Positions 1 through 64,000 of a DNA stretch of 64,000 nt are shown here, piece by piece (positions within the stretch are counted from its first letter, which is position 1; each line of letters starts with the position of its first letter). This stretch comes from Candidatus Saccharibacteria bacterium UBA6824 (GTDB lineage: Bacteria > Patescibacteriota > Saccharimonadia > Saccharimonadales > UBA10212). The position numbers were made by a program, and so were the translations under genes. Under the pieces are notes generated by a model. That model did not search any database and was not told where the DNA came from. It worked only from the letters and a program-made list of their open reading frames with translations. The stretch covers positions 70,675 through 134,674 of the forward strand of contig DKEK01000005.1 in NCBI GenBank assembly GCA_002452155.1, given 5' to 3'.

Positions 1-94
1 CTTCATCGGTACGAACTTTGACCCGCACCAAGCTGTTATAGATGAGGACGATAGCCAGCAAAACAACGCCGACAGCAATTAACGCAATGACCAT
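1..94 (-). CDS. LemA-family membrane protein, N-terminal fragment (continues off left edge)
   Basis: ATG at 94..92 on minus strand. Translation is MVIALIAVGVVLLAIVLIYNSLVRVKVRTDE, a TM helix followed by the YNxLV motif typical of LemA. Only 31 codons are visible. Confidence 0.45.
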   Translation of the reverse strand, partial: MVIALIAVGVVLLAIVLIYNSLVRVKVRTDE

Positions 95-141
95 TGAATA
101 TTTACCTCCTTATAGGCTTCTCCTTAAATTATACATCAAGT

Positions 142-1332
142 ATGATGAGCCTTAGCATGAGTCCAAACAAAATCGTGCTTTTGGTGGTTTTATTTTTGCT
201 GGCAGTTGGATTTTATCAATACAGGCGGCCCACCTCCCCTGTGGCGGCAGTCCCAGCAACCAGCACGGCCAAAACAAGCGCGGCCATAGACTTGCCCTGG
301 CCGGCTTATGGACAAGGGGCGCTGGCAACCCAAGACCTTGGGCTACTGCAGAAGCATGGCGAACAAAAAGCCGTTCCGATAGCCTCTGTCGCCAAAGTAG
401 TAACCGCGCTGGCCGTATTGAAGCAAAAACCGCTGGCCGTAGGCCAACAGGGGCCAACTATCACTATAAACAGCGGCGATGTAGCGATTTATAATTCCTA
501 CTATTCCCAGGGTGGTTCGGTAGTTAAGGTCGAGAACGGCGAGCAGCTGAGCCAGCTTGAGGCATTGCAAGCCCTGCTTATACCATCTGCCAATAATATT
601 GCCGACACATTGGCTATTTGGGCTTTTGGCTCGATGGATAATTACCTATCTTACGCTAATAAAATGGTCGCCGGTATGCATCTTGGTTCAACCAAAATTG
701 CCGATGCCAGCGGGCTATCGCCCCAAACGCTTAGCACTGCCGAAGACTTGGTTAAATTGGGTCTAGTTGCCATTGAAAATCCAGTGCTGGTTAGCCTTGT
801 CGCCCAGCAAACGGCTAGCTTGCCGGTTGCTGGTAGCGTCAAGAATGTCAACTGGCTGTTGGGGGAAGACGGCGTGGTGGGCATCAAAACCGGTAACACC
901 GATGAAGCCGGCGGCTGTTTCTTATTCGTCGCTAGGCGCAGTATTGCCGGCCAAACCGTATCCTTGATTGGAGCCTTAATGCAGGCGCCTGACCTCAACA
1001 CTGTTATCGCCGACTCCCGCAGACTAATCCGGGCTAGTGATGGCGGGTTCGAAACTGTTAAAGCCGTCGCCAAAGGCCAGGCTGTCGGAACTTATAAAAC
1101 GCCGTGGGGTGCTACTACCAACGCTGTCGCCGATCAGGATTTAAGTCTACTGGCTTGGCGCGGCAGCCAGATCCAAGTCACTGCTAAATTGAGTGAGGTT
1201 AAGGCGCCGGCCAAAGCCGGCGCCGTTGTTGGCTTGCTATCAGTAGCCAGCGGTCAAAAAACTACCTCCGTTCCAGCCGTTTTGAAAAGTGGCATATCTA
1301 GCCCACCCTGGTACTGGCGCCTCCTGCACTAA
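142..1332 (+). CDS. serine-type D-Ala-D-Ala carboxypeptidase (PBP5/6-like, peptidase S11)
   Basis: ORF track 94..1332. The ordered active-site motifs SxxK (SVAK), SxN (SANN) and KTG (KTGNT) are present, with an N-terminal TM anchor. Start placed at ATG 142 (MMSLSM...) because 94 abuts the divergent LemA start; the start is uncertain. Confidence 0.8.
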   Translation: MMSLSMSPNKIVLLVVLFLLAVGFYQYRRPTSPVAAVPATSTAKTSAAIDLPWPAYGQGALATQDLGLLQKHGEQKAVPIASVAKVVTALAVLKQKPLAVGQQGPTITINSGDVAIYNSYYSQGGSVVKVENGEQLSQLEALQALLIPSANNIADTLAIWAFGSMDNYLSYANKMVAGMHLGSTKIADASGLSPQTLSTAEDLVKLGLVAIENPVLVSLVAQQTASLPVAGSVKNVNWLLGEDGVVGIKTGNTDEAGGCFLFVARRSIAGQTVSLIGALMQAPDLNTVIADSRRLIRASDGGFETVKAVAKGQAVGTYKTPWGATTNAVADQDLSLLAWRGSQIQVTAKLSEVKAPAKAGAVVGLLSVASGQKTTSVPAVLKSGISSPPWYWRLLH

Positions 1333-1348
1333 GGAGAGGTTGAAGTTG

Positions 1349-1366
1349 GTTGCGACGTGGTGGGCG
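1349..1366 (-). repeat. 18-nt exact copy of the tRNA-Val 3' end plus trailer (CGCCCACCACGTCGCAAC)
   Basis: The minus-strand reading is identical to 13832..13849 (+), which covers the last 9 nt of tRNA-Val(TAC) and 9 nt of its trailer. No complete tRNA can be folded around this copy. Confidence 0.8.
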
Positions 1367-1419
1367 AAAGAGGACAGCGCTCCGGCTATCGCGCGGGGCT
1401 AACCTCCACAGCCTATTTT

Positions 1420-1506
1420 TGGTGGCGCAGAAAGGACTTGAACCTTCACGGGCGTAAGCCCACTACGTCCTGAACGTAGCGTGTATACCAATTTCACCAC
1501 TGCGCC
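1420..1506 (-). tRNA. tRNA-Leu(CAG)
   Basis: Hand-folded cloverleaf. Acceptor stem GGCGCAG/CTGCGCC, encoded ACCA end, anticodon loop TTCAGGA (CAG), long variable arm, T-loop GGTTCAAGTCC. Confidence 0.9.
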
Positions 1507-1516
1507 ATCAAAATTA

Positions 1517-1752
1517 TTATACTAGTGATTTTAGATATTCTTTACCAGCACCGGACTTTAAATACTTCTCTCTTGTACGGGCAGCGAGACGACTCGCACA
1601 TGTTTCTTGATAGATAATCCTAAAAGGCGCATATGATCGAGTCGTTCTTTCATGCCCTTGATTATGTCGCTTGACACGTCTATCAAGGTCACTAGTCAAG
1701 CCACGTATATATAGTTTTTAGTTAGGCTTTTCAGTGCATAAACTTTGTACAT
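1517..1752 (-). pseudogene. GIY-YIG (COG2827/YhbQ-like URI-domain) nuclease gene with a 1-nt frameshift
   Basis: ATG at 1752 gives MYKVYALKSLTKNYIYVA followed by a stop. The -1 frame continues (G)LTSDLDRRVKRHNQGHERTTRSYAPF...REKYLKSGAGKEYLKSLV (track ORF 1517..1699). Restoring one G near 1700-1704 (GTGGC to GTGGGC) would give a canonical YIYVGLTSDL GIY-YIG core. It could instead be a sequencing error. Confidence 0.6.
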
Positions 1753-1775
1753 AATCTATGTCCAATCGTAGCGCG

Positions 1776-1817
1776 CCTGCCTGCCGCCTGCCTACCGGCA
1801 GGCAGGCGGCAGGCAGG
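1776..1817. repeat. 42-nt perfect hairpin, extended copy of the CCTGCC...GGCAGG palindrome family
   Basis: CCTGCCTGCCGCCTGCCT-ACCGGC-AGGCAGGCGGCAGGCAGG, with an 18-bp perfect stem. The core CCTGCCTACCGGCAGGCAGG is identical to the copy at 34952..34971. Confidence 0.9.
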
Positions 1818-1917
1818 TCTACCAATTCCGCCATTCGCCCGGAATAACTGTATTCAGTTTAACAGATAGAATATTAACTCATGCTATGATATTAGCGAAT
1901 GATCTAAGGGGTTATAT

Positions 1918-3546
1918 TTGAATAAAATCGCGCATTATTTGCAGGGACATATCGCCGGAGAAGTTACTTCTAACCCGGATGCTAGGCGGTACTTTGCGCA
2001 TGATGCCAGTATCTTAGAAATAGTTCCAACGGCTATTGTTTACCCGCGTAATGAAAACGACGTCCGCAAAAGTATTCGTTTCGCCTGGCAGCTCGCTGGA
2101 CGTGGTAGAAAACTACCTATCACGCCGCGCGGTATGGGTAGCGGCACCTCGGGTTCCGCGATCGGTAGCGGTATTGTTTTGGTTTTCCCGGCCCACATGA
2201 ATAAAGTTGTCTCACTGGATACCAAGAAGCGCACAATGTCTGCCCAACCGGGCGCCAACTTTGGGGCGCTTTTGCAAATGCTCCAAACTCACGGCCTGTT
2301 TTTGCCGCCTTATCCTGCGTCAAAAGATTACGCGACCATCGGCGGCGCTGTGGCTAATAATGCCATTGGCGAAAAATCGGTCAAATATGGGGCCATGGCC
2401 GATTTTGTTCAAAGTCTGCGGGTAGTGCTGAGCAATGGCGAGCTTATTGAAACCGGCCCCTTGAGCCAAAAAGAACTCAGCCACAAGATGGGGTTGCAGA
2501 CTTTGGAGGGCGAAATTTATCGCTTGATTGACGCCCTACTTGAAGAAAATGCCCACCTTTTGCCGGTTGGCCGGGAGCGCCTTAAAGCCCGCTTTAGCAG
2601 CATCGGCTATAACATCTTTGACGTCAAAAAAAATGGTCAGTTCGATTTAACACCTTTATTTACCGGTTCATTGGGTACATTGGGGGTCATTACGGAAGTC
2701 ACGTTTAGGGTTGCTCCGCACCACCCGCGCACCACCCAAATGCTGGTCAGCCTGGAAGAACTTGAGGACTTAGGCGATATCCTACCGAGTCTTTTGGACC
2801 TCAAGCCAAGTATGGCCGATATGCTCAGCCGCGCAGCCGTCCAACAAATCCTGGAGCTTAACCCTAATCAATTGTCTGACTTATCAATGCCTCATGAGGC
2901 TTTCATGCACTTGTTTATTGAGTTTGACGACTCGAAAGAGGCCGATAGAAAGAAAAAAGTAAAACATCTGCAAAAAATTGTCGATGGGCTTGGTGCATGG
3001 TCAGAAGTTTATGAAGATTTGCAGAGCCAGGAGCGCCTACGCAAACTGAGTGGCAGCGTAGCAATACTTCTCCAGCCGCAGGGCCCAGCTGTAGCCACGC
3101 CAATAGCCGAAGATATCTCTGTCCCGGTGGACAAGCTGGCCGACTTTCTGAAGAAAATCCAGCTGGTCTACCGCGAGGTTGGCCTGCCTCCCGCCCTCTG
3201 GGGTCAAGCCGGTATCGGCGTAGTACGGATGTGGCCGGCGCTGGATCTGGGACAAACCGGTGACCGCCAGAAACTGTTTAAGATCCAGGGTAGCCTGTAC
3301 GCCGCGGCTGTGCGCCATGGCGGCAGCATTAGCGCATCAGCCGGGGACGGCCGGGTCCGGGCCCCTTATAGCCCCATGGTCTACGGCCCGGAGGTTCATG
3401 CTCTAATGCTGAGCGTCAAAAAGATATTCGACCCGCGAGGGATTTTAAATCCTGGTGTAAAGACCGCTTCAACAGAAGAAATAAAAGTTCTAATGCGAAG
3501 TAGTTATAGTTTGTCCAATTTTTACGACTATCTGCCCCGAAGTTAA
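1918..3546 (+). CDS. FAD-linked oxidase (GlcD / D-lactate dehydrogenase-like, PCMH-type FAD-binding domain)
   Basis: 542-aa ORF with TTG start. The N-terminal FAD-binding region (PRGMGSGTSGSAIG) and C-terminal FAD-oxidase domain ending ...KKIFDPRGILNPG are typical of the GlcD family. Confidence 0.75.
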   Translation: MNKIAHYLQGHIAGEVTSNPDARRYFAHDASILEIVPTAIVYPRNENDVRKSIRFAWQLAGRGRKLPITPRGMGSGTSGSAIGSGIVLVFPAHMNKVVSLDTKKRTMSAQPGANFGALLQMLQTHGLFLPPYPASKDYATIGGAVANNAIGEKSVKYGAMADFVQSLRVVLSNGELIETGPLSQKELSHKMGLQTLEGEIYRLIDALLEENAHLLPVGRERLKARFSSIGYNIFDVKKNGQFDLTPLFTGSLGTLGVITEVTFRVAPHHPRTTQMLVSLEELEDLGDILPSLLDLKPSMADMLSRAAVQQILELNPNQLSDLSMPHEAFMHLFIEFDDSKEADRKKKVKHLQKIVDGLGAWSEVYEDLQSQERLRKLSGSVAILLQPQGPAVATPIAEDISVPVDKLADFLKKIQLVYREVGLPPALWGQAGIGVVRMWPALDLGQTGDRQKLFKIQGSLYAAAVRHGGSISASAGDGRVRAPYSPMVYGPEVHALMLSVKKIFDPRGILNPGVKTASTEEIKVLMRSSYSLSNFYDYLPRS

Positions 3547-3602
3547 TGCGCTCGTGCTTGCCGGACCTATACCTCTGTACTGTAGTAGAATATATCTGGT
3601 AC

Positions 3603-3676
3603 GGCGCGATGGCCGAGGAGTTAGGCAAAGGTCTGCAAAACCTTTTACACGGGTGCGAATCCCGTTCGCGCCTCCA
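3603..3676 (+). tRNA. tRNA-Cys(GCA)
   Basis: Acceptor stem GGCGCGA/TCGCGCC, anticodon stem AAGGT/ACCTT with loop CTGCAAA, T arm ACGGG-TGCGAAT-CCCGT, encoded CCA. Confidence 0.9.
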
Positions 3677-3679
3677 CCT

Positions 3680-3764
3680 GGGCGGGTGGCGGAATTGGTA
3701 TACGCTGCGGACTTAAAATCCGTTGCCGCAAGGCTTGAGGGTTCGAGTCCCTCCCCGCCCACCA
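3680..3764 (+). tRNA. tRNA-Leu(TAA)
   Basis: Acceptor stem GGGCGGG/CCCGCCC, anticodon loop CTTAAAA, long variable arm, T arm GAGGG-TTCGAGT-CCCTC, encoded CCA. It lies 3 nt after tRNA-Cys. Confidence 0.9.
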
Positions 3765-3848
3765 CGTCAGAATTCTTTACGACCAAACATCAAAAAGGCG
3801 CAATCAAGTGGTGCCTTTTTTGTTTGGTCTAGCATGATTCTTCCTTTT

Positions 3849-3876
3849 CCGTTTTACGTAGCTCCCCGTAAAACGG
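3849..3876. repeat. conserved hairpin CCGTTTTACG-N8-CGTAAAACGG (copy 1 of 2)
   Basis: 10-bp stem. The ~35-nt context CCTTTTCCGTTTTACGTAGCTCCCCGTAAAACGGGTTA is nearly identical to 13920..13955. Both copies lie about 85 nt downstream of a tRNA whose 3' end reads CCCACCACGTC. Confidence 0.8.
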
Positions 3877-3976
3877 GTTAGCCACAGGGCTCAAGTTGCA
3901 TTCAAAGATTGCATAATTTATAAATAAACGTTATCGTAAGGATACTAAACATAAGCGGTGGGTAGAGGGGATATTT

Positions 3977-4123
3977 ATGTCCTGGGATTGGAGCTCACCT
4001 ATCGCTCTTGGCCTGTTTCTGCTCATGGCAAGCGTGGCGCTTGTCGGCGTCAGCGTAGCCATCGCGGTTGTCAGCGGCCGAGCCAAAGTCGCTGATCTAC
4101 CAGCATTCGCCTTCTGGCGCTAA
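3977..4123 (+). CDS. small hydrophobic protein (48 aa), hypothetical
   Basis: Not in the track because it is under 60 aa. GGTAGAGGGG lies upstream of the ATG. Translation is MSWDWSSPIALGLFLLMASVALVGVSVAIAVVSGRAKVADLPAFAFWR (one TM helix). A hairpin plus T-run follows at about 4141-4176. Confidence 0.4.
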   Translation: MSWDWSSPIALGLFLLMASVALVGVSVAIAVVSGRAKVADLPAFAFWR

Positions 4124-4277
4124 ATTTCTATTCTCGAGAATAAAAAATCCCCGCTCATTGTGGCCGGGATTTTTTATATTTGCTATACTTACCCCTGTTC
4201 TCAGTCTAATCCAATTTTGTGAAAACCCGCTTTAGCAGTTTTTACGAAATTGAAAGGAGTCCGCCTAGGCGGACGAC

Positions 4278-4354
4278 GCGGGTGTAGCTCAGTTGTTTAG
4301 AGCGCGTCCTTGCCAAGGACGAGGCCAGGGGTTAGAGTCCCCTCACCCGCACCA
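4278..4354 (+). tRNA. tRNA-Gly(GCC)
   Basis: Acceptor stem GCGGGTG/CACCCGC, anticodon stem CGTCC/GGACG with loop TTGCCAA, encoded CCA. A perfect 16-bp palindrome GTCCGCCTAGGCGGAC (4259..4274) precedes it. Confidence 0.9.
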
Positions 4355-4435
4355 TCCTACTTCGCGTAAAGCTTCGTAGGATTTGTGCGAAGTAGGATGC
4401 CCTCCATAGCCTTTTGGCGACGGAGGGCTTATTGT

Positions 4436-4681
4436 ATGACTATGTTTTACGTATATCTACTTAGGAGTCTTAATTATAACCAGACTTATGTCGGTTTCTC
4501 GAGAGACGTCCAAATAAGATTAAATCACCACAACGAAGGAAAAAGTCCGCATACAAGCAAATACAAACCCTGGAAACTGGTAACGTATTTTGGTTTTGAA
4601 TCTGAATCAAGAGCAAGGGAATTTGAGAAGTACCTAAAAACAGGATCGGGCATTGCTTTTGCCAGAAGACATCTTTTTTAG
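4436..4681 (+). CDS. GIY-YIG (COG2827/YhbQ-like URI-domain) nuclease
   Basis: Translation is M(T)MFYVYLLRSLNYNQTYVGFSRDVQIRLNHHNEGKSPHTSKYKPWKLVTYFGFESESRAREFEKYLKTGSGIAFARRHLF, a canonical small GIY-YIG layout. The track ORF starts at 4385; ATG 4436 or 4442 is the more likely start. Confidence 0.75.
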   Translation: MTMFYVYLLRSLNYNQTYVGFSRDVQIRLNHHNEGKSPHTSKYKPWKLVTYFGFESESRAREFEKYLKTGSGIAFARRHLF

Positions 4682-4718
4682 TTCCACCTGCCCGCCGAAG
4701 CTTTAGCGTAGGGTGGGT

Positions 4719-4740
4719 CACCCGCACCAAGCATAAGTAT
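4719..4740 (+). repeat. att-like junction: second copy of tRNA-Gly 3' end (TCACCCGCACCA) overlapping left copy of 17-bp direct repeat GCACCAAGCATAAGTAT
   Basis: TCACCCGCACCA at 4719..4730 repeats 4343..4354, the tRNA-Gly 3' end. GCACCAAGCATAAGTAT at 4724..4740 is repeated exactly at 6309..6325. Confidence 0.85.
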
Positions 4741-4806
4741 TATGACCTCTGTTTATTCAGGGGTTTTTTATTTAGGTATATACTGAGATTAAGGTTAATA
4801 GACACA

Positions 4807-6186
4807 ATGAGCAACAAACGACCTCTGCTAAAAGCCTTGAGGCAGACCATGATTCAAGATGTACCGGCTTACGCCAACAAGTTTTTCTACTCCCTTGGAT
4901 TTCTGTCGATGACTTGTTTTATGATTCTGCTCGTGACGGGAGTCGTAATGGCGGGTTTCGGTCCCGATTGGTGGCTGACTAGCGGGATTGGCAGATACTT
5001 TCGCAGTGTCCATCTTTGGGCCACCCAAGCTTTTGTACTGTTTATTATTCTGCATCTTCTGATTGTATTTTTGACTTCCGGCTTTAAAAAACCGCGGCGT
5101 TTGACTTGGGTAATAGGTGCCATAATGTTCTTCTTCGTGATAGCCGAAGCCGAGTTTGGTTATGTACTGCGGGGCGATTTTTCCGGCCAATGGCGCTCTC
5201 TACAAGGAGCCGATTTCTATAACGGTACTGGCATCGGCGCCTGGATTAACAATATTAACTACCGACAGATTTATGGCATTCATGTTGTAGCAATTCCGAT
5301 TATCCTGCTGGGGCTGCTGTTTTTACACTACTTACGAATACGTATCTTGGGCATTGCCGAGCCCTACCGGAAAGACGTTCATGTGCCGACAGTTAGGGCA
5401 AACCACAAGGCGCTGTTTGTCCGGGGTGGTGTACTAATAGGACTAATCTTAGCCTTGTCTGTTTTATTGCCATCACCATTTTTGGAACCTAACACCGCTA
5501 AACAAGTCGCCGCCAGCGACCCTAAACTGGTAGGCCAAACTCTCATAAAAGAATTTGACCGCTCTTCCGACACCGCGGGGTATCTCGATAGTATTGACCC
5601 CTATAAATATGATACAAGGAGTATTTATGTAGAGCAGCCATATGCTCAGTTGTCTAGCCTGTTACATACGCCAAACTTGCTGCAAAAATATAATTCTGAG
5701 CCGCAGGCTTTGCAGGACTCTCAACTGAAAGCTGCCCAAGACTACTTTGATAATGCCTACCCGGCCAAAGCCGATGCTAACAACCCGCTTGAGCCAGTCG
5801 TAATATCTTTGATAAACATGGCTTCAGCCGGGCTGTACCAGCCGGCGCTTAACTCGGCTAGCCCGTCGGGCGACCAAACGACCTACGGCCTGCGTTTTTT
5901 GGCCGACACCGGTGTCATGGATGACCGGGCGCAAGCTCTAGGCATTACCACCGACCAATATGGTATGCTGCGCGAAGAAAAGGGGCGTATTCCCCCCGGT
6001 GCTTGGTGGCTAGCGCCAATCGGCCTGCTTAATCATACCGTACTGGCTCATGACGATAACGGTGACCGAGACGGTGCCATAATCATGGGGTTATTCTTAC
6101 TGTTACTTATTGCATTCCCTTACATACCAGGCTTAAACCGACTGCCCGAGTGGCTGAAGGTCTCCAAACTAATTTGGCGTGTATAG
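4807..6186 (+). CDS. di-haem cytochrome b N-terminal-domain protein fused to an unknown ~200-aa domain and a C-terminal TM helix
   Basis: 459 aa. The cytochrome b/b6 N-terminal pattern is present: FYSLGFLS..., helix B HLWATQAFVLFIILH (H-x13-H), helix D HVVAIPIILLGLLFLH (H-x14-H), and WVIGAIMFF...GYVL between them. No Rieske or cytochrome c partner gene is adjacent. Confidence 0.7.
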   Translation: MSNKRPLLKALRQTMIQDVPAYANKFFYSLGFLSMTCFMILLVTGVVMAGFGPDWWLTSGIGRYFRSVHLWATQAFVLFIILHLLIVFLTSGFKKPRRLTWVIGAIMFFFVIAEAEFGYVLRGDFSGQWRSLQGADFYNGTGIGAWINNINYRQIYGIHVVAIPIILLGLLFLHYLRIRILGIAEPYRKDVHVPTVRANHKALFVRGGVLIGLILALSVLLPSPFLEPNTAKQVAASDPKLVGQTLIKEFDRSSDTAGYLDSIDPYKYDTRSIYVEQPYAQLSSLLHTPNLLQKYNSEPQALQDSQLKAAQDYFDNAYPAKADANNPLEPVVISLINMASAGLYQPALNSASPSGDQTTYGLRFLADTGVMDDRAQALGITTDQYGMLREEKGRIPPGAWWLAPIGLLNHTVLAHDDNGDRDGAIIMGLFLLLLIAFPYIPGLNRLPEWLKVSKLIWRV

Positions 6187-6308
6187 TTTCTTACGTGTAA
6201 CTCCCAGCTCTCACTTGGTTAGTAGATACTCCTGATACGGCACTTCCAATATCTTCCTCCACCTCACCATCTCATCCCCAATCAGGTGTAATGATCTTCC
6301 TACTTACT

Positions 6309-6325
6309 GCACCAAGCATAAGTAT
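6309..6325 (+). repeat. right copy of 17-bp direct repeat GCACCAAGCATAAGTAT
   Basis: Exact match to 4724..4740. The two copies bracket only the cytochrome b-like gene. Confidence 0.85.
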
Positions 6326-6338
6326 AATAAGACAGCGT

Positions 6339-6869
6339 TCAAACTGTACGATATTTAATGGTTTTCGTAACTTCCGGATCGACTACATACGTATGGCTCT
6401 TAAAGGTACGGATTGTGAACACATATACCCAGATCAGGCCGTAAAGCAGGCCTAGCACAACTCCAGTGTCAATAATACCCCTCCATGGTTGAGGTAAATA
6501 ACGGACTATTACAACTATCAGAGCAATGCCTACCGTTAAAGACCAACTAGTAATCATACGTTTTCGGGTTGTATGGAAATAACCTATGCAATATAGCGGA
6601 GCTAAAATTAAGTCAATTGGACGACCATGATTAACTAGGTGCCAAGTACGCGCAGCGACACGAGGTGAAAATAGTTTCTGAAAGCCCCGGTAGCCCTCAG
6701 CTACGACCATGAACACACACCAAAGTATCAATACTATCCATTCGAGCGGGGATAACCTTACTTTAAAAGCATCAAAAACGTGAGGCAAAACACGCGCAGT
6801 CGCACTGCCTAGAATGAGCGTAACACCTAAAATACCCCATATCGCGCCAAAGATGTGCGCCACCTTCAA
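6339..6869 (-). CDS. polytopic membrane protein, unknown function
   Basis: 176-aa ORF with about 5 hydrophobic helices. It lies 17 nt downstream of the acidic-protein gene on the same strand. I recognise no motif. Confidence 0.55.
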   Translation of the reverse strand: MKVAHIFGAIWGILGVTLILGSATARVLPHVFDAFKVRLSPLEWIVLILWCVFMVVAEGYRGFQKLFSPRVAARTWHLVNHGRPIDLILAPLYCIGYFHTTRKRMITSWSLTVGIALIVVIVRYLPQPWRGIIDTGVVLGLLYGLIWVYVFTIRTFKSHTYVVDPEVTKTIKYRTV

Positions 6870-6886
6870 AAAATATTTCCTAATAG

Positions 6887-8476
6887 CTACCCGTCTCCAT
6901 AGACCGGGCGGCGTTTTAAATCAAGCAGTAGTTCCTGAGAGTACAGCTGCAGGGCTGATTTGCCTATTTGATAAGCATGCTGGGCAGACTTCTTAATGCT
7001 GCTAATAGTCGCTAATAGTTGTTTTATAACTTCGTGAGTCCCACTATCCTGGGGAATATTAGTTTCTTCGTCTTTTTCCATCGTCACAATTAACTCGGAC
7101 ATGTCTCCTTTTAATGCAAGTTTGACGCAAGATTCTATTAGTTCCGGGGTATATTCCATTTCGATGTGATCAAATAACAGGATGAATAATTCCTTTAGCT
7201 CCTCTTCCGGTCCTTCAGCCTCTAAGGCAACCTCTTGATTTTCCGCGTCATTTTCCGTTAGTGTTTGAGCTTCGGCGACCTTGTGGATAATTTCATCAAG
7301 TATTTGATGGGCTGTTTCCGCCTCCTCTGATCCCATTTCCTCGATGGTATCTGCGACCAACATGATAGATTCTTCTACTTCTTCTACTGGTACGCTAAGT
7401 TCAGCTGTAGCCTCTGAACTTTCTTGGGCGAATTCTGTCATATTAAAAGCTTGGGTTTCGGCAGGAACAATAAAATCATTAGCCTGCTCTTCGGGTATTT
7501 CGTACTCAACAAAATCTTCTGGGAATTGTCTTTGTTCATCACCAGCTGTTAACAGCTGATGAAATTCTCCATCACCGGCTAGATCTTCGTTTGCGTTTAT
7601 CCCTGTGTAATCAGTTTTTGTATCGATTTCCGAATCCAATGCTTTATATAACTCGTCGATTTGCAAATTTTCATGAGGCCCTATGTCGGACTCGTCGGTT
7701 TGCTCGGTCGCTACGCTGACTTCGGCCGGTTCTGACACTTCTCCTACCAATATAGGTTGAGTGTCAATCTCTGTTGAAGTAGTGTCTGTGTCGGAGACTT
7801 CTGTCACTGCCGCGCTAATTGTCGGTTCGGAAACTTCCGCCACTATTGATCTAATAGGTTCAGAGATTTTTGATTCTACAGAATAGCCGCTATTGCCGCT
7901 GGTAGTTTGTGCCTCCGGTATCGACGCAACTGCGGCTTCGGGCGAGAGCGCATTAATTGTCCTGAGTGGGGATGTACCACCGCTTGCAGCAGAAGTATTA
8001 TCGGCTACCTCCGTTTTATCAGCTATAACACTGATCGCTGCGGCCTCCTCTTTTGGGACATTTAGTGCTTGTAACTGTTCGATTTTCGGTGCTTCTTGCT
8101 TAGAAGCTACCTGCTTTTTTTGTGGAGCGTCGTCGGCACTTTTCTTGGGCTCTTTGATTTCTGCCTTCTGTTCGGTTTTATCCTCTTTATTTTCGGCTTC
8201 CTCCTCAGTTTCCGTTTCTTGTACTTCTTCCTCTTTTTCTTCTTCGGCTTGTAGCCTACGTCCCTCGATATGTGCCCTAGCTAATTCAGCTCTTACCTCC
8301 GGTGGCAAACTGCCTAGAACTGCGCATCTCCCCATCTCTTCAACTGTGGCAGATACTGTTAGGCCGCTTTCGTGAGTGTAGTTATAAACTTCAGTAGATT
8401 CCATAACATCGCTTGTCTCCGCGATGAGGCCAGTCACACTATCGCTTTGGATCTCGTCAATAACTTCCACCTCCAT
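6887..8476 (-). CDS. large highly acidic (E/D/T/S-rich) protein, unknown function
   Basis: 529-aa ORF. The long low-complexity acidic middle (EEEKEEEVQETETEEEAENKEDK...) is flanked by more ordered N- and C-terminal regions. No signal peptide is evident. Confidence 0.55.
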   Translation of the reverse strand: MEVEVIDEIQSDSVTGLIAETSDVMESTEVYNYTHESGLTVSATVEEMGRCAVLGSLPPEVRAELARAHIEGRRLQAEEEKEEEVQETETEEEAENKEDKTEQKAEIKEPKKSADDAPQKKQVASKQEAPKIEQLQALNVPKEEAAAISVIADKTEVADNTSAASGGTSPLRTINALSPEAAVASIPEAQTTSGNSGYSVESKISEPIRSIVAEVSEPTISAAVTEVSDTDTTSTEIDTQPILVGEVSEPAEVSVATEQTDESDIGPHENLQIDELYKALDSEIDTKTDYTGINANEDLAGDGEFHQLLTAGDEQRQFPEDFVEYEIPEEQANDFIVPAETQAFNMTEFAQESSEATAELSVPVEEVEESIMLVADTIEEMGSEEAETAHQILDEIIHKVAEAQTLTENDAENQEVALEAEGPEEELKELFILLFDHIEMEYTPELIESCVKLALKGDMSELIVTMEKDEETNIPQDSGTHEVIKQLLATISSIKKSAQHAYQIGKSALQLYSQELLLDLKRRPVYGDG

Positions 8477-8480
8477 AAAA

Positions 8481-8792
8481 CTACGATGCTTCCTCTGTCA
8501 GCTTTAAATGGGCATACAGCATTTGCCGCAGTGCTGATTTGAGTTTCTCGTTATCAGGATCGGCTTCCAGGGCCAAATAAAACGGATGTACTCGCTCCAT
8601 ATATAACGCCTCCTTATATATAAGGGGAAATTCTTCGGCTACAAGTTCCCGCCCATCCTGTGTAGTAATAGACATTCCAATTAATTTCTGCTCGCCAAGA
8701 AGCTCAAACCAACTCCTCCCCTCCGCAATTAGCTCGAGTCTACGTTGAGCTTCACTTTTTTCGGAACCTAGCCTTGCTTCCTGAGAACTCAT
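8481..8792 (-). CDS. hypothetical protein (103 aa)
   Basis: The ORF ends 4 nt before the acidic-protein start, so they are probably co-transcribed. No recognisable motif. Confidence 0.5.
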   Translation of the reverse strand: MSSQEARLGSEKSEAQRRLELIAEGRSWFELLGEQKLIGMSITTQDGRELVAEEFPLIYKEALYMERVHPFYLALEADPDNEKLKSALRQMLYAHLKLTEEAS

Positions 8793-8989
8793 TGTTTACT
8801 TTTCCCTTAATGTTTTAATTATGACAGAAAAAAGGCCAGTGCATAATTACTAAAGCAAGTTGTGTAAATCCCAGCTCTTATCTAGACAACAAATACCCCC
8901 GTTAAAAGCAAAAACCCGAGCCTGTGGCCTATATTGACACCACCGAGCTCTAGGCATAAGCTAAAAACACTATTAAATAAAGGAAAAAT

Positions 8990-9541
8990 ATGCGCATTAA
9001 TAAACTAACGGTTACGGTGGCCACAGTGGTTGCCATGACGCTTAGCGGTGTACCGGCCCTAGCCATAGGGGCGGTCAATTCCCATCCCAACGCCCAAGCA
9101 ACCGGTGCGGGCAGCCAGGCGGTCGACCGCGTAGCGCTAGCTGAAACCAGGCTGGCAGATGCTAAACTTAAGGCTTGCCAGAACCGCGAAAAGACAATTA
9201 ACAATATATTGGCGCGTATCGCTAACCGGGGGCAAAAACAGCTGGACTTATTCAGCACAATCGCCACCCGCACAGAGACTTTTTACGTAAATAAGGGCAA
9301 GACACTTAGCAACTACGATGCCTTGGTAGCCGATGTTACAGCTAAAAAAGCCGCCGCCCAAACTGCCGTAGACACCATAAAGTCCGACAGTGTCAGCTTT
9401 AAATGCGACGGCACGGATCCCAAGGGCGCCGCCGAGTCATTCAAGACCCAGCTAAAATCGGAAATTTCGGCTCTGAAAGATTACCGCACAGCCGTTAAGA
9501 ACTTAATCGTAGGCGTGAAATCCGTCGAAGGAGGCCAGTAA
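8990..9541 (+). CDS. secreted alpha-helical protein, unknown function
   Basis: Signal peptide MRINKLTVTVATVVAMTLSGVPALA. AAGGAAAAATATG context at the start. The stop overlaps the next start (TAATG). Confidence 0.6.
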   Translation: MRINKLTVTVATVVAMTLSGVPALAIGAVNSHPNAQATGAGSQAVDRVALAETRLADAKLKACQNREKTINNILARIANRGQKQLDLFSTIATRTETFYVNKGKTLSNYDALVADVTAKKAAAQTAVDTIKSDSVSFKCDGTDPKGAAESFKTQLKSEISALKDYRTAVKNLIVGVKSVEGGQ

Positions 9542-9831
9542 TGAAAACTCGCAGTGATCACTCAGGCTTCTCGGCTTTTGAGCTAGTTTTAGTCATCGCC
9601 GTTGTTGCGATACTGGGCCTTGCCGGTTATACGGTGAATAACCGCCGTCACAACACCGCGGCGCCAGTAGCAACCAATCAGGCCGCTAGCACCATCAGTG
9701 TAAGCACCGCGCCCACTATCAGCTCCGCAAACGACTTAGACAAGGCATCCCAGGCACTTGACCAAACCGACCCGGGTACTGCTAACAGCAGTGACAGCGT
9801 CCAGCTAGACAGCCAAACCAGCGCCTTCTAG
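9541..9831 (+). CDS. type IV pilin-like (prepilin-type N-terminal) protein
   Basis: N-terminus MKTRSDHSG/FSAFELVLVIAVVAILGLAGY carries a class III signal: G at -1, F at +1, E at +5, then a hydrophobic helix. Confidence 0.7.
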   Translation: MKTRSDHSGFSAFELVLVIAVVAILGLAGYTVNNRRHNTAAPVATNQAASTISVSTAPTISSANDLDKASQALDQTDPGTANSSDSVQLDSQTSAF

Positions 9832-9854
9832 CAAAAAACCCTGTAAAAACAAAA

Positions 9855-9878
9855 TGCGCGGGTTTTTTTGCCCGCGCA
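9855..9878. terminator. bidirectional rho-independent terminator
   Basis: TGCGCGGG-TTTTTTTG-CCCGCGCA with T-rich runs on both strands. It sits between convergent genes ending at 9831 (+) and 9921 (-). Confidence 0.75.
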
Positions 9879-9920
9879 CATAAGCTTTTTGTTTAACTTT
9901 ATTTTGGCTTGTTTTGTGAT

Positions 9921-10253
9921 TTAGAGATTACCCTGGCGGTTGCCACACAGAGCACTGTTGTTTAAGCCCGTCTGCTGGCCATTTGCGCCACCACGAAAGT
10001 CATGTGTTACATCACCGTGCTCTCCAAATGCGCCAAAGGCTCCTGAACCAGCTCCTGTATCGCATTGAGCTCCAGCTGCAGCTGCACTTTCACAGCCGTT
10101 GGAAGAATTTACGCAGTACCCTCCGCCACCGTTTACGGCAAGAGCTGGAATCGCTGCCCCGCCGACCATCACCATGCTAGCGACGACGCTAACTATATAT
10201 TTCTTAATGCTTCCTTTGTCGCGTTGTACGCGTTCACCAATTTTGTACCTCAT
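9921..10253 (-). CDS. small secreted Gly-rich, 4-Cys protein (110-aa precursor)
   Basis: AAGGAGGA RBS 3 nt before the ATG. Signal peptide ...VVASMVMVGGAAIPALA, then VNGGGGYCVNSSNGCESAAAAGAQCDTGAGSGAFGAFGEHGD...ALCGNRQGNL. Confidence 0.65.
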   Translation of the reverse strand: MRYKIGERVQRDKGSIKKYIVSVVASMVMVGGAAIPALAVNGGGGYCVNSSNGCESAAAAGAQCDTGAGSGAFGAFGEHGDVTHDFRGGANGQQTGLNNSALCGNRQGNL

Positions 10254-10289
10254 AGGTCCTCCTTAATTTGTAGCTTCATTGTAGCACCA

Positions 10290-10357
10290 CCCCACACCTT
10301 TTGCAGGCGTTCTCGTAATCTGATTGCAGATTACTCCCACCCTGAAAAGGTACGGGG
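10290..10357 (-). promoter_or_regulatory. conserved ~66-nt hairpin motif, copy B (structured 5' element or operator)
   Basis: Minus strand reads CCCCGTACCTTTTCAGGGTGGGAGTAATCTGCAATCAGATTACGAGAACGCCTGCAAAAGGTGTGGGG. There is an outer 13-bp stem and an inner 8-bp hairpin GTAATCTG-CAAT-CAGATTAC. It is co-linear with 22881..22946 (+). It ends about 40 nt upstream of the 10253 start codon. Confidence 0.6.
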
Positions 10358-10403
10358 CAAGTATTTTTAGCAAAAAACACAAATAAAAGACTCTTAAAAC
10401 AAA

Positions 10404-10429
10404 GTGCGCGGGCTTTTTTGCCCGCGCAC
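10404..10429. terminator. rho-independent terminator (paralogous to 9855..9878)
   Basis: GTGCGCGGGC-TTTTTT-GCCCGCGCAC. It lies within a ~75-nt block (10394..10464) that is about 85% identical by eye to 9845..9915. Confidence 0.75.
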
Positions 10430-10464
10430 GATAACCTTTTTGTTTACTTCTATTTTAGCCTATT

Positions 10465-11223
10465 TTATCGGCCCGTGTTGGTGTAACTAACACAGTCACC
10501 TTGGTTCTTGAAGGTACTGCCATTAGCTCGAGCTAAGTCCATCCAGCCGCCGTTTTTACAATCGTTCTTGTTCTGCGGCTGTGGTACTTCGTAGGTGTAG
10601 GTGGTCGTATTTATTTGGGTGTTGTCCGCTAATACGGTCTGGTTGCCACCTGCAACCGCCCAACCACTGTCTGTAACTAATTGAACACCAGTTACGGTTT
10701 GTGTGCCTAGAAGTGCTTCAGCCTGTGCATACGTACTGTAAAAATTACCGCCAGCGTACTGACTAGTATCAAAACGAGCATCAGGTGAGGTAGTCAAATT
10801 TCCTGTTGATACCCAAGTATTCAACGTGCAGCCAGTAAAGCTAGGAAATGGCCCTATGTAGACAAATACATTATGGCCACCGATATTAACTTGAAATCTT
10901 GGTGAGCCGCCACCGCAATCACCCGCAGTAATTTTGTAGTCAGTACCCAGGTTAGTTAGATTATTAAATGTAAAACCAGTAGCATCAGTGTAATCAACGC
11001 CTCCATACGGATTTGTGGTACTAGATATCATTTGTACTGCATTACCGGGATTGCCGCCAGAAACGATGGTGGCATCACCAAACAGTGAGTATCCGACCGC
11101 TGCAGAAGCTACCCCTCCAGACAAAGCAATAACTGCTGGAAAAGTTAAAGCTGTTAATCCGATTAGTGTTTTTTGCGTTTTTGTTTTGACGTGTTTAACG
11201 CCAGTGGCGATGTTATATCGCAT
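10465..11223 (-). CDS. secreted protein with C-terminal CKNGGW...FKNQGDCVSY motif, unknown function
   Basis: AGGAGG lies 5 nt before ATG 11223 (the track starts at GTG 11229). It has a signal peptide/TM (LIGLTALTFPAVIALSGGVASAA). The Cys-containing C-terminal motif is common in uncharacterised secreted proteins. Confidence 0.65.
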   Translation of the reverse strand: MRYNIATGVKHVKTKTQKTLIGLTALTFPAVIALSGGVASAAVGYSLFGDATIVSGGNPGNAVQMISSTTNPYGGVDYTDATGFTFNNLTNLGTDYKITAGDCGGGSPRFQVNIGGHNVFVYIGPFPSFTGCTLNTWVSTGNLTTSPDARFDTSQYAGGNFYSTYAQAEALLGTQTVTGVQLVTDSGWAVAGGNQTVLADNTQINTTTYTYEVPQPQNKNDCKNGGWMDLARANGSTFKNQGDCVSYTNTGR

Positions 11224-11480
11224 GAGCACCTCCTATTTAGTAAGTTCAGTATAGCACCATAAAACTGACAAACTAAAAAACACAACAATAATGCATCCAG
11301 TTCAAAGCTCATTGCTTAGAGCTGGTGACCTGTAATAGAATTACTCATGCAGCTGTTACCAATTTTGCAAGATCGTGCATAAGCCAGATTCTTGTAAAAT
11401 TGAGGAGGAGGAAGCGACCCGAGGCTGTAAGTAAACAAATTATTGTTTGTTTACGAAAGTCGACATGTCGATTCCGACGC

Positions 11481-11556
11481 GGCTCTTTAGCTCAGTTGGT
11501 AGAGCAGAGGCTTGAAGAGCCTTGTGTCCCCAGTTCGAGTCTGGGAGGAGCCACCA
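11481..11556 (+). tRNA. tRNA-Phe(GAA)
   Basis: GGCTCTTTAGCTCAGTTGGTAGAGC D arm, anticodon loop TTGAAGA, T arm CCCAG-TTCGAGT-CTGGG, encoded CCA. Confidence 0.9.
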
Positions 11557-11558
11557 CT

Positions 11559-12320
11559 TTATTTCTCTTTGGCTAGGAAGTTCTTTACGTCTTCGACGGT
11601 GCTCATAAACTGGGCGGGAAAGATAACCGTGCTGTTTTTCTCGCTTGATATCTCGGTTAGAGTCTGTAGGTTTCTAAGCTGCAGCGCAATAGGGTGTTTT
11701 GCGATAATGTCGGCGGCCTGGCCAAGTTTAGTAGCGCTAAGCTGTTCACCTTCGGCAGCGATAATCTTGGCCCGCTTTTCACGCTCGGCCTCGGCCTGTT
11801 TGGCCATCGCCCTCTGCATACTATCAGGCAGTTTAATATCTTTAAGTTCTACTGTGCTAACGTATATTCCCCACTTTGCGGTAGCTACATCTAGTATTTT
11901 TTTGATTTTATCGTTGATTGATGCGGTTTGGCTCAATACTTCATCTAAAGAACTTTGACCGACGACGTTTCTGACTGTCGTTTGGGCGATTTGGTAAGTA
12001 GCACTGATAACATTCTCGATTTCGACCACCGACTTTATTGGATCGTTAACCTGGTAATAAGCTACCGCGGCAACATCGATGGAAACATTATCTTTGGTTA
12101 TTACTTGCTGGCTGTCTACCGGTAAGGTAACAATCCGGATGCTTATCTTTCTCATCTGGTCGACAAAAGGAATAATTACTCTGAGGCCAGGCTCTTTAAC
12201 GGCGGGTCTTACTTTACCCAGCCGCAACACCACGCCACGCTCGTACTGGTTGATAATTCGAACACCGGCCAAAATTATTATCAAAACAACGACAGCCGCA
12301 ATCCAAACACCTATCATCAC
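11559..12320 (-). CDS. SPFH/band-7 (stomatin/slipin-like) membrane protein
   Basis: N-terminal TM followed by [16 protein letters not shown] and the rest of an SPFH domain, with an [15 protein letters not shown] coiled region. Confidence 0.85.
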
Positions 12321-12384
12321 ATCTGCCTCCTTACACTACAATTGTATTCTTGCCTCTGTTAAATTACAATGTACAAGCCCGTTC

Positions 12385-12469
12385 GGGTGAGTGGTGAAAC
12401 TGGTATACACGCAGCCTTGAGGTGGCTGTGCCGCAAGGCGTGGAGGTTCAAGTCCTCTCTCACCCACCA
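12385..12469 (+). tRNA. tRNA-Leu(GAG)
   Basis: Acceptor stem GGGTGAG/CTCACCC, anticodon stem CAGCC/GGCTG with loop TTGAGGT, long variable arm, encoded CCA. Confidence 0.9.
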
Positions 12470-12570
12470 TTTGACTCACTTCGTTCACTCATGGTAAACC
12501 ACATAAGTTGAATGATCCTGAGCGTAGTCGTCATATTGACTATTTGCAATAAATATGCTAGTATAAGTAC

Positions 12571-12900
12571 ATGATCGAAGTTGAGCCCGTTAGTATTTCA
12601 GAGTTAGTTGATGCTGACACTAGCCAAAAGAGACAGAGCTTGGCACCTGATGGCTTTTTGTTTTATCGCAACCTAGAACCATCTTTAGATTCCGGCTCTC
12701 CTCCCCTAGATGAAGAGCTGGCACGATTAAGTAGGCTATTTGGTTCTGAAAACATTTCTGTGTCTGAGCTAGCTTTCAGCCAACTGGGGGAACCTATTAA
12801 AAATGCTTTAGCAATATACCTTATGGAGACTGCTAAACCTCTAAATATAAAAGACCGCTTAGCTAGAAAGATAGGACAGTTATCACACAGAGAGCGCTGA
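12571..12900 (+). CDS. hypothetical protein (109 aa)
   Basis: ORF only; no motif recognised. Confidence 0.35.
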   Translation: MIEVEPVSISELVDADTSQKRQSLAPDGFLFYRNLEPSLDSGSPPLDEELARLSRLFGSENISVSELAFSQLGEPIKNALAIYLMETAKPLNIKDRLARKIGQLSHRER

Positions 12901-13094
12901 CTTCTATTTACAGAAGTTAAATTCCGGATTGGCATGAAGCCGCCACCAAAGTTCGTTATGTAGCTACTTTCACTCAAGAACCGTGGGTCTTAGTTTTTGA
13001 GCACACTGCTAAAAATCGTTCTGAAATCCGACTCTAAACCCCGCCACGTATAAGCACTATTGTTTGTCGGTCTATTTGAGTTTATTCTGAGAGC

Positions 13095-13640
13095 ATGAAA
13101 ACTGGAAAACAGAGTGGTTTTGGCGTCATAGGGGTGCTTGCCATTTTAGTAGCCTTAGGGGTCGTCGGTTTTGCTGGCTGGTATGTCAATAAAGCCAGAA
13201 GCCAGCCCCTGGTAAAAAATTACCAAGAATGTGTGAACAAGGGCTACCCGATATTACTAACTTATCCGGGGCAATGTAAAACTCCCGACGGTAAGTCATT
13301 CACCAACCCAGCTGATACTAGTAACTCGCTAAATACAGCTGGTCTGGCCATTTTAAGTGGTGTGGTTACGCAAGGGCCTACTGCGCCAGTCTGCTCAACA
13401 AGCGGCGGCTGCTACTCAGTAGTTAGCAACCACACAATTGAAGCTGAAGACTCAGATGGGAAGATTGTCACCACCACCAAAACCGACAGTAACGGCAAGT
13501 ACACACTGCATTTAAAACCAGGACACTATAGCCTAGTCTTGGTGCCCAGCATTGGTTCGGGGGTTCTTAAGGGCAATGAGGTGGATGTGATTAATGGAAC
13601 GAATAGTTTGGATTTATCAGCCGATACAGGAATGCGATAG
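13095..13640 (+). CDS. membrane-anchored protein with carboxypeptidase-regulatory-like beta-sandwich region
   Basis: N-terminal MKTGKQSGFGVIGVLAILVALGVVGFAGWYV is pilin-like but has G rather than E at +5. The C-terminal DSDGKIVTTTKTDSNGKYTLHLKPGHYSLVLVP resembles CarboxypepD_reg-type repeats. Confidence 0.55.
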   Translation: MKTGKQSGFGVIGVLAILVALGVVGFAGWYVNKARSQPLVKNYQECVNKGYPILLTYPGQCKTPDGKSFTNPADTSNSLNTAGLAILSGVVTQGPTAPVCSTSGGCYSVVSNHTIEAEDSDGKIVTTTKTDSNGKYTLHLKPGHYSLVLVPSIGSGVLKGNEVDVINGTNSLDLSADTGMR

Positions 13641-13763
13641 AAATAGTTCTCAATTGGATTGTCCCAAAGAAACTGTTCGAAAATTATGGTTATAAAGAGG
13701 TAGCTTTCAGGGATGGAGCAGTTATAATGATACTGTCCGTCGGCAAGGTAAGCGAAAGAATAA

Positions 13764-13840
13764 GGGCGCTTAGCTCAGTTGGCTAGAGCATCTCGTTTAC
13801 ACCGAGAGGGTCGGGGGTTCGAGTCCCTCAGCGCCCACCA
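13764..13840 (+). tRNA. tRNA-Val(TAC)
   Basis: GGGCGCTTAGCTCAGTTGGCTAGAGC, anticodon stem TCTCG/CGAGA with loop TTTACAC, T arm GGGGG-TTCGAGT-CCCTC, encoded CCA. Confidence 0.9.
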
Positions 13841-13925
13841 CGTCGCAACTAATATCAACCCCTCTAGAAATTTGTGCAAGCAAGTTGCACAAATTTAGCG
13901 GGGTTTTGTATTGCTGCTCCTTTTT

Positions 13926-13951
13926 CGTTTTACGGAGCTCCCCGTAAAACG
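13926..13951. repeat. conserved hairpin CGTTTTACGG-N6-CCGTAAAACG (copy 2 of 2)
   Basis: 10-bp stem. The context CCTTTTTCGTTTTACGGAGCTCCCCGTAAAACGGGTAA matches 3843..3879. Confidence 0.8.
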
Positions 13952-13963
13952 GGTAAAAAGGCT

Positions 13964-15751
13964 TTAGTTGGTTTGGTGTTTTTGGCGGACTATCCAATTT
14001 TCGACGTTATAAAATCGGTCCGCCGCCCCGTTGTCGGCCTTACGGTTATAGCCAAAGACCGGGCCGCGAGTAATATAAATATAATTTGGCTGGTAGAGTG
14101 CCAGCGCCGGCACGTCGGCCGTCCAGGCTGTCAAAAAAGCTTTGTATTTAACTACCCGCACCGCGTTGTCTGTACGACTCCGCCCGGCTTCCAGCGCTTC
14201 ATCGGCGACCGCGGATTTATATTCGCTTAAATTAGAGTGTCCCTGTGATGTAATACTGGCCTGCGAACTGTCCCAGTAGGCAAAAACGTCCGGGTCAGCG
14301 CCGATACCTATGCCATAAACTAAAATATCGTAGTCGTGGTTAGAAACTATCTGGCCCTGCAGGTCGTCACCACTATAATATGTAACATTGACCTTTACGC
14401 CCAGCCTTTCCCATTGTTGCTGCAAATATTGGGTTGTCAGCGAATACTGTTGGGTGTCTTGTGAGCGCAGGGAAACTTCCAAAACTTGGCCGTTTTTGTA
14501 GCGCAGATTCCGGTCGCCCCGAGCCCAACCAGCCCCATCTAGTAGCTGATTGGCTTGATCAAAATTATAGCCGCGCTGGGTAAGCTCCGGACTGTAGCCC
14601 AGCTGGCCGCGCAGCAGCGGGCCGTCAGCTAGCTGGGTTGGACGGCCGGTTATATTGGCCAGCGGCTGCCGCTCAACACCGGCCGCTAGTGCGCGGCGGA
14701 CACCGATGTCACCAAGCGCCCCACGCGAAGTGTTGAAGAACGCCATGACGATACTGGTTAGCGGCGTGCTACGGAGCTGTACGCCTTTATCTTTAGCTAG
14801 TTCCTCAGGAATCGATTCCAGCCCGCTCATGGCATTGATTTGTTTCTTCTTAAAAGCTGAGACTAGCAGTTTTTCGTCGCTATAGGTAATTAGATTGAAG
14901 CCGTCAAGCTTGGGCCGGCCGCCAGTGTATTTGTCAAAAGCCGCCATGGTTATGCGCTGCTGGCGATCGGTTGTTGGATTGCCCAGTACTTCGATAAATT
15001 TCCAGGCAAAAGGCCCGGCACCAACCGGTGCAGCGTTAAATGGCGCGCTGCGCAGACCGGCTGGCGAAATATTTTTTAGCAAATGGGCCGGAATAATACC
15101 CTCGACTAGTGAATGGGGGAATGAGGCCAACGGTGCCGGCAGATCAAAGGTAACCGTGCTGGAGTTCGGTGCGATGACGATAACGTCTTTCCAGGCATTA
15201 TAAAGCGATGACTGCGCCTGGATGTTCTTAATTGTATTAAAAGTAAAAACAACGTCAGCGGCAGTCAGCGGCTGGCCGTCGTGCCAGGTCAAATTCTTTT
15301 TTAGATGAACTGTGTAGTGAGTTTGAGCCGGCCCTAGCACAAAGTCCTGGGCTAGATCACCGACTAAATTATTACCATTATCATATTTCAAGAGGCCGGC
15401 AAAAACTAGCCGGCTAACCGCCCGGTCAGCCGCACTTGAGGCATAAAGTGGGTTGGCGTTAGTAAACGTGCCGGCAATCCCCTCGCTATAGATTCCGCCC
15501 GGAACCGGTTGGAGGGATTGGTAATAAGTTGATAGGCCGCGAGCCTGGAAAAATGTCAAAAAAATCAAAGCCACAAACAAGGCCATCCACAAAAAAACAA
15601 ACCGCCGGACAAACAGCAACCGATCAAACCGCCGCAGCAGAAGCCTTTCTATCTGCCGATCGGCCTGCTGGCCGAACTCAACTGCATCCCGCCTATTTTT
15701 TCGGAAATCCCTCCGCCAGCGGCGCTTAGTCTTATCATCGATTACAGACAT
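13964..15751 (-). CDS. ABC-transporter substrate-binding protein, family 5 (oligopeptide/nickel type), membrane-anchored
   Basis: 595 aa with an N-terminal TM, and the length and motifs of an SBP_bac_5 domain (e.g. GAGPFAWKFIE..., DYDILVYGIGIGADPD). No permease or ATPase genes are adjacent. Confidence 0.75.
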   Translation of the reverse strand: MSVIDDKTKRRWRRDFRKNRRDAVEFGQQADRQIERLLLRRFDRLLFVRRFVFLWMALFVALIFLTFFQARGLSTYYQSLQPVPGGIYSEGIAGTFTNANPLYASSAADRAVSRLVFAGLLKYDNGNNLVGDLAQDFVLGPAQTHYTVHLKKNLTWHDGQPLTAADVVFTFNTIKNIQAQSSLYNAWKDVIVIAPNSSTVTFDLPAPLASFPHSLVEGIIPAHLLKNISPAGLRSAPFNAAPVGAGPFAWKFIEVLGNPTTDRQQRITMAAFDKYTGGRPKLDGFNLITYSDEKLLVSAFKKKQINAMSGLESIPEELAKDKGVQLRSTPLTSIVMAFFNTSRGALGDIGVRRALAAGVERQPLANITGRPTQLADGPLLRGQLGYSPELTQRGYNFDQANQLLDGAGWARGDRNLRYKNGQVLEVSLRSQDTQQYSLTTQYLQQQWERLGVKVNVTYYSGDDLQGQIVSNHDYDILVYGIGIGADPDVFAYWDSSQASITSQGHSNLSEYKSAVADEALEAGRSRTDNAVRVVKYKAFLTAWTADVPALALYQPNYIYITRGPVFGYNRKADNGAADRFYNVENWIVRQKHQTN

Positions 15752-15957
15752 ACAAATACTTTACCATTATGCTTGTAGTCATGCGCTCCCCAGAACCACG
15801 TACTTGGATGCAGTGCAAGGAAGCCAGGAGGAGCGAGCAAGCCGTACAGAGACGTACGGTGAGCGAGCGACAGACGCAGCTGACGCCGCAATGCGCCAAG
15901 AACCACTAGTGCTAAGCCGGCTTTGCCGGGTGGCAGAGTGGTGGTACTTGATTCTGG

Positions 15958-16173
15958 TTACTGGGAGACTATGGTCATTAATATGCTAGCCGCAAAAATA
16001 AAAACCAAAATAATTGTCAGCTGGTGTATGCTTTTGTCCGAGCCGCGCCTAACTGTATTAACTTCACCGCTGCCACCCAGTCCGGCGCCTAACGACGCGC
16101 CGCGGGTTTGAATTAAAATCAGAATTATAACCAGTGTTACCGAGAAAATCGTAACGTAGTTCCAAATATTCAT
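15958..16173 (-). CDS. secG: preprotein translocase subunit SecG
   Basis: 71 aa with two TM helices and a Gly-rich loop (LIQTRGASLGAGLGGSG). Confidence 0.75.
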   Translation of the reverse strand: MNIWNYVTIFSVTLVIILILIQTRGASLGAGLGGSGEVNTVRRGSDKSIHQLTIILVFIFAASILMTIVSQ

Positions 16174-16174
16174 C

Positions 16175-16552
16175 CTACTTTACATCCTCCAAAACTTTGC
16201 TTACTAAAAAGTTAACCAGGCCAACAATTGCGCCGGCCACAATAGCCATGCCTAGGTTTTTAACATACAGCGGGCTGTACAACCAACTGACAATCAGGAT
16301 TAAAAAGCCGTTTAGTACCAACATAAAAAGCCCCAGGCTAAAAATTATGGCCGGAAAAGACAATATGACTAATATTGGCTTAAGCGCCATGTTTACAAGC
16401 GCCAGGAAAAAGCCGGCGCCGGCTACGGTGCCTATGCCCTGGCCAATACTTAAACGCTCAGCGCCAAGCAGTGAGGCAGCAACCCATAGCCCCAGCGTCG
16501 ACACAAACCAGCGGACTCCAAATCTGAACAAAAAATTCTGCATATCTAGCAA
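16175..16552 (-). CDS. phage-holin-family-4 (YvlD-like) membrane protein
   Basis: 125 aa with four TM helices. WVAASLL...ALVNMALKPILVILSFPAIIFSLGLFMLVLNGFLI is typical of PF04020. Confidence 0.65.
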   Translation of the reverse strand: MLDMQNFLFRFGVRWFVSTLGLWVAASLLGAERLSIGQGIGTVAGAGFFLALVNMALKPILVILSFPAIIFSLGLFMLVLNGFLILIVSWLYSPLYVKNLGMAIVAGAIVGLVNFLVSKVLEDVK

Positions 16553-16576
16553 CTATTGTATCAAAAGGTGCTCGCC

Positions 16577-16761
16577 CCAGTGTTTTTTCAGGCACTTCGC
16601 AAACTCGATGCATCCGTTAGTAAAAAATAAGCTTGCCTGCAGAACTCCGCGAAAATCATCTACCAGATAATTTTCTCGTCAAACAGCTGCAGGCAGCCAA
16701 GCCCGCTCATTTTACTACAACATCTGCTCGGGTTTGCTCCGTAGGCCTGAAAAAACACTGG
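16577..16761. repeat. 185-bp intergenic element bounded by perfect 17-bp inverted repeats
   Basis: CCAGTGTTTTTTCAGGC (16577..16593) and GCCTGAAAAAACACTGG (16745..16761) are exact reverse complements. There is also an inner 8-bp inverted repeat GCCTGCAG/CTGCAGGC. Confidence 0.8.
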
Positions 16762-16783
16762 ACCTCGCTTAACAAAAATTGCA

Positions 16784-18223
16784 TTAACTTTTGATGGCGG
16801 ACAGGTATTTCGCAATTGTTTTACCGGTTTTAGGCCCTAGGGCATTTTGCAATTCCGGTTCTTCGGCCGCGAGTAGCGCCTTCATTGAGCCAAAACGTCT
16901 GATAAGTTTCTTCCGGGTGGCTGGCCCAATGCCAGGGACATCGTCAAGCAAGCTGGCGGTCTGGCGACCTCTTCGCAGGGTACTGTGATAACTGACGGCG
17001 AAGCGGTGCGATTCGTCGCGGATGCGCTGCAGCAGTTTCACCAAATGAGAGTTTTGCGACAGCGCCAAGACTTCAAAATTCTGGCCCTTCGGCACAATGA
17101 TTTCCTCAAACCGTTTGGCCAGTCCAATCATTGGCAGCCTTGATTGGTTGGCTGTGTCACGGGCTGCCATGGCTGCGGCTAGCTGGCCCTTGCCGCCATC
17201 TATTAAAATCAGGTCCGGGATATCCCATTTTTTGATATTTTCGTCCCGCAGGCGCCGTTTGATAGCCTCTGCCATATGGGCAAAATCGTCGTTGCCGGGT
17301 AGGCGCATTTTAAATTTGCGGTAGTCGGTCTTACTGGGGACACCATTAATAAATACCACCATACTAGCTACCGTATCCGACCCTTGGATGTGGCTAATGT
17401 CAAAGCCCTCTATGCGCCGTGGCGGCGTGGTCAGGCCAAGCAGCCCGGTAAGCTCAACCAGCGCCTGGTCTTTGGATGCATCTAACATTTCACGGTCCGA
17501 AAACAGTACCTGGTGGTTTAGTGCCTGCAGCGAGAATAACTGGTTGCGCAGGTTGGCCGCCAGCTCAAAATCCTTGGTTTTGGCAGCACGCTTCATTTCC
17601 TTTTCAATCTCCCGCTGAAGCGTCACCCGGTTACCGCGCAAATAGGCCGTCAATTTTCGTAAGTTGACACGGTAATCTGGAAGACTGGTACGGCCATCTT
17701 CAAGGCCCGGGTCAAGCCCCAGGTGATAGTGCAGGCCGGCCCGCTTCTGGTTTATGGGCTTTGAAGTAGCGTAAGGGAAAGCCCGACGCAAATAGCGCAG
17801 GGCCTTTTTGACCTCAAAAATACTGATATAAGGGCCAAAATATTCGGCGCCATCGTCCAGGGGCCGGCGGATAAATGTAACCGTCGGGTAGTCGCTTTTA
17901 TAATCTATCCGGACGTAGCTGAGGCTTTTGTCGTCACGCAGCAAAATGTTATAGGGCGGCATGTAGCGCCGTACCATTTCGGCCTCCAAAAACAGGGCGT
18001 CGACTTCAGTCTCTACTTCCGTCCAGTCAACGTCAGCGATCTCATTTACCAAGAGGTCGGTTTTTGGATCACGGAAGTGGCTAGCCTGAAAATACTGCCG
18101 GACGCGGTTGCGCAAATTCGCAGCTTTACCGATATAAATAATTTCACCGGCGGCATTTTTATGGAAATAGATGCCCGGCGCAGCCGGCAACTTCTTGAGT
18201 TTATTTTCGACTTTTTTAGTCAT
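16784..18223 (-). CDS. uvrC: excinuclease ABC subunit C (compact, 479 aa)
   Basis: GIY-YIG N-terminus (PGIYFHKNAAGEIIYIGKAANLRNRV), UVR domain, endonuclease domain (IEGFDISHIQG) and C-terminal HhH (LDDVPGIGPATRKKL). Confidence 0.9.
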   Translation of the reverse strand: MTKKVENKLKKLPAAPGIYFHKNAAGEIIYIGKAANLRNRVRQYFQASHFRDPKTDLLVNEIADVDWTEVETEVDALFLEAEMVRRYMPPYNILLRDDKSLSYVRIDYKSDYPTVTFIRRPLDDGAEYFGPYISIFEVKKALRYLRRAFPYATSKPINQKRAGLHYHLGLDPGLEDGRTSLPDYRVNLRKLTAYLRGNRVTLQREIEKEMKRAAKTKDFELAANLRNQLFSLQALNHQVLFSDREMLDASKDQALVELTGLLGLTTPPRRIEGFDISHIQGSDTVASMVVFINGVPSKTDYRKFKMRLPGNDDFAHMAEAIKRRLRDENIKKWDIPDLILIDGGKGQLAAAMAARDTANQSRLPMIGLAKRFEEIIVPKGQNFEVLALSQNSHLVKLLQRIRDESHRFAVSYHSTLRRGRQTASLLDDVPGIGPATRKKLIRRFGSMKALLAAEEPELQNALGPKTGKTIAKYLSAIKS

Positions 18224-18289
18224 ATTTATATTCTACCTTCCTACACCGAAAGAAAATGCTTGACCTGTTAAGTATTTTCAATGCGACCT

Positions 18290-19015
18290 TTATTTTGTTT
18301 CGGCAGGTTCTTCTGGAGGTGTTTCGTCGGCTTCGCCCGGCTTGGCTTCGCCTTCGGCGGCGCCTTCGCCTTCAGCACCTTCCTCACCTTCGGCAGCTTG
18401 GGCCGCGGCGGCTTCGGCATCGGCGGCCAGCTCGTCCTCAGAAATCATCGCCTTGGTCTCCACGACTCTGGCTATTGGGTGGTCGGCTTCAGTTAAAACT
18501 GTGATGCTTTCGGGTACAACCAAGTCGGCGACTGTAATTTGATCGCCTATTTCGGCTAAGACAGAAGCGTCAACCTTGAATTCATCGATCAAATCTTTCG
18601 GCAAGGCTTCTACTTCTACGTGGTCCAGCTGATGCAGTACCATCAGCCCAACTTTTTCGGCTGGGATTTCGCCTTCCAGGTGGATCGGCACTTCGGCTTC
18701 AACTTTTTCATCTCTACGGATGGCTTGGAATACCACATGCTCCATCCGGCGCTTGGCAGGATGATAGTGGACATCTTTGATAAGGGCTAGGAATTTTTGG
18801 TCATCAACGTCCAGATTTAGGGGGTGGTGCTTACCAGCTTCGCGGTAAATTTTGCCAATTTCAAGTTCCGGCGCCATAACATAGATCGACTCCTGGCCGT
18901 GGTTATGAATAACTGCCGGCACTAGTCCATCGGCCCGCAAAGTAGCTAGCTTCTTACGGACGACTGTGCGACGACGCAACTTTAATGGCGCATCTAAATT
19001 GGCCAACTCTCTCAC
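18290..19015 (-). CDS. rplY: 50S ribosomal protein L25/Ctc with acidic C-terminal tail
   Basis: TLRADGLVPAVIHNHGQESIYV... matches an L25 fold sequence, and the length is Ctc-like. Confidence 0.8.
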   Translation of the reverse strand: MRELANLDAPLKLRRRTVVRKKLATLRADGLVPAVIHNHGQESIYVMAPELEIGKIYREAGKHHPLNLDVDDQKFLALIKDVHYHPAKRRMEHVVFQAIRRDEKVEAEVPIHLEGEIPAEKVGLMVLHQLDHVEVEALPKDLIDEFKVDASVLAEIGDQITVADLVVPESITVLTEADHPIARVVETKAMISEDELAADAEAAAAQAAEGEEGAEGEGAAEGEAKPGEADETPPEEPAETK

Positions 19016-19084
19016 TCCTTGTTTTTGTCTAGAGCTATTATAACAGATGTAATTATAAAATTAAACTGTTAAACTTAGGCTGAA

Positions 19085-19744
19085 ATGTTGTTTAACTCAG
19101 AACATATTATCCAAAGCGGCGGCCTACTGGCCATTGGCCTGATAGTTTTTGCCGAGAGCGGTCTGCTTTTTGGCTTTATTTTCCCTGGCGATACACTGCT
19201 TCTAGCGGCTGGCTTTTTTGCCGGCCAGGGTAAGCTACCGATAGTTTGGCTGATAGTAGTTACGGTGGTTGCCGCAGTCCTGGGCGATAATGTTGGCTAC
19301 CGCATCGGACGAAAGCTTGGCCCCCAGGTTTTTAAGCGCAAAAATGGCCTGTTATTCCGTGCGGATTACATTAAAAAGACCCAGGATTTTTACAATCGCC
19401 ATGGCGGCAAAACGATTGTGGCCGCCCGCTTTATCGCCTACATCCGGACTTTTGCCCCAGTCGTGGCCGGCATGGGCAAAATGCAGTGGCAGTTGTTCGC
19501 TTTTTATAATCTCCTGGGCGGCATATTGTGGGGCATTGGTTTACCGCTGGTCGGATACCTGATTGGCAACTCGTTCCCCGGTATCGATAAATATTTCATT
19601 TGGTCACTGATAATTTCGGCGCACGTGCTGGTAGCCATTGCCCTAATCCATATTTTTAAAAATCCGGAGGCTAGAAAAAGACTAAAAACTCAGATTAAGG
19701 AAGATTGGCGGCACTACTTCGGCCGTAAGAAAATTGAAAATTAA
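19085..19744 (+). CDS. DedA-family membrane protein
   Basis: FPGDTLLLAAGFFA...VAARFIAYIRTFAPVVAGMGKM are DedA/SNARE-associated motifs. Confidence 0.85.
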   Translation: MLFNSEHIIQSGGLLAIGLIVFAESGLLFGFIFPGDTLLLAAGFFAGQGKLPIVWLIVVTVVAAVLGDNVGYRIGRKLGPQVFKRKNGLLFRADYIKKTQDFYNRHGGKTIVAARFIAYIRTFAPVVAGMGKMQWQLFAFYNLLGGILWGIGLPLVGYLIGNSFPGIDKYFIWSLIISAHVLVAIALIHIFKNPEARKRLKTQIKEDWRHYFGRKKIEN

Positions 19745-20037
19745 CTAGACTTACCCTTTCCATAAATCATCAAATGGGCAATAATATCAAAAATCGATCT
19801 ATCAACTAGTGGGCGCCCTTCTCTTTCGGCATGTAACTCCGCCCGCCTAAGCTCTTCGCGAAGAGCAAACCCTACAGACTCTTGGACTTGGGCTAATCCT
19901 TCTGGGGTCTGCTTGGGAAGTAAGTCTAGGCGCCACTGTAATTCCTGCTCTGCGACCATGGGATTATCTTGTTTTAGCTGGGCGAGCTGTAAATTATGAA
20001 TTACCGCGTTGATTCGTTCGGTTCTCACTTCATCCAA
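19741..20037 (-). CDS. hypothetical protein (98 aa), co-transcribed after uvrA
   Basis: The ORF overlaps the uvrA 3' end by 8 nt. No motif recognised. Confidence 0.4.
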
Positions 20038-22849
20038 CCTTCAGCATCTTTTTCAGGAATTGGCCGGTGTAGCTTTGTTTGTTCTTAGCAACTTGTTCGG
20101 GCGTGCCCTGGGCCACAATTTGGCCGCCGGCGTCGCCGCCTTCAGGGCCCATGTCTATAACGTGGTCGGCATTTTTAATCACGTCCAGATTATGTTCGAT
20201 CACAATCATGCTGTTGCCAGTATCAACTAAGGCGTGTAGGACTTGCAAGAGCTTGTCGACATCGGCCATGTGCAGACCGGTGGTCGGTTCGTCCAAAATA
20301 TAAAGCGTGCGGCCGGTGGGGCGGCGGCTGAGCTCGGTAGCTAATTTTACCCGCTGGGCCTCGCCCCCTGACAGAGTCGTGGCTGGCTGGCCGAGCTTGA
20401 TGTAGCCCAGACCGACATCGACCAGTGTTTGCAGTTTGCGGGCAATGCTGGGAATATTTTCAAAAAATTCCAGTGCCTGTTCGGTTGTCATTTCCAGCAC
20501 GTCACTTATGATTTTGCCTTTGTAATGGATCTCTAGCGCCTCACGGTTGTAGCGTTTGCCGTGGCAGACTTCGCAGGTTACGTAGACATCGGGCAAAAAG
20601 TGCATTTCGATTTTTATGACGCCGTCGCCGGCACAGTTTTCGCAACGGCCGCCCTTAACGTTGAAACTGAAGCGGCCGGGACTGTAGCCGCGCAACCGGG
20701 CTTCCGGCGTGGCCGCAAAAAGTTCACGGATAGGTGTAAAAACCCCAGTATAGGTCGCCGGGTTACTGCGCGGCGTCCGGCCAATGGGTGATTGGTCTAT
20801 GACAATCGCTTTGTCGAGATTTTTAATGCCTTCAATATCATAATGGCGGCCCGGCACGGTCTGGGCCCGCATCAGCCGGGCCTGCAGTTCCTTGGCTAGG
20901 ATATCGTTTATCAAACTTGACTTGCCCGAGCCGGACACGCCACTGACAACCACTAGCTGGCCAAGCGGGATTTTTACATCCAGGTTTTTGAGGTTATTTT
21001 CGCGGGCACCTTTAATAAGCAGTTCGCTGCCATTGCCCGGACGACGATATTTGGGGGTGTCGATCTTTCGTTCGCCGCGCAAAAATTGGGCAGTAACAGA
21101 GTTTTTAACTTTAACGACCTGATCCGGCGCACCGGTAGCTACGATTTTACCGCCGTGGATACCGGCACCGGGTCCGATATCGACCAAAAAATCGGCGCTT
21201 CTAATGGTCTCCTCGTCGTGCTCGACGACAATTACAGTGTTGCCGAGATCGCGTAATTTTTCCAAGGTATTTAAAAGGCGCCGGTTGTCGCGCTGGTGCA
21301 GGCCGATGCTTGGTTCATCTAGAACGTAGAGTACGCCCTGCAGGCCCGAACCGATTTGGGTGGCCAAACGAATGCGCTGAGCCTCGCCACCAGCCAAACT
21401 CACGGCACTGCGCGCCAAGTTTAAATAATTTAGGCCGACGTCTTGTAAAAACTTCAGCCGAGCATTGATTTCTTTTAGAATCTGACTAGCGATTTTAGCC
21501 TCGGTGGCACTAAGCTTAACAGTGCCAAAAAACAGGGCGGCTTTATCGATGTCCATTTCACAGATATCCGTGATGGATTTGGCGGCAACTGTCACGGCCA
21601 AAACCTCGGGCTTGAGGCGCTTACCGCCACAGGCGTGGCAGGGACGTTCCTGCATATATCTTTGGATATCGCGGCGAATAAAGTCGCTGTCTGTTTCTTT
21701 GTGCCGGCGTTCCAGATTGGGAATCACGCCCTCATAGGTTGTATTAAATGTCCGGCCCATGCCCAACGAGACGCTGTAGGTTTCACCACCTGTACCGTAC
21801 ATGATGGTATCTAACTGGCTCTTGGTCAGCTCGCTAGTAGGCACATGCAGGCTGAATCTGAATTTATCGGCTACGGCTTGCAGTTTTTTCATCCACCAGG
21901 CGTCGGTATTAATTCGGTTAAAGGGGCGGATGGCGCCTTCGGCGATGGTCAGCCGGCCGTTGGGAATGACTAGATCCGGGTCGACTTCCAGGCGGTTGCC
22001 TAGTCCTGTACACACTGGACAAGCACCGTGCGGCGAGTTAAAGCTAAAGGTGCGGGGTTCTAATTCCGGGATGGCGACATCGGGATGGTCGACACAAGCA
22101 TACTTGAGCGAATAGTGCAGGTCCTGCTTGGTGTCAGCATCGTGGACGGTGATTAAACCATCGGCTATATCCAGCGTTTGTTCCACGCTTTGGGCCAGAC
22201 GTGTTCGGCTTTCGCTGTTATTGACCAAGCGGTCAACGACGATGTCAATATTGTGCTTGAAGTTCTTGTCCAATTGCGGAAATTCATCGAGGGCATAAAT
22301 CACACCGTCGACCCGCGCCCGGGCAAAGCCGGCGCGCTGGAACTGTTCGGGAATGTGTTCGAAGGCGCCCTTTTTATCAATTACCACTGGTGCTAGGATG
22401 ATAATTTTGGCACTTTTGGTAGCTTCAATTATTTGATCAAGTATGGCGCCAGAGGTTTGGCGGGTGACCGGTTTGCCGCAGATCGGGCAGTGCGGAATGC
22501 CAATCCGGGCAAAGAGTAGGCGCAAGTAATCATAAATTTCGGTCACTGTGGCCACCGTACTGCGCGGGTTGCGGCTGGTCGATTTTTGGTCAATGCTGAT
22601 TGCCGGGCTGAGACCGTCGATCTGGTCGACGTCCGGTTTTTCCATAATGCCCAAAAACTGCCGGGCATATGCACTCAGCGATTCTACGTAACGCCGCTGT
22701 CCCTCAGCATAGATCGTATCGAATGCCAAAGAAGACTTGCCGGAACCCGACAGGCCGGTTATAACAATCAGTTTCTCGCGCGGGATCTGTAGGCTAACAT
22801 TCTTAAGATTATGCTCACGAGCCCCCCGTACAGATATAAAATCAGACAA
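20030..22849 (-). CDS. uvrA: excinuclease ABC subunit A
   Basis: 939 aa. It has two ABC ATPase modules ([18 protein letters not shown]; LSGGEAQR twice) and Zn-finger Cys clusters. Confidence 0.97.
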
Positions 22850-22880
22850 AATACCTCCAAAAAAAATAAGCCGAACCTGT

Positions 22881-22946
22881 CCAGCACATTTTCGGGGTGA
22901 TAGTAGTCTGCAATCAGATTACGAAAACGCCTGCAAAATGTGCTGG
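22881..22946 (+). promoter_or_regulatory. conserved ~66-nt hairpin motif, copy A
   Basis: CCAGCACATTTTCGGGGTGATAGTAGTCTGCAATCAGATTACGAAAACGCCTGCAAAATGTGCTGG. There is an outer 12-bp perfect stem and an inner hairpin GTAGTCTG-CAAT-CAGATTAC. It lies 32 nt upstream of the uvrA start (antisense to uvrA) and 140 nt upstream of the 23086 ORF (sense). Confidence 0.6.
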
Positions 22947-23085
22947 ATGATTATACACAAATTTTCCGAATTTTTCTAGTCCTACGGTGTGGCACCGCAA
23001 ATAAGCATTAGTAATATAAAGATATTGCATATTTAGCAAATAAGTAGTACAATGCTAATACTTTAAACCCTTCTAAGGCGTAAAA

Positions 23086-23292
23086 ATGTTAGACTTCCTA
23101 CTCGTTTTAGGCCAGATCCCTGGCACAGATTTCCAACTGTCTTTTTGGGAGCTAGTTTTTGGCACCCTGGCAATTTGTATCGGACTGCAGCTTTGGCGTC
23201 GGCCGGCCCTGCGCCGCAAGTACGCCCAACGGTTTCGTTTAACAGCCTTTTATATCTACCATTTCCGCAGTCTCCACCGCCTCCACCACTGA
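23086..23292 (+). CDS. small membrane protein, hypothetical
   Basis: 68-aa ORF with one or two hydrophobic segments and a basic C-terminus. A TTGCAT-17-TACAAT promoter-like sequence lies at about 23019-23047. Confidence 0.4.
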   Translation: MLDFLLVLGQIPGTDFQLSFWELVFGTLAICIGLQLWRRPALRRKYAQRFRLTAFYIYHFRSLHRLHH

Positions 23293-23325
23293 TCCCCCTT
23301 TTCCGACATATGTTAGAATTAGGGT

Positions 23326-23883
23326 ATGGCTAACAGAGATAGTATTAACCAAGCTTTGAAAGTTATTGGTTCGGCCGGTTTTTCCGGCCTAAGCGTTTCG
23401 GCTCCTTCTGCCAGCCGCGGTTTGGTGCTGCTACTACGCAAACACGGCGCCAAACATATCAGCACCAACCGCCTTTTATATGATTTAAAGCGCCGCGGCT
23501 TAGTTGAGGTTGCTGCCCAGCCGGGCCGAATTAGATACACACTAACTCCGGCCGGAGCCTACCGCCTACAAGAACTAGGGATTGACGAAATACGCATACC
23601 ACCGCCCAAGAAATGGGATAAAAAATGGCGGTTGGTGGCCTTTGATGTGCCGGTTAAGCAGTCGCGGCAGCGTCAAGAATTTGTGGAGAAGCTGCAAAGC
23701 CTGGGGTTTGTGATGCTCCAAAAAAGTCTATGGGTTCATCCGTTCCCGTGTTTTACGGAGGTTGAAGAAATCACCAGTCACTATAACGTTTTGCGCCACT
23801 GCAGTCTAATGGAGGTTGACATAGTTGACGAAGCTTCCAGGAGACACCTGCGCCGCCAGTTCAAAAATTTGCTGGAAAAATAA
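23326..23883 (+). CDS. PaaX-like / Cas2-fold-domain transcriptional regulator
   Basis: WDKKWRLVAFDVPVKQSRQRQEFVEKLQSLGFVMLQKSLWVHP is the characteristic PaaX-family central motif. The N-terminal part is winged-helix-like. Confidence 0.6.
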   Translation: MANRDSINQALKVIGSAGFSGLSVSAPSASRGLVLLLRKHGAKHISTNRLLYDLKRRGLVEVAAQPGRIRYTLTPAGAYRLQELGIDEIRIPPPKKWDKKWRLVAFDVPVKQSRQRQEFVEKLQSLGFVMLQKSLWVHPFPCFTEVEEITSHYNVLRHCSLMEVDIVDEASRRHLRRQFKNLLEK

Positions 23884-23927
23884 TCCCCGTTTCCAGTCAT
23901 ATGTTGGAAAATGGGGATTTTGGTCAA

Positions 23928-25358
23928 TTAGGTGGGGGGAAGGATAGACTGTGCGTAAAGCTGCAATTCTTTCAGCAAGTATTTTTGCTGTTTGTTCAGC
24001 TGGGATTGTTTGCCCAACTCTTCGAGGCGATTGAAGTATTTGGCGGCTCGGCTGGCCTGTCCACCACTTAGCAGACGCTTGGTTTTGAACTTCTCCCACG
24101 CAGCCTGCTCCTCACTCGACAAAGTTTGCGGGAAGTTACGGGCCTTATATAGAGGCAGCAGTGCTTGGAGCCGGTCATCGGTAAAATCCAATTTTAGCTG
24201 GCCAAGTTCGGCTAGGTCGGCCGCCCGGACGACGCCCATTTTGACCCGGTCGGCATCTTTAACAAAATTGTCATAAAGCTGCTCGTCAACGTTTTGTTCG
24301 TCAATAACCATTTCCGGCTGCTTCGGCGGATAGACAGTTTGCAGAGCATAGTTTAGTTTATCGCCAAAATCCTTGGCGCCACGCAGCTTCTTGAGGTGCT
24401 CATCAATCTGAACTTTATCGAGCTGGAGCCTTTTGGCACTTTGCTTATCGAGAACCGACAGCGGTGCGATAGCCGGAGACTTGTTATAGGACAGCGCTTT
24501 AACCGGAAAGTACGGTGTGCCCTCGCCGCGCGCCGACCACCGCTGGGCCAGCTCGGCCACTGAGAGTTTTGTAAATTCATCAGGATCGATACGCAGGTCA
24601 TACATTAACGCTCCTGGCCGATCGGTACGGTGGGCAATTATTACGGCGACGGTGGTTTTTTCGAATTCGCTTGGGTAACGGCCACTGGAGTAAATCACCG
24701 GGTCGCGTTTGCCTACCAGCGCCTCGACTTTGGTTTTATCGCGCAGGTTCAGCAGATAGTCAAACAGTTTTGGTTGTTTGTTCCTTATCAGCCGGGCGAT
24801 GGCCATTGAGGCCCTGACATCGCTAAGTGCGTCATGGGCGCTATCGTGGTCAAGTTTATTGACTGCGCTTAGAAATTCCAGCCGGTTGCTGGCTTGGCCA
24901 TCGGGCGCGAACGGCCACTTGATACCCCCCGGCCTGAGTGCCCGTGTCATGCGCACCGCGTCCAGCAGGTCCCAGCGGCTGCGGCCATCTTTCCACTGCC
25001 ATTCATATGCATCGTAAAAATTGCGCCACAGCAAATGCCGGATGAATTCGTCGTCAAAACGGATATTATTGAAGCCAATGATTATAGTGTCGGGGGTGGC
25101 AATTTTATTGATCAAAAATCGGGCGAAGTCGGCTTCGCTTATACCATCGGCCCTGGTTTTTTGCGGCGTAATGCCGTGGATCAAAATGGCATCAGGCTCC
25201 GGTAAAATGTCATCGCTTAATTTAATTAAGATATTATCCGGCTCCCCGATTGGTTTGAGGTTCATATCAGTCCGCTGGCCGCCGAACTGCATAATGCGGG
25301 CCTGACGTGACCTAACGCCACTGGTTTCTAGATCATAAAAATAAAAACTAAGAGCCAT
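23928..25358 (-). CDS. sbcB: exodeoxyribonuclease I
   Basis: A DEDDh exonuclease N-terminus (FYFYDLETSG, ...HDALSDV) followed by an ExoI SH3-like and C-terminal domain. Length 476 aa. Confidence 0.85.
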   Translation of the reverse strand: MALSFYFYDLETSGVRSRQARIMQFGGQRTDMNLKPIGEPDNILIKLSDDILPEPDAILIHGITPQKTRADGISEADFARFLINKIATPDTIIIGFNNIRFDDEFIRHLLWRNFYDAYEWQWKDGRSRWDLLDAVRMTRALRPGGIKWPFAPDGQASNRLEFLSAVNKLDHDSAHDALSDVRASMAIARLIRNKQPKLFDYLLNLRDKTKVEALVGKRDPVIYSSGRYPSEFEKTTVAVIIAHRTDRPGALMYDLRIDPDEFTKLSVAELAQRWSARGEGTPYFPVKALSYNKSPAIAPLSVLDKQSAKRLQLDKVQIDEHLKKLRGAKDFGDKLNYALQTVYPPKQPEMVIDEQNVDEQLYDNFVKDADRVKMGVVRAADLAELGQLKLDFTDDRLQALLPLYKARNFPQTLSSEEQAAWEKFKTKRLLSGGQASRAAKYFNRLEELGKQSQLNKQQKYLLKELQLYAQSILPPT

Positions 25359-25361
25359 AGT

Positions 25362-26645
25362 TTAATACTCAATGTGGCTGATTTCGGGGCGGCCGATTTG
25401 GATTTTTTGGCCGGGTTCGACGCCTTGGCGTTCTAGCTCGGCCATGATGCCCATTTTGCCCATGATATCGCGCAGGCGTTGTTCACCATAGTAATCATCA
25501 AAGTCGGTACGGCTAGCAAAGCGTTCGATTTTTTTACCAGTTAATACGAATTTGTTTGCGTCTTGGGATAGCTGCCAGGAGTCATCATCCTCGCGCAGGC
25601 CGATTACCGGCAGCTCATCTGCGGGCATATCTTTGGCGGTGCGTTTTTTAACCTTTTCCATGTTTTTTTGGACCAGCCGCAGCAGTTCCTTCACGCCCTC
25701 GCCGCTAGGGCTGGAAATAGCCAGTACCGGGGTGCCCCGCGGGACTATTTTTTTAAGAGCTTTTACGTACTTTTCAATCTGTTTTTTTGGGATTCCCTCG
25801 ATTTTAGTCAAAGCTACGATTTGTGGCCGGCGGCTTAAGTCGATTTTGTAATCTTTTAGTTCTTTCATAATAGTTTTGTAAGCCGCTTCAATATCTTCGT
25901 TATAAGCGTCAATTAAGTGCACTAGCAGGCTGGTGCGCTCGACGTGGCGCAGAAATTCGTCACCCAAACCTTTGCCGGCGCTGGCGCCCTCGATGAGGCC
26001 CGGGATGTCGGCAAACAAAAGACTGGTATACTTGTCGACATCAACCACCCCTAAATTGGGGGTAAGTGTGGTAAACGGGTAATTGGCGATTTCCGGTTTG
26101 GCGTTACTAATAACCGAAAGCAGAGTTGATTTGCCGGCATTGGGCAGACCGACTATACCGACATCGGCAATCATTTTTAGTTCTAAAACCCCATCTATTT
26201 GCTGGCCCTTTTCGCCTTTTTCGGCCACCCGCGGAGCTTGGCGGGTAGAGCTTTTGAAGTGGGCATTGCCAAATCCGCCCTTGCCGCCTTTGGCAATCAC
26301 GACTCTTTGGCCGTCGCGGGTTAGGTCAGCCAGAATTTGTTCGTCCACCACTACGCTTGTCCCCACCGGTACCGGCACTTCCAGGGCCGGAGCGCTTTTG
26401 CCGTGGCGCTTACGCTCGGTGCCGGGCTTGCCGTCATTTGCCTTAACCAGTTTTTGATAGCGGAAAGCCGCCAGGGTATTTTGGTTACGGCTGGCCACCA
26501 AAATAATATCGCCGCCGCTGCCGCCATTGCCACCGTCGGGGCCACCTTTATCGACAAATTTTTCACGCCGGAAACTGACGATACCGTTGCCGCCATCGCC
26601 GGCTTTTAACGTCACCTGCACTCTATCCACAAAACTCATACACAA
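25362..26645 (-). CDS. obg: GTPase Obg/CgtA
   Basis: Obg fold (FVDRVQVTLKAGDGGNGIVSFRREKF), G domain (GLPNAGKST, DIPGLIEGA, NKID-like TKIE) and a C-terminal OCT-like domain. The start may be ATG 26639. Confidence 0.95.
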   Translation of the reverse strand: MCMSFVDRVQVTLKAGDGGNGIVSFRREKFVDKGGPDGGNGGSGGDIILVASRNQNTLAAFRYQKLVKANDGKPGTERKRHGKSAPALEVPVPVGTSVVVDEQILADLTRDGQRVVIAKGGKGGFGNAHFKSSTRQAPRVAEKGEKGQQIDGVLELKMIADVGIVGLPNAGKSTLLSVISNAKPEIANYPFTTLTPNLGVVDVDKYTSLLFADIPGLIEGASAGKGLGDEFLRHVERTSLLVHLIDAYNEDIEAAYKTIMKELKDYKIDLSRRPQIVALTKIEGIPKKQIEKYVKALKKIVPRGTPVLAISSPSGEGVKELLRLVQKNMEKVKKRTAKDMPADELPVIGLREDDDSWQLSQDANKFVLTGKKIERFASRTDFDDYYGEQRLRDIMGKMGIMAELERQGVEPGQKIQIGRPEISHIEY

Positions 26646-26767
26646 AGTATATAGCTTTTAAGGGGAAAGGTAGTAGACGCGGTTCGCGCATTGCGCGAAT
26701 TTGGATTCATTCCAAAAGCGTGGTTGAAGGAAAACCGTAGGTTGTCCTTCAAAAGGCGGAGCCGCTG

Positions 26768-27904
26768 CTACTGGTAGATGAAGTGGTTGTAATGGGAATT
26801 AGCTGGCACCCAATCGCTGAAGCCCACCCGCCCCCAGCCGGCCAGGCCGTTCATGTCCGAATATTTAATCATTGTGCCATCGGCAGAGACCGCCTCGACA
26901 ATCCCTACGTGCCCCAGATAACCGCCGTCGGATTGGGCGATAGCGCCTACCCGGGGCGAAGTACTAACCGTCCAGCCGGAAGCCGCCGCATAGTTGTCCC
27001 AGGTATTGGCGTTGCCCCAGTTGTTGGGCACGGCAAGCTTTGAAGCCACATAGTAGGTACAGTAGCCGTAGTCGTAGCCGTTGCCGCCATAACTAGCTAC
27101 AAAGACACCGTAAGTTAGCGGCGCGTTCTTTTGTCCGTTAGGAATAATAATCTGCTCGCCTGGCGTTAGACCGTTAAGTTCGGCGTCGTTATAGGTCACG
27201 ATTTGGCTTTCGTCGGCCTGGTATTTAGCCGCCAAGCTGGCCGGTGTGTCACCGGCTTTTACCGTATAAACTACCCCGTTGACTGGTGGTATAACCAGCT
27301 TGGTGCCGGCGGCAATGCCGTTGCCAGCCAGGTTGTTAGACCAGCGCACGCTATCGGCCGACACGCCGTACTTGTCGGCGATACTCTGGATAGTATCACC
27401 AGCCAAGGCAACATATTTAATGATGCCTTGTTTGGATTTTTGGGTAGTGGGTACGATCTGGGGTTTGGCTAAAATGGTAGTGTCGCTGGGCGTTTGGGCC
27501 AGCAAAATGCTATCACTGTCGGCTTGGCTGCGGACGGCTTTTATTTCTGGCAGTTGGGCCATTTGGGCAGCGGTTAGGGCAATTTGGGCAGCCGATAACT
27601 GGTCTAGCGGATTTTGCTGGGAGCTAGATATAGAAATAGCGCTATTAACAGTGCCCGAGCGGATAGTTTGGCTGACCGAGTGGTTGGTCAGTATAAATAT
27701 GCCGATGCCCAGCAGCAGCAGCAGGTTGCCCACCACTAGCCCCCAGCGGGTTAAGCGGCGCTTGGATTTCTTATTCAGGTTTTTGTACTTATAATTCTCG
27801 GGTAATGACGGCAAAGAGTCCACCGACGGGACCTTATTTACAATGTCATTTACGGAAACTGATGGCCGGCGAATTTTTGAAATAGGAATTTTAAAAACCT
27901 CCAA
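26768..27904 (-). CDS. LysM-repeat / CHAP-domain peptidoglycan hydrolase
   Basis: N-terminal TM, two LysM repeats (YVALAGDTIQSIADKYGVS; YTVKAGDTPASLAAKY) and a C-terminal CHAP domain (CTYYV...GHVGIVEAV). Confidence 0.85.
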   Translation of the reverse strand: MEVFKIPISKIRRPSVSVNDIVNKVPSVDSLPSLPENYKYKNLNKKSKRRLTRWGLVVGNLLLLLGIGIFILTNHSVSQTIRSGTVNSAISISSSQQNPLDQLSAAQIALTAAQMAQLPEIKAVRSQADSDSILLAQTPSDTTILAKPQIVPTTQKSKQGIIKYVALAGDTIQSIADKYGVSADSVRWSNNLAGNGIAAGTKLVIPPVNGVVYTVKAGDTPASLAAKYQADESQIVTYNDAELNGLTPGEQIIIPNGQKNAPLTYGVFVASYGGNGYDYGYCTYYVASKLAVPNNWGNANTWDNYAAASGWTVSTSPRVGAIAQSDGGYLGHVGIVEAVSADGTMIKYSDMNGLAGWGRVGFSDWVPANSHYNHFIYQ

Positions 27905-28006
27905 AATAAACGAAAGATGTAAGGACCTTCCGCATAGGTATTATTATACCAAGAGTTGATCCAAAGGGTTCTGTTTCACCCCTGTTGGGCGTGCATTGAC
28001 AATAGG

Positions 28007-29080
28007 CTACTGGGGGCACTTTTTGACGCAATATTTACGAATATTATCCTCGTGTTCGGCTTGGGTGTGGGCAAAGTGCATCTTGCCGTCATCACCGGCT
28101 ACAAAATATAGATAGTCAGTGGTGGCAGGGTGAGCCACAGCGTTAAGTGCGTCTTTGGTCATATTGCTAATCGGCCCAGGTGGGAGGCCTGGATATAAGT
28201 GAGTGTTATATGGCGAATCAATAGCCAGGTTTGGCGGTTTCACGCCGGCGATAGCCGAAGCGTAAAAAGCCGTAACGTCAGAACCAAGCGCCATGTTGCC
28301 CGCTAGGCGTGACAAAAAGACTTGGGCAGCTGTTGGCTGGTAGGTCGGATCATCGGTCTCTTGGGCAACGATAGAAGCCAGCGTAATCCCTTGGTAGACG
28401 TTCAACGAGTGGGTCCCGAAACCATTGATTACATCTTGTGTTAGGTATTTTTGCATTTCGTCAAGCGATTCGCGGACGATGTCGATAGCCGGGGTATCGG
28501 CCTGCTTTTCAAAAGAGTCGGGATATAAGTAGCCTTCTAGCGAAGCGCCGGCAGGCAGGCTGGCCAGCACTGGATGGCCACGGTAGCTGGCCGGGTCAAA
28601 GGCCTGATCAATTTGACCGGCGCTGTAACCGGCGGCCGCAAAAGCTTGTTTAACTTCGTCGAGGCGCTTTTGCGGCAGAATAGTCAGCAGATTTTTAGCC
28701 ACGTCGCCGCCCACCATTTTTTTGACGATCTGTTCGACCCCCATAGAAGGACCCAGCGAATAAGTGCCGGCTTGCAACTTGTCGTGGAGTTCGTTGCTGC
28801 GGACATAGGTTTCAAAAACCCGGGCATTTCTGACCAGCCCGGCGCTTTTAAGTTTAATGGCGATTTGATGCAAGCTGGCCCCAGGTGTAACTGTAAAATA
28901 CTTACTGGTAGTCAAAGATGATACCGGTCTTAGGTTATGTACGTACCAAGTGCGAAGCGAAATAACACCGCCGCCCAACACTAAAATGATAACTGCCAAG
29001 GCAATGAGCAGCCGTTTGGATGGTCGAGGAGGCACCGGTTTATTCAGCCGCATCATAAAACTATACCAAAACCCGGTCAA
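28007..29080 (-). CDS. mltG: endolytic murein transglycosylase MltG (YceG-like)
   Basis: N-terminal TM followed by a YceG domain (ASLEGYLYPDSF, LASIVQETDD, SPYNTHLYPGLPPGPI). Confidence 0.9.
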   Translation of the reverse strand: MTGFWYSFMMRLNKPVPPRPSKRLLIALAVIILVLGGGVISLRTWYVHNLRPVSSLTTSKYFTVTPGASLHQIAIKLKSAGLVRNARVFETYVRSNELHDKLQAGTYSLGPSMGVEQIVKKMVGGDVAKNLLTILPQKRLDEVKQAFAAAGYSAGQIDQAFDPASYRGHPVLASLPAGASLEGYLYPDSFEKQADTPAIDIVRESLDEMQKYLTQDVINGFGTHSLNVYQGITLASIVAQETDDPTYQPTAAQVFLSRLAGNMALGSDVTAFYASAIAGVKPPNLAIDSPYNTHLYPGLPPGPISNMTKDALNAVAHPATTDYLYFVAGDDGKMHFAHTQAEHEDNIRKYCVKKCPQ

Positions 29081-29486
29081 TTTTATCGGTTTTTAAGAAG
29101 TCTTCCAGGATAATGGCTGCAGCCTGGGCATCCACATCTGCCACTTTAGCACCCCGGTTTTGTTTCTCTACTTCATGACTGGTCAGGGCTTCGTCCTGCC
29201 AGTAAAAAGGCACGCCCAGCTGCGTTTTTGCTATAGCCACCCAATCTCTTACCCAGCGGGTCTGCTGGGTATCGTCGCCAGATAAGTTTCGAGGCAGGCC
29301 GGCTACGATCATCTTAACCTGGTTTTGTTTAATAATTTCCTTCAACTGTTCAATTGCTTCATCAGTTTTAACGGTATTAAGTGGCTGGGCCAAGCGGGCT
29401 TTTAGCGATGCCCGGGCAATTCCCACCCGTTTGCTACCTATATCAAGGGCTAGTATTTCCACTACTAACCTGCTGTTGAACGACAT
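29061..29486 (-). CDS. ruvX: Holliday-junction-resolvase-like nuclease RuvX/YqgF
   Basis: ILALDIGSKRVGIARAS...GLPRNLSGDDTQQT...LTSHEV are YqgF motifs. The track ORF extends to 29636 and overlaps the upstream gene, so the start is placed at ATG 29486; this is uncertain. Confidence 0.8.
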   Translation of the reverse strand: MSFNSRLVVEILALDIGSKRVGIARASLKARLAQPLNTVKTDEAIEQLKEIIKQNQVKMIVAGLPRNLSGDDTQQTRWVRDWVAIAKTQLGVPFYWQDEALTSHEVEKQNRGAKVADVDAQAAAIILEDFLKTDKIDRVLV

Positions 29487-31263
29487 GTATTTTGCCGGCA
29501 TTTTTAGGAGTTTTACTGACCCAAAACGGGCTGAGTTTGACATCGACTTCTTTGACACCCGGCAGATTGCCGAGCGCTGAGCGGATATCACCGGTTTTTT
29601 GGCCGGCGGCGGTTTTTTTGACAGCGGCGACATCAATGATCGGCACCGCGGTGGTGTCTTCCCTTAGCGCTAATGTGACTTTGGTCGGCGCCTCTTGAGA
29701 CGTGACACTGACCGTCAAGCCCTTAAGCACATCGTCGCTGCTGAGTTTTTGTTTTTTAGTGTCAATCTGCTTAGACATCTGGTCGGCAACCGCTTTTCTG
29801 AGGTCGTCATTTTTGAGCGTTAGTAGGGTATAGGTAATTTTAACGGTCACATTGGCATTGGTGGCCGGCTGACCGACCGGCACTGATGAAGTTAGCGCCG
29901 GGTCGCTCAGTTTAAGGGTTGAGGTAATGAGGTATAGTCCCTGGTCGCTAAGTTGTTTTTGCCAGTCTTTAGTGAATTTGTCGGTGTCGGCACTGGTAAT
30001 TTTTTGTTTAGCGCCATCGACGTCTGACTGGCTAAGGACAGTAGCTGTATTATCAGTACCGCCGCTGGCGCTGCCGCTGGCGGCCACATCTGGGCGGCCG
30101 GACACACTGAAGCTGGTTGAACCAACATTATATTTACTGCCACCAGTTTGGGCCTTGATGGCTGTCGGGCTGTTAGCAGAATAATTCACACAGCTACCAG
30201 CGGCGCCACTTATACTAAAGCTCGTCTTGGCTTGGGTTATATAAGTTAGACTGTTATGGCTAAGACCGGTGCCTGCCGGTACGTCATCTGGGGTGCTAAA
30301 GGGCGCCGAGCAGTCTTGAGCTGACATTGTTACCGAACCGCTGGCTTTATCGCCGTTATTCTGCTGGCCGGTGGCATTAACGGCAGTCGTGGCCGTTTGG
30401 TCCTTGGTTTGCAGGGCGGCCGGAATGATGCCTTTGGCCTCGTCAAGAGTTTTGGCGCCGCCGTCAGCTGTTAAATTAAAGCTGGCTGAAACCGGCAGAC
30501 TGATAGTTTTGAGGGTTATGGTGGCCTTGGGCAGCACAAATAGTGCCAAGATCAAAAAGACAATAAAGAGTACTAAACCGGCGATGCCCATGCCCAGGCT
30601 CAGGCGGAATTTGTCAAAGTTTGGTACTTTCAATCCCTTGTCTTTGAAGGCTTTAGCCTTGGCTTTGGCAGATGCCGTTACCCCCCCAACTTCCGCGGAG
30701 CCAGTCTCTACATCGTCCAAGGGGATGGTTTCGGGTTCTTCCACTTCAGCGGCCGCGGCCAGCTCGCCGATTGAATGGTTATAATCTATTTTGGCGTTAC
30801 CTTCGTCAATCTCTGCTTCTGGCTCCTCGGCTATTGCTTCGGCCGACGAAAGGGGTTTCCCCGGCCCTTCGTGGATGGGTACGGGTGAGGGTGGAATGTG
30901 CGGCTTGCTAGTCAAATTTTTAGCTATGTGCAGTCCGGCGGCACCGGCTAACGGTGACAGTGCCGAATCGCTGGTTATTAAAACGGCGCTTCTTCCGGCG
31001 CTGTCGGCAGCCCTCTTTAGCAGGCGCATATTGACAATGCTCTGCATGACGGTTGCCCGCTTAGGTAGTACCAGTGCCACCATCTTCTCTTTAGCGTTTT
31101 CAACTTTGTCGATTATCGATGTGATCTCATCGTCAAGGTCAATGTAAACTACGTCTTTGCCCGGTTTGGCCAGATTTTTATCGGCGCTCATCCCGTTAGA
31201 AGTCCGATTCGCGTCTGGCAAATCGGCAGTATTCCCCGAATTCTTACTTTTAACGGGACTCAT
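29443..31263 (-). CDS. bitopic membrane protein (cytoplasmic N-domain, one TM, large T/S/A-rich external domain), unknown function
   Basis: 606 aa. The start overlaps the ftsA-like stop by 4 nt. TM helix is MGIAGLVLFIVFLILALFVLP. Confidence 0.55.
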   Translation of the reverse strand: MSPVKSKNSGNTADLPDANRTSNGMSADKNLAKPGKDVVYIDLDDEITSIIDKVENAKEKMVALVLPKRATVMQSIVNMRLLKRAADSAGRSAVLITSDSALSPLAGAAGLHIAKNLTSKPHIPPSPVPIHEGPGKPLSSAEAIAEEPEAEIDEGNAKIDYNHSIGELAAAAEVEEPETIPLDDVETGSAEVGGVTASAKAKAKAFKDKGLKVPNFDKFRLSLGMGIAGLVLFIVFLILALFVLPKATITLKTISLPVSASFNLTADGGAKTLDEAKGIIPAALQTKDQTATTAVNATGQQNNGDKASGSVTMSAQDCSAPFSTPDDVPAGTGLSHNSLTYITQAKTSFSISGAAGSCVNYSANSPTAIKAQTGGSKYNVGSTSFSVSGRPDVAASGSASGGTDNTATVLSQSDVDGAKQKITSADTDKFTKDWQKQLSDQGLYLITSTLKLSDPALTSSVPVGQPATNANVTVKITYTLLTLKNDDLRKAVADQMSKQIDTKKQKLSSDDVLKGLTVSVTSQEAPTKVTLALREDTTAVPIIDVAAVKKTAAGQKTGDIRSALGNLPGVKEVDVKLSPFWVSKTPKNAGKIHVVQQQVSSGNTSP

Positions 31264-32585
31264 GTCCGTAGCACCTTATTAAGTTTAGCCTTTACGCTGG
31301 TGCGCTCGGGCGCGGCACCGGAATTTACCGTATCCATACCAACCCGGAGCAAGCCCATGGCGGTAATGTAAGTGTGGTCGTTAACGTCGCCCGTGGCATC
31401 AGTGATACCTATCACTTCTTCCGGCTGGATGTGCTGGACAATCGGCTTTTTGGTGAAGGGCAGATTTTTATGCCATTTGCCGTCTTCCAGCTGTTTCATT
31501 AACATTTCAAGTGATGAGCCGCCGCCGCATAGCAGCAGACGGTGTGGCAAATGGTCGAGCTTGCTAAATTCGGCCAGTGCCAGTTCAACGCCGCTAATCC
31601 AGACATTCAGGGTTTTTTCCAGAGCTTTTTCTATCTCCGGCCGCTGCTTGGCGGCTACCAACTGGCCGCCCAGGCCAACTTTTAGGGCTTCGGCCTTGGT
31701 AAAATCAATGTCCAGTTCGCGTTCGATGGCGTGGGTAAAGGCCCGGCCGCCAATGCCAAACATTTTAGTACCCTCAACGCCGCCCTCGTTGACCACGGCA
31801 ATATCGGTTGTACCACCGCCGACGTCCATCAATATGGCGCTCAGGCTGGTGTTGGGGTCGTCGCCAACTACCGAGCGGGCAACCGCAAAAGGTTCGGCGG
31901 CCACGGCCAGCAACTCTAGGTCGAGTTCGGTGGCCGTACGCTCCAGCGCCCCGATATGAATCATCGGCGCAAAAGCCGTGTACATTTCTACTAATATGTC
32001 CTTGCCCTGGAAGCCAACGGGGTTGGTGACTTTATAGCCGTCGATATCAATCCGCACCAAGGCACTATTGACTAAGCGCACCTGAACGTCCTTACCGCCT
32101 AGTTCCCACGCCAGCTGTTGACGGGCTTTTTGCTCGGCGCGCTCCTGCACCAGCTCGATAATCCGTTCCATCTCATCAATGTCCAGTTCTTTGGCTTGGT
32201 TATTGCGGGTAAATCTGACCGTACTGGTCGTGCCTTTCACCAGTTCGCCAGCAATGCCAATAACAGCGGTCCGGGCGGAAACTCCGGCTTGGGATTCAGC
32301 CGCTGCTAAGGCCTGGTCGCAGTTAGCCACCACAGCCGCGATGTCGGCAATCGCCCCAGCCTGCATATCAGCCAGTTCTTGGTGAGAGCGGCCAACACCT
32401 ATAATCTCGACTTCATTGCCGACCACCCTGCCGACTAGGGCTTTGATAAATTCGGTGCCAATATCCAGCGCTACCAGGTAGTTTTCTACCGGCTTGCCCT
32501 GCCTGCCGGCAGGCAGGCGCGCCTTCAGCTGTGAGACTTTTGGCACTTTTGCCCTGATATTTTTAACCCTGTCGGCAATAGCCAT
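31260..32585 (-). CDS. actin-like ATPase of the FtsA/PilM family (probable FtsA)
   Basis: LVALDIGTEFIKALVG..., IGIAGELV, LMDVGGGTTDIAVV and LLLCGGGS are ASKHA phosphate and adenosine motifs in FtsA-like order. No ftsZ is adjacent. Confidence 0.7.
   Translation of the reverse strand: MAIADRVKNIRAKVPKVSQLKARLPAGRQGKPVENYLVALDIGTEFIKALVGRVVGNEVEIIGVGRSHQELADMQAGAIADIAAVVANCDQALAAAESQAGVSARTAVIGIAGELVKGTTSTVRFTRNNQAKELDIDEMERIIELVQERAEQKARQQLAWELGGKDVQVRLVNSALVRIDIDGYKVTNPVGFQGKDILVEMYTAFAPMIHIGALERTATELDLELLAVAAEPFAVARSVVGDDPNTSLSAILMDVGGGTTDIAVVNEGGVEGTKMFGIGGRAFTHAIERELDIDFTKAEALKVGLGGQLVAAKQRPEIEKALEKTLNVWISGVELALAEFSKLDHLPHRLLLCGGGSSLEMLMKQLEDGKWHKNLPFTKKPIVQHIQPEEVIGITDATGDVNDHTYITAMGLLRVGMDTVNSGAAPERTSVKAKLNKVLRT
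32498..32517. repeat. 20-nt perfect palindrome CCTGCCTGCCGGCAGGCAGG inside the ftsA-like gene
   Basis: Exact palindrome, translated on the minus strand as LPAGRQ within the N-terminal tail ...KARLPAGRQGKPVENY. Confidence 0.9.
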
Positions 32586-32624
32586 AATCAGGTTGATTAT
32601 AGCACAGGAGGCCCCTGTAACTCC

Positions 32625-34505
32625 TTATTCCAGAACGGCTTTGATGCGGCGGACGCCGGCAGAAGAAGCTTCTTCTTTAACGATTTTGAATTTTTTGCCG
32701 CCTTCACCGATCATGCCGGTATGCTGCACGTGCGGGCCGCCGCAAATTTCGCGGCTGAAAGGCTTTTTGGGGTCGCCAATTGTATAAACTTTGACGCTGT
32801 CGCCGTATTTATCGCCAAAGGCGCCGGAGGCGCCTTTTTTGAAAGCCTCATCGGTGGGCTCTTCTTTCCAAGTGACCGGCAGATCTTCGGCGATTTTACG
32901 GTTAACTATAGCTTCGACTTTTTTAATCTGCTGGGGGGTGACTTTTTCCGGATGGGAAAAATCAAAGCGAGTCCGCTCGTCCGTAATGTTACTACCACGC
33001 TGGACTATGTGATCGCCCAACACTTCTTTGAGGGCTTCGTACATCAGATGTGTGGTCGTGTGGAGCTCAACAACAGCCTCGGAATGGTCGGCTAGTCCGC
33101 CCTTAAACATACCCTGGCTGGCAGTCTGACTGCGCTTTTTCTGCTGCTGCATAGACTCGTCAAAGTCAGCCCGCCAATTTGGGTCGACTTCGACTTTTTG
33201 CAGATAGGCTTCTTCGATGCTAAGCTCTGCAGGAAAGCCGTAAGTGTCGTACAGCTTAAAAACGTCTTCACCAGATAAGGTTTGCTTTTTCTGCGACATT
33301 TTTGCAAATTCCCTGACACCGGCCCTCAAAGTTTGACGGAAGATGTTTTCTTCCTTTATAAAAGCGTGCACGATGTTGTTTTTGCGCTCTTTGACTTCCG
33401 GAAAATCCGGCTCGTACAGACTCGTGACAATTGGTACAACTTCCTCACAAAGATGCTGCTCGATGCCAAGTTCAAACGCGTAGCGGATTGCCCGACGCAG
33501 CAAGCGGCGCAAGACATAGCCTTGGGCTTTATTGCTCGGGATTACTCCGTCAACACCCAGCCAGACGGCCGCCCGCATATGGTCGGCAATTACGCGCATC
33601 GCCGCCTGATATTGATCATAATTTTTGCCGCTCAAAACCTCTAGTCCGTTAATTATTGGCTTAAGCAAGCTAATCTGGAAAATGTCCGGGTTATTGATGG
33701 CCGCGGCGGCGATGCGCTCCAGGCCGCCGCCAAAGTCGACATTGGGTTTTGGTAGCTGCTCAAAACCCTTGGCCGTTTTTTTGTAGGCCATAAAAACGCT
33801 GTTAGCAATTTCCAAAAACCGGCCACAGTCGCAGTTGAGGTGGCAGTGTTTACCGTATTTTTCGTTGTGCGGTGTACCAAAATCATAAAAAACTTCGCTA
33901 TCGGGGCCGCCCGGCTCGCCCTCGCGCATATGGCTGGGTTCACCCTCGCGGCTCCACCAGTTTCTTGACGCGTCGTAATAAAAAATCCGGCCATCTTGCA
34001 TGCCTTTTTCATAACCATCTTGCTCCGAGCCCAAATCGACTTCTTTGGCGTCAATGCCGGCTTCTTTGTAGAGTTTCTTCCAAATCCCGGCCGATTCGGT
34101 ATCTTTTGGGGTTTCCGTTTTTACATCGCCAATAAAACAAGTAACGTAAAGTTTTTGCGGATCCAGCCCAACGACTTTGGTTAAGAATTCCCAGATCCAG
34201 GGCAGTTGCTCGGCTTTATAATAATCGCCCAGGCTCCAGTTACCGAGCATTTCGAAAAAGGTCGTGTGGCGGTTGTCTCCAACTTCGTCCATGTCCTCGG
34301 CCCGGAAGCACGTCTGGCTATCGACTAGCCGCTTGCCAGCCGGATGTTTTTCGCCCAAAAGATAAGGCACCAATGGCTGCATGCCGCTGCCGGTGAAAAG
34401 CGTCGTTGAGTCGTCTTTGGGCACCAGCGGCGCCCGCGGTATGACTTTATGCTCCCGCGCCTCAAAAAACTCCAAGTATTTTTTTCGTATCTCCTGCGCC
34501 GTCAT
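32625..34505 (-). CDS. alaS: alanine--tRNA ligase, short form lacking the C-terminal C-Ala/DHHA1 domain
   Basis: Class II catalytic core (FTGSGMQP, FEMLGNWSLGDYYK) and editing domain (HTTTHLMYEALK...CGGPHV). It ends after the editing domain at 626 aa. Confidence 0.9.
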   Translation of the reverse strand: MTAQEIRKKYLEFFEAREHKVIPRAPLVPKDDSTTLFTGSGMQPLVPYLLGEKHPAGKRLVDSQTCFRAEDMDEVGDNRHTTFFEMLGNWSLGDYYKAEQLPWIWEFLTKVVGLDPQKLYVTCFIGDVKTETPKDTESAGIWKKLYKEAGIDAKEVDLGSEQDGYEKGMQDGRIFYYDASRNWWSREGEPSHMREGEPGGPDSEVFYDFGTPHNEKYGKHCHLNCDCGRFLEIANSVFMAYKKTAKGFEQLPKPNVDFGGGLERIAAAAINNPDIFQISLLKPIINGLEVLSGKNYDQYQAAMRVIADHMRAAVWLGVDGVIPSNKAQGYVLRRLLRRAIRYAFELGIEQHLCEEVVPIVTSLYEPDFPEVKERKNNIVHAFIKEENIFRQTLRAGVREFAKMSQKKQTLSGEDVFKLYDTYGFPAELSIEEAYLQKVEVDPNWRADFDESMQQQKKRSQTASQGMFKGGLADHSEAVVELHTTTHLMYEALKEVLGDHIVQRGSNITDERTRFDFSHPEKVTPQQIKKVEAIVNRKIAEDLPVTWKEEPTDEAFKKGASGAFGDKYGDSVKVYTIGDPKKPFSREICGGPHVQHTGMIGEGGKKFKIVKEEASSAGVRRIKAVLE

Positions 34506-34631
34506 TAAGCTAATTGTAACAGAGGTAATAAACTAATTAAACTACGATGCCGCCCAGCACTAAATCTTGATGCTCCGCAATCCGATTACCGACTGCTTCG
34601 TTCAGGATTTAGATCGGGGCAAGCCGCCTTG

Positions 34632-35696
34632 TTAGACTACTATTCCTCCTCCCAGGCATTGGTCGTCGGAGTAGAAGACGGCGGATTGGCCGGGAGTTAG
34701 TGCCCGTACGTCTTCCTCCAAGTCAGCACTCCAGAAATTACTTGAGCGGTTAAGTTTTTTTACTGTAATCAACTTGGCACGGTGACGAGTGCGGACAAAA
34801 AGTTCTTGGTCCTTTTGAGGTTGGCTATTTATCCAATGAATGCCGGTCAGTTTGATCTGATTATTCCATAACCTATTGTCTTGCAGGTCGGTTGTGACGT
34901 GAATCTCATTCTTCTTTATATCTTTACCGACCACGTAAAACGGCAAGCCACCCTGCCTACCGGCAGGCAGGCGCCCTCCAGTTCCTAGGCCGTGGCGCTG
35001 GCCGATAGTGTAGAAAAAAGCGCCATCGTGCTCCCCAAGCGTCAGGCCTTTTTGGTCGATAATCTTGCCCGGCGTTTCCTTGATGTACTGCTTTAGAAAA
35101 TCTTTGATACTAACTTTGCCTACAAAACAGATGCCCATGCTTTCTTTTTTATCAGCCGTTACTAGGCTGGCTTTTTTAGCCAGGGCTCTGACTTCGGGTT
35201 TTGTCAGTCCGCCAAGCGGGAATAGGGTCTTACTGAGCGCGGTGGAGTCTACGCGGTGCAAGAAGTAAGTCTGGTCTTTATTGCCATCTTTAGCCGTGAG
35301 TAGCTGGCCGTTTTTAACTTTTGCATAATGACCGGTGGCAATATAGTCTGCCCCGCCGCGCAGCGCTGTTTCTAAAAACAACTTAAATTTAATTTCCTGA
35401 TTGCACATAATATCGGGGTTGGGCGTGAAGCCCGTCTCATAGCCTTGCAACATATATTTGACCACTTTATCAAAGTAATCTTTCTCAAAATCATAGACCT
35501 TAAACTCAATCCCAAGCTGCACGGCTACACGTTTAGCGTCTTGGTAGTCCTCTTTCCAAGGGCATTTCATGCCGGGCAAGTCCTGGCTCCAATTCTTCAT
35601 ATAGACGCCAACGACATGAAAGCCCTGCTCCTTTAGAAGCAAAGCGCTAACGGAGGAATCAACGCCCCCGCTTAAGCCAACGTAAACTGTTTTCAT
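34632..35696 (-). CDS. mnmA: tRNA 2-thiouridine(34) synthase MnmA
   Basis: PP-loop VGLSGGVDSS, catalytic Cys regions and ...YTIGQRHGLG... The track starts at TTG 35714; ATG 35696 (MKTVYVGLSGG) is more likely. Confidence 0.93.
   Translation of the reverse strand: MKTVYVGLSGGVDSSVSALLLKEQGFHVVGVYMKNWSQDLPGMKCPWKEDYQDAKRVAVQLGIEFKVYDFEKDYFDKVVKYMLQGYETGFTPNPDIMCNQEIKFKLFLETALRGGADYIATGHYAKVKNGQLLTAKDGNKDQTYFLHRVDSTALSKTLFPLGGLTKPEVRALAKKASLVTADKKESMGICFVGKVSIKDFLKQYIKETPGKIIDQKGLTLGEHDGAFFYTIGQRHGLGTGGRLPAGRQGGLPFYVVGKDIKKNEIHVTTDLQDNRLWNNQIKLTGIHWINSQPQKDQELFVRTRHRAKLITVKKLNRSSNFWSADLEEDVRALTPGQSAVFYSDDQCLGGGIVV
34952..34971. repeat. palindrome-family copy CCTGCCTACCGGCAGGCAGG inside mnmA
   Basis: One mismatch from the perfect palindrome. 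Translated as LPAGRQ in GLGTGGRLPAGRQGGLPFYVV, a loop between conserved blocks. Confidence 0.9.
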
Positions 35697-35710
35697 TGGC
35701 TTATAGTTTA

Positions 35711-35950
35711 TCAAACATCAAGGAAAACGGTGACTTTGTCGCTCTTGACGTGCATGACGGCTTGGTTAACCGTCATGGCAAAGTCGTCTTTGCCGGCTAT
35801 CCGCACTTTGACTTCCCCCGGTCTTAGTAAACACATGAAGTTTTTATGGCGCGGTAAAATATCAAATGGGCCGCTGTCATTGACGGCCGAGACACTGGCC
35901 GCCGGACCATCAAAATATACTTTGAACGGGGCGTAGATCTTTACGGCCAT
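35711..35950 (-). CDS. atpC: F1 ATP synthase subunit epsilon (short, beta-sandwich only)
   Basis: MAVKIYAPFKVYFDGPAASVSAVNDSGPFDILPRHKNFMCLL... It immediately follows atpD. Start chosen at ATG 35950 to avoid overlap with atpD. Confidence 0.75.
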   Translation of the reverse strand: MAVKIYAPFKVYFDGPAASVSAVNDSGPFDILPRHKNFMCLLRPGEVKVRIAGKDDFAMTVNQAVMHVKSDKVTVFLDV

Positions 35951-35960
35951 CACCCCCGTG

Positions 35961-38142
<2,182 letters not shown>

Positions 38143-38146
<4 letters not shown>

Positions 38147-39594
38147 GCGCCGGCTCCCGAAGTTTGGGCGGCAGCCGGGGCTGTCCCGGTTTTGAGGCTG
38201 GCCAGCTGCTGCTGGTAATTAGACTCAGTCTTAACTGCCGCGGCTGCTACAGCGACGGCTTTTTTAAGATTAACGATGTTTAGATTCGGGCCGCTATCGG
38301 GCGCCAAAATTATATCGAGCATCATTTGCTGGGCCATTACGCTGTAAGTTTCACCTGGGATTTGACTAAACAGCTTATCTAACTGTCGGCCTTTTTGCAG
38401 TACTTGCTGGCTGTCGGCCGACATCTCGGCCCCAAAACGGGCAAATTCCTGGGCCTTTTTGTATTCGCCGAGCAGCTTAAGGACTACGGCATTTTGGTCT
38501 TTTTGGCGGGAATTTTGACCGACACCACCAACCCGGGTTACTGATAAGCCGGTGTTAAGCGCCGGACGGTGGCCGCTGCGAAAAACTCCCATATCCAGGA
38601 TCCACTGGCCATCGGTAATCGACATAATGTTGGTCGGCAGGTAGGTAGAGATGTCACCCCCCTCAGTCAAAACGACTGGTATGGCGGTTAAGCTGTGATG
38701 GTTGGTTTTTAGTTTTCCGGCCCGTTCCAGCAAGCTGGAGTGGGCGTGGAAAATGTCACCGGGATAACTATCGCGGCCCGGGCTGGTACCCAATAGCAAT
38801 GATATTTCACGGTAAGCCTGGGCGTGGGCGGTTAAATCATCATAGACCACCACCACGTCCTGACCCAATTTTTGCCACAAATATTCGGCCAAAGCGCAGC
38901 CGACATAAGGCGCCAAATAACTGGCGACTAAAGACTCAAAAATGGTTGATACAACTACGATCGATTTTTCCATTACGCCGGCATCAGATAGGCGCGTCAA
39001 CAGCATATCAACATCACTACGGCGTTTGGCAATTAAGACATAGACAACAACTTGGTCGGTGCTGCGTTGGTTGATGGCAATTTGAGTAGCCAGGGTAGTC
39101 TTACCGGATTTGCTATCGCCGAGTAGTGCCAGCCGCTGGCCGCGGACGATTGGAAAAAGGGCATCAATTAGGGTGATACCGGTTTCTAGCTGGGTACTTA
39201 GCAGCTCACGTTCATAAATTGGCGGCGCCGGGTTAAAAACCGGCCAGTTGGCGTCAGCCGCGATGGCGCCTTTACCATCCAGCGGCTCGCCGTTCACCGA
39301 AACAACCCGGCCGATAAAGTCCTTGCCCACTTTAGCGCTTAAGTTCTCGTCCTGGACTACAGCTAAAGTGCCGATTTTAAGCTGGCTTGTGTCAAGGCGC
39401 AAAACCATCACCTGTTCTGGCAGTATGTCGCGCGTAAAACCGTGGCTGCCATCCTCAAAAACTATTAGCGAGTGGCTGCTAACCGGCTGGAGACCCTTCA
39501 CCGCCACCAAAAAACTGTTGAGGGCTATGACTTCGCCTACCGGCCGGCCGGCATCGACCAGTTTTTGGAAGTGCTGGCTGGAACTCGTGCTCAT
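38143..39594 (-). CDS. atpA: F1 ATP synthase subunit alpha
   Basis: Walker A GDSKSGKTTLA and alpha-type motifs (RPALNTGLSVTRVGG). Confidence 0.93.
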
Positions 39595-39695
39595 CCCGTT
39601 AGAGCCCCACCGCCCGTTAGTCTGTTGAAGTTCGCTATTTGAGTGATTAGCATAGTTTTATCAATTGTATATAGGCCCTTGGGGCCTCTAACGGG
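39595..39695. repeat. 101-nt atpH-atpA spacer bounded by 14/15-nt inverted repeats
   Basis: CCCGTTAGAG-CCCC (39595..39608) against GGGGCCTCTAACGGG (39681..39695), with one indel. The interior is AT-rich. The left arm abuts the atpA start codon. Confidence 0.75.
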
Positions 39696-39697
39696 AC

Positions 39698-40261
39698 TCA
39701 TGGCTTACCTGCCTGGCCGGCAGGCAGGCCCGCCGTGGTTGTCGTACCCGGTGCCGGTGCGTCCAGGGCGGCGCCTTTTAAGAGTTCCAGGAGATAGGGC
39801 GTCTGTTTTTCCAGGCTGGCGCCTAAGCTCATATCAAAAATTTTATTAGGCGTCCTTAGCACGCAGCCGGCAGCAATCGCCGGCTGCAAGCCAATCTGCA
39901 CTAGTGTATAGCGGTGAACGTTTGTCCGCAGCCAGTTTAGTATGGTTTCCGTCACTTTCGGTGAAGGCTCGGCTGCAAAACTAACGTGCACCGTCGGCGC
40001 GTGGTCACGGATTTTGGTTAATTGATCGGCCATGTGTCGTCGATGGGGCTGTTGCTGCAGTTTATAGCCGTTAGCCAAGGCGGTTTGGTCGAGCAGGTTG
40101 GTAACTTTGGGGGCTTGAGTTTCCCGGACCGGCTGGCTAATTAAGGCTTCTTCAAGCGTCTCTAGTTCGCGCAGTAAGTGGTTAATGTCGGTTCTACCAC
40201 TTAGCTGAGCCGGCAGTACAAACGCGGCAGTCTCGACTGGCTTTTGGCTTTTAAGCGCCAC
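39698..40261 (-). CDS. atpH: F1 ATP synthase subunit delta (OSCP)
   Basis: It sits upstream of atpA. The C-terminal half is OSCP-like (VHVSFAAEPS...AIAAGCVLRTPNKIFDMSLGASLEKQ). The tail DAPAPGTTTTAGLPAGQAGKP contains the palindrome copy. Confidence 0.75.
   Translation of the reverse strand: MALKSQKPVETAAFVLPAQLSGRTDINHLLRELETLEEALISQPVRETQAPKVTNLLDQTALANGYKLQQQPHRRHMADQLTKIRDHAPTVHVSFAAEPSPKVTETILNWLRTNVHRYTLVQIGLQPAIAAGCVLRTPNKIFDMSLGASLEKQTPYLLELLKGAALDAPAPGTTTTAGLPAGQAGKP
39708..39728. repeat. palindrome-family copy CCTGCCTGGCCGGCAGGCAGG at the atpH 3' end
   Basis: 21-nt variant with one extra G. Translated as LPAGQAG, 3 codons before the stop. Confidence 0.85.
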
Positions 40262-40904
40262 GTTTGATGTCCTCTATGATGGCGGCCTTATTATTCTCCA
40301 GCTCCGTCAGGATAAATTCCAGTTGGTCGGAGAGGTCAATTTGGTTACCGATGGCTTGCATAACGTAGTGGTTAACGATCCGTGCCATCTGAGCTTCAAA
40401 ACGAGCGATGATTTGGTTGCGCTCGGCTTCGGACTGGTTTTGCATCTGGCTTTCCAGCAGCTGGCGCTGCTGTTCGATTGTGGTGACCGTCTTTTCGATA
40501 GAATCGAGCGCCAGCTGTTTGGCGTCTGTAATAGACTGCTCGTATTTTTTAAATTCGATTTGCAGGGTGCGGGTAATCTCGGTCCGCATGTATTCATTGA
40601 GCTGGGTAGTCGTCTGTCGCAGGTCCTGCTGCAAAAACATGGCGTTTTCGCCAATGATTTTTTCAAAATGCAGGCGGCCGCGGTTACGCAATTCTTCGCG
40701 AAAGTCATCATTAAAGATATGTTCGACGTCTTCCTGGGCCATTTGACTGATGGCTTGAACTGGTTGGGGCGGCTCGTTGGTTTTGACGGCTGCTGGCCCG
40801 CTTGCTGCCGGTTTTTTGTGCCTGGCGCGCCAGTCAAAATAAAGGATGGCCGCAATCGCTGCTAATGCCCCGCCGACTATTAATAAAATCCCACCTAAAT
40901 CCAT
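40251..40904 (-). CDS. putative ATP synthase subunit b-like protein (N-terminal TM plus long coiled coil)
   Basis: 217 aa with a single N-terminal TM (ILLIVGGALAAIAAILYF) and a helical, Q/E-rich remainder. It overlaps the atpH start by 11 nt. The assignment rests on architecture and position only. Confidence 0.45.
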   Translation of the reverse strand: MDLGGILLIVGGALAAIAAILYFDWRARHKKPAASGPAAVKTNEPPQPVQAISQMAQEDVEHIFNDDFREELRNRGRLHFEKIIGENAMFLQQDLRQTTTQLNEYMRTEITRTLQIEFKKYEQSITDAKQLALDSIEKTVTTIEQQRQLLESQMQNQSEAERNQIIARFEAQMARIVNHYVMQAIGNQIDLSDQLEFILTELENNKAAIIEDIKRGA

Positions 40905-40908
40905 AGTT

Positions 40909-41706
40909 TTATATTCTTAATAATAAGTATATGCCAAACAAGCCGCCAACGAATACAATCGCCGCGGCGATAATTACTTGCGCTAGACCCTGCATAATGG
41001 AGTGCTTACTCAAAGGATTTCGGCCGATGGCAATCATGCCGCTGCGAACGCCCACCCAAAGTAGCCCAAAGGCAACGATTACTGTTACGACAAAAATAAT
41101 TAGAGCCGCGTAGATGCGGCTGGCCGACAGCGGTTTGCCGGCGATGGACTCGCCCAGCCGACGCAGTACTGATGGTACGGCAGTGTTTTCGCCTAGTCCG
41201 GGGTTTTTACCGGGCGCCACTTGAACCGAGATTTTACCGATAGTCGAGCCATTCTTGCCGCTGCCCAGGCCGCCGGACGTGCCATCGAAGTTGCTTGCCG
41301 CACGGCCAAGCACATATGTCTGGCCTTTAAGGCGGGCGGCTATGCCGTCGGCTGATGACATTGAGAGATAGTCACCAGAGGCGATTGGCCCATTTTCGGT
41401 ACTGACCAAAACCGGATAAATACCGCCGGTGACTACAAAAACATTTTGTCCTGGCTGCTGGGCTGTTACCGGTGGTGCAGCTGGTTCGACCGCCACTCCG
41501 TAAATGCGCGTTGGGTCACTTGCCGGAGCCAGCTCAACACTGGTTTTATCTGAGACAACCAGCGCCACAACCCGCCCCGGTTCAATAGCGCCTTTGCCGT
41601 TAAAGCTTCGAGTTACGGTTTCGGCCCGGGCATGAATAGATATCCCGGCCAAAGCTAGTAGCAGCGTCACGGCCAATAATTTCAAGGACAGCCATCTCAT
41701 ACTCAC
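40909..41706 (-). CDS. secreted/membrane protein with C-terminal two-helix hairpin carrying an IGRNP loop (subunit-c-like?)
   Basis: Signal peptide MSMRWLSLKLLAVTLLLALAGISIHARA, then a beta-rich domain of about 170 aa. The C-terminus reads IYAALIIFVVTVIVAFGLLWVGV-RSGMIAIGRNPLSKHSIM-QGLAQVIIAAAIVFVGGLFGIYLLL. Confidence 0.5.
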   Translation of the reverse strand: MSMRWLSLKLLAVTLLLALAGISIHARAETVTRSFNGKGAIEPGRVVALVVSDKTSVELAPASDPTRIYGVAVEPAAPPVTAQQPGQNVFVVTGGIYPVLVSTENGPIASGDYLSMSSADGIAARLKGQTYVLGRAASNFDGTSGGLGSGKNGSTIGKISVQVAPGKNPGLGENTAVPSVLRRLGESIAGKPLSASRIYAALIIFVVTVIVAFGLLWVGVRSGMIAIGRNPLSKHSIMQGLAQVIIAAAIVFVGGLFGIYLLLRI

Positions 41707-41726
41707 CTAAAAGTATACCCCTTAAG

Positions 41727-42863
41727 TTAATTTTTGAGGAGTTGGGAAAGAGTTTTGAGCGCGTATTTAATATCATTTTGGCTGGTCTGGCGGCCGAAAC
41801 TAAAACGCAGGCTGGAGCGGATGGCCGGCGCGCCAAGACTTATGGCTGCCAGTACGTGCGATGGTTCATCGCTACCGGCATTGCAGGCACTACCGGTAGC
41901 TACTTGCAGTCCGCGCTCATCAAGCTCCATCATCAGCCGTTCATTATCGATGCCGGGGAAGGTGACGCTCAAAATATGCGGCGCGCTGTGTTTTGGCGAA
42001 CCATTCACTACCGCCTGCGGAAATGTTCTTTGCAAAGTTTCTATAAATAACTGCCGTAGCTGCGCCACCCGTTTGGCCTCGGCAGGCCGTTTTTCTTGGG
42101 CAATATCCAGGGCGGCAGCCAGACCAATCACGCTAGCCACATTTTCGGTACCGGAGCGCAGGCCGTTTTCCTGGCCGCCGCCCAAAATTAGCGGCCGCAG
42201 CCTAACCCCACCACGTATATATAGCGCCCCGCTTTGTTTGGGCCCGTAAATTTTACCGCCGTTGATACTCAACAAATCAACGCCCAAGCGAGCAGTGTGA
42301 AGATCAAAATAATTGGGCGCCTGGGCAGCGTCGCTGTGCAGATATAGTGGGAGTCCTTGGGACCCGCGTAATTTCCTTAACCTGTTAAGCATTTTGACAA
42401 TGTCGCGCAAGGGTTGAACTGTGCCGATTTCATTATTAACTAGGCCGACGCTAACCAAAACGGCCCTAGGACTAATCATTTTTTCCAGCTTGGCAATATC
42501 GACTATTCCTTGGCGGCTGACTGGGATTTGGCGGTGCCTAAAAAACTTGGCTGGTTCCAGTACCGATTCATGTTCGACGGCGCTGACTAGTACTTCGCTG
42601 TCCGGAAAAGCCCGCATGATGCCTTGCACGGCCAGGTTGTTGGCTTCTGTTGCTCCGGCCGTGAAAGTGATTTCGGCCGGCCGGGCGCCCAAGTTTTGGG
42701 CAACGGAAGCCCGGGCGTCTTCTAGGGCCTGCCTGACCGCCCGGCCAGCCAGATAAACGGCCGAGGGGTTATAAAATTGCCTCTTAAAAAACGGCTCCAT
42801 TTTCTTTAGAACCATAGGGTCGATTGGGGTCGCTGCTGCGTAATCTAAATAGATTTGTTTCAT
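41727..42863 (-). CDS. cysteine desulfurase (class V aminotransferase, IscS/NifS-like)
   Basis: IYLDYAATPIDP-type N-terminus, PLP-lysine region SINGGKIYGPKQSG, and active-site Cys loop ATGSACNAGSDEPSHVL. Confidence 0.85.
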   Translation of the reverse strand: MKQIYLDYAAATPIDPMVLKKMEPFFKRQFYNPSAVYLAGRAVRQALEDARASVAQNLGARPAEITFTAGATEANNLAVQGIMRAFPDSEVLVSAVEHESVLEPAKFFRHRQIPVSRQGIVDIAKLEKMISPRAVLVSVGLVNNEIGTVQPLRDIVKMLNRLRKLRGSQGLPLYLHSDAAQAPNYFDLHTARLGVDLLSINGGKIYGPKQSGALYIRGGVRLRPLILGGGQENGLRSGTENVASVIGLAAALDIAQEKRPAEAKRVAQLRQLFIETLQRTFPQAVVNGSPKHSAPHILSVTFPGIDNERLMMELDERGLQVATGSACNAGSDEPSHVLAAISLGAPAIRSSLRFSFGRQTSQNDIKYALKTLSQLLKN

Positions 42864-43639
42864 ATGCCGAACAATCCGCGAGCGTTTTTGGTTGTATAAC
42901 CGGCCAGTTCTTCAATCGGCTCATCCCGTAAGCCAGCCAAAAAATCGGCAATATCCAAAATATGTTTCGGTTCGCAGGTTTTACCACGATACGATTTCGG
43001 CGCCAAAAACGGTGCGTCGGTTTCTAGCAGTAACTTATCCTTTGGCACCTTTTGGGCGGCTTCGAGCTGGGTCTGATCACTCGTGAAGGTCATGATGCCA
43101 TTTAGGGCCACGTGCAGGTCGCGACTCAGGGCTTCTTCCAACTGCTCTTCAGAGGCACTGAAACTGTGAACCACTCCGTGCAGCCGCCGGTTAGTGGGCT
43201 GGTAAGAATCGTAGATCCGCCAAAAGTCCGACCAGGCGTCACGGACATGAAAGATAAAAGGCAGATCCGTGGGAATACCCAGCTCAATTTGCAGGCGGAG
43301 TAGTTTCTCTTGAAGGGGTTTTGGCGAATAGTTTTTGTAAAAGTCCAGGCCAATTTCGCCGATGGCTACGACTTTGGGCTGGTCCAGTAATCGCTTCAGT
43401 GTTTTCGGGGCGCCCATGCGACCGAAAAAGTTTACGGCGTCGTGCGGATGAACGCCGACGCTGGCCCAAACATTTGGCTGAGCCTGGGCGATATCAATAG
43501 CCTTTTGGCTATCACTGACACTGGTGCCAACACACACTAAGCCGGTTACAGCCGCTTTTTGGGCATCTTTAAGCACGCTGTCCAGTTTGGCAGCCAGTTG
43601 TTCAAATTGAAGATGGCAATGAGTATCAATTAGTTCCAT
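42860..43639 (-). CDS. TatD-family metal-dependent hydrolase/DNase
   Basis: LIDTHCHLQF, GVHPHD, IGEIGLDF, HSF and ETDAPFL motifs. Confidence 0.9.
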   Translation of the reverse strand: MELIDTHCHLQFEQLAAKLDSVLKDAQKAAVTGLVCVGTSVSDSQKAIDIAQAQPNVWASVGVHPHDAVNFFGRMGAPKTLKRLLDQPKVVAIGEIGLDFYKNYSPKPLQEKLLRLQIELGIPTDLPFIFHVRDAWSDFWRIYDSYQPTNRRLHGVVHSFSASEEQLEEALSRDLHVALNGIMTFTSDQTQLEAAQKVPKDKLLLETDAPFLAPKSYRGKTCEPKHILDIADFLAGLRDEPIEELAGYTTKNARGLFGI

Positions 43640-43641
43640 AT

Positions 43642-45102
43642 TTAAGGGGCCGGCTGGGGCGTGGTTTGATGTTTGGGAAAAAGCGAAGCCGGCAGCGGCT
43701 TTAGGACGCCGGTGCCAAAAGTGCTTTGGATTTTGGCGGCCGTATCGGGCATAAAAGGCGCCAGCAAGCTAGCAATTTCCAGCAGGTTGGAAGCTAGGTA
43801 GGCCAGGACTTCGCGCAGGTGCTCTTCGTCGCCAGTCTTAGCCACTTCCCAAGGCTTTGATTCGTCAATATATTGGTTGAGACCCTTAACTTGTTCCCAG
43901 ACTTCGTCCAGGGCCTTATCGAAGCGATAGTCTTGAAGGTGGCTGCTATACGCCGCCACGTCGTGTTCGGCCGGCGGCACTTCGCCGATGATACCATTTT
44001 GGTATTTGGTAATCATGGCGGCGGTGCGTGAAACGGCATTGCCCAGCTGGTTAGCCAGCTCGCTGTTGTAGGCGGCTTCCATCATTTCCCAGGTGAAGTC
44101 GCCATCACCGTAACTGGGTATGTGGCGAGTCAAAAAATAGCGGGTGGCGTCAGTGCCATACTTTTCCACGACTTGACGCGGGGCAATAACGTTGCCCAGT
44201 GTTTTGCTGATTTTCTGGTTGTTTATATTTACAAAGCCGTGGACATAGAGTGACTTTGGAAGTTTGAGGCCAAGGGCCAGCAGCATGGCCGGCCAGATGG
44301 CGGCGTGAAAGCGCAAAATGTCTTTGCCGATAACTTGGATGTCGGCCGGCCAGTAAGTTTTAAAGTCGGCGTGTTCCGGATAACCGAGAACCGTGATGTA
44401 GTTCATCAAGGCTTCGAACCAGACGTACATGACCTGGTTTTCGTCGCCGGGCACGGCGATCCCCCAGCTAATTTTATCCTTTGGCCGGCTGACAGAAGTA
44501 TCGGTCAGGCCGGCTTTTAAGACGGATAGGATTTCGTTCTTGCGGCTGCCCGGGACGACCCGAAAGACGTCGGTCGTAATAGCCTCGGCGATTTGCGCAG
44601 CCATTGCCGAAGCTTTAAAAAAATAGTTTTCTTCTACTAATTTTTCATACGGCCGGTTATGGTCCGGGCAAACGCCTTTGTTGTCTTTGACGACTTTTTC
44701 CGGAAAATATTCTTCGTGGCCGGTACAGTACCAGCCGCTATATTTGCCTTTATAGATATGACCGGCGGCGGCTAATTTTTGCCAAATTAATTGCGCCCGC
44801 TGCTCGTGCCCGGAGTCGGTGGTACGGATAAAACGGTCGCTGCTAATGCTTAAAACTTTTAAGACCTCGCGAAAGCTCTGGCTAACCCTATCAGCGAATT
44901 CTTTGGGGGCCATTTTGGCTTCGGCGGCCTTTTCGGCGATTTTGCCGCCGTGTTCGTCAGTACCGGCGCTAAAGAGTACATTGTCCCCTTGCTGCCGGTG
45001 ATACCGGGCCAAAACGTCAGCCTGTACCAGCTCCATGCCGAAACCAATGTGCGGTTCAGTATTTACATACGGAATAGAGGTCGTGACATAGAATTTTGCC
45101 AT
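43642..45102 (-). CDS. metG: methionine--tRNA ligase
   Basis: A HIGH-type motif (PYVNTEPHIGF), KMSKS (KISKTLGN), and a class I MetRS core of 486 aa. Confidence 0.93.
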   Translation of the reverse strand: MAKFYVTTSIPYVNTEPHIGFGMELVQADVLARYHRQQGDNVLFSAGTDEHGGKIAEKAAEAKMAPKEFADRVSQSFREVLKVLSISSDRFIRTTDSGHEQRAQLIWQKLAAAGHIYKGKYSGWYCTGHEEYFPEKVVKDNKGVCPDHNRPYEKLVEENYFFKASAMAAQIAEAITTDVFRVVPGSRKNEILSVLKAGLTDTSVSRPKDKISWGIAVPGDENQVMYVWFEALMNYITVLGYPEHADFKTYWPADIQVIGKDILRFHAAIWPAMLLALGLKLPKSLYVHGFVNINNQKISKTLGNVIAPRQVVEKYGTDATRYFLTRHIPSYGDGDFTWEMMEAAYNSELANQLGNAVSRTAAMITKYQNGIIGEVPPAEHDVAAYSSHLQDYRFDKALDEVWEQVKGLNQYIDESKPWEVAKTGDEEHLREVLAYLASNLLEIASLLAPFMPDTAAKIQSTFGTGVLKPLPASLFPKHQTTPQPAP

Positions 45103-45117
45103 TGAAATAATTGTATC

Positions 45118-45630
45118 TTAAAATAAGGAGTTTTGCTGGGGTTCACCCTCTTGGGGCTCAAAGCTGACTTTGAAGTGTCTTGCCAGTCTTTTGAGGAACT
45201 GCACTTGGACAGACTGTAGTTTTTTGGCGGCGCCGGGCAGGTCAAACCAATGGGCTTTGTCGATCTCCGGAAATTCCTGCTTTTGACCGGATCTCGGCGG
45301 CCATTCCATCTCAAACGTATTGCTGTTAACTTTACTTTCGTCGATTTCACCTTCCACAGCCCAAGCTTTGATGGTTTTTCCGTCGCTGCGTTTTATCTCA
45401 CCAAGGTCAATGTATTCTCTGCTTGGAGCGGGTGAGCCAATTTCTTCTTCAAACTCCCGTTTAGCAGCCTCAAACGGGGCTTCATTCTCCTCATATAACC
45501 CCTTCGGAATAGACCAAGAGCCATTATCTTTCTTGGCAAAAAAGGGGCCGCCGGGATGAGCGATCAAAACCTCGAGCTGTCCGTTTTTCTGTCGATACAT
45601 AAGTAATCCGGCACTTTGTTTTTTAGCCAT
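45118..45630 (-). CDS. NUDIX hydrolase
   Basis: Nudix box region GLYEENEAPFEAAKREFEEEIG. Confidence 0.8.
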   Translation of the reverse strand: MAKKQSAGLLMYRQKNGQLEVLIAHPGGPFFAKKDNGSWSIPKGLYEENEAPFEAAKREFEEEIGSPAPSREYIDLGEIKRSDGKTIKAWAVEGEIDESKVNSNTFEMEWPPRSGQKQEFPEIDKAHWFDLPGAAKKLQSVQVQFLKRLARHFKVSFEPQEGEPQQNSLF

Positions 45631-45645
45631 TGCTTTAATTATAGG

Positions 45646-45807
45646 CTAAGAGTTGCTGGAAAGATGCCATAGCCCGCAGTGGCGGCATTTGTAGGCCTTT
45701 AGCTTAATATCACGCTGCCATTTAATAACCCGGGCTTGATCTTGTGCCTCTTTTTCGGAATCAAAGGCCAGTTTATCGGCACATGGTAAAACTTCAACCT
45801 CGTTCAT
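45646..45807 (-). CDS. small CxxC protein (53 aa), hypothetical
   Basis: Not in the track because it is under 60 aa. Translation is MNEVEVLPCADKLAFDSEKEAQDQARVIKWQRDIKLKAYKCRHCGLWHLSSNS. Its ATG lies 14 nt inside the trehalase 3' end in another frame. Confidence 0.4.
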   Translation of the reverse strand: MNEVEVLPCADKLAFDSEKEAQDQARVIKWQRDIKLKAYKCRHCGLWHLSSNS

Positions 45808-47071
45808 CTATAAACTCTTGGCAAAAATGCTCAAATACTGAATTGGTCCAGCCAAAGCCAGTTTGGCTGGGGTACAGACCTTTAGCCGGCGGCTTGCCCG
45901 GTTGGGCGACATTGTACTTTTCCAAGAAAACACCGTGTTTGTTGAACCAGTCCAGATTAGTTTTCAGCCATTTTAGGCCAATCCGCCGGGCATCTTCGTG
46001 ATAGCCGTAGTGCTGCAGGCCTTTTACCACAATAAAGTGTAGCGGTGCCCAGCCATTGGGGTAAGCCCATTGAGTAGGCACAGCCCCCGGCACCAACTGG
46101 CCGACTTGCGGGGCATCGGTAGTAGACAGGCCGCCTTTCTTTTCAAATTTTTTGAGTGAGTTGACTAAGCGAGCAGCCTGCTTTTCACTGGCCGCGCCGG
46201 CCCACATTGGATAATAGGCCGCCAGCGAGGCCACACTGCCCCGGGTTTTTTTAACGTAATTGTAATCATAGTAAAGACCGCGCAAATCACTCCACATCAG
46301 TTTATTCATAGTCATTCGCCGCTGGTGGCTAAGCCGATCCCATTTAGCGGCGGTCTTTTTGTCTCCCAGTAAATTGGCAACGTAGCTAAAATCCCGCTCA
46401 TACTTATAGAGCAAGCTATTGAGGTCGACGGGCAGATAGTTAAGCGCGTGGTGATTAAAGCGCGGGTTGAGATCCCAGCCACTTTCGGCCTCGGCTAGAT
46501 CCTGATGATAGTTGACATCATAATAGCGGCTTAAACCTTCGTACACCAGCCGAGCATTGGGCTTAACGTTCCCCAGCCAGACCGTTTCGTATTCGCTTTG
46601 GGCAACTTTGATGCCTTTTTTTAGCCAAGTTTTACCTGGCTCGTAGGTCTTATAAACATCTAATATAAAACTGGTTAACAGCGGTGGCTGCGAGCGCCCC
46701 ATCAGGTAGGTACGCGATGCGTTGGGGATGATACCAAAGCGTTCAAAGAGGTCAATTAAATCATCCAAAATACCCTGGACCAGTTTTTTATGCTCCTCAT
46801 CCAGCAGTCCCTGGACCATAAAGTAGCTGTCCCAGTAATAAAGCTCGTTGAAGTCGAACTCGTGGCCCTCTTCATGGGCTGGCACTAGATAGGGTTTGGG
46901 CAGGCCGAGCAGGCTGTCGTCATCTTTCGGGTGGTAGCGGGTAAGTTTTGGCCAATAGGCGGCTATATATTCCCGTGCTTCCCGGACATCATCCGCAGTC
47001 AGGTCACTACGCCGGTATCGGGGCAGGAGGTGTATTTTGTCAGTGAAGGCTTTTGTGTTAGGTAAGACCAC
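45794..47071 (-). CDS. trehalase (glycoside hydrolase family 37), cytoplasmic type
   Basis: YYWDSYFMVQGLL (signature-1-like) and QWAYPNGWAPL (signature 2, QWDxPxGWAPL). No signal peptide. Confidence 0.8.
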   Translation of the reverse strand: MVLPNTKAFTDKIHLLPRYRRSDLTADDVREAREYIAAYWPKLTRYHPKDDDSLLGLPKPYLVPAHEEGHEFDFNELYYWDSYFMVQGLLDEEHKKLVQGILDDLIDLFERFGIIPNASRTYLMGRSQPPLLTSFILDVYKTYEPGKTWLKKGIKVAQSEYETVWLGNVKPNARLVYEGLSRYYDVNYHQDLAEAESGWDLNPRFNHHALNYLPVDLNSLLYKYERDFSYVANLLGDKKTAAKWDRLSHQRRMTMNKLMWSDLRGLYYDYNYVKKTRGSVASLAAYYPMWAGAASEKQAARLVNSLKKFEKKGGLSTTDAPQVGQLVPGAVPTQWAYPNGWAPLHFIVVKGLQHYGYHEDARRIGLKWLKTNLDWFNKHGVFLEKYNVAQPGKPPAKGLYPSQTGFGWTNSVFEHFCQEFIDERG

Positions 47072-47116
47072 TCATTCCAGATTATGCTTAAGCATTTATA
47101 GAGTCAAGTCGCGGCG

Positions 47117-47314
47117 TTAGAGCTTGGTAGCAGCCCAGATACCGGCCAAGCCACCGACTACTCCACCCAATATACTCCAGCCGCCAATGAAGCTGGAACC
47201 AAACAGAACCGGCAGATAAGACCCGACCAGGCTGCCGATAAAGAGACCTAAATAAATAACTGATCTGCTCATGCTAAGGCCATACGATATGAGCATAACA
47301 GAAAGATACTTCAA
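47117..47314 (-). CDS. small Gly-rich membrane protein, hypothetical
   Basis: Two hydrophobic helices (GGWSILGGVVGGLAGIWAATKL). The start is ambiguous (47314 or ATG 47272). Confidence 0.45.
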   Translation of the reverse strand: MKYLSVMLISYGLSMSRSVIYLGLFIGSLVGSYLPVLFGSSFIGGWSILGGVVGGLAGIWAATKL

Positions 47315-47396
47315 AAGTGTTAAGGGGAGGAGATAAGCCCTGGACGGCCGGCTTTTCAGCCGGCCGTCCTAGTGCCTGCGTCGTTCAGAAGTGCAT

Positions 47397-47738
47397 CTAG
47401 ACGACCACGTCCGCGAAGCCCATGCGAGCGCGGTGCTGTGCACGAGGCTTACGACGACCGATGACCGGCCGTTTTTCCGGCCGGCAAGACCTTCCTTCCT
47501 GGCGCGCAGTCTTCTCGATCTGCCAGGCTTGCCGGTAATGATCGAAGAACTCGTTGTAGTCGCCGTCTGTGGGGCAGATGTTATTCACCGCCCAACGGAG
47601 AATTAAGGCCGTGGCGGTGCCTGGATAGACGCGCCTATCCGAGCGCAGGTGGGCCGCTTTCGTGGCGACCTCTTTGACGCTCATCTTGCTCAGCTGCTCC
47701 TGGTAGGCCTCAGGAAGCTCTTCTTTACGACGAGACAC
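47397..47738 (-). CDS. hypothetical basic protein in a high-GC insert
   Basis: GGGAGGAG lies 6 nt before GTG 47738. Translation runs VSRRKEELPEAYQEQLSKMSVKEVATK...PTDGDYNEFFDHYRQAWQIEKTARQEG...RKPRAQHRARMGFADVVV. A 12-bp GC hairpin GGACGGCCGGCT-TTTC-AGCCGGCCGTCC at 47343..47370 follows the stop. Confidence 0.5.
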   Translation of the reverse strand: MSRRKEELPEAYQEQLSKMSVKEVATKAAHLRSDRRVYPGTATALILRWAVNNICPTDGDYNEFFDHYRQAWQIEKTARQEGRSCRPEKRPVIGRRKPRAQHRARMGFADVVV

Positions 47739-48137
47739 GGGTGTCTCCTCCCTTGTGAAAGTTCCCCGCAGCTTGTGCGAAGAACGCTGCACCATTTTTG
47801 GGTAGGCTGGCGCATTTACCTTGTTTCTGGGACTTTCCCGCAACGTGCTGGCCGCGAGTCTTACTGCCCCACCCCTCACCGCCGCAAACGTTCTAACGAT
47901 GAGGGGTCGGGCAACAAAAAACCGGACACTTGTTGCGGTAGTCCGGTGCTTTCTTTGATTAACTTGTGTTTTTGGTGCGCTAGCGAACTACAGCATTATC
48001 TCGTAGAGACGAGAGTAATGAAACCTGTAAAGCTGTGCTTTTGCGCCATGCGTACCTTTATACACCGCTCTAAGAGGCTGGTCAACTAGTTTTTTTGCCA
48101 ATCAAATTCAATTGCTATAATAAATACCAGGAGTCGC

Positions 48138-48749
48138 TTGAAGGCATTAAAAAAAATTAATCGATCAATGCTGATGATAGCTGGTGGTGTGCTTTTGGGC
48201 GCTCTGCTTGTTCTAGGCGTCCGTTTTTTTACTTATCATCCCGAGCATACCCACTACCACGCTAATTTTACAGTTTATATAAATGGCCAGCGCGAGCAAT
48301 TCGCTGACCCTGCATTATATGAGGAGTCAGGAGCCTCATGTACGCAGGAAGAGCAAATGACACCGCAAGAACGGGCCCACATGCACGACAATGTCAACGA
48401 CGTTGTCCACGTCCACGATCATGCGGTTGCTTGGGGCCAGTTTTTCCTCAACCTTGGCTGGCTGGTTGACGCTAAAGTTATCGAAACGCAAGACCAGATG
48501 CTGCTGGCCGATGCCGGTCATAAAATAACCTTCATTCTTAACGGTGAAACTATAGATAATGTTAGCAACCGCGTAATTGGCGACCAGGATAAACTACTAG
48601 TCGATTACGGCGGCTCAAACCAAGTCGCTATGACTGAATACGCCGGTATTACCAACAAAGCCCAAAAATACGATACTAGTACCGATCCTAAATCGTGCGG
48701 TGGTTCAGCGCCCACCACGATCCACGACCGACTAACTCACCTCTTTTAG
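48138..48749 (+). CDS. membrane-anchored His-rich protein, unknown function
   Basis: N-terminal TM, then HPEHTHYHANFTVYINGQ...HMHDNVNDVVHVHDH. Confidence 0.55.
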   Translation: MKALKKINRSMLMIAGGVLLGALLVLGVRFFTYHPEHTHYHANFTVYINGQREQFADPALYEESGASCTQEEQMTPQERAHMHDNVNDVVHVHDHAVAWGQFFLNLGWLVDAKVIETQDQMLLADAGHKITFILNGETIDNVSNRVIGDQDKLLVDYGGSNQVAMTEYAGITNKAQKYDTSTDPKSCGGSAPTTIHDRLTHLF

Positions 48750-49508
48750 TGCCTGTCTATTGGGCCTGATACTGTAGAACAAGACAAGCAGCCACCAGCC
48801 AATGATCAGCATCTGGGCTTCCTGTGGAAAGCCGGCGGTATGAACACTCAGCGAGTGCTGATGTACGTATTCGTGGATGGCCGTTACAAAAGACAACACC
48901 GATACGCCTAAGCTCACCAGGCTGACACGTTCCAGCGCCTGCAGCCCATTAGCCCGGGCATACTTATAACTGGCCAGCGGTAGCAAAAAATATGATACGG
49001 CTATAAGCACACTGCTATAGGCGTGGCTCGGCAGTATTATGTGCGATAAGCTAAGGGCAACCGTCACTTGACAGGTACTGTTTGCTGTGTCCGAGCAATT
49101 GAGCGGCAAAAGTCCGTCAACACCGTTAGCGACACCAAAAACCGCCAGACCGACGGCCAGGACATATAACCACTTGCGGGCCTTTTGGCTGCTCTTCATG
49201 AATTTGAGTACCCACGCCGACAGCGCCAGAAAAAGCAGCCCCGAGATTATATCCGTCGCCCTAAAAACCCAAGAATAAGGTTGCGTGGGCACGCTAAATT
49301 CACTAACGGAGCCATCCTTCAAAAACAAATGGGGGTTTAAAACAAGAGCCAGCAACCAGTTATTAAAAGCTGCTACTGCCAGAGCAGCCAAGGTGAGGGG
49401 CACTTTATGGTGGTTCCAAAGTTTTTCGATTGAAGCCATTGTTAATCGTATAATAACACTGTGGTAAACCTGCCGGGAGCCCCAAATAAAACTGCCGAAA
49501 TCAGACAC
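48732..49508 (-). CDS. polytopic membrane protein, unknown function
   Basis: 258-aa ORF with about 6 hydrophobic helices. The start is uncertain (ATG for MASIEKLW... is possible). Confidence 0.5.
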   Translation of the reverse strand: MSDFGSFIWGSRQVYHSVIIRLTMASIEKLWNHHKVPLTLAALAVAAFNNWLLALVLNPHLFLKDGSVSEFSVPTQPYSWVFRATDIISGLLFLALSAWVLKFMKSSQKARKWLYVLAVGLAVFGVANGVDGLLPLNCSDTANSTCQVTVALSLSHIILPSHAYSSVLIAVSYFLLPLASYKYARANGLQALERVSLVSLGVSVLSFVTAIHEYVHQHSLSVHTAGFPQEAQMLIIGWWLLVLFYSIRPNRQALKEVS

Positions 49509-51191
49509 CAGGGCTGGTTGGATATAGTTGCCGCCTTAGTGCTTTTAAGCGGCCTGCTAACCATCAGCAGCGTGCTACTGACCGTTTTGCGCGCCCACCA
49601 TAGCAATATCGCGATGAGCGATGCCCATTTTACGTTACTGGCTGGCTTGAGTCTCATTTATCTAGCGTCTCTGCTGCGACGGGGTAAGTATAACGCCTGG
49701 CTGGTGGCCGTGCCCCTCTATGGCTTTTTGGTCGTACGCGATGTGCGGCACTTTATTTTTGACATTCCTGAAGATGTCCGCCTGCTAGTGGCTATTTTAA
49801 ACTTGGCTATTCCGGTAGTGGCTTTTTTGGGCCTGCTGATTTTTCGCCACCAGTACAATGTCCGCAGCGAAATCCGCAGTTTTACTACCGCCCTCAGACG
49901 CTCGGCATTGGTACTGGCCGTAGCTCTGGTCTATGGCACGGTCGGTTTTCAGCTGCTCGACGAAAGAGACTTCTACCAGGACATTGCGCCTCTTACCGGT
50001 CTCCATTACACCTTGGACCAGTTCGGTTTGACGACTTCCAAGCAGCTGACGCCCCATACCAAGCGGGCCAAACTTTTTTTAGATAGTCTGGGAGTACTTA
50101 GTACCGGGTCAGTTTTTTATGTGGTCATTTCACTTTTCGCGCCCATCCGCTTCCGGCTGAGCCACTCCGGCCAAGATTTCGAAGATATACGCGGACTGCT
50201 AAGGAAGTATCCAAGTACCAGTGAAGATTTTTTCAAGCTCTGGCCGCGCGACAAAGCCTATTTCTTTACTCCTGGTCGCAACGCCGGCTTAGCCTATAAA
50301 GCCGTCGCCGGAATGGCCTTAGTGGTAGGTGATCCGGCCGGCAAGCCCAGAGACTTTGCCGATTTGCTAGCCAGGTTCGAAGAGTTCTGCCGGCTCAACG
50401 ACTGGCAGCCGGCGCTAATTCATACCGACAAAACCAACTTGGGTCTTTATAGGCGGCTGGGCTTCGAACTGCAGAAAATTGGCGAAGAAGCGATTGTTGA
50501 CATTGGTCATTTTGTAAAAAACGTCATGTCTAGTAAAGACTTCCGCCATATTGCGAATAAGTTCAGCCGCCAAAACTACCAGGTGCAGATGCTGGCACCG
50601 CCGCATAGTCCGGCCGTCCTGAAGCGCCTGCGCGAAGTTTCTAATGATTGGCTGCAGGCGCCGGGCCGGGCTGAGCGCGGTTTTATGATGGGCTACTTCA
50701 GCGATGACTATATGCAGCAGTGCCCGGTCATGGCCGCTCGGGACGAGACTGGCGCTATTCAGGCTTTCGTTAACCAAGTGCCGAATTTTAATCCGGCCGA
50801 GGCCAACTTTGATTTTTTACGCCATACCAGCAGTAGTCCCGGTAATATAAATGACTATCTAATGATCGAATTTATATCGCACTTGCATGCAGAGGGCACG
50901 GAGCGGCTAAACATGGGATTAGCGCCGCTAGCCGGGCTGGAAGCCAAAGCTAGCGGCGCTAAAGACCGCGGAGCTATCGACGCCCTAATGAGCCTGGTTT
51001 ATGTCACTGGCAACCGTTTTTATTCGTTCAAGGGTCTAAAGCGCTTCAAATCCAAGTACGAACCGCAGTGGGAAGACCGCTACATTGTTTATCGTGGCGG
51101 CTTGCGCGGCTTCGGCGGAGCTATGAACGCTCTACTGCGCGCTATGCGCGTACCACGCCGCCATTACTTTTCTAAATATAAGAACGTATAA
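49461..51191 (+). CDS. MprF-like phosphatidylglycerol lysyltransferase (membrane domain plus DUF2156 aminoacyl-PG synthase domain)
   Basis: The C-terminal domain motifs are GLAYKAVAGMALVVGDP, ERGFMMGYF and FKGLKRFKSKYEPQWEDRYIVY. The N-terminal part has about 6 TM helices. GTG start. Confidence 0.8.
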   Translation: MVNLPGAPNKTAEIRHQGWLDIVAALVLLSGLLTISSVLLTVLRAHHSNIAMSDAHFTLLAGLSLIYLASLLRRGKYNAWLVAVPLYGFLVVRDVRHFIFDIPEDVRLLVAILNLAIPVVAFLGLLIFRHQYNVRSEIRSFTTALRRSALVLAVALVYGTVGFQLLDERDFYQDIAPLTGLHYTLDQFGLTTSKQLTPHTKRAKLFLDSLGVLSTGSVFYVVISLFAPIRFRLSHSGQDFEDIRGLLRKYPSTSEDFFKLWPRDKAYFFTPGRNAGLAYKAVAGMALVVGDPAGKPRDFADLLARFEEFCRLNDWQPALIHTDKTNLGLYRRLGFELQKIGEEAIVDIGHFVKNVMSSKDFRHIANKFSRQNYQVQMLAPPHSPAVLKRLREVSNDWLQAPGRAERGFMMGYFSDDYMQQCPVMAARDETGAIQAFVNQVPNFNPAEANFDFLRHTSSSPGNINDYLMIEFISHLHAEGTERLNMGLAPLAGLEAKASGAKDRGAIDALMSLVYVTGNRFYSFKGLKRFKSKYEPQWEDRYIVYRGGLRGFGGAMNALLRAMRVPRRHYFSKYKNV

Positions 51192-51199
51192 TTGCAGTA

Positions 51200-51799
51200 A
51201 TGCACAATTTGCTAGACCCCAGCCACTTGGTGAAAGATTTTGGCTACTTGGGCATATTTATTACGCTGTTTTTGGAATCGGGCGTCTTTTTTGGCTTTTT
51301 CCTGCCGGGCGACAGCCTGCTTTTTAGCGCCGGGCTGCTGGCTTCGCAGGGCCTCTTAAATATCTTTGGGCTGGTGGTTATCAGCGTAGCGGCAGCAATC
51401 CTGGGTAACAATGTTGGTTATTACACCGGCAACAAAGCCGGGCCAGGACTATTCAATAAGCAAAAATCTTTCTTATTCTCGCCAAAACGGATAACCGAAG
51501 CCCACAATTTTTTTGAGAAGCAGGGCCCGCAGTCACTTATCTTGGCCCGTTTCATTCCGGCGGTCCGCACCTTTGTGCCGATTGCCGCTGGCATTGGCAA
51601 AATGAACTACCGCAAGTTTTTGGTTTTCAATGGCCTAGGCGGTCTACTCTGGGGCATTGGGGTGCCAATCCTCGGCTATACACTCGGTAAAAAGGTTCCC
51701 AGTATCGACAAATATTTACTGCCTATCATCTTCGTAATAATTATTCTATCCGCCGTGCCGGTGTTGTTTGCCTACTTCAAAAGCCGCCGCCGTAACTAG
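51200..51799 (+). CDS. DedA-family membrane protein (second copy)
   Basis: LPGDSLLFSAGLLA...ILARFIPAVRTFVPIAAGIGKM. Confidence 0.85.
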   Translation: MHNLLDPSHLVKDFGYLGIFITLFLESGVFFGFFLPGDSLLFSAGLLASQGLLNIFGLVVISVAAAILGNNVGYYTGNKAGPGLFNKQKSFLFSPKRITEAHNFFEKQGPQSLILARFIPAVRTFVPIAAGIGKMNYRKFLVFNGLGGLLWGIGVPILGYTLGKKVPSIDKYLLPIIFVIIILSAVPVLFAYFKSRRRN

Positions 51800-52410
51800 A
51801 TTAGACGGTGGATGATGTTAATGGTCGCTGCTCCAGCCGCTACCACAATTGCCACGCCAGCTATACCCGTTATATAGCCAAGTAAAAATACCCGAACGTC
51901 CTCTAGAATTACCGACAGGCAAAGCAAAACTACGCCCAGCGCCGGCAGAGTATCCAAGCCCGAAAACGGCGGAGCCAGAAAGGAAGCCGCAGTAAATACG
52001 ATTATTACCAGCGCGTTTAACCGCGTAAATAACGACAGCTGAAAAATCCGATTAAACTTCTGGCTTGAGTGTTTTTCAAACCAACGGATCCGGCGCAGTA
52101 TCATTGGGATAGCCCGACGTTCGATAACGCCAGCCAACTTCATTTGCTTCCAGCGCTTAGGTAGCCAAATTGTTTTAAGGCCTAATAACACCTCCAGTGC
52201 TAAAAGCACAGTGATGATTTCGAATATGTGCGTGATCCCGCCGGTCGGCAACGGTAGCGACGGTATAAACATCAGCAGAAGTATGGTGATGGCAAAGCTT
52301 TTTTCACCAAAGACTTCATCCAAAGAAGTTAGGGTTTTTGGCTTTTTACTCTTAAGCCACGCTTCCAGCTTGTGGCTAAAAAAGTAACTTTGCTCTACCT
52401 CATTTTTCAT
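51796..52410 (-). CDS. ExoD-family (exopolysaccharide synthesis) membrane protein
   Basis: GEKSFAITILLLMFIPSLPLPTGGITHIFEIITVLLA is the ExoD N-terminal signature. About 4 TM helices. Confidence 0.7.
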   Translation of the reverse strand: MKNEVEQSYFFSHKLEAWLKSKKPKTLTSLDEVFGEKSFAITILLLMFIPSLPLPTGGITHIFEIITVLLALEVLLGLKTIWLPKRWKQMKLAGVIERRAIPMILRRIRWFEKHSSQKFNRIFQLSLFTRLNALVIIVFTAASFLAPPFSGLDTLPALGVVLLCLSVILEDVRVFLLGYITGIAGVAIVVAAGAATINIIHRLI

Positions 52411-52460
52411 GCTAATGAATCATATCAAAAAAACACCAGAAAATGCTTCTGATGCTCATT

Positions 52461-52846
52461 TGGTGGAGCTGGTGGGAATTGCGCCCACGTCCGATGGTTT
52501 AATTAACTAGCGCTCTACAGGTTTAGGCCACTTAATATTGTTCGGAAACGAAGACCGCTAAATGGCCAAAAAGTCTCGTTCCCTAGTCCAAAATCTTAAC
52601 AAATCTCTAGGACACTGAGATTTGGGCAACCAGATGATATGACACACTGTAGACTCTATCTGATATCGAGCCGAGCATGGCTTACGAAATTAAGCGTAAG
52701 CTGGTGCGAAAACCGGCATGCTGAACATGCTAGCCATTCGCGAAACAAAAGATTTTACATCTATTGTGGTTGCACCGGATAACGTTCAGTGCAATCCGAC
52801 CTGCAAGCTAGTTGTTAAAGTCCACCGTCAAGCTGAAATCAGCCCC
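52461..52846 (-). ncRNA. ssrA: tmRNA (SsrA)
   Basis: The 5' end GGGGCTGATTTCAGC... pairs with the 3' end ...GGACGTGGGCGCAATTCCCACCAGCTCCACCA. That gives a tRNA-Ala-like acceptor with a G3:U pair, a T arm and CCA. An internal open frame ends ...MPVFAPAYA-TAA (stop at 52690..52692). Length 386 nt. Confidence 0.88.
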
Positions 52847-53103
52847 CGAAACCCCACAACCGCGATTTTTGATGATGAAATGAATCCATCATTCAAAATC
52901 GCTTGCAGTATATCGCTATGTCAGAGTTTCCGCTACTCCTTCACCGTATTCTTATACGATTCCGTCCGTTGCTGAAGCTCTTCCTTGCGCTATATCTGCA
53001 TTGTGCGCTTTCGGCGGGTGATTTTTCTAACTTAAGGTACGCCAGTATTATAACACAAGCACAGTGATTTGACAATAGCGGCTTATGGTTTTATCTTAAG
53101 TTT

Positions 53104-53535
53104 TTAGAGGGCTTTTAGGAGGTGGGAGACAACGCGGTCGAAGGCTTGAACCTCTTTAGAATTAAGTAGTTTCAATAGTTCTTTGTGCTGGGTGGCTAGG
53201 ATTTTTTCGGCTTTATCGAAGGCTTTTTGGCCTTTGACGGTTAATTCCGCTTCACGCAGGCGCTTGTCTTTTTTATTGCGGCCGATACTGACTATCCCCT
53301 TCTTTTTTAGCAGCTGCAGCTGGCGGCTGACGTTAGCCTCTGTTTGGTAGAGCTTTGAGGCAACGGCGCGCTGACTTAAGGGCACTGAGCGGTGCAGGGC
53401 CTGCAGAATTTGGACTTGGCCAAAGCCTACCCCGACGGAGTCCCGCAGTAGCAGATCTGATTTATGTTGTAAAATAAACTCGAGGCGGTGCAGGGAAGTG
53501 AGGGGGTTATATGGGCCACGTTTATTTAATGCCAT
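53104..53535 (-). CDS. MarR-family transcriptional regulator
   Basis: Winged-HTH region SQRAVASKLYQTEANVSRQLQLLKKKGIVSIGRNKKDKRLREAELTVKG. Confidence 0.85.
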   Translation of the reverse strand: MALNKRGPYNPLTSLHRLEFILQHKSDLLLRDSVGVGFGQVQILQALHRSVPLSQRAVASKLYQTEANVSRQLQLLKKKGIVSIGRNKKDKRLREAELTVKGQKAFDKAEKILATQHKELLKLLNSKEVQAFDRVVSHLLKAL

Positions 53536-53581
53536 CTTCTTTCTAGCTTATGCTTAGATACTTAACAAGTCAAGCATTTTT

Positions 53582-53698
53582 GGAAGGAGCAGGGGAGTCG
53601 GGGATTTTAAACCTCTCGGGTCCTGCCGCTTAAGGCAACCTCCCACCAGTCCTCATCCGCCTACGGCGGATTGCGGGCTGGTGGTGTGCCCTCCTTCC
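53582..53698. other. 117-nt GC-rich branched hairpin element (candidate structured RNA), unassigned
   Basis: Closing stem GGAAGGAG/CTCCTTCC, internal stem CCACCAG/CTGGTGG, and an apical ATCCGCC-TAC-GGCGGAT hairpin. It lies between the rsmA stop and the marR start. Confidence 0.45.
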
Positions 53699-53714
53699 GC
53701 GTCACCCGAGCGGT

Positions 53715-54482
53715 TTATTGCCCAATTTTTACATATAGGCTGTGCCACTGCTTTAAGGAGAGTTCTTGCGCACGGGCATTGGGATTGATGCCCGCGCGTT
53801 TTAAGAGGTCGTCGGCCTGGTCTTTACTCATCCCCAACCCGCCGGAGAGTGAGCTGCGCAGTTTTTTACGGCGCTGCGAAAAGCCGGCTTTAACGATTTG
53901 GAAAAAAATTTGGCTATCTAAATTTTTAAATTGCGGTCGGGCATAACGCCGCAGAATTACGACTCGGGAATCGACTTTTGGCGGTGGTTCAAATAGTTTT
54001 GCTGGTACTATACGGCCTAACTCGGGCTGGTAATAAAGCTGGGCGCTGATGGCCAGCAGACTCATCTTCCCCGGCCCAGCAGCAATCCGCTCGGCTACCT
54101 CTCTTTGGACTAGTAAAACCATCGTAATCGGAGAATTGGGGGACTCAGCTAAAGTTCGCAGTAAATTGCTGGTCAAATAATAGGGGATGTTGGCGACGAC
54201 TTTATAATCTGTCGGCAACTGTGACAGGTCAAAGCTCAGGATGTCCCCAGGCACCACTTGCAGATTTGGCTTTAATGGCAGTTTGGCGGCCAGAGTCTCG
54301 TCTTTTTCGACAGCTATTACTTTGGCGCCGGTAGCTAGCAGCTTCTGTGTGAGTGTGCCGGTACCAGGGCCAATTTCTAAAATGGTATCGTTTAGCGAAA
54401 TATCTGCAGCATCGGCAATATAATTTAGGGTTGCTCCGTGACTTAGCCAGTGTTGCCCCAAAGATTTTTTTGCCAAGTTCAT
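53715..54482 (-). CDS. rsmA: 16S rRNA (adenine1518/1519-N6)-dimethyltransferase RsmA/KsgA
   Basis: KSLGQHWL N-terminus, SAM motif ILEIGPGTGTLT, and NIPYYLTS. Confidence 0.93.
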   Translation of the reverse strand: MNLAKKSLGQHWLSHGATLNYIADAADISLNDTILEIGPGTGTLTQKLLATGAKVIAVEKDETLAAKLPLKPNLQVVPGDILSFDLSQLPTDYKVVANIPYYLTSNLLRTLAESPNSPITMVLLVQREVAERIAAGPGKMSLLAISAQLYYQPELGRIVPAKLFEPPPKVDSRVVILRRYARPQFKNLDSQIFFQIVKAGFSQRRKKLRSSLSGGLGMSKDQADDLLKRAGINPNARAQELSLKQWHSLYVKIGQ

Positions 54483-54485
54483 GTT

Positions 54486-55709
54486 TTACCAATACGAATG
54501 GCTGAGCCAGAAGTTATAGGCTCCGCCCCAACCACCAAAGCGGCTGGCATAGCCGCTGCACCAGCGCAGTTGGGTGACGGGGTTGGTGGCCCAGTCGCCG
54601 CCGGCTGAAGCCATTTTACTGCCCGGCAGGGCTTGGCATAGTCCGTAAGCGCCGGAGGCATTTTGGGCCGCGGGGTTCCAGTTAGATTCGCGGCTGACGA
54701 TATAGTTTGCATAGGCATAATCACCGGCACTGATACCGGCGGCGGCCATCAAGCCGGTTTTATCGCCCGGTACAGCTATCGTGCTACCCCGGGCGGTTAT
54801 TTGCGGAACCGGGTCCTGCAACCTGATTTCCTGAAGCAATTGACGCGAGGTTTCTTTGCCGCCAGCGTCGGTCTGGAGGATGTAGGTCAAAAACTTCCTG
54901 CCGGGCGCGCCTTTTTGGCGCACAACAGTTGTACCGAAGCTCAGCGTTGGGTCATTAACCACTTCTTCCGGTGCTGGAATTGGTTCTTCGGCGGTAACAA
55001 TCTTGGCGTCTTTGCGCAGCACAAACACCGGTAGATTGGGGGTAATAGGCGTATCCTGGGCCGGCTGGACCGATTCACCGCCAGACAATTTGATTTGTTT
55101 TTCGGCCAGCAGTTCTTTAACGGTTTTGGCTTGGGTGTAAGTGGTCAGCTGGGCGCCGTAGAGATTTAGGGCTACCGGTGTGGCCCGGCCAACAACTACT
55201 TTTTCACCGATGACATTTTCGGTCACGGCACCTTGGTCAAAACTGGCGCGGTCTTCCGGCTGCAGAGCCAGGCCGGCGTTTTGGGCTACTACCCGCGGGC
55301 TTTTTTGGGCAGTCAGAGTGACAACTTTATTGCTGTTATCTACTACCGTTACCGGGCGGGCGCGGTAGATATTAACCCGAAAGTTATCCTCCGGAATTGG
55401 CGTATCCAAGCTGGGTTCGACGACATCTTCCGGGATCAAGTGCAGGGGCAGTTTAGCGACCATATCACCTACCGTCTTGGCTTTGGTATCGATAACTTTG
55501 CGGTCTTTGCCGTCAAACAAAAAAACCACATGGGCATCGCTAGGCTGCAGTGACCGACCGTTGCCCCCCAGCAGGGCGGCGCCGACGATTACAAAGCCCA
55601 GTAGCAAGCCAAAAATCGGTACAATATAGGGCCGTTTCGTAATATGCCGCTTGCCGCTGGCATGGGCCGCCCTGTAATGCCTGGTTACTTTGATGCGTAA
55701 AGGACTCAT
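54486..55709 (-). CDS. RpfB/YabE-like cell-wall protein (TM, DUF348 repeats, G5 domain, C-terminal transglycosylase-like domain)
   Basis: DUF348-like repeats (VGDMVAKLPLHL; VKELLAEKQIKL), a G5-like segment (TTVVRQKGAPGRKFLTY...), and a C-terminal SRESNWNPAAQNASGAYGLCQALPGSKM. Confidence 0.7.
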   Translation of the reverse strand: MSPLRIKVTRHYRAAHASGKRHITKRPYIVPIFGLLLGFVIVGAALLGGNGRSLQPSDAHVVFLFDGKDRKVIDTKAKTVGDMVAKLPLHLIPEDVVEPSLDTPIPEDNFRVNIYRARPVTVVDNSNKVVTLTAQKSPRVVAQNAGLALQPEDRASFDQGAVTENVIGEKVVVGRATPVALNLYGAQLTTYTQAKTVKELLAEKQIKLSGGESVQPAQDTPITPNLPVFVLRKDAKIVTAEEPIPAPEEVVNDPTLSFGTTVVRQKGAPGRKFLTYILQTDAGGKETSRQLLQEIRLQDPVPQITARGSTIAVPGDKTGLMAAAGISAGDYAYANYIVSRESNWNPAAQNASGAYGLCQALPGSKMASAGGDWATNPVTQLRWCSGYASRFGGWGGAYNFWLSHSYW

Positions 55710-55722
55710 AAAAGTCTACCTA

Positions 55723-57909
55723 TTATAACTTTTCCAGCGGGGCGAATGCGATGTTGAGTTTTTTAGTTCCCTTGCCCTTGAAATAAATGGTGGCGGTTTC
55801 GCCCTCCAGGGTCAAAACCGTGCCGTCACCGAAAATTTTGTGTCTCACGACTTCGCCCTCAGCCAGGTCTAGCACGTATCGCGGCTCGTCAGAGGCCTGT
55901 AGGCTGTCCGGCGAGCCAAAATCGGTCGCCGTAGCCACCCGTGAATCCTCGATATCGGCCAAAAAACGGCTTGGTGGATTGCTGGTGTAGCCGCCGTGCA
56001 GCCCCCGGCCGACAGCGTGAATTAAATAAAGCTCGGTCCGGGCCCGGGTCATGCCGACGTACATCAAACGTCTTTCTTCTTCCAGCTCGCTGGCATCATA
56101 AAGTGCCCGGCTGTGGGGTAGAACGGTTTCCTCCAGACCGGTTATAAAAACGGCTGGGAATTCCAGGCCTTTGGCGGAGTGCAGGGTCATCAGTGTTACA
56201 GCGTTTGGTCTGTCTTCGTCTTTTGTGGCCTTGCTTGCTCCGCCGGATTCTTTCATGTTGATGGTATCCAGGTCGCTGACCAGCGCCACTTCCTCCAAAA
56301 ACCCCCCCAGCCCAACATCGTGATACTGGGCGGCTACGCTTAGTAATTCTTTAACGTTTTCGACCCTGGCTTCACCCTGGGGCGTGCCGTCAATCAGGTG
56401 ACGGAAATAGTCGAGTTTTTTAAGCAGTCTTTCGGTCAGTACTTCGGGTGTCAGATTGTCAATTTGGCTACCAAAGCTGGCAATAATATCGGCCAGTTCG
56501 CTCAGCCCTTGGCGAGCCTTAGTGGTTAAAGCCGCGCAGGACTCAACCCTAGTCATGGCTTCCAGTAGGTCGTACCCCTCGCCGCGGCGCCAGCTGTCAA
56601 AAACTTCTAATGATTTGCGACCGATGCCGCGCGGCGGCAGATTGACAACGCGTTCAAAACTGACCGTATCATTCGGCTGATAGATCAAACGCAAATAAGC
56701 CATGACATCTTTAATTTCCTTGCGTTCGTAAAAGCGGACGCCGCCGACAATCCGGTACGGCAGACTGTAACTGACAAAGGCTTCTTCGATGGCCCGGCTT
56801 TGGGCATTGGTACGGTACAGCACAGCGAAGTCCCTGTAGTCACGTGCCCCGGCATCGACGGCCGCCCGTACCCGCCTGACAATCGCTTCGGCTTCGGCTC
56901 GTTCGGAACTGACCTGCAGTATTTGGACTGGTATACCGGGCGCGGCGGCCGTCCAGAGTTTTTTCTGGCTGCGGTTTTGGTTGTGGCTGATGACATTGTG
57001 GGCGGCCTCCAAAATGTTGGCGCTACTACGGTAGTTTTGCTCCAGTTTTATAACCGTAGCCCCCTCGTAATCGCTTTCGAAGTTAAGAATGTTGCGGTAG
57101 TCGGCACCCCGCCAGCTGTAAATACTTTGCCAGTCGTCACCGACGACGGCAATGTTATGGTGGGCTGCTGTCAATAGCTTGACCAACTGGTATTGGGCGG
57201 CATTGGTGTCTTGGTATTCGTCAATCATGACGTATTTGAACTGGCGCTGCCACTTGTCGCGGATCGGTGCCTGGGTTGTTAAAAGCTCAACCGTCCGAGC
57301 AATCAGATCATCAAAATCCAGGGCGCCATTTTCTTTGAGCAGATCTTCGTAAACCGGGAAAACTTTAGCCGCCGTCTGTTCGGCAGGACTGCCGGCAATC
57401 TCACTAAATTCGGCCGGCGTGACCATTTCATTTTTGGCGCCGGAGATGAGCGCCGCCAGTAGCCGCGGCGGAAATTTTTTTTCATCTATCTGTAGTCGAC
57501 GGCTGGCCTGCTTAATAGCGGCTAGTCGGTCAACTTCGTCCCAAATGACAAAATTTCTGGGAATGCCGATATGCTGCCCGTCTTGGCGCAAGATCCGTAC
57601 GCAGATGCCGTGGAAGGTACCCATAAAAGGCAGCAGGTTGCGGTTGCCGCGGCTACCGCCCAAAAGCTCTGTAATCCGGTGGCGCATTTCGCCGGACGCT
57701 TTGTTGGTGAAAGTCACAGCTAAAATATTAAACGGCGTGGCCCGGTTGGTGGCTAAAATGTAAGCTAAGCGGTGCGTCAGGGTTTTGGTTTTACCGCTGC
57801 CGGCGCCGGCCAAAATTAGCAGTGGACCCTCGGTAGTTTTAACCGCCCGGGCTTGTTCCGGGTTTAGCCCCTCCAGTAAAAAATCGACGTCTTTAACACC
57901 TCGCGACAT
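55723..57909 (-). CDS. pcrA: ATP-dependent DNA helicase PcrA/UvrD
   Basis: SF1 motifs AGAGSGKT, DEYQDTN, VGDDWQSIYSWRGA, TLHSAKGLEF and YVGMTRA. Confidence 0.95.
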   Translation of the reverse strand: MSRGVKDVDFLLEGLNPEQARAVKTTEGPLLILAGAGSGKTKTLTHRLAYILATNRATPFNILAVTFTNKASGEMRHRITELLGGSRGNRNLLPFMGTFHGICVRILRQDGQHIGIPRNFVIWDEVDRLAAIKQASRRLQIDEKKFPPRLLAALISGAKNEMVTPAEFSEIAGSPAEQTAAKVFPVYEDLLKENGALDFDDLIARTVELLTTQAPIRDKWQRQFKYVMIDEYQDTNAAQYQLVKLLTAAHHNIAVVGDDWQSIYSWRGADYRNILNFESDYEGATVIKLEQNYRSSANILEAAHNVISHNQNRSQKKLWTAAAPGIPVQILQVSSERAEAEAIVRRVRAAVDAGARDYRDFAVLYRTNAQSRAIEEAFVSYSLPYRIVGGVRFYERKEIKDVMAYLRLIYQPNDTVSFERVVNLPPRGIGRKSLEVFDSWRRGEGYDLLEAMTRVESCAALTTKARQGLSELADIIASFGSQIDNLTPEVLTERLLKKLDYFRHLIDGTPQGEARVENVKELLSVAAQYHDVGLGGFLEEVALVSDLDTINMKESGGASKATKDEDRPNAVTLMTLHSAKGLEFPAVFITGLEETVLPHSRALYDASELEEERRLMYVGMTRARTELYLIHAVGRGLHGGYTSNPPSRFLADIEDSRVATATDFGSPDSLQASDEPRYVLDLAEGEVVRHKIFGDGTVLTLEGETATIYFKGKGTKKLNIAFAPLEKL

Positions 57910-58045
57910 CTTTCAATTGTAACAGCCGACGGCTCTTCACCATTAACCCTTAACCGTTTACCGTGCATTAACCATTGACTGTTACCTATGGGGGGATGGA
58001 TCACGGCTATTTTATGGTGAATGGTAAATAGTAAATGGTTAACGG

Positions 58046-59221
58046 CTATTGGATGTTTTGGAAGCTGCTAAGCATGGTCTGGATTAGGTCGCCGTTTTTG
58101 GCGGTTGCGTCCTTAACCCGGGCTACTACGTAGTCGTTGCTTTTGAGATTCTTGGTATAGATATCGCCCTGTAGGCTACCGTCGGCATTTTTGATATTTG
58201 CCTGGACAATCGTATCACTGGTCAATTTGGCGGCGTTATTAAGCGGTCCCTGGTCGCAGGCTACCGTACCCGGTGTGTCCACGCCGCCGGACGATGTAAA
58301 GCTCAAGTGCCCAAAGTAATACTTCGCATCAGCCGTGCCGACGCACCAGCCCAAAAAGTCATAGTATTGGGCGGCGCGGGTTGGCGGCAAAAACTTGCCC
58401 GAAGTAATAGCTACGGCTACATCTTTGTTAGTGGGAAAGGTGAGAACAAAGGCGTAAGCGACATCGGGTTTGGCTGCAGCCGACCGCTTGGAGAAACCTT
58501 GGTCAGTCGTGGCCGCCGGCGCTCCCCAAGCCGTGGGGTAGGCAAAACTCAGGTTGGCCTCAACCAATTTAGTGGCGCTAAAGCCGGCCGGGATGCTTGC
58601 CTGGGTAGCGGAGCCGCTGGGCGGAGCGCTAGTAGCCGCCGTATCGGCCTTCTTAAAAATGTGCAGTGGTAAATTTATACTGCCCAGGATCAAGCCCTTA
58701 TCGATGGCGGCGTAGGCACCGAGCAGTAGAATAAGTATAAGTAGTGGCGCTAGCCATCGCTTGGCGCGCGATCCATGATGTTTGGGCGCCTGGCCTCCAC
58801 TGATGGGCGTATGATTACTGCTGCCAAAAACACTTGGTTTGGGTTCGGTGGTGACAATTTGTTCGTCCCTAAATTCGCTGGCCTTGACGGGCCCAAAGCC
58901 ACTACTGGGCTGACCCGGGTTAATGCCGGTTAGGTCAGATACGGGCATATATGGGCTACGCTCGGCGTCTGATGCGCCATCGCTGTGGGGCTTAAAGGGC
59001 GGCGAGAGTTGCGGTTCGCCCTCCATAATAGCCGGGGGGACAGACTGCTCATCGGTTTTGACGTTTATTTTCTCGCTATCAGATGCTTCCTTGGGCGCGA
59101 TCATCGGGTCGGGCATCATCGGCTGATGGCCGGTTATGACCGGACGCCCGGACGGCGCGGCGCCGTAAGTATACGGCTTGTTAATATCAAAGACTGTCGG
59201 TCCGCTATTTTTTTTATCCAT
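58046..59221 (-). CDS. bitopic membrane protein with Pro-rich N-terminal region, unknown function
   Basis: 391-aa ORF with a central TM (WLAPLLILILLLGAYAAI). The stop of the upstream tpiA abuts its start. Confidence 0.5.
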   Translation of the reverse strand: MDKKNSGPTVFDINKPYTYGAAPSGRPVITGHQPMMPDPMIAPKEASDSEKINVKTDEQSVPPAIMEGEPQLSPPFKPHSDGASDAERSPYMPVSDLTGINPGQPSSGFGPVKASEFRDEQIVTTEPKPSVFGSSNHTPISGGQAPKHHGSRAKRWLAPLLILILLLGAYAAIDKGLILGSINLPLHIFKKADTAATSAPPSGSATQASIPAGFSATKLVEANLSFAYPTAWGAPAATTDQGFSKRSAAAKPDVAYAFVLTFPTNKDVAVAITSGKFLPPTRAAQYYDFLGWCVGTADAKYYFGHLSFTSSGGVDTPGTVACDQGPLNNAAKLTSDTIVQANIKNADGSLQGDIYTKNLKSNDYVVARVKDATAKNGDLIQTMLSSFQNIQ

Positions 59222-60010
59222 TTATTCACCCTCCCCGCTACTTCTTCGATTGCGCTGCCAGCGGTGTGCTGCTTCTACAATACCCGCAAAGCTCTCGTAG
59301 TTCAAACTCGAGTGGCCGATCAAAAAGCCGTCGATACCCGGCACGGCTAGTAAGCCGTGGATAACTTCCGGCGCGACGTCGCCACCATATAGGACACGGA
59401 CTTTTTTGGCGGCTAGCTCGTTAAACACATCGCCTATGTAACGACGTATATAAGTCACGGCTGCCTCAACTTGATCCGGTTTAGCCGCCACCTGGCCGAT
59501 GGCCCAAACCGGTTCGTAGGCAATAACAGTTTTGCCTACTTCATGGGCCGTTAAGTTACTCAGCGCAGTCATTAGCTGGTCGTGTAATACCTGCTTGGTT
59601 TCGCCTTCGTCGCGTTCATGCTTGGTCTCGCCAACGCATAAAATAGGCGTGATTTCATTGCGGATAGCGGCCGCTACTTTGTCTCGAACCATGTTTAGGT
59701 CTTCGTCAAAAATGTGCCGCCGCTCGCTGTGGCCAATGATGCCGTAGTGTACCAGCTCGCGCAGCATGGTAAAGCTGACCTCACCGGTAAAAGCGCCTTC
59801 GTCGTGAAAGTAGGCGTTTTGGCTGGCCAGGCGGAATTTGCGGCGGTCGATCTGGGTACTCAGCGGCTGCAACGCCAGCATGCTGGGCGCCAGTACTACT
59901 TCGATGTCATGGTGAATTTTAATTCTCTCGGACAAACGGTGCAGTAAAAGACTCGCCTGGCTGGCATTTAGGTGCATCTTCCAGTTGCCGACAATTAAAA
60001 GCTTACGCAT
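59222..60010 (-). CDS. tpiA: triosephosphate isomerase
   Basis: GNWKMH, GHSERR, AYEPVWAIG and YGG motifs. Confidence 0.93.
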   Translation of the reverse strand: MRKLLIVGNWKMHLNASQASLLLHRLSERIKIHHDIEVVLAPSMLALQPLSTQIDRRKFRLASQNAYFHDEGAFTGEVSFTMLRELVHYGIIGHSERRHIFDEDLNMVRDKVAAAIRNEITPILCVGETKHERDEGETKQVLHDQLMTALSNLTAHEVGKTVIAYEPVWAIGQVAAKPDQVEAAVTYIRRYIGDVFNELAAKKVRVLYGGDVAPEVIHGLLAVPGIDGFLIGHSSLNYESFAGIVEAAHRWQRNRRSSGEGE

Positions 60011-60066
60011 TCCACCCGATCATTCTTATGGTTATTGTACATTAAACAGTTGTGGCGCGGCTAGAT

Positions 60067-61350
60067 TTATTTGTCCTGCAGGGCTTCTATGCCCGGTAGC
60101 TTTTTACCGGCCATCAGATCAAGACTGGCACTACCGCCGGTTGAAACGTGGTTAAAGTCCTCGATTAAATTTTCGGACTCCACGTAAGCTACCGTATCGC
60201 CGCCGCCAACAATTGTGTATGGTTTGTTTTTATGGCCATTGGTCGCGCCAATCATAGCCTCAACGACTGTGCGCGTGCCGTGGGCAAATGGATCCTCCGC
60301 ACCGGCAATGCCTTTGGTTTCAGTCATGCCCAGCGTACCGCCGAAGATCACCGTCTTGGCCATTTTAACCGCGCCGGCAATCAGAGCCGCGCTGATGGGG
60401 CCAATGTCTAGGATCAGCTCATCGGCGGCTACGGTGTGGGCGCCGGCGGCCGGCTGTTTGGGATAGGCTTCAATGTCGGCTAGGGTGTTGCTAGTTAGAT
60501 CTACCAGCCTAGTGGGCAGCCGGCCGGCCATTGACCGACTGACCACGGCGTCTACCGGTACTAGAAAATTAAAGTCACGTTTTTTCTCCTGGGCCCGGGC
60601 TTGGTGCAGGATATTTTCGGTTTCGTGCATCAGTTCTTCTTCATGATAGCTCTTGCCAATTTTTAGGCCTTCGGCGGCTAAAAAGTTATTGGCTAGCGCG
60701 CCGCCAACGACTAGGGCATCAGCCACTTCGATAAACTTGCCCAGCACCTCAATCTTGTCTCTGATTTTAGCGCCGCCGACCACGGCTACAAACGGCCGGT
60801 TGGGGCTGTCCATAGTTTTTTGGATAATCTCAACTTCTTTTTCCAGCAGTAGTCCGGCTACAGAGGGCAAGAGTTTGGTAATGGCATCAGTGCTGGCGTG
60901 GGCCCGGTGGACTACGCCAAAGCCATCCTGCACAAAAACCTCAGCGCCGGCTGCCTCAATGATAGCTTTGGCGAACCCGGAATCATTTTTCTCTTCTCCC
61001 TCATGGAAGCGCAGATTTTCCAGTAAGGTTACCCTGCCGGCGGCTTTAGCTTGTTTGCCTACACAGTCCATGGCAAAACCAACTGGTGACCCGCGCAACT
61101 GGCTGAGCCGTTTAACTACCGGCAACAGGCTAAGCTCGGCATTAGGCTTACCCTCGGGCCGGCCAAGGTGGGAAATAATAATCAGGGCGGCCGGTTTCTG
61201 CCCCAGAATATATTCAATAGTCGGTAGTGACTGGCGGATTCTATAATCGTCAACTACCCGGCCATCTCTAATTGGCACATTATAATCGGCCCGCAGCAGT
61301 ATGCGCTTGCCTTTTAGGCTTATGTCCCGAATTGTTTTTTTCCCCACCAT
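60067..61350 (-). CDS. pgk: phosphoglycerate kinase
   Basis: RADYNVPI, SHLGRP, GGAKI.DKI and STGGGA motifs. Confidence 0.93.
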   Translation of the reverse strand: MVGKKTIRDISLKGKRILLRADYNVPIRDGRVVDDYRIRQSLPTIEYILGQKPAALIIISHLGRPEGKPNAELSLLPVVKRLSQLRGSPVGFAMDCVGKQAKAAGRVTLLENLRFHEGEEKNDSGFAKAIIEAAGAEVFVQDGFGVVHRAHASTDAITKLLPSVAGLLLEKEVEIIQKTMDSPNRPFVAVVGGAKIRDKIEVLGKFIEVADALVVGGALANNFLAAEGLKIGKSYHEEELMHETENILHQARAQEKKRDFNFLVPVDAVVSRSMAGRLPTRLVDLTSNTLADIEAYPKQPAAGAHTVAADELILDIGPISAALIAGAVKMAKTVIFGGTLGMTETKGIAGAEDPFAHGTRTVVEAMIGATNGHKNKPYTIVGGGDTVAYVESENLIEDFNHVSTGGSASLDLMAGKKLPGIEALQDK

Positions 61351-61398
61351 CTTCTCTTACTTCAGTATGTCAAACTTAGCTATCTGTATCAAAGCGGA

Positions 61399-61473
61399 TG
61401 GTGACCCCAAGGGGAATCGAACCCCTCTTGCCGGGATGAAAACCCGGTGTCCTAACCTCTAGACGATGGGGCC
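61399..61473 (-). tRNA. tRNA-Glu(TTC)
   Basis: GGCCCCATCGTCTAGAGGTTAGGAC, anticodon stem CCGGG/CCCGG with loop TTTTCAT, T arm GGGGTTCGATTCCCC, encoded CCA. It is flanked by a 13-bp inverted repeat. Confidence 0.9.
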
Positions 61474-61867
61474 TTCATCCGCTTTGATAATCATATAATC
61501 AGCCATATTTTATCACTTCTAAGGTGTTTTAATGGCATCAAAAAAACCCTCGGAACTCCGAAGGTTTCATTAATTCGTTGGTCTCATACAATTTTATAAA
61601 AACACGCAGTGCAGGTTTTTATAAAATTGAGAGGAGCAACATAGCACTAGACCGAAGCTTTTAGCGACTAGCTAAAACGAGGTAGGTGCGTAAGTTGCGA
61701 CGAGCGGTCAGTCATGATAGCTCTACCTAAACCCTAGCACATTTTACCCCTTGGGGCAACTGTTATCCACAGCGTTCGCAGGGACTAGCCTTCCGCGGGC
61801 AAAGGACAGTCCCCGTAAGTGGAGTACGCCCAGGAAGGCGTACTCCACTGCAAAGGTTAAATTTGTT

Positions 61868-62539
61868 TTATTGGCGAGCGCGGCGAGTCACAAAATAGTG
61901 ACCAGCACCGGCGATCGCACTAACTCCAGCGAACAGACCAACTACACTACCAGGACCGGTGTTAGGCAAAGCCTTAGCAGCGGGCGGGGTTGGTGTAGGG
62001 GTCGGGGTCGGGGTTGGTGTAGGTGTAGGGCAGTTGACCTTGGCTTTAAAATTCACGAACTCCGTAGTAGAGCCGTTTATGCCGCCAATGTTTACACCAC
62101 CCTGTGTAATAGTGTCAGGCAAAGTTTTAATTACGTTGCCATCACTATCATAGAGTGTAGTTGTACCGTTTTCATATGCCAGGCTACCACCAGAGGCAAC
62201 GTTTACTGTAACGCTACCACTTGTGCCAGCACTTGCGCCTTCGGCAGGTGTAGCAATTAGTGTGCCGTTAGCCAAGTTGGCACTGACTTGAATGTTAGTC
62301 AAACCACCATAGGCAGCGTTGTGCAGCATTGCGCTGTACTGAAGCTCATCGCCGCAAGCGGCGCTGGCAGTGTTGGCATAGCTAGTTTTTTGAGTCAGAT
62401 TCTTTACTTGGTAAACTTGCGAGCCACCTGTTAACTGGCCCGGGCTGTCTGCCAAGACTGGAGAAAAATTGAAAGCTGCGATGGCTAAGGTCATGATAAT
62501 ACCAGAAGCTAAAGCAGCAAGTTTAGATAGACTTTTCAT
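61868..62539 (-). CDS. LPXTG-anchored surface protein with (PT)n linker
   Basis: GGAGA RBS before ATG 62539. Signal peptide MKSLSKLAALASGIIMTLAIAAFNFSPVLA. The C-terminus has PTPTPTPTPTPTPTPP, LPNTG, a hydrophobic segment and RRARQ. The track ORF extends upstream to 62689. Confidence 0.8.
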   Translation of the reverse strand: MKSLSKLAALASGIIMTLAIAAFNFSPVLADSPGQLTGGSQVYQVKNLTQKTSYANTASAACGDELQYSAMLHNAAYGGLTNIQVSANLANGTLIATPAEGASAGTSGSVTVNVASGGSLAYENGTTTLYDSDGNVIKTLPDTITQGGVNIGGINGSTTEFVNFKAKVNCPTPTPTPTPTPTPTPPAAKALPNTGPGSVVGLFAGVSAIAGAGHYFVTRRARQ

Positions 62540-62743
62540 AGTCGATCTCCTTTCCGTGTGAGAGTACTTAATTACATTAATATTGCGGCAAACTAGATAG
62601 TTATTGGGCTTTAATGAGTTGAAACGCGGCTGCTGATGTCTGGATAAACCAGAACTTTCGCCGTTTAGGCAAAAGGAGCGATGCTCCAATCAGCAGCCGG
62701 GGTGGGGGCCCGCGTAAAGCGGGCCCCCTTCCGACTATTCGTT

Positions 62744-63952
62744 CTACGGCCGAGGCGGAGGTGCCTTGATCGGGAACGACATCGACTGCGCCGACTGGCC
62801 GCTAAGGCCAGTGGTGTTGTCGTGCACGTTGACCGTGATCCTGTCGTTCTTGCCGACCGCCGTGGCGTCGTTAGGCGCCTTGTAGGTCGTGCAGATCCGG
62901 TCGTACCCCGATGAGGTGAACGTGAACGTCGAGCTCGGGAACGAGCCGAAGTTCGCGCTGAACACCACCGTCAGGCTGTTGCCGTTCTTACCAAACGCGT
63001 CGACGCAGATGTTCGGATACGTCTCCCCGTTGGCGTAGACCTCCTCCGGCGACGTCACGTTGCTCACCGACGGCGGTTGAGCCGGCGTTGTTGTGGTCGT
63101 GGTCGTCGTAGAGGTAGTCTGGGTGGTCCCCGGCTGGGTCACGGTGGTACCCGGTTGGGTGACCGTCGTTCCCGGTTGCGTGGTGGTCGTCGTAACCACC
63201 GGGCCACAGTTGATGTTGGCCTGCACTGCCGTCGACAGGTTGACGATCGCCTTCTCGAAGACGCTAGCGGAAACCGCACCCCGAACACGAATGAACTTGC
63301 TCAGGGAGATCGTGGCCTTCGCCATCGCATGCGCTGAAGCCGAGCCGCACGTATCGTGTACCTCGACGCTCACCTCCGCCAACAGCGGGATGGTGACCTT
63401 GAACGAGTTCACGATGACAACCGTGACGGCGGGAACTTCCCCGAGCTTGGCGAAGTTGAAGCACTTACGCCCGGTTTTGCCGCCCGCCACCTTGATGAGT
63501 CCCGTCGGAGATTTCTTCGAGTGGCAGAGCTGCGCCGGGGTTGTCTCCGGTTCGTAGACAACGCCATTGCCGGTCTTGTATCCGTTGCCCCACTTCTGGC
63601 CAGGCTTCGTCCAGAAGCAGTTCTTTCGGTTGACCTTGACGCCCTTGATGTGCATCTCGACGCCAAAGATCACTTCGCCGCTCGCGACGCTCTGAGCGCT
63701 AACGGACTTGCCTCCTACGACTGCAGTCACGTTTGTAACTGTGACCTTGTCGCAAGTGGCCGTCTTCGGGTTGAAGACGAAATCCTGCGGACACGTCGGT
63801 GTCGGATTGTTGCTCGACGCGAAGCCGAGTGTCTGCGTGAGCAGCTCGGATGCCTGAGCCGGCGACACTGTCGCGGCTGCAAGCCCGAGGGAGAGAAGCA
63901 GAACCAGCACGAGGCTGGCCCAGATATGCTTTCGCAATATCATTCGTTCCAT
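62744..63952 (-). CDS. secreted protein with Thr-rich QPGTTVT repeats, unknown function, high-GC gene
   Basis: Signal peptide MERMILRKHIWASLVLVLLLSLGLAAATVSPAQA. Three tandem 21-nt repeats encode QPGTTVT (about 63120-63190). A GC-rich hairpin GGGGGCCCGC-GTAAA-GCGGGCCCCC lies at 62702..62726, downstream of the stop. Sampled 60-nt lines are 57-62% GC. Confidence 0.6.
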   Translation of the reverse strand: MERMILRKHIWASLVLVLLLSLGLAAATVSPAQASELLTQTLGFASSNNPTPTCPQDFVFNPKTATCDKVTVTNVTAVVGGKSVSAQSVASGEVIFGVEMHIKGVKVNRKNCFWTKPGQKWGNGYKTGNGVVYEPETTPAQLCHSKKSPTGLIKVAGGKTGRKCFNFAKLGEVPAVTVVIVNSFKVTIPLLAEVSVEVHDTCGSASAHAMAKATISLSKFIRVRGAVSASVFEKAIVNLSTAVQANINCGPVVTTTTTQPGTTVTQPGTTVTQPGTTQTTSTTTTTTTTPAQPPSVSNVTSPEEVYANGETYPNICVDAFGKNGNSLTVVFSANFGSFPSSTFTFTSSGYDRICTTYKAPNDATAVGKNDRITVNVHDNTTGLSGQSAQSMSFPIKAPPPRP

Positions 63953-64000
63953 CCTTTCGTGATGGTCCGAGATTGACGGCGAGGCCTTTGGGCCCTCCTA

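Follow-up and report, generated by a model that had tools for sequence, protein, structure and literature searches.

A 20-nt palindrome in an FtsA-like gene of a Saccharimonadales bacterium: a probable solo copy of a small selfish DNA element associated with GIY-YIG/tRNA cassettes

The FtsA-like gene and its palindrome

The window, as we call the whole 64,000-nt stretch of DNA analysed here, comes from a Saccharimonadales (Patescibacteria) bacterium and carries, near its middle, an FtsA-like gene interrupted close to its 5' end by a short inverted repeat (Table 1). Direct reading of positions 32498-32517 gives CCTGCCTGCCGGCAGGCAGG, the perfect 20-nt palindrome centred on GCCGGC that the initial annotation had reported, and it is not extendable, C being present at both 32497 and 32518. 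As also noted there, the palindrome is read as LPAGRQ in the N-terminal tail that precedes the actin-fold motif LVALDIGT; the codons are 24-29, within the peptide KARLPAGRQGKPV. Both the open reading frame and the conservation of this tail bear out that reading.

Table 1. Coordinates of the genes, palindrome (PAL) copies and tRNA elements discussed in the text
Feature	Position	Strand	Description
FtsA-like gene	31260..32585	minus	441 aa; Pfam FtsA PF14450; actin-fold
Solo PAL copy in FtsA-like gene	32498..32517		codons 23-30; first base is the third of codon 23
mnmA, host gene	34632..35696	minus	PAL copy is an in-frame 24-nt, 8-codon insertion
Solo PAL copy in mnmA	34952..34975		CCTGCCTACCGGCAGGCAGG; 1 mismatch, plus CGCC
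ATP synthase delta-like gene (atpH)	39698..40261	minus	host of the 21-nt variant
Solo 21-nt variant	39708..39728		CCTGCCTGGCCGGCAGGCAGG; within the last codons of atpH
Intact tRNA-Leu(CAG)	1420..1506	minus	directly 3' of nuclease gene; ARAGORN, Rfam
GIY-YIG nuclease gene	1516..1752	minus	78 aa; stand-alone, UPF0213 / bacterial SLX1-like type
tRNA-Leu(CAG) remnant, continued	1753..1775	minus	cgcgctacg...; D-stem 3' strand and anticodon-arm start
Cassette copy, 42-nt palindrome	1776..1817		PAL plus one more 11-nt unit on each side
tRNA-Leu(CAG) remnant, nt 1 to ~21	1818..1840	minus	gggcgaatggcggaattggtaga; immediately 5' of palindrome
Second GIY-YIG gene, same family	4436..4681	plus	mirror arrangement, after intact tRNA-Gly 4278-4354

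The start codon of the FtsA-like gene lies at 32585-32583, and the N-terminus that it opens is kept in orthologues. Among the 120 Saccharimonadales orthologues listed, the tail MAIADRVKN...LPK...RGKPVENYLVALDIGT is conserved, so the start codon is right and the palindrome is coding. A TATAAT box is found 12 nt upstream of the ATG, and the upstream region is conserved in two syntenic relatives (L121 and L122). The possibility raised earlier that the true start lies downstream, making the palindrome a 5'-UTR element, is therefore rejected, since the N-terminus before the palindrome, the TATAAT box and the ATG are all conserved.

None of the 120 listed orthologues contains LPAGRQ, and on this comparison the palindrome is a lineage-specific insertion; the tail is thus conserved without a palindrome in relatives, the outcome that the initial annotation had named as refuting its reading. 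Against L121, the nearest relative with synteny (92% identity of the protein), the gene in the window shows a net gain of 15 nt at the palindrome, the net inserted codons being 24-28 (LPAGR, 32502-32516). The ancestral site is not exactly reconstructable because the nearest relatives free of the palindrome are only ~78% identical at the nucleotide level, a value obtained over the start of ftsA and the end of atpH. The number of residues before the LDIGT motif varies from 27 to 63 across the 120 orthologues listed. The identical 441-aa protein with LPAGRQ is encoded by 12 independently assembled contigs, and the palindrome is therefore no assembly artefact; the LPAGRQ allele is real and fixed in that population. 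An artefactual or adaptor origin is further rejected by the presence of the same sequence in cultured isolates and by its fixed placement in the cassettes described below.

The initial annotation also proposed a stable mRNA hairpin, which folding supports: the local 30-mer has a predicted energy of -19.3 kcal/mol, and the hairpin persists in a 161-nt fold (z = -2.56). Such stability, together with an mRNA leader that is probably very short given a TATAAT box 12 nt before the ATG, would suit a regulatory hairpin evolved to delay or control the synthesis of the FtsA-like protein. However, the hairpin spans +66 to +85 of the mRNA, outside the initiation region, and in the fold it does not pair with the start codon; moreover, none of the 120 listed orthologues has it, and the same sequence recurs in mnmA, at the end of atpH, in tRNA remnants and in other phyla, all of which makes such a role very unlikely. 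The suggested effect on translation initiation is accordingly left unsupported by its position, by its absence from every listed orthologue and by the occurrence of the same DNA elsewhere. Because the palindrome is present in unrelated genes, tRNA remnants and other phyla, it is a DNA-level repeat rather than a feature evolved for the FtsA-like gene. The alternative offered in the same annotation, codons tolerated as a tail insertion, agrees with the 120 orthologous tails that lack LPAGRQ and with the net 15 nt fewer in L121. Most likely the FtsA copy is a tolerated passenger that adds five residues and is no design feature, although the mRNA hairpin or the five extra residues of the protein might have some functional effect.

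An intrinsic terminator combines a GC-rich hairpin with a T-run. The palindromes at 32498 and 1776-1817 are flanked by CGCGCC and TCTACC with no T-run, and a terminator scan found no terminator-like site at either position.

Related copies and GIY-YIG/tRNA cassettes in the window

With up to three mismatches allowed, three matches to the palindrome (hereafter PAL) are found in the window, compared to 0.00 expected from 100 shuffles, which rules out chance or composition as its source. The family in the window has four real members, at 32498-32517, 34952-34971, 39708-39728 and 1776-1817. The kinship of the FtsA copy with the one at 34952, claimed from the first reading, is thereby upheld, the two differing by a single mismatch. 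A 12-mer at 28548 in yceG was discarded as a fifth copy: it consists of native SLPAG codons that are conserved in relatives, in a stretch of the same length there.

The mnmA copy adds GCGCCTGCCTGCCGGTAGGCAGGG (GRLPAGRQ) at a site that reads GGN GGN GGN in relatives in which it is empty. The atpH copy is a 22-nt insertion with which the TAA stop gives way to a TGA 5 nt downstream, the C-terminus becoming GLPAGQAGKP. None of the three genic copies is present in the syntenic relatives L121 and L122, and the 21 kb searched in each contain no PAL-like sequence at up to four mismatches. The mnmA copy and the window's own cassette copy have 22 nt in common, including the A8 variant, and both of these window genes, ftsA-like and mnmA, retain a CGC beside the palindrome like that of the tRNA context; the shared stretch and the retained CGC suggest that the genic copies in the window were copied locally from its cassette. 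A contig (P0255/L249) that could have passed for a strain variant with an empty atpH site was rejected as chimeric, its break falling exactly at PAL.

The 42-nt copy, which makes sense of the whole family, belongs to a cassette at positions 1840-1420, where the minus strand starts with ~21 nt from the beginning of a tRNA-Leu and continues with the palindrome, the next ~20 nt of that tRNA, the GIY-YIG gene and an intact tRNA-Leu(CAG), which is the functional copy. The 42-nt palindrome is placed in the D-loop of a truncated tRNA-Leu copy. The 5' part of this remnant agrees with the beginning of an intact tRNA-Leu(CAG) found in a relative (L241), and its second part lies between the palindrome and the nuclease start codon. 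As RNA, the 42-nt copy is predicted to form a hairpin of -44.1 kcal/mol (z = -5.9). Rfam 15 at gathering score returns only tRNAs and the tmRNA in the window, the best sub-threshold match on the cassette being P35 with 33 bits against a threshold of 70, and a known RNA family was therefore rejected as the identity of the palindrome.

The 78-aa protein is assigned to the GIY-YIG family by jackhmmer and by Pfam (PF01541, E = 1.4e-14), and among solved structures the closest are those of the UPF0213 proteins 1zg2 and 1ywl, with SLX1 next. An older survey had already recorded stand-alone Slx1-like domains in bacteria, among them a recent insertion into an HsdR, as well as one fused to the D-loop methylase TrmH (PMC1564403). 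At the orthologous locus the cassette is missing from two relatives: L242 has a plain tRNA-Leu(CAG), and in L241 the locus has a tRNA of the type left as a remnant in the window, together with a decayed duplicate of its 3' end. The second GIY-YIG gene in the window is followed by a 12-nt duplicate of the tRNA-Gly 3' end (4718-4729), and this second cassette has other GC-rich hairpins and no PAL.

Cassettes and solo copies in other genomes

Independently of the palindrome, we selected 80 metagenome loci by alignment of the GIY-YIG protein alone, 76 of which have enough upstream DNA. A palindrome with up to three mismatches, mostly exact, lies just 5' of the GIY-YIG gene in 44 of the 76, and in those 44 loci the order is invariably a tRNA 5' remnant that contains it, the gene and an intact tRNA. 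At up to two mismatches, the distance from the end of PAL to the first position of the protein match is 11-79 nt (median 26) in 44 copies. Most other copies are found shortly 3' of the gene within a redundant tRNA copy, and many of the loci that remain have the mirror order of intact tRNA, gene and 3' remnant or full second tRNA, with the palindrome in the T-loop, anticodon arm or D-loop of the redundant tRNA copy. The cassette order also appears in loci recovered through the palindrome alone, in other phyla and a viral contig (L037, L106, L118, L154, L085 and L099), and one cassette lies inside an hsdS-like gene (L060). At 76-88 aa, the proteins comprise nothing beyond the catalytic domain and have no joined DNA-binding domain.

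In 41 of 68 copies the insertion is a precise 20 nt, as the joined 12+12-nt flanks run uninterrupted in the intact tRNA, with neither duplication nor loss; 38 of these 41 insertions follow an A, and the insertions in tRNA copies are strand-specific. PAL remains identical while the cassette proteins share only 45-70% identity. The variants in L165 and L191 carry paired compensatory changes that retain the hairpin, and the recurrent A8/T13 variant corresponds to a loop position in their hairpin register. Units also vary in number, giving palindromes of 16, 19, 21 and 42 nt. A comparison of palindrome type with nuclease clade showed no specificity pairing, PAL being spread over the entire protein tree, and co-variation of the two was rejected.

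Across genomes, the exact 20-mer is found in at least 120 species-representative genomes of many phyla, among them Patescibacteria, Bacteroidota (including cultured strains), Omnitrophota, Planctomycetota, Proteobacteria and Nitrospirota-like bacteria, as well as in 35 viral contigs, one of which has six PAL copies and no GIY-YIG gene in the retrieved DNA. Cultured carriers include Winogradskyella echinorum KCTC 22026, Flagellimonas yonaguniensis and Longitalea luteola. Of the exact genomic copies listed, ~94% are not beside a GIY-YIG gene. Solo copies occupy intergenic sequence, the tips of hairpins already present and the interior of genes, and their flanks are unrelated except for a preference for A before and T after. 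In 9.1% of cases PAL occupies the tip of an inverted repeat (6 bp or longer) that was already there, compared to 1.5-2.1% in controls. Direct repeats of 7-8 nt flank the junction at 6 of 165 solo sites (3.6%, against 0.1% in controls), a frequency at which target-site duplication is rejected as a general feature and which hints at a second insertion mode at some junctions.

About one third of PAL copies lie inside long open reading frames. In low-GC genomes, counting long credible frames and including the two window genes, the LPAGRQ frame outnumbers CLPAGR and PACRQA, with 11 of 14. Further in-frame copies occur in ftsK, gatB, an rfbB-like gene and rpsF. In the genic copies examined in detail the net length differs from 20 nt and the frame is kept (+15 and +24 nt in the window). 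The FtsA and mnmA copies, imprecise in this way, also lack the signature of insertion after A, and they may have arisen by a different route, e.g. templated break repair.

Clustering of the open reading frames within 1.5 kb of 167 PAL sites revealed no recurrent transposase near PAL, and other partner genes (a transposase or a RAYT) were rejected, none recurring within that distance. ORFs annotated as 'Four-helix-bundle / 23S IVS protein' were seen in five loci, the one in L108 lying ~1.3 kb from PAL.

These distributions bear on what maintains the sequence. Its perfect 2-fold symmetry and GCCGGC core, its several copies per genome and its strong conservation could be expected of a functional binding site for a cellular protein, such as the operator of a dimeric regulator or a restriction-modification or partition site, with functional genic copies. 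We consider this extremely unlikely: the copies are recent insertions in unrelated genes at positions not common to relatives, PAL occurs in phyla with no shared regulator, the variants keep the pairing and not the sequence, and no gene but GIY-YIG recurs beside it.

PAL could alternatively be a passive by-product of repair and replication, existing copies templating strand switching or gene conversion at breaks and hairpins, while cassettes would keep PAL only since an interrupted direct repeat guards against deletion. The imprecise genic copies (+15, +22 and +24 nt), the few flanking bases (CGC) carried along from the tRNA context, the unit-number variants of 16, 19, 21 and 42 nt, the location of most copies far from any GIY-YIG gene and two decayed cassettes in which the gene is lost and PAL kept (L015 and L030) are consistent with such an origin. 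It fits poorly with insertions in tRNAs that are exact, 20 nt long, after A and strand-specific, with the presence of PAL in the redundant tRNA copy of most cassettes chosen by protein, and with a sequence identical across phyla. We therefore favour a dedicated mechanism on account of the exact tRNA insertions, the placement in the redundant copy and the identity across phyla, and regard a purely passive origin as rather unlikely.

Proposed origin of the palindrome and comparison with known systems

Taken together, these observations lead us to propose, with a probability of about 0.68, that the palindrome in the FtsA-like gene is one solo copy of PAL, a very small selfish DNA element and the conserved cis partner of a horizontally spreading nuclease/tRNA cassette. 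Judged from sequence, PAL is an inserted, repeated DNA element tied physically and evolutionarily to SLX1-like GIY-YIG/tRNA cassettes. How it moves we infer from the same kind of data, and the link between nuclease and PAL is one of association. In the part of the literature that our search covered, neither the palindrome nor its peptides (LPAGRQ and others) were found, nor any account of mobility of UPF0213 proteins, nor a link between GIY-YIG genes, tRNA fragments and palindromes in bacteria; PAL is apparently undescribed so far.

Under the preferred reading, a GIY-YIG nuclease gene would insert at a tRNA gene with a partial or full tRNA duplicate beside it, and PAL would sit in a loop of the redundant tRNA copy. 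There it may also protect the element, by breaking up a direct repeat that would otherwise delete it. From a cassette such as that at 1420-1840, PAL would then be copied to other sites. The nuclease, a relative of the structure-specific SLX1, may recognise or cut the extruded hairpin and so drive the copying; alternatively, its substrate may be the loops of single-stranded tRNA-gene DNA, where it would promote copying of PAL and cassette alike. Within genes only net lengths that keep the frame would survive, mostly in the Cys-free frame. The insertion in the FtsA-like gene would have hit an N-terminal tail that is basic and varies in length, where its five extra residues make a near-neutral passenger and its mRNA hairpin would form without an evolved regulatory role.

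A bolder version of this proposal, which we put forward tentatively and consider doubtful as a whole, is that PAL would be smaller than any mobile element seen so far, a 20-nt hairpin without ends apart from itself, inserted precisely, without duplication and 3' of A, in single-stranded loops of tRNA genes or at hairpin tips by an SLX1-like (UPF0213) nuclease. The two together might then form a new class of selfish nuclease-plus-palindrome systems that spreads across phyla and viruses alike, captures tRNA genes through the replacement copy that it brings and seeds in-frame LPAGRQ into essential genes.

What this means for the FtsA-like protein is modest: a five-residue passenger. More broadly, UPF0213 / bacterial SLX1-like GIY-YIG proteins are widespread and have solved structures and no known function, and the cassettes offer them a candidate role, with the defined 20-nt hairpin and tRNA-gene loops as candidate substrates. 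A putatively selfish element of 20 nt, identical across phyla and viruses, that enters essential genes in frame (ftsK, gatB, rpsF, mnmA and the FtsA-like gene) bears on the tolerance of junk DNA in small genomes, e.g. those of Patescibacteria. It would also explain recurrent LPAGRQ, PACRQAG and CLPAGR peptides and broken tRNA calls in annotations, and it is a sequence at which metagenome assemblies can misjoin, as in L249.

Among known systems, REP/REPIN-RAYT resembles PAL in having short, GC-rich, dispersed palindromes beside the gene of a nuclease thought to move them, in forming hairpins, in leaving no target duplication and in occurring in solo and multi-unit forms. However, RAYT is an HUH/Y1 transposase, whereas the only recurrent partner of PAL is a minimal GIY-YIG nuclease (PF01541); REPs are imperfect palindromes, extragenic and species-specific, with a GTAG head, while PAL is identical across phyla, lies in tRNA remnants and coding sequences and has no GTAG head. 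IS200/IS605 elements likewise lack target duplication, insert 3' of a short signal (A in the case of PAL), form hairpins and act strand-specifically, but they encode the HUH enzyme TnpA and extend over hundreds of bp, whereas PAL has no ends other than itself. GIY-YIG enzymes, unlike the HUH enzymes of IS200/IS605, form no covalent DNA intermediate. MITEs have terminal inverted repeats with a target duplication of fixed length, in contrast to the 41 of 68 PAL copies inserted precisely and without duplication.

Rickettsia palindromic elements (RPEs), reportedly described by Ogata and colleagues in 2000, are said to measure 100-150 bp, to be confined to Rickettsia and to lie in frame within genes. 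Like PAL they add translated peptide segments to tolerant loops, and this in-frame behaviour is all that the two share: RPEs are 100-150 bp long with no known partner gene, whereas PAL has 20 nt (42 when doubled), many phyla and a nuclease cassette. The GC clusters and double-hairpin elements of fungal mitochondria, for which related palindromes have reportedly been noted, are 30-50 bp long, often with AG or TAG target duplications. They are similar to PAL as GC-rich palindromes of AT-richer genomes that enter genes and RNA genes and that coexist with GIY-YIG or LAGLIDADG homing endonuclease genes; we know of no fixed physical link between them and a nuclease gene. Unlike PAL, they are organellar, longer and often target-duplicating.

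Phage T4 SegB is an example of a free-standing GIY-YIG homing endonuclease at tRNA genes (PMC2988022, PMC13096335). The cassette is like it in that a GIY-YIG gene lies among or next to tRNA genes and the resident tRNA region is replaced. What sets it apart from SegB is the partial duplication of the tRNA and the fixed palindrome by which the dead copy is marked. Seg proteins are longer than 200 aa and include DNA-binding domains, whereas the cassette protein is a catalytic domain of only ~80 aa. Compared to free-standing homing endonuclease cassettes in general, a GIY-YIG domain beside a host gene, present or absent between relatives, is likewise found here, but the joined sequence-specific DNA-binding domain is lacking. 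The PAL system thus departs from defining features of REP/RAYT, RPEs, mitochondrial GC clusters and T4 SegB. Overall, it would work like REP/RAYT, it invades genes like RPEs and GC clusters, and it has the tRNA habitat of T4 SegB.

Leader and N-terminal tail of the FtsA-like gene

In the sequence just upstream of the FtsA-like gene (window 32586-32610), TGTGCTATAAT ends 12 nt before the ATG, and no obvious Shine-Dalgarno sequence is present. The same arrangement is kept in L121 and L122, the syntenic relatives that lack the 20-nt palindrome (PAL). It suggests that the FtsA-like mRNA is leaderless or carries a very short leader. At the point of the N-terminal tail where PAL lies, six other orthologues (P0003, P0005, P0026, P0028, P0038 and P0047) contain a different insertion of eight residues (L122:10070-10110), which is itself flanked by a repeat (RGKP-LHFG-RGKP). 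This position in the tail is an indel hot spot.

Other palindrome sites: the atpH region and tandem repeats

The atpH-atpA spacer contains a small GC-rich palindrome, aggcccttggggcct (window 39673-39687), and the stretch containing it is missing from L121. This is another hairpin insertion, with a sequence unlike that of PAL. At the atpH copy of PAL, a contig from a sister sample (L249, JGI Ga0120179_1003932) is identical to the window up to the palindrome, beyond which its sequence is GC-rich and unrelated (L249:3540 onward); it is probably a chimeric assembly joined at the palindrome. The 197-aa variant of the delta subunit (P0252 / P0255) is false, being a product of this join.

In intergenic DNA at nine loci (L002, L005, L023, L045, L050, L058, L082, L101 and L115) of Bacteroidota, Planctomycetota and certain CPR genomes, short direct repeats of 7-8 nt stand in tandem, and PAL is placed precisely at a junction between their units. 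These repeats are either target duplications that were amplified later or the outcome of local slippage promoted by the hairpin.

tRNA cassettes, GIY-YIG genes and other palindromes

In relatives, the tRNA-Leu(CAG) gene lies between the PBP5-like and FAD-oxidase genes in the opposite orientation (L241:3651-3925 versus window 1420-1840). Two sequence types of this tRNA occur, the remnant in the window being of the L241 type and the intact copy of the L242 type. The locus was therefore both inverted and supplied with a replacement tRNA. A sub-threshold Rfam match to P35, a Pseudomonas sRNA, spans the tRNA remnant and palindrome (window 1778-1832, minus strand). It reaches 33 bits, where the gathering score is 70, with E = 0.0027, and probably reflects nothing beyond a GC hairpin. 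Elsewhere, the window carries an ordinary tmRNA gene (52461-52846, minus strand, 104 bits).

A second GIY-YIG cassette, in mirror order, occupies window 4278-4729 and lacks PAL. Its ccacctgcccgccgaagc is similar to a second palindrome type (CCGCCTGCC-GAAG-GC..), which is found upstream of PAL in L158 and L227.

Components of the tRNA-Gly GIY-YIG cassette
Feature	Window position	Remark
Intact tRNA-Gly(GCC)	4278-4354	
Two GC-rich hairpins	4353-4399 and 4400-4428	
GIY-YIG gene	4436-4681	81 aa; followed by another hairpin-like stretch
12-nt duplicate of tRNA-Gly 3' end	4718-4729	tcacccgcacca

A third GIY-YIG gene lies directly 3' of ligA, outside the window and about 4.4 kb before its first base (L238:3479-3736). 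It belongs to a different subfamily (motif REQNLKYYGQG), has no PAL with it and, added to the two in the window, brings the small GIY-YIG genes to at least three in about 10 kb of this genome.

PAL and a GIY-YIG domain also occur inside an hsdS-like gene (L060:3780-4260), where the palindrome's 20 nt shift the frame so as to place the nuclease domain between the host's N- and C-terminal parts in a single ORF of 714 codons. In L039:860-900, the D-loop site that PAL takes in tRNA remnants holds another GC-rich palindrome, cccgcccgtaccgaacgggtacgttcgggcgggg, with a decayed GIY-YIG gene downstream; other palindrome families may therefore fill the role of PAL in such cassettes.

Follow-up and report, generated by a model that had tools for sequence, protein, structure and literature searches.

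The window, meaning the whole 64-kb stretch of DNA analysed, contains four copies or near-variants of a 20-base GC-rich perfect palindrome, CCTGCCTGCCGGCAGGCAGG, here called PAL (80% G+C, 10-bp arms, no coding capacity). Three of these lie within genes and one is intergenic:

1776..1817, no strand assigned: nested double PAL, a 42-nt hairpin in which an inner PAL (1787-1806, CCTGCCTACCGGCAGGCAGG) occupies the centre of an outer PAL (halves at 1776-1786 and 1807-1817)
31260-32585, minus strand: FtsA-like ORF (PF14450, TIGR01174 below cut-off)
32498..32517, minus strand: exact PAL in the N-terminal linker of the FtsA-like gene, encoding ..KARLPAGRQGKPV..
34632-35714, minus strand: MnmA ORF
34952..34975, minus strand: 24-nt insertion in mnmA, made of PAL (34952-34971, sense CCTGCCTGCCGGTAGGCAGG) and 34972-34975 (sense GGCG)
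39698-40261, minus strand: delta-like ORF of 187 aa, directly upstream of atpA, with a sub-threshold match only to ATP synthase delta
39708..39728, minus strand: 21-nt PAL variant (sense CCTGCCTGCCGGCCAGGCAGG) at the 3' end of the delta-like ORF

A motif search of the window found one exact PAL (32498-32517) and two copies with the same G8->A substitution (1787-1806 and 34952-34971). The fourth copy (39708-39728), recovered by fuzzy search, is 21 nt long and has one base more than PAL, CCTGCCTGGCCGGCAGGCAGG. An earlier note, made from the sequence alone, had described a four-copy palindrome family that could not be due to chance; this was confirmed, since 100 dinucleotide-preserving shuffles of the window gave an expectation of 0.00 copies. 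The host genes that it named (ftsA-like, mnmA and atpH) are ORFs as stated, the atpH match to ATP synthase delta being sub-threshold. Translation returned the same peptides, RLPAGRQG (FtsA-like), RLPAGRQG (MnmA) and GLPAGQAG (delta-like). The asymmetric flank ascribed to three copies is also real, the GCG-PAL flank reading GCGCG, GCGCG and GGGCG on the sense strand.

Two other motifs were considered and set aside. The sequence GGCAGGCAGG at 28550 in yceG does not belong to the PAL family and represents native codons for the conserved SLPAGAS motif. GGYAAGCC adjoins the three genic copies of the window, but only 4 of 354 flanks in the wider set have it, which is no enrichment such as a shared target motif would show. 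No Rfam entry was found at the PAL sites. The literature yielded no specific match to PAL by sequence, peptide or description, in line with the earlier remark that no description of the element was known.

No PAL copy was found in the syntenic regions of two relatives, L173 (21 kb, the closest) and L123 (21 kb). This Saccharimonadales lineage gained its PAL copies once it had diverged from the nearest relative sampled. Four assemblies from different samples agree at 100% identity over 11-13 kb around the genic copies, all three of these copies included.

PAL copies in genes and in the intergenic hairpin

In mnmA, the 24-nt insertion encodes G[GRLPAGRQ]GGLP. As the earlier note had proposed, the copy sits mid-protein in a loop. 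The eight inserted codons are missing from 117 of the 120 closest MnmA homologues, which identifies the LPAGRQ residues as an insertion relative to element-free proteins, and they fall in a naturally variable loop that reads QHGGDNA in Streptococcus pneumoniae MnmA (2HMA). Three other loci (L121, L122 and L182) contain the same 24-nt insert. Altogether, GGCG plus PAL was found in at least four diverged MnmA alleles which never group in a tree, and such a recurrence is not predicted by simple random insertion of 20 bp. A search for a recombination tract around the MnmA insert revealed no local identity peak.

In the FtsA-like protein, PAGRQ was absent from all 120 homologues aligned (up to 92% identical), so here too the residues are an insertion. 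The corresponding site in L173 reads CTG GCA AAA AGA CGC G/GC AAG CCG, and the window has a net gain of 15 nt. This fits a gain of 20 nt (PAL) with 5 nt lost just upstream.

The delta-like copy behaves differently with respect to frame. Compared with L173, the window has a net gain of 22 nt ahead of the common GGTAAGCCATGAGTCCCGTTAG. The 21-nt variant alters the frame of the last codons, giving ..GLPAGQAGKP followed by a stop, and the C-terminal tail is replaced: the window ends GGT AAG CCA TGA, and L173 ends G GTA AGC CAT GAG TCC CGT TAG. The suggestion that all three genic copies are in frame therefore stands for MnmA (+24 nt) and FtsA (net +15), but the delta-like copy shifts the frame. In viruses, the 21-nt variant was found inside long ORFs in 8 of 9 stretches; this derivative is enriched in ORFs.

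The intergenic copy lies between a tRNA-Leu(cag) gene (1420-1506, minus strand) and an FAD-oxidase gene (1918-3546, plus strand). Relative to a plain PAL it contains a 22-nt insert consisting of CG and a second PAL. The resulting hairpin is predicted to fold as DNA at -26.8 kcal/mol (z -6.3). Nested PALs are also present in other phyla (e.g., L020, L026, L059, L065 and L109), and a BLAST search of plasmids with the nested copy returned chance-level matches only.

Insertion of PAL at the DNA level

More than 10 filled/empty paralogue pairs were found in which the insertion is exactly 20 bp and no target-site duplication is present (L006, L033, L044, L052, L057, L093 (twice), L095, L106, L125, L145/L153, L156 and L165/L166). 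Direct repeats abutting the element were not enriched in the bulk set (2-nt: 8 observed vs 12.5 expected; 3-nt: 0 vs 2.8), and together these results led to the rejection of a fixed target-site duplication. The contexts entered include protein genes, tRNA genes, other hairpins and the centre of other PAL copies, and flanks are unrelated between loci. New PAL copies thus add exactly 20 bp, duplicate no target sequence and enter sites of unrelated sequence. Decayed variants and one tandem array were also found; together with the unrelated flanks, the nested copies and a shared G8A/C13T subfamily, these mark PAL as a repeat family with a line of descent. No excision or transposition event was seen directly.

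The unit of 20 bp is not a multiple of three, so insertion in frame is not a property of the element. What had been taken for an element trait is instead survivorship, the genic copies being compensated (+4 in MnmA, -5 in FtsA). Genic copies last only if the +2 frameshift does no harm, as in a C-terminal tail, or is made good by a further change (+4, -5, or +1 in the 21-nt derivative), and only if the added peptide of the LPAGRQ type comes to lie in a loop or linker. The permissive sites comprise the MnmA loop, the FtsA linker, the tail of the delta-like protein and the long variable arm of a 92-nt phage tRNA-Met.

Variation within PAL is confined to transitions at positions 8 and 13, where the central GCCGGC begins and ends; positions 4 and 17 showed none. 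A G8A/C13T subfamily is shared among copies, and a double, compensated A/T variant exists. The T/A variant showed no strand bias with respect to transcription (29 vs 24). Five unrelated loci share a 28-mer, GGCG-PAL-GYGG; the unit may be longer than PAL, or donor flanks may have been copied along with it.

Distribution among genomes and viruses

The exact 20-mer was found in at least 120 genome stretches from Bacteroidota, CPR, Omnitrophota, Planctomycetota and others, identical across more than 10 phyla. For a random 20-mer, about 1 match would be expected by estimate in the 596 Gb searched. In viruses, exact PAL occurred in 35 stretches, compared to 0 and 0 for two control palindromes of the same composition. 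Carriers range from cultured isolates and a single-cell genome to a complete long chromosome. Complete genomes with PAL include those of WWE3 RIFOXYC1 (MEWB01000001), Flagellimonas (OZ247584) and Nitrospiraceae (CP070737). The family first noticed in the window is therefore not peculiar to this genome, as the same 20-mer is present in many phyla and phages. Among the 120 PAL loci listed, none came from a cyanobacterial genome.

In other genomes most copies are intergenic (34 of 127 are in ORFs of at least 150 codons), whereas three of the four in the window are genic. Two or more family members were found at 21 of 159 loci with varying spacings; copies occur as singletons, nested or in irregular pairs, at densities from 0 to 16 per few kb. 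Some lie inside tRNA genes, and 16 of 184 are within 400 nt of a tRNA, a proximity at about the level expected of intergenic elements.

The perfect identity of PAL across phyla is unlike REPs, which co-evolve with their transposases, and taken by itself it speaks against a mobile element. It could alternatively reflect a conserved binding function.

Search for a mobilizing gene

As the earlier note had reported, no RAYT or other transposase gene is present in the window. Further searches found no RAYT within 2.5 kb of 177 PAL copies and no mobilizing gene in the window, beside the 177 copies, between paired half-sites or on PAL-dense phage contigs. The latter carry genes for a terminase, an adaptor and a single HNH protein, and no HUH transposase or reverse transcriptase was recognized on them. 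The idea of a parent IS with PAL arms at its ends was rejected for the loci examined, where no such element was present and the candidate intervals encode an amidase and glycoside hydrolases.

Models for the spread of PAL

PAL is probably a very small, non-coding, proliferating insertion element, a bare REP/SDR-like hairpin with identical copies in phages and a wide range of bacterial phyla. It would be moved or copied in trans, since no gene for this is encoded in PAL or beside it. It would most likely act as a single-stranded DNA hairpin in replication or repair, and it may be selfish or neutral rather than functional. That a putative dedicated nuclease or transposase, possibly phage-borne, moves PAL is plausible, though far from assured.

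It is less probable, although worth serious consideration, that no dedicated enzyme takes part and that PAL is copied by template switching in replication or repair (microhomology-mediated copying or gene conversion), where hairpin stalling would favour copying and intrastrand quasi-palindrome correction would keep the arms perfect. The lack of an associated gene in the window, the PAL flanks and the phage contigs agrees with such copying, as does the lack of target-site duplication. Moreover, one-base junction identity (G/PAL/G) is enriched (66 observed vs 37 expected), the flanks show an excess of arm-like words and of longer direct repeats (at least 7 nt in 19% vs 4.4%), some insertions bring extra bases that match the flanks of other copies (GGCG), and the double, compensated A/T variant points the same way. 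However, most filled/empty pairs have clean 20-bp ends and no homology in common with a donor. Template switching also leaves unexplained why it is PAL that many phyla share rather than one of the control palindromes, and spread between phyla would still require a vehicle. Exact conservation across phyla, with variation limited to transitions at 8/13 and none at 4/17, would be expected of a protein-binding or recombination site (a 7-6-7 tyrosine recombinase core or a ParB/Noc-like centromere) that is kept by selection and became genic secondarily. parS is identical across phyla by selection. Of the genes near PAL, parB is the only recurrent single-copy neighbour (5 of ~155 loci, in 4 phyla and a virus, three of them at most 31 nt away), and one contig joins PAL' to a tyrosine-recombinase gene. 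Such a site is nonetheless improbable, given presence or absence at orthologous positions of close relatives, nested copies, a tandem array, disrupted copies of tRNA genes, a genomic context that is not constant, the lack of strand bias relative to genes and the wide range of copy density.

An ordinary REP/REPIN, mobilized by a RAYT (an IS200/IS605-like Y1 transposase) encoded elsewhere in each genome, is quite improbable as an account of PAL. RAYT/REP systems do yield small G+C-rich hairpin repeats without target-site duplication, both intragenic REPs and REP families common to distant species are documented (PMC3733652), and the RAYT searches reached as far as the window and 2.5 kb around the 177 copies. 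Against this, GTAG and CGTC were found within 7 nt of PAL in only 4 and 7 of 354 oriented flanks, REPIN-type inverted doublets are absent, and no RAYT lies beside the 177 copies even though RAYTs are normally flanked by their own REPs. REPs are also imperfect and lineage-specific (PMC3116915; PMC3733652), whereas the same perfect palindrome with 10-bp arms is present in more than 10 phyla. Two further readings are hardly credible: that PAL arose as an artefact of sequencing or assembly, or that it is a protein motif of ancestral origin written in favoured codons. Palindromes can cause mis-joins, and contig L176 turns to unrelated DNA exactly at PAL'; yet the four independent assemblies agree across all three genic copies, reading frames are maintained, and PAL occurs in isolates, a single-cell genome and a complete long chromosome. 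For an ancestral motif, yceG natively encodes SLPAG with CCTGCCTGCCGG, but the residues are missing from nearly all MnmA and all FtsA homologues aligned and most PAL copies are non-coding.

Returning to the insertion-element reading, PAL would be among the smallest apparent DNA parasites seen. If it is truly mobile, the lower size limit for self-propagating DNA would be a 20-bp hairpin alone, and one sequence could colonize genomes from CPR to Bacteroidota, Planctomycetota and phages. A broader idea, put forward tentatively and rather doubtful as a whole, is that PAL represents a new class of minimal mobile DNA, carried between phyla by phages through a putative broad-host-range enzyme or hijacked replication or repair, which remodels MnmA, FtsA and tRNAs and whose strong site preference hits the same MnmA codon repeatedly. 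PAL also offers a tractable handle on how REP-like repeats move without a RAYT: its sequence is a defined 20-mer, filled and empty sites can be compared cleanly, and its copies in essential genes and tRNAs amount to natural experiments. On the practical side, it produces indels in conserved marker genes and may seed chimeric joins in metagenome assemblies.

Comparison with known systems

Two classes of repeat were considered and rejected. Intrinsic terminators are G+C-rich hairpins that lie downstream of genes and precede a T-run; for PAL, a T-run was found within 10 nt at 14 of 177 sites, and the intergenic copy of the window lies between divergent genes. HIP1-type palindromes and DNA uptake sequences are lineage-specific words of 8-12 nt, enriched in genes by point substitution or selection; PAL comes as a 20-bp indel and is common to many phyla. 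Like MITEs, PAL is non-autonomous, inverted-repeat and multi-copy, but MITEs are 50-500 bp long with TIRs, a fixed target-site duplication and a parent IS, and PAL has neither the duplication nor, in the loci examined, a parent IS. Yeast mitochondrial GC clusters and 'byp' elements are also short mobile G+C-rich palindromes in A+T-richer genomes, including protein and RNA genes. They are organellar, 30-50 nt long and have target-site preferences, and byps are bypassed by the ribosome, whereas there is no sign of PAL being skipped and frames are restored at the DNA level.

Rickettsia palindromic elements persist in frame in housekeeping proteins at structurally permissive sites (PMC10969869). 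They are ~100-150 bp long, a multiple of three, with a conserved peptide module and found in Rickettsia only; PAL measures 20 bp, a length that does not keep the frame by itself. The resemblance drawn in the earlier note consequently extends to the outcome, tolerated peptide inserts, but not to size, structure or host range.

The closest comparisons are with REP/REPIN-RAYT systems and cyanobacterial SDR. Like PAL, REPs are short G+C-rich hairpins, dispersed, sometimes genic and without target duplication, with a patchy distribution which suggests horizontal spread (PMC3733652; PMC3116915). They are mostly intergenic, as PAL is in the other genomes, three of the four copies in the window being genic. 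PAL differs from them in having no unpaired GTAG/CGTC tag and no inverted doublets at fixed spacing, and in being a perfect palindrome that is sequence-identical across phyla and phages. No PAL-flanked RAYT was found in the window or within 2.5 kb of the 177 copies. The SDR, reportedly described by Elhai et al. in 2008 in Genome Research (18:1484) as 'very small mobile repeated elements', are said to be 21-27-nt hairpin units that make clean mini-insertions in conserved sequence, can be nested and have no known mobilizing enzyme; their families were reportedly found in Nostocales genomes. PAL resembles them in kind, as a hairpin of ~20 nt with clean insertion and nesting. It appears to differ in its sequence, and is shorter, perfectly symmetric and shared across phyla.

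Copies of the Palindrome in the Window

The palindrome (PAL) is a perfect, G+C-rich unit of 20 bp, CCTGCCTGCCGGCAGGCAGG. A sequence search found the exact unit at 32498-32517, and the sites at 1787-1806 and 34952-34971 carry it with an identical single substitution (G8 to A on the + strand). Searching with indels allowed, an additional 21-nt copy with one extra base (PAL′) was recovered at 39708-39728. None was expected from 100 dinucleotide-preserving shuffles of the window, which bears out the view of an earlier note that the family exceeds chance. The copy at 1787 is nested within a perfect 42-nt hairpin (1776-1817; DNA fold −26.8 kcal/mol, z = −6.3), which is what results when PAL plus 2 nt enters the centre of another PAL. 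As this intergenic copy is flanked by a tRNA-Leu gene (−) and an FAD-oxidase gene (+), it is not at a terminator position. The other copies lie in genes of the window, which belongs to Saccharimonadales (Saccharibacteria/TM7) by the protein names of its homologues.

Open reading frames (ORFs) of the window that hold a copy of PAL
31260-32585, − strand, FtsA-like gene
34632-35714, − strand, mnmA
39698-40261, − strand, delta-like ORF of 187 aa directly upstream of atpA, with PAL′ at its 3′ end; sub-threshold similarity to ATP synthase delta and nothing stronger

Four assemblies of different samples agree at 100% identity over the 11-13 kb with all three genic copies, which answers the concern that the copies are an assembly artefact. 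One of the four, L176 (JGI 3300013766, Ga0120181_1000858; 1-330), agrees base for base with the window as far as PAL′ and leaves it exactly at this 21-nt copy for unrelated DNA. On its foreign side, the reading frame of a tyrosine recombinase (PF00589) extends across the palindrome (YLPGRQAGK); either the assembly is chimeric at this repeat or L176 shows a second PAL′ locus. A further candidate, GGCAGGCAGG at 28550 in yceG (28007-29080, −), was rejected as a PAL insertion. There the native CCTGCCTGCCGG (28545-28561), a look-alike half-site, encodes the conserved motif SLPAGASLEGY, which reads SLPPGASLEGY in L173, the closest syntenic relative of the window.

Insertion into Coding Sequences

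The residues GL.VG-GGLPYYV are found in 117 of the 120 closest MnmA homologues. Only three, the window's own protein included, contain eight extra residues, G[GRLPAGRQ]GGLP. At the DNA level this insert is 24 nt long (GGCG + PAL), and its position aligns with the naturally longer loop of solved MnmA structures (GIGGQHGGDNAPWFVV in 2HMA). PAGRQ is missing from all 120 FtsA homologues, the most similar of which is 92% identical. The orthologues of both proteins therefore agree with the earlier reading of these residues as insertions, in MnmA at a loop.

PAL-like sequence is absent from all of L173 (21 kb out of a 684-kb contig) and from L123, another 21-kb syntenic relative. At the FtsA site the window is longer than L173 by a net 15 nt (L173 ..AGA CGC G/GC AAG CCG; window ..GCG CG[PAL]GC AAG CCG), a difference that, as read from the two sequences, is PAL plus a putative loss of 5 nt immediately upstream. 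At the delta-like site the net difference is +22 nt. Downstream GGTAAGCCATGAGTCCCGTTAG is common to both but read in a different frame (window GGT AAG CCA TGA; L173 G GTA AGC CAT GAG TCC CGT TAG), and the insertion therefore caused a frameshift and gave the protein a different C-terminal end. Several FtsA-like homologues (P0123, P0125, P0146, P0148, P0154 and others) contain a different 8-residue insertion, KKRGKPLHFG-RGKPV, at the place of the window's PAL in the N-terminal linker (~32480-32530). This looks like a local RGKP duplication, and indels concentrate in this linker even apart from PAL.

Inserting 20 bp causes a +2 frameshift, and the genic copies in the window are survivors. The frame is restored by 4 nt added to PAL in MnmA and by the 5 nt lost upstream in FtsA; in the delta-like ORF a new short tail is tolerated instead. 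The in-frame insertion previously proposed thus describes the compensated outcome in MnmA and FtsA, but neither the delta-like copy nor the 20-bp unit itself. In 8 of 9 viral stretches the 21-nt derivative, whose extra base is central, falls within an ORF (108-823 codons), unlike the 20-mer, which is mainly intergenic. Among 127 PAL copies in other genomes, 34 are in ORFs of ≥150 codons and the majority are intergenic. The LPAGRQ frame is used by 16 of these 34, a preference that would fit if the two frames that contain Cys (PACRQA and CLPAGR) are selected against.

GGCG+PAL is found at the identical codon in every insert-bearing mnmA and in L182, a JGI metagenome allele. The insert-bearing proteins rank 36th to 119th of 119 to each other, are never nearest relatives, and are sisters in 0 of 100 neighbor-joining bootstraps; the smallest split that holds all three takes in 71 of 120 taxa. 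Their genes share ~68% identity, which does not rise around the insert, the base before GGCG+PAL is G, G, C, or A, and five unrelated loci contain the 28-mer GGCG-PAL-GYGG as well. One site may have been entered repeatedly by a subfamily unit a little longer than PAL, donor flanks may have been copied together with PAL, or a single insertion may have passed between lineages via short-patch recombination.

Distribution in Genomes and Viruses

One genome per species (596 Gb) was scanned for the 20-mer in exact form or as its R8 variant, and at least 120 genome stretches contain it, where about one is estimated for a random 20-mer. Together with 35 stretches in viral contigs, this overturns the idea that the family is peculiar to the window's genome. 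Hosts among the matches listed include Bacteroidota (~38) and CPR/Patescibacteria (~28, eleven of them Saccharibacteria), and further Omnitrophota, Planctomycetota, Bdellovibrionota, Thermodesulfobacteriota, uncultured Gammaproteobacteria, Nitrospirota, and Chloroflexota. Cultured isolates, a single-cell genome, and a complete chromosome are among the carriers. Neither of two control palindromes with this composition, one built from the same arms in reversed order, had a match in the viral contigs. Flanks differ between sites without relationship, and the G+C content of PAL is 0.80 against a median of 0.45 for its loci.

A bona fide tailed-phage contig (terminase, adaptor) contains at least 6 copies in 29.5 kb, and a second viral contig 16 PAL-like copies in 4 kb, a 21-nt tandem array among them. 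The tandem array of L158 (IMGVR_UViG_3300025106_000007), at least 10 units of the 21-nt derivative GCCATGCCTACCGGCAGGCAG at 3915-4142, reaches the contig end and reads (LPAGRHG)n on the minus strand; six additional dispersed PAL-like copies lie within the 2.4 kb before the array. Only parB (ParB_N + HTH_ParB) recurs beside PAL as a single-copy gene, at five loci (L003 2446, L069 7461, L150 3452, L093 1422, L078 6177) in four phyla and a virus. PAL is ≤31 nt from the parB ORF in three of these loci, and no parS-like sequence was evident at the five sites.

Boundaries and Junctions

Exact boundaries were read from loci that hold filled and empty copies of one local repeat. The filled copy exceeds the empty one by exactly the 20 bp of PAL, without duplicated target bases, in L006, L033, L057, L095, L106, L125, and L145/L153. 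The same difference, free of a target-site duplication (TSD), was found in the REP-like CTCTCC-TTGG-GAGAGGG/GTTGGGGGTGAGG family of L165/L166/L034/L097 and in partial tRNA copies (L044, L052, L093 with two insertions, L156). The composite REP-like repeat (CTCCCCTCTCC-TTGG-GAGAGGG, then GTTGGGGGTGAGG) occurs in L165, L166, L034, L097, L017, and L076, which are Chitinophagaceae/Ferruginibacter genomes and one contig assigned to viruses; PAL fills its junction in some copies and is missing there from others.

Direct repeats of 2-3 nt abutting PAL showed no enrichment in a set of 177 distinct sites. T is avoided at position −1, the most frequent junctions are G/PAL/G, G/PAL/T, and A/PAL/T, and a T-run is found at only 8% of sites. 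Enrichment was seen for nested copies, for arm-like words in the flanks, and for longer flanking direct repeats, the last because low-complexity heptamer/octamer words surround many copies. Such imperfect tandem words (e.g., TTCGGAG TTCAGAG TCCGGAG [PAL] TTCGGAG) often surround PAL in Bacteroidota, Planctomycetota, and viral loci (L087, L098, L071, L007, L080, L090, L125, L133, L146, L148); 7-nt direct repeats exactly abut PAL in three cases and a 14-nt repeat in one. They may be pre-existing low-complexity spacers or an insertion by-product. In viral contigs pair 4/17 is invariant and pair 8/13 varies by transitions only (GC 42, GT/AC 14, AT 1). The T/A variant lies in either orientation to genes without preference.

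PAL and tRNA Genes

Partial 5′ tRNA copies contain PAL in the D-loop region at L044 3617-3660, L052 2111-2160, L093 1405-1495 (both insertions in one copy), and L156 499-545. Three correspond to Val, Lys, and Leu and the fourth has no assigned type; in each case the same tRNA sequence follows intact 94-338 nt downstream. In the viral contig L149 (2239-2330), ARAGORN predicts a 92-nt phage tRNA-Met(CAT) in which PAL is the exact long variable arm (AGG/PAL/TC). Such a tRNA may still work with the extra arm that it has gained.

A second hairpin family, CCGTTTTACG-(6-8 nt)-CGTAAAACGG, has two copies in the window (3849-3876 and 13926-13951), which follow the genes of tRNA-Leu (3680-3764) and tRNA-Val (13764-13840), respectively, ~85 nt downstream. 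It may be a tRNA-operon terminator, a processing site, or a binding site. A tmRNA gene lies at 52461-52846 (−). Gene orientation is mostly + at 1-6 kb and almost all − at 14-64 kb, and a strand switch related to replication may therefore be located around 6-14 kb; the GC skew is weak.

Mechanism and Comparison with Known Systems

PAL enters diverse targets by a precise, TSD-free, 20-bp copy-in event; its gain is recent and lineage-specific, and it is present on phages. It would work in trans as a single-stranded hairpin. A mobilising gene was not found in the 64-kb window, in line with the earlier statement that no RAYT or other transposase is encoded there, nor near the 177 copies, between half-sites, or on PAL-dense phage contigs. 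A serious alternative needs no enzyme: stalled hairpins would undergo template switching or gene conversion, and quasi-palindrome correction would keep both arms perfect. This route would account for the junction microhomology and for the occasional co-copied flank. That PAL is instead a functional site has a low probability. Its 7-6-7 architecture and the parB neighbours at five loci speak for this, but presence or absence varies between close relatives, copies are nested, and tRNA copies are disrupted.

In lacking a TSD and being a bare hairpin, PAL resembles the outcome of HUH/Y1 chemistry (IS200/IS605, RAYT). It differs from REP in defining features: the GTAG and CGTC tags of the REP super-families are absent, doublets and lineage specificity were tested and not found, and no flanked RAYT turned up in the window or within 2.5 kb of 177 copies. 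PAL is therefore not filed as REP. It matters as an unusually clean element for studying mobilisation. Literature searches found no published description of its sequence, nor of an untagged, perfectly symmetric 20-bp unit identical across >10 phyla and phages, in line with the earlier note, which knew of none. Very small hairpin mini-insertions (SDR) were reportedly described in cyanobacteria by Elhai in 2008. The SDR paper is cited in PMC3116915. Small palindromic repeats inside genes have precedents in intragenic REPs (PMC3733652) and RPEs (PMC10969869).

Follow-up and report, generated by a model that had tools for sequence, protein, structure and literature searches.

A probable second, a- and c-less F1-like ATPase cluster in a Saccharibacteria genome and its candidate membrane partner

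The ATP synthase-like genes of the window (the whole stretch of 64,000 nucleotides analysed here, from Candidatus Saccharibacteria bacterium UBA6824) probably encode a second, non-respiratory F1-like ATPase. This enzyme would have neither subunit a nor subunit c, and would be a paralogue of the ATP synthase rather than the ATP synthase itself. A secreted membrane protein encoded beside it, here called X, would be an optional partner, and the motor would be put to use at the cell surface. The F1-like ATPase is most likely of a type typical of soil and water Saccharibacteria. By analogy with relatives, subunits a and c are probably encoded elsewhere, within a complete further operon of canonical type that has alpha and beta subunits of its own; the two sets would then be paralogues in the window's own genome.

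The cluster and its F1-like head

The cluster lies in a single tightly packed array of co-directional genes that extends from metG to mnmA (Table 1). The gene order is the one originally predicted, and is borne out by ORF and profile annotation. Because the whole array is so tightly packed, close spacing between any two genes tells little. The span flagged earlier, 40251-41706, comprises two genes, those of X and of a b-like protein. The b-like gene starts 4 nt past the end of X, and its last 11 nt also belong to the delta-like gene.

Table 1. Features of the locus, in window coordinates
Feature	Position	Strand	Basis or remark
metG	43642-45102	(-)	
tatD	42860-43639	(-)	
Class-V aminotransferase / cysteine desulfurase	41727-42863	(-)	
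X, secreted membrane protein	40909..41706	(-)	ORF from GTG at 41706; likely start ATG 41700
X, signal peptide MRWLSLKLLAVTLLLALAGISIHARA, then ETVT	41623..41700	(-)	translation, AF2, family conservation
X, extracytoplasmic beta domain and short juxtamembrane helix	41125..41622	(-)	Foldseek
X, C-terminal TM helical hairpin (helices 195-229 and 231-264)	40915..41124	(-)	AF2 model
X, cytoplasmic loop G-R-N-P-L	41011..41025	(-)	coordinates checked by translation
b-like stalk/anchor protein, 217 aa	40251..40904	(-)	gene position and AF2 architecture
delta/OSCP-like protein, 187 aa	39698..40261	(-)	sub-cut-off profile matches; flanked by b-like and alpha
F1-like alpha, 483 aa	38143..39594	(-)	Pfam ATP-synt_ab 8e-71
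F1-like gamma, 285 aa	37289..38146	(-)	Pfam ATP-synt 6e-26
F1-like beta, 443 aa	35961..37292	(-)	Pfam ATP-synt_ab 4e-65
epsilon, 88 aa	35711..35977	(-)	Pfam ATP-synt_DE_N 4e-14
mnmA	34632-35714	(-)	

The original prediction held that the window contains no gene for subunit a or c, and searches with profiles, single sequences and motifs agree. A subunit c HMM run with --max gave a best E-value of 0.24 in the window, to a non-genic ORF, and nothing significant in about 89 related loci totalling some 1.6 Mb. Across the window and the same loci, no match was found either by phmmer --max with the E. coli a subunit or by a regular expression for the R...N/Q..F motif of subunit a. Pfam recognised neither ATP-synt_A nor ATP-synt_C among the 10 candidate membrane or small ORFs of the window. 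At least 80 Saccharimonadales species share this lack of a and c in the cluster. The suggestion of an unusual membrane sector, raised earlier as one alternative, describes the membrane side of this cluster well.

The four F1 proteins all fall below their NCBIfam equivalog cut-offs: alpha (best atpA model, 400.7 bits against 554), beta (TIGR01039 atpD, 442.5 against 462.85), gamma (TIGR01146, 70 against 194.45) and epsilon (TIGR01216, 40.1 against 67.25). Their scores against the Mycoplasma F1-like and gliding models, and against N-ATPase models, are almost as high. For instance, beta reaches 408 bits on the F1-like beta model MSC_0618, and alpha 346 bits on the gliding alpha model MMOB1660. 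None of the Mycoplasma cut-offs is reached (408/570, 262/520, 346/600 and 348/850 bits for MSC_0618, MSC_0619, MMOB1660 and MMOB1670, respectively). Alpha and beta still score highest on the canonical atpA and atpD models, and no F1-like family cut-off is passed. That the canonical models outscore the Mycoplasma models is an observation that tells against an F1-like assignment.

Beta is 43% identical to E. coli beta, and in comparison with that sequence it keeps Walker A, the Glu and Arg of GERxxEG and the Walker B Asp, with YVPADD also retained. In alpha, the Walker A motif GDSKSGKT and the arginine finger ..TRVGG.. can be read from the sequence. Epsilon, 88 aa also in the public gene call, consists of the beta-sandwich domain only and has no C-terminal helices. 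As judged by sequence, the F1 genes have diverged, yet the catalytic residues checked are intact. Since all of these are kept, the head should hydrolyse ATP and turn gamma and epsilon.

The two putative stalk proteins are less easily recognised. The delta-like protein matches Pfam OSCP with an E-value of 6.5e-3 (17 bits against a cut-off of 22.3) and the NCBIfam F0F1 delta model with 3.7e-5 (23.8 bits against 115). The b-like protein has no match in Pfam, NCBIfam or the PDB, whether by sequence or by fold, and the 120 listed homologues with a name are without exception called "hypothetical". In the AF2 model, an N-terminal TM helix (3-28) is followed by a linker that is variable and disordered (residues 32-49 with pLDDT below 50) and by a helix of some 120 residues (66-186). 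The TM helix and linker vary among homologues, whereas EELRNRGRLHFEK..GENAMFLQQDLR is invariant. Both putative stalk proteins have been kept, unlike in Mycoplasma; this would be expected if a stator subunit a remained, and so speaks against the F1-like reading.

The secreted membrane protein X

The public gene call for X begins at the ATG, two codons downstream of the GTG, and gives a protein of 263 aa. This exact protein is present on 10 public contigs, while the 265-aa form starting at GTG has no public record. The features first described for X, namely a signal peptide, a beta-rich domain and two C-terminal helices, are all present. In the AF2 model (pLDDT 86) the N-terminus forms a helix at 4-20 followed by a low-confidence segment. 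The hydrophobic N-terminus is kept across the family, and the signal peptide is presumably cleaved after ARA. About 125 close homologues were found, and the family comprises 9209 representatives at E<=1e-3. It is very large and has so far been found only in CPR bacteria. Some members, including tandem paralogues, occur without an ATPase nearby.

The outside domain of X, as modelled, has the fold of phage decoration and appendage proteins. A Foldseek search of the PDB returned 16 matches with probability 1.0, among them 8hdt_G (Pam3 capsid, E 4e-6), and other PDB matches include Borrelia phage BB1, T1, Sf11 and lambda gpD. Against BFVD the best E-value was 3e-9, with 40 matches at E<=1e-3 that include preneck appendage, tail and DUF2190 proteins. 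Sequence profiles respond less clearly. The Pfam family PF23982 (XM1_gp53) matches X with an E-value of 0.019, at 15.3 bits against a cut-off of 27, and PHROGs gave no match for X. Precomputed matches to PF22758 or PF23982 exist for some homologues, one of which is named DUF2190 by NCBI.

Behind this domain, the two helices of the hairpin are joined by ...GMIAIGRNPLSKHSIM... The loop residues G228, R229, N230, P231 and L232 are invariant across the aligned family members. The loop is kept even in distant full-length representatives (E ~1e-47), with rare substitutions such as GRNPM in P0252. Judging from the signal peptide, both termini of X would lie outside and the loop in the cytoplasm.

The original prediction likened this hairpin to subunit c, and the likeness stands as far as geometry, topology and the RNP loop are concerned. 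Foldseek superposes the hairpin on F-type c subunits with a TM-score of 0.80-0.89 and an rmsd of 1.3-1.6 A over 67-71 columns, at E-values of 0.4-1 and with 15-19% identity. Homology is the part that did not hold up. An HMM-HMM comparison with subunit c (hhalign) gave a probability of 0.3% and a score of 11.1, against 9.9 +/- 2.3 for column-shuffled controls. Pfam ATP-synt_C matched 0 of 50 X members at E<=10, and a profile search of the PDB with X (hmmsearch) returned 0 matches at the same threshold. The GxGxGxG motif is missing from helix 1. Helix 2 carries no Asp or Glu, as had been claimed: at the carboxylate position, in the middle of the helix about 20 residues past the loop Arg, the window has Ala and the family A, S, V or I. 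In a few family members an Asp lies one position out of register, and in some Q243 is replaced by Glu. X has no detectable sequence homology to subunit c.

Competing explanations for X and the cluster

The neighbourhood of X was compared across related loci. Where enough upstream sequence is available (about 75 clusters), about 60 have X immediately before the b-like gene; about 15 clusters that are otherwise intact lack it. The gap between the two genes measures 1-40 nt in lineages with X identities down to 36%. Downstream of epsilon, conserved genes for a group of secreted proteins occur in 34 of 55 well-covered loci, and all 34 also have X. The remaining loci have X only (11) or neither (10), and none has the secreted genes only (Fisher p = 1.2e-5). 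The joint absences fall in about three separate places on the beta tree. The window is one of the 11 loci with X beside the b-like gene and no adjacent pilus-like genes, and none lie within 64 kb in its own lineage. Searches of Pfam, PHROGs and PDB sequences gave nothing for the downstream secreted genes. From the description in a preprint on CPR pili (Troman 2026, bioRxiv 10.64898/2026.03.03.709456) they are probably Pam-pilus genes, and they may correspond to PamA-T. The ATPase cluster itself persists in at least 10 genomes without X and without adjacent pilus-like genes, so the function of the ATPase does not strictly depend on either.

One explanation for the likeness to subunit c is that X is a true but degenerate descendant of it, fused to an outside domain and forming an ion-less rotor ring that replaces c. 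This would account for the shared topology (N-terminus out, loop in, C-terminus out), for the invariant R-N-P at the place of R-Q/N-P in c, which hhalign also aligns, for the close superposition of the AF2 hairpin, and for a gene position immediately upstream of the b-like gene, the usual place of atpE. The X hairpins are also the top matches of the c HMM among about 8000 ORFs, at a non-significant best E-value of 0.064, and non-homologous putative "c" proteins are carried by the ATPase operons of WWE3 and OP11 (Kantor 2013). We nevertheless regard this explanation as very improbable. All profile tests came out negative, hhalign being level with its shuffled controls; the carboxylate and the glycine motif are missing; and superposition on subunit c is expected of any long helical hairpin. 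The outside domain resembles trimeric phage decoration proteins, which is unexpected on a ring of 8-15 subunits. With about 15 intact clusters doing without X, and tandem X paralogues found away from any ATPase, the idea of a c relative standing in the place of c finds no support. For the same two reasons X is at most an optional membrane partner of the ATPase. A further explanation, which is somewhat unlikely but well ahead of descent from c, is that X has no relation to the ATPase and is a component or anchor of a surface-filament (Pam-like) system or of the envelope, the ATPase genes lying between by inherited synteny in compact genomes. X indeed varies perfectly with the downstream secreted genes rather than with the ATPase, the joint losses are repeated on the beta tree, and locus L087, which has no ATPase there, carries two X paralogues immediately next to homologues of these downstream genes. 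The family is far larger than one ATPase clade would need, and the short gap to the b-like gene carries little information in so packed an array. Against this, X stays beside the b-like gene in the 11 well-covered loci that have no adjacent pilus-like genes, and does so at short distance down to low X identity. Conservation within X peaks at the cytoplasmic loop, an argument for a partner on that side of the membrane, and co-location of pilus and ATPase genes has been reported in two phyla by independent studies.

The cluster as a whole could also be a split canonical ATP synthase, that is, the organism's only F1 with b and delta, from which a and c (perhaps with atpI/Z) were relocated, X being an unrelated neighbour. 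The b-like and delta-like proteins are kept, and the only known job of such proteins is to tie F1 to subunit a. In addition, the catalytic residues are intact, the canonical atpA and atpD models remain the best NCBIfam matches, and the cluster is kept in lineages without X and the pilus-like genes. Subunits a, b and c are present in 5 of 5 complete Saccharimonadales genomes (PMC12592800 Table S5). A split synthase is nevertheless unlikely. By the gene counts in the same table, S. aalborgensis, GWC2_44_17 and M. amalyticus, all complete genomes, have two copies each of atpA/D/G and one each of atpB/E/F, while TM7x and RAAC3 have one of each, and some CAILAD01 bins have alpha, beta, gamma and epsilon only. 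The single-set genomes match the oral Southlakia, which has a contiguous canonical atpZ-a-c-b-delta-alpha-gamma-beta-epsilon operon (PMC10633639 supplement); it is the environmental genomes that have two sets. Two sets of alpha, beta and gamma beside a single set of a, b and c point to an F1-like ATPase in its own right, not to a split ATP synthase, the cluster being matched to the published "second set" by gene content and not by sequence comparison. Furthermore, 4 of 4 F1 subunits lie below the equivalog cut-offs, none of the annotation sources identifies the b-like protein as atpF, and its unconserved TM helix and disordered linker are poorly suited to resist torque against a subunit a. A bolder proposal, rated as quite improbable, is that X forms a ring or platform through its c-like hairpin, with the GRNPL loops docking onto gamma and epsilon, and that ATP-driven rotation or stepping is passed across the membrane without ion flow to an outside crown of phage-decoration-like domains, which would act on a Pam-type pilus or the host surface. 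If this were true, CPR bacteria would widely possess a transmembrane rotary actuator powered by ATP, with an ATP synthase head, a mimic of c without its carboxylate and a phage capsid domain as its parts.

A separate F1-like ATPase, the preferred explanation, would work as follows. A head of alpha3beta3, gamma and the short epsilon would hydrolyse ATP and turn gamma and epsilon. The delta-like protein and the long, single-helix b-like protein would hold the head at the membrane, through an anchor that is poorly conserved and a linker that is disordered. Since there is no a subunit and no c ring, the F1-like ATPase would not move protons. The proton-translocating enzyme of the lineage, where present, would be encoded by a separate, complete operon elsewhere, of the form atpZ-B-E-F-H-A-G-D-C; this form is expected from the arrangement in oral Saccharibacteria together with the gene counts of S. 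aalborgensis, M. amalyticus and GWC2_44_17. The energy of ATP hydrolysis would serve pilus or adhesion machinery at the cell surface, as modelled on the Mycoplasma type 2 and 3 enzymes and the "symbiotic" ATPases of Omnitrophota. X would be the most plausible, though optional, membrane partner ("X0"), contacting the motor through its GRNPL loop.

Comparison with known systems

One close parallel in organisation is found in the Type 2 and Type 3 F1-like X0 ATPases of Mycoplasma. Their clusters consist of seven genes, four F1-like and three unknowns, some of which encode membrane proteins (Beven 2012, PMC3369863). The cluster in the window likewise has seven genes, four F1-like and three others, some of them membrane-anchored. 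Both lack a and c, both are proposed to act through an "X0" membrane sector, and both belong to host-dependent bacteria with reduced genomes. The Mycoplasma enzymes coexist with a genuine F1Fo operon, as would be the case here by the published gene counts in relatives, and the Type 2 enzyme powers the gliding of M. mobile (Beven 2012, PMC3369863). The window's alpha and beta match the MSC_0618/0619 and MMOB1660/1670 models strongly, though far below the cut-offs. Unlike the Mycoplasma clusters, the one described here has a delta-like protein and a long, putative stalk protein of b-like kind. The membrane proteins differ as well: in Mycoplasma they have 3 and 12 TM helices, whereas here they are a stalk protein with one TM helix and X, whose hairpin is combined with a beta domain. 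By analogy, the cluster may work like the Mycoplasma F1-like X0 enzymes while not being a member of their NCBIfam families.

Another parallel is the non-respiratory F-type ATPase adjoining pilus genes in Omnitrophota (Seymour 2023, PMC10066038). Its beta subunits are reported to group with those of Saccharimonadia, to which the window belongs, and its alpha subunits with Mycoplasma types 2/3. This "symbiotic" ATPase was proposed to act in attachment to host cells or motility on them. The neighbouring pilus genes are of type 4a in Omnitrophota and probably of the Pam-type, donor-strand kind here, with none adjacent in the window's lineage. No X-like protein or b/delta-like stalk is described for the Omnitrophota enzyme in that study.

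The Pam-pilus neighbourhood (Troman 2026) comes from the same bacterial class as the window. According to the preprint, ATP synthase subunit genes consistently lie beside the Pam pilus operon across CPR bacteria. The combination of ATP synthase genes with genes for tail-fibre-like and secreted pilus proteins matches what is found downstream of epsilon in the 34 loci. In the text consulted, the ATPase genes are treated as ATP synthase and as a metabolic link, and the absence of a and c, the paralogy and X are not among the points reported. The mass spectrometry data given there include abundant alpha and beta subunits, QHN42722 and QHN42726, that are numbered far from the pam genes QHN43268-74.

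X itself can be compared with two families. Phage decoration, cement and appendage proteins (lambda gpD, SHP, Pam3, T1, DUF2190) share the fold of its outside domain, but X is cellular, is anchored in the membrane by a hairpin and has no phage context here. In subunit c (PF00137), as in X, two helices form a hairpin whose ends are outside, and the short cytoplasmic loop is basic and contains Pro; it reads R-N-P in X and R-Q/N-P in subunit c. In the AF2 model the backbones have almost the same geometry, and both genes are placed just before a b-type gene. Unlike subunit c, X is fused behind a secreted domain of 160 residues and is dispensable in part of the clade.

Composition of the gene array

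Between metG and mnmA, the minus strand of the window is a single dense array of co-directional genes. Gene calls and domain matches give the order described at the outset: metG, tatD, a class-V aminotransferase (cysteine desulfurase), X, a b-like gene, a delta-like gene, alpha, gamma, beta, a short epsilon and mnmA. X is a protein with a signal peptide, an outside beta domain and a C-terminal hairpin of two helices. Its start in public gene calls is an ATG two codons into the ORF, giving 263 aa, and this identical protein is found on 10 public metagenome contigs, the longest of 315 kb. X and the b-like gene are 4 nt apart, the b-like gene runs 11 nt into the delta-like one, and the alpha/gamma and gamma/beta overlaps are 4 nt each. 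A promoter and terminator scan of 34-46 kb gave no informative operon boundaries.

Features of the window and of two related loci, each in its own coordinates
Feature	Sequence	Position	Strand	Description
Gene array	window	~34.6-45.1 kb	-	metG to mnmA
Two-gene span	window	40251-41706	-	X and b-like gene
X	window	40909-41706	-	265-aa ORF
Second motif of X	window	~41197-41211		residues ~166-170, APGKNPG
b-like	window	40251-40904	-	217 aa, single-TM coiled-coil protein
delta-like	window		-	187 aa, weak OSCP/delta match
C-terminal tail of alpha	window	38143-38340		low-complexity, Ala/Gly/Thr-rich
Eight tRNA genes	window	1420-1506, 3603-3764, 4278-4354, 11481-11556, 12385-12469, 13764-13840, 61399-61473
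GIY-YIG nuclease ORF	window	1517-1699	-	small, putative
GIY-YIG nuclease ORF	window	4385-4681	+	small, putative
Cytochrome b-like protein	window	4807-6186	+	459 aa, membrane protein
122-aa protein	L002	5487-5855		motif FFCLDEHTWVWHEEW
Downstream block	L002	16040-20253		past epsilon
X paralogues	L087	672-1520, 2041-2889		tandem, 5.3-kb contig

Genes for the membrane subunits a (atpB) and c (atpE) had been noted as missing beside the F1 genes. Four types of search over the 64-kb window were negative: a c-subunit HMM run with --max, phmmer with an E. coli a sequence, a regular expression for the a-subunit motif, and Pfam on 10 candidate membrane or small ORFs. The absence is therefore confirmed. 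Neither gene was found near the cluster among the window ORFs and 89 related loci. When the beta protein was compared with GTDB species genomes, the best 80 loci listed were 63-92% identical and every one came from a Saccharimonadales MAG, with three complete chromosomes among them (OZ246413.1, OY970327.1 and OZ246406.1). In these 80 and in six other related loci, no a or c gene lies within +/-10 kb. A scan of IMG/VR with the beta alignment gave no match.

[quoted passage not shown] They score nearly as high on the NCBIfam models for the Mycoplasma F1-like proteins MSC_0618/0619, the gliding-motor proteins MMOB1660/1670 and the N-ATPases. Beta is only 43% identical to E. coli beta, and by the same comparison its catalytic motifs are intact, including the Walker B Asp and YVPADD. 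Alpha retains the P-loop and the Arg finger; in place of ~65 canonical C-terminal residues it carries the low-complexity tail. Epsilon is the beta-sandwich domain alone, and the sub-threshold match of the delta-like protein covers only the C-terminal half of OSCP.

The b-like protein is so called for its predicted architecture and its position only, as PDB profile and Foldseek searches gave no sequence or fold match. It has 5550 homologues, and among the matches listed every named one is “hypothetical”. Its AlphaFold2 model consists of a TM helix, a disordered linker of 20-40 residues and a single helix of ~120 residues. The TM helix and the linker, also in its length, vary freely across the clade. 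The long helix begins with an invariant stretch (EELRNRGRLHFEKIIGENAMFLQQDLR), reading EELRNRGRLHFEK(I)IGENAMFLQQDLR; usual b subunits are far less conserved than this stretch. So loose and unconserved an anchor is not what would be expected of a stator arm that grips subunit a. Differences in the TM helix between genomes with and without X were considered as an effect of X, an idea that was dropped because they follow phylogeny.

Elsewhere the window encodes a membrane protein that resembles cytochrome b (Pfam Cytochrom_B_N_2 2e-15, Cytochrome_B 3e-14). Cupredoxin, DoxX and VKOR genes are nearby as well in the related locus L001, and together these genes hint at partial electron-transport capacity in the soil lineage of UBA6824. 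The two GIY-YIG ORFs adjoin two of the tRNA clusters.

Protein X and its likeness to subunit c

In an alignment of 28 homologues of X (34-79% identity), the most conserved element is the loop between the two C-terminal hydrophobic helices. The residues G-R-N-P-L are invariant, and R221, A226, I227, Q243 and V244 are nearly so. In the AlphaFold2 model (pLDDT 86), the signal-peptide helix is followed by a beta domain (residues ~32-167), a short juxtamembrane helix and a hairpin whose two helices have ~34 residues each. Given a cleaved signal peptide, the GRNPL loop would face the cytoplasm, and both the beta domain and the C-terminus would be extracellular. Subunit c has the same topology, with its ends outside and its loop in the cytoplasm.

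The beta domain resembles phage capsid decoration or cement proteins. Foldseek matches it to Pam3 8hdt_G (E 4e-6) and to further decoration proteins of Borrelia phage BB1, T1, Sf11 and lambda (gpD); in BFVD the matches are phage preneck-appendage, tail and DUF2190 proteins (E 3e-9).

The close homologues of X, ~125 in number, belong without exception to Saccharibacteria/Patescibacteria. A profile search extends the family to 9209 cluster representatives at E<=1e-3, of which 564 reach E<=1e-30. Distant full-length members retain the (A/S)(I/L/V)GRNPL loop, and substitutions such as GRNPM in P0252 are rare. The distant members P0250 and P0262 lie on contigs so short that their gene context is uninformative.

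The outside domain closes with a second (K/R)-N-P motif, PG(K/R)NPL. Both motifs occur in 107 family members, and in 86 of these the second one precedes the cytoplasmic GRNPL loop by exactly 62 residues; N168 and P169 are nearly invariant. It is either an internal repeat or a coincidence.

The hairpin had been likened to subunit c by eye, and this holds for its shape, topology and loop motif. In Foldseek it superposes on F-type c subunits of several phyla with TM-scores of 0.80-0.89 and an rmsd of 1.3-1.6 A, at an E of only 0.4-1, over 67-71 columns with 15-19% identity. The likeness does not extend to detectable sequence homology, for which every statistical test was negative. Pfam ATP-synt_C matched 0 of 50 X hairpins even at E<=10, and a profile of the X hairpin had no match among PDB sequences at E<=10. 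The reference for profile comparison was an alignment of nine c-subunit sequences. One of the reference sequences (c subunits, E. coli a and E. coli beta) was verified against the PDB: the PS3 c sequence matches the whole length of 1wu0 (134 bits, E 5.8e-39). HMM-HMM comparison by hhalign, in local and global mode, places GRNPL on ARQPE, but with a probability of 0.3% and a score of 11.1 against 9.9 +/- 2.3 in 100 column-shuffled controls, and so reveals no relationship. A c-subunit HMM run over ~8000 ORFs ranks X hairpins first, none of them significantly (best E 0.064).

The proton-binding Asp or Glu is likewise missing from helix 2, as had been noticed at the outset. About 20 residues past the loop Arg the window protein has Ala, and the family has A, S, V or I; a few members carry an Asp one residue out of register, or a Glu replacing Q243. 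Helix 1 is without the GxGxGxG motif. The likeness to subunit c is real in shape and loop motif, but is no evidence for shared descent.

X in related loci

Conservation of the gene ahead of the atpF-like one holds in part. X stands immediately upstream of the b-like gene in most loci, including a lineage whose X is only 36% identical; in ~15 loci it is missing, and the b-like gene comes straight after the cysteine desulfurase. A conserved 122-aa protein, absent from the window, is encoded immediately ahead of the cysteine desulfurase in L002 and 36 other loci, all X-less ones included.

Past epsilon, most loci share a conserved gene block, whose members are named after coordinates in the related locus L002. 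It contains signal-peptide proteins of three or four families, some in paralogous copies, at equivalent positions in ~45-55 of the 80 beta loci; g245, g397 and g352 are such proteins, present in 44-56 loci. Searches of Pfam, PHROGs and PDB sequences with the downstream secreted genes gave nothing except a weak bactofilin-like beta-helix (E 0.01) in the reverse-strand member g335r.

Of the loci that extend far enough to either side, 34 have both X and the block, 11 have X alone (the type of the window lineage), 10 have neither, and none has the block alone (Fisher's exact p = 1.2e-5). The joint absences fall at about three separate places on a neighbour-joining tree of beta and are therefore not one inherited event. 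L087, the locus of a distant X member, is a contig without ATPase genes on which two tandem X paralogues directly adjoin genes homologous to g335r (E 3e-40) and g245 (E 2e-50). These paralogues are split by a 189-aa single-TM protein and flanked by a LamG-domain protein. From the counts and L087, X follows the secreted-protein block more faithfully than it follows the ATPase, and the ATPase cluster is kept in loci without X and without the block. X belongs to a very large family of CPR surface proteins that is functionally tied to the pilus-like block.

Function of the cluster and comparison with known systems

The evidence best supports reading the cluster as a non-respiratory F1-like ATPase similar in kind to those of Mycoplasma and Omnitrophota. 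Such a machine would have a working F1 head, would keep a stalk of delta-like and b-like proteins with a loose membrane tether, and would be without a proton path.

Gene counts in complete Saccharimonadales genomes bear on where a and c may be found. BlastKOALA assigns one each of alpha, beta, gamma, a, b and c to TM7x and RAAC3, and two each of alpha, beta and gamma with one each of a, b and c to S. aalborgensis, GWC2_44_17 and M. amalyticus (PMC12592800, Table S5). Several CAILAD01 bins in that table have alpha, beta, gamma and epsilon without a, b or c. The authors do not comment on the doubled atpA, atpD and atpG against single atpB, atpE and atpF, and the counts are exactly what a canonical operon plus a second F1 set without a and c would give. 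In the oral Southlakia epibionticum the canonical genes form one uninterrupted operon (AtpZ, a, c, b, delta, alpha, gamma, beta, epsilon; Wang 2023 supplement, PMC10633639). By analogy with the five complete genomes, a canonical operon with a, c and its own alpha and beta probably lies elsewhere in the UBA6824 genome, where the F1-like set would be its paralogue. A preprint describes a new CPR pilus (Pam) solved in M. amalyticus and a proteome table in which the abundant alpha and beta subunits carry the accessions QHN42722 and QHN42726, and the pam genes QHN43268-43274 (Troman et al. 2026, bioRxiv 10.64898/2026.03.03.709456). The distance between these numbers suggests two separate ATPase loci in that species. 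The downstream block is probably the Pam pilus operon together with the tail-fibre-like gene of the preprint, and its genes may be identical with the Pam genes.

A canonical ATP synthase split from its membrane subunits would agree with the stalk proteins still present. It is unlikely in view of the two-set gene counts, the sub-threshold F1 scores and the unconserved b-like anchor. Less likely still is that X is a true degenerate c subunit forming a rotor, since this reading has no statistical support and the X-less clusters are difficult to reconcile with it. Because X is missing from intact clusters, it is not an obligatory subunit. It is nonetheless the motor's best candidate membrane partner, by its position, its invariant cytoplasmic loop and its c-like hairpin, and may contact the motor. 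A serious, if somewhat doubtful, alternative is that X serves only the pilus or the envelope and does not touch the ATPase; the F1-like reading of the cluster can be kept alongside it. The F1-like ATPase may serve to energise surface filaments or adhesion.

In most CPR and Saccharibacteria reconstructions, such genes are taken as “the ATP synthase”, and the debate concerns its use in cells without respiration. If a second F1-like motor, one without a channel, is carried by many environmental Saccharimonadales, and is perhaps the only one in some lineages, these bioenergetic inferences need another look. A cultivable test system is Ca. Mycosynbacter amalyticus, already under study for its pili and proteome.

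A literature search found no paper on the composition of the Saccharimonadales cluster, its missing a and c, or X. Related systems have been described in other groups. The Omnitrophota ATPase has an alpha that groups with Mycoplasma types 2/3 and a beta that groups with those of Saccharimonadia (Seymour et al. 2023, PMC10066038). ATPase operons of WWE3 and OP11 encode putative a, b and c proteins without homology to known subunits (Kantor et al. 2013, PMC3812714). In Mycoplasma, seven-gene “F1-like X0” clusters were defined by Beven et al. 2012 (PMC3369863).

If the F1-like reading is true, the turning of an ATP synthase head into the motor of a surface machine would be widespread in ultrasmall epibiotic bacteria, with X as a concrete candidate for the missing membrane partner. 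To our knowledge, such a change is experimentally known from Mycoplasma only. The recognisable b/delta stalk of the present cluster would then represent a stepping-stone form between the ATP synthase and the surface-machine motor.
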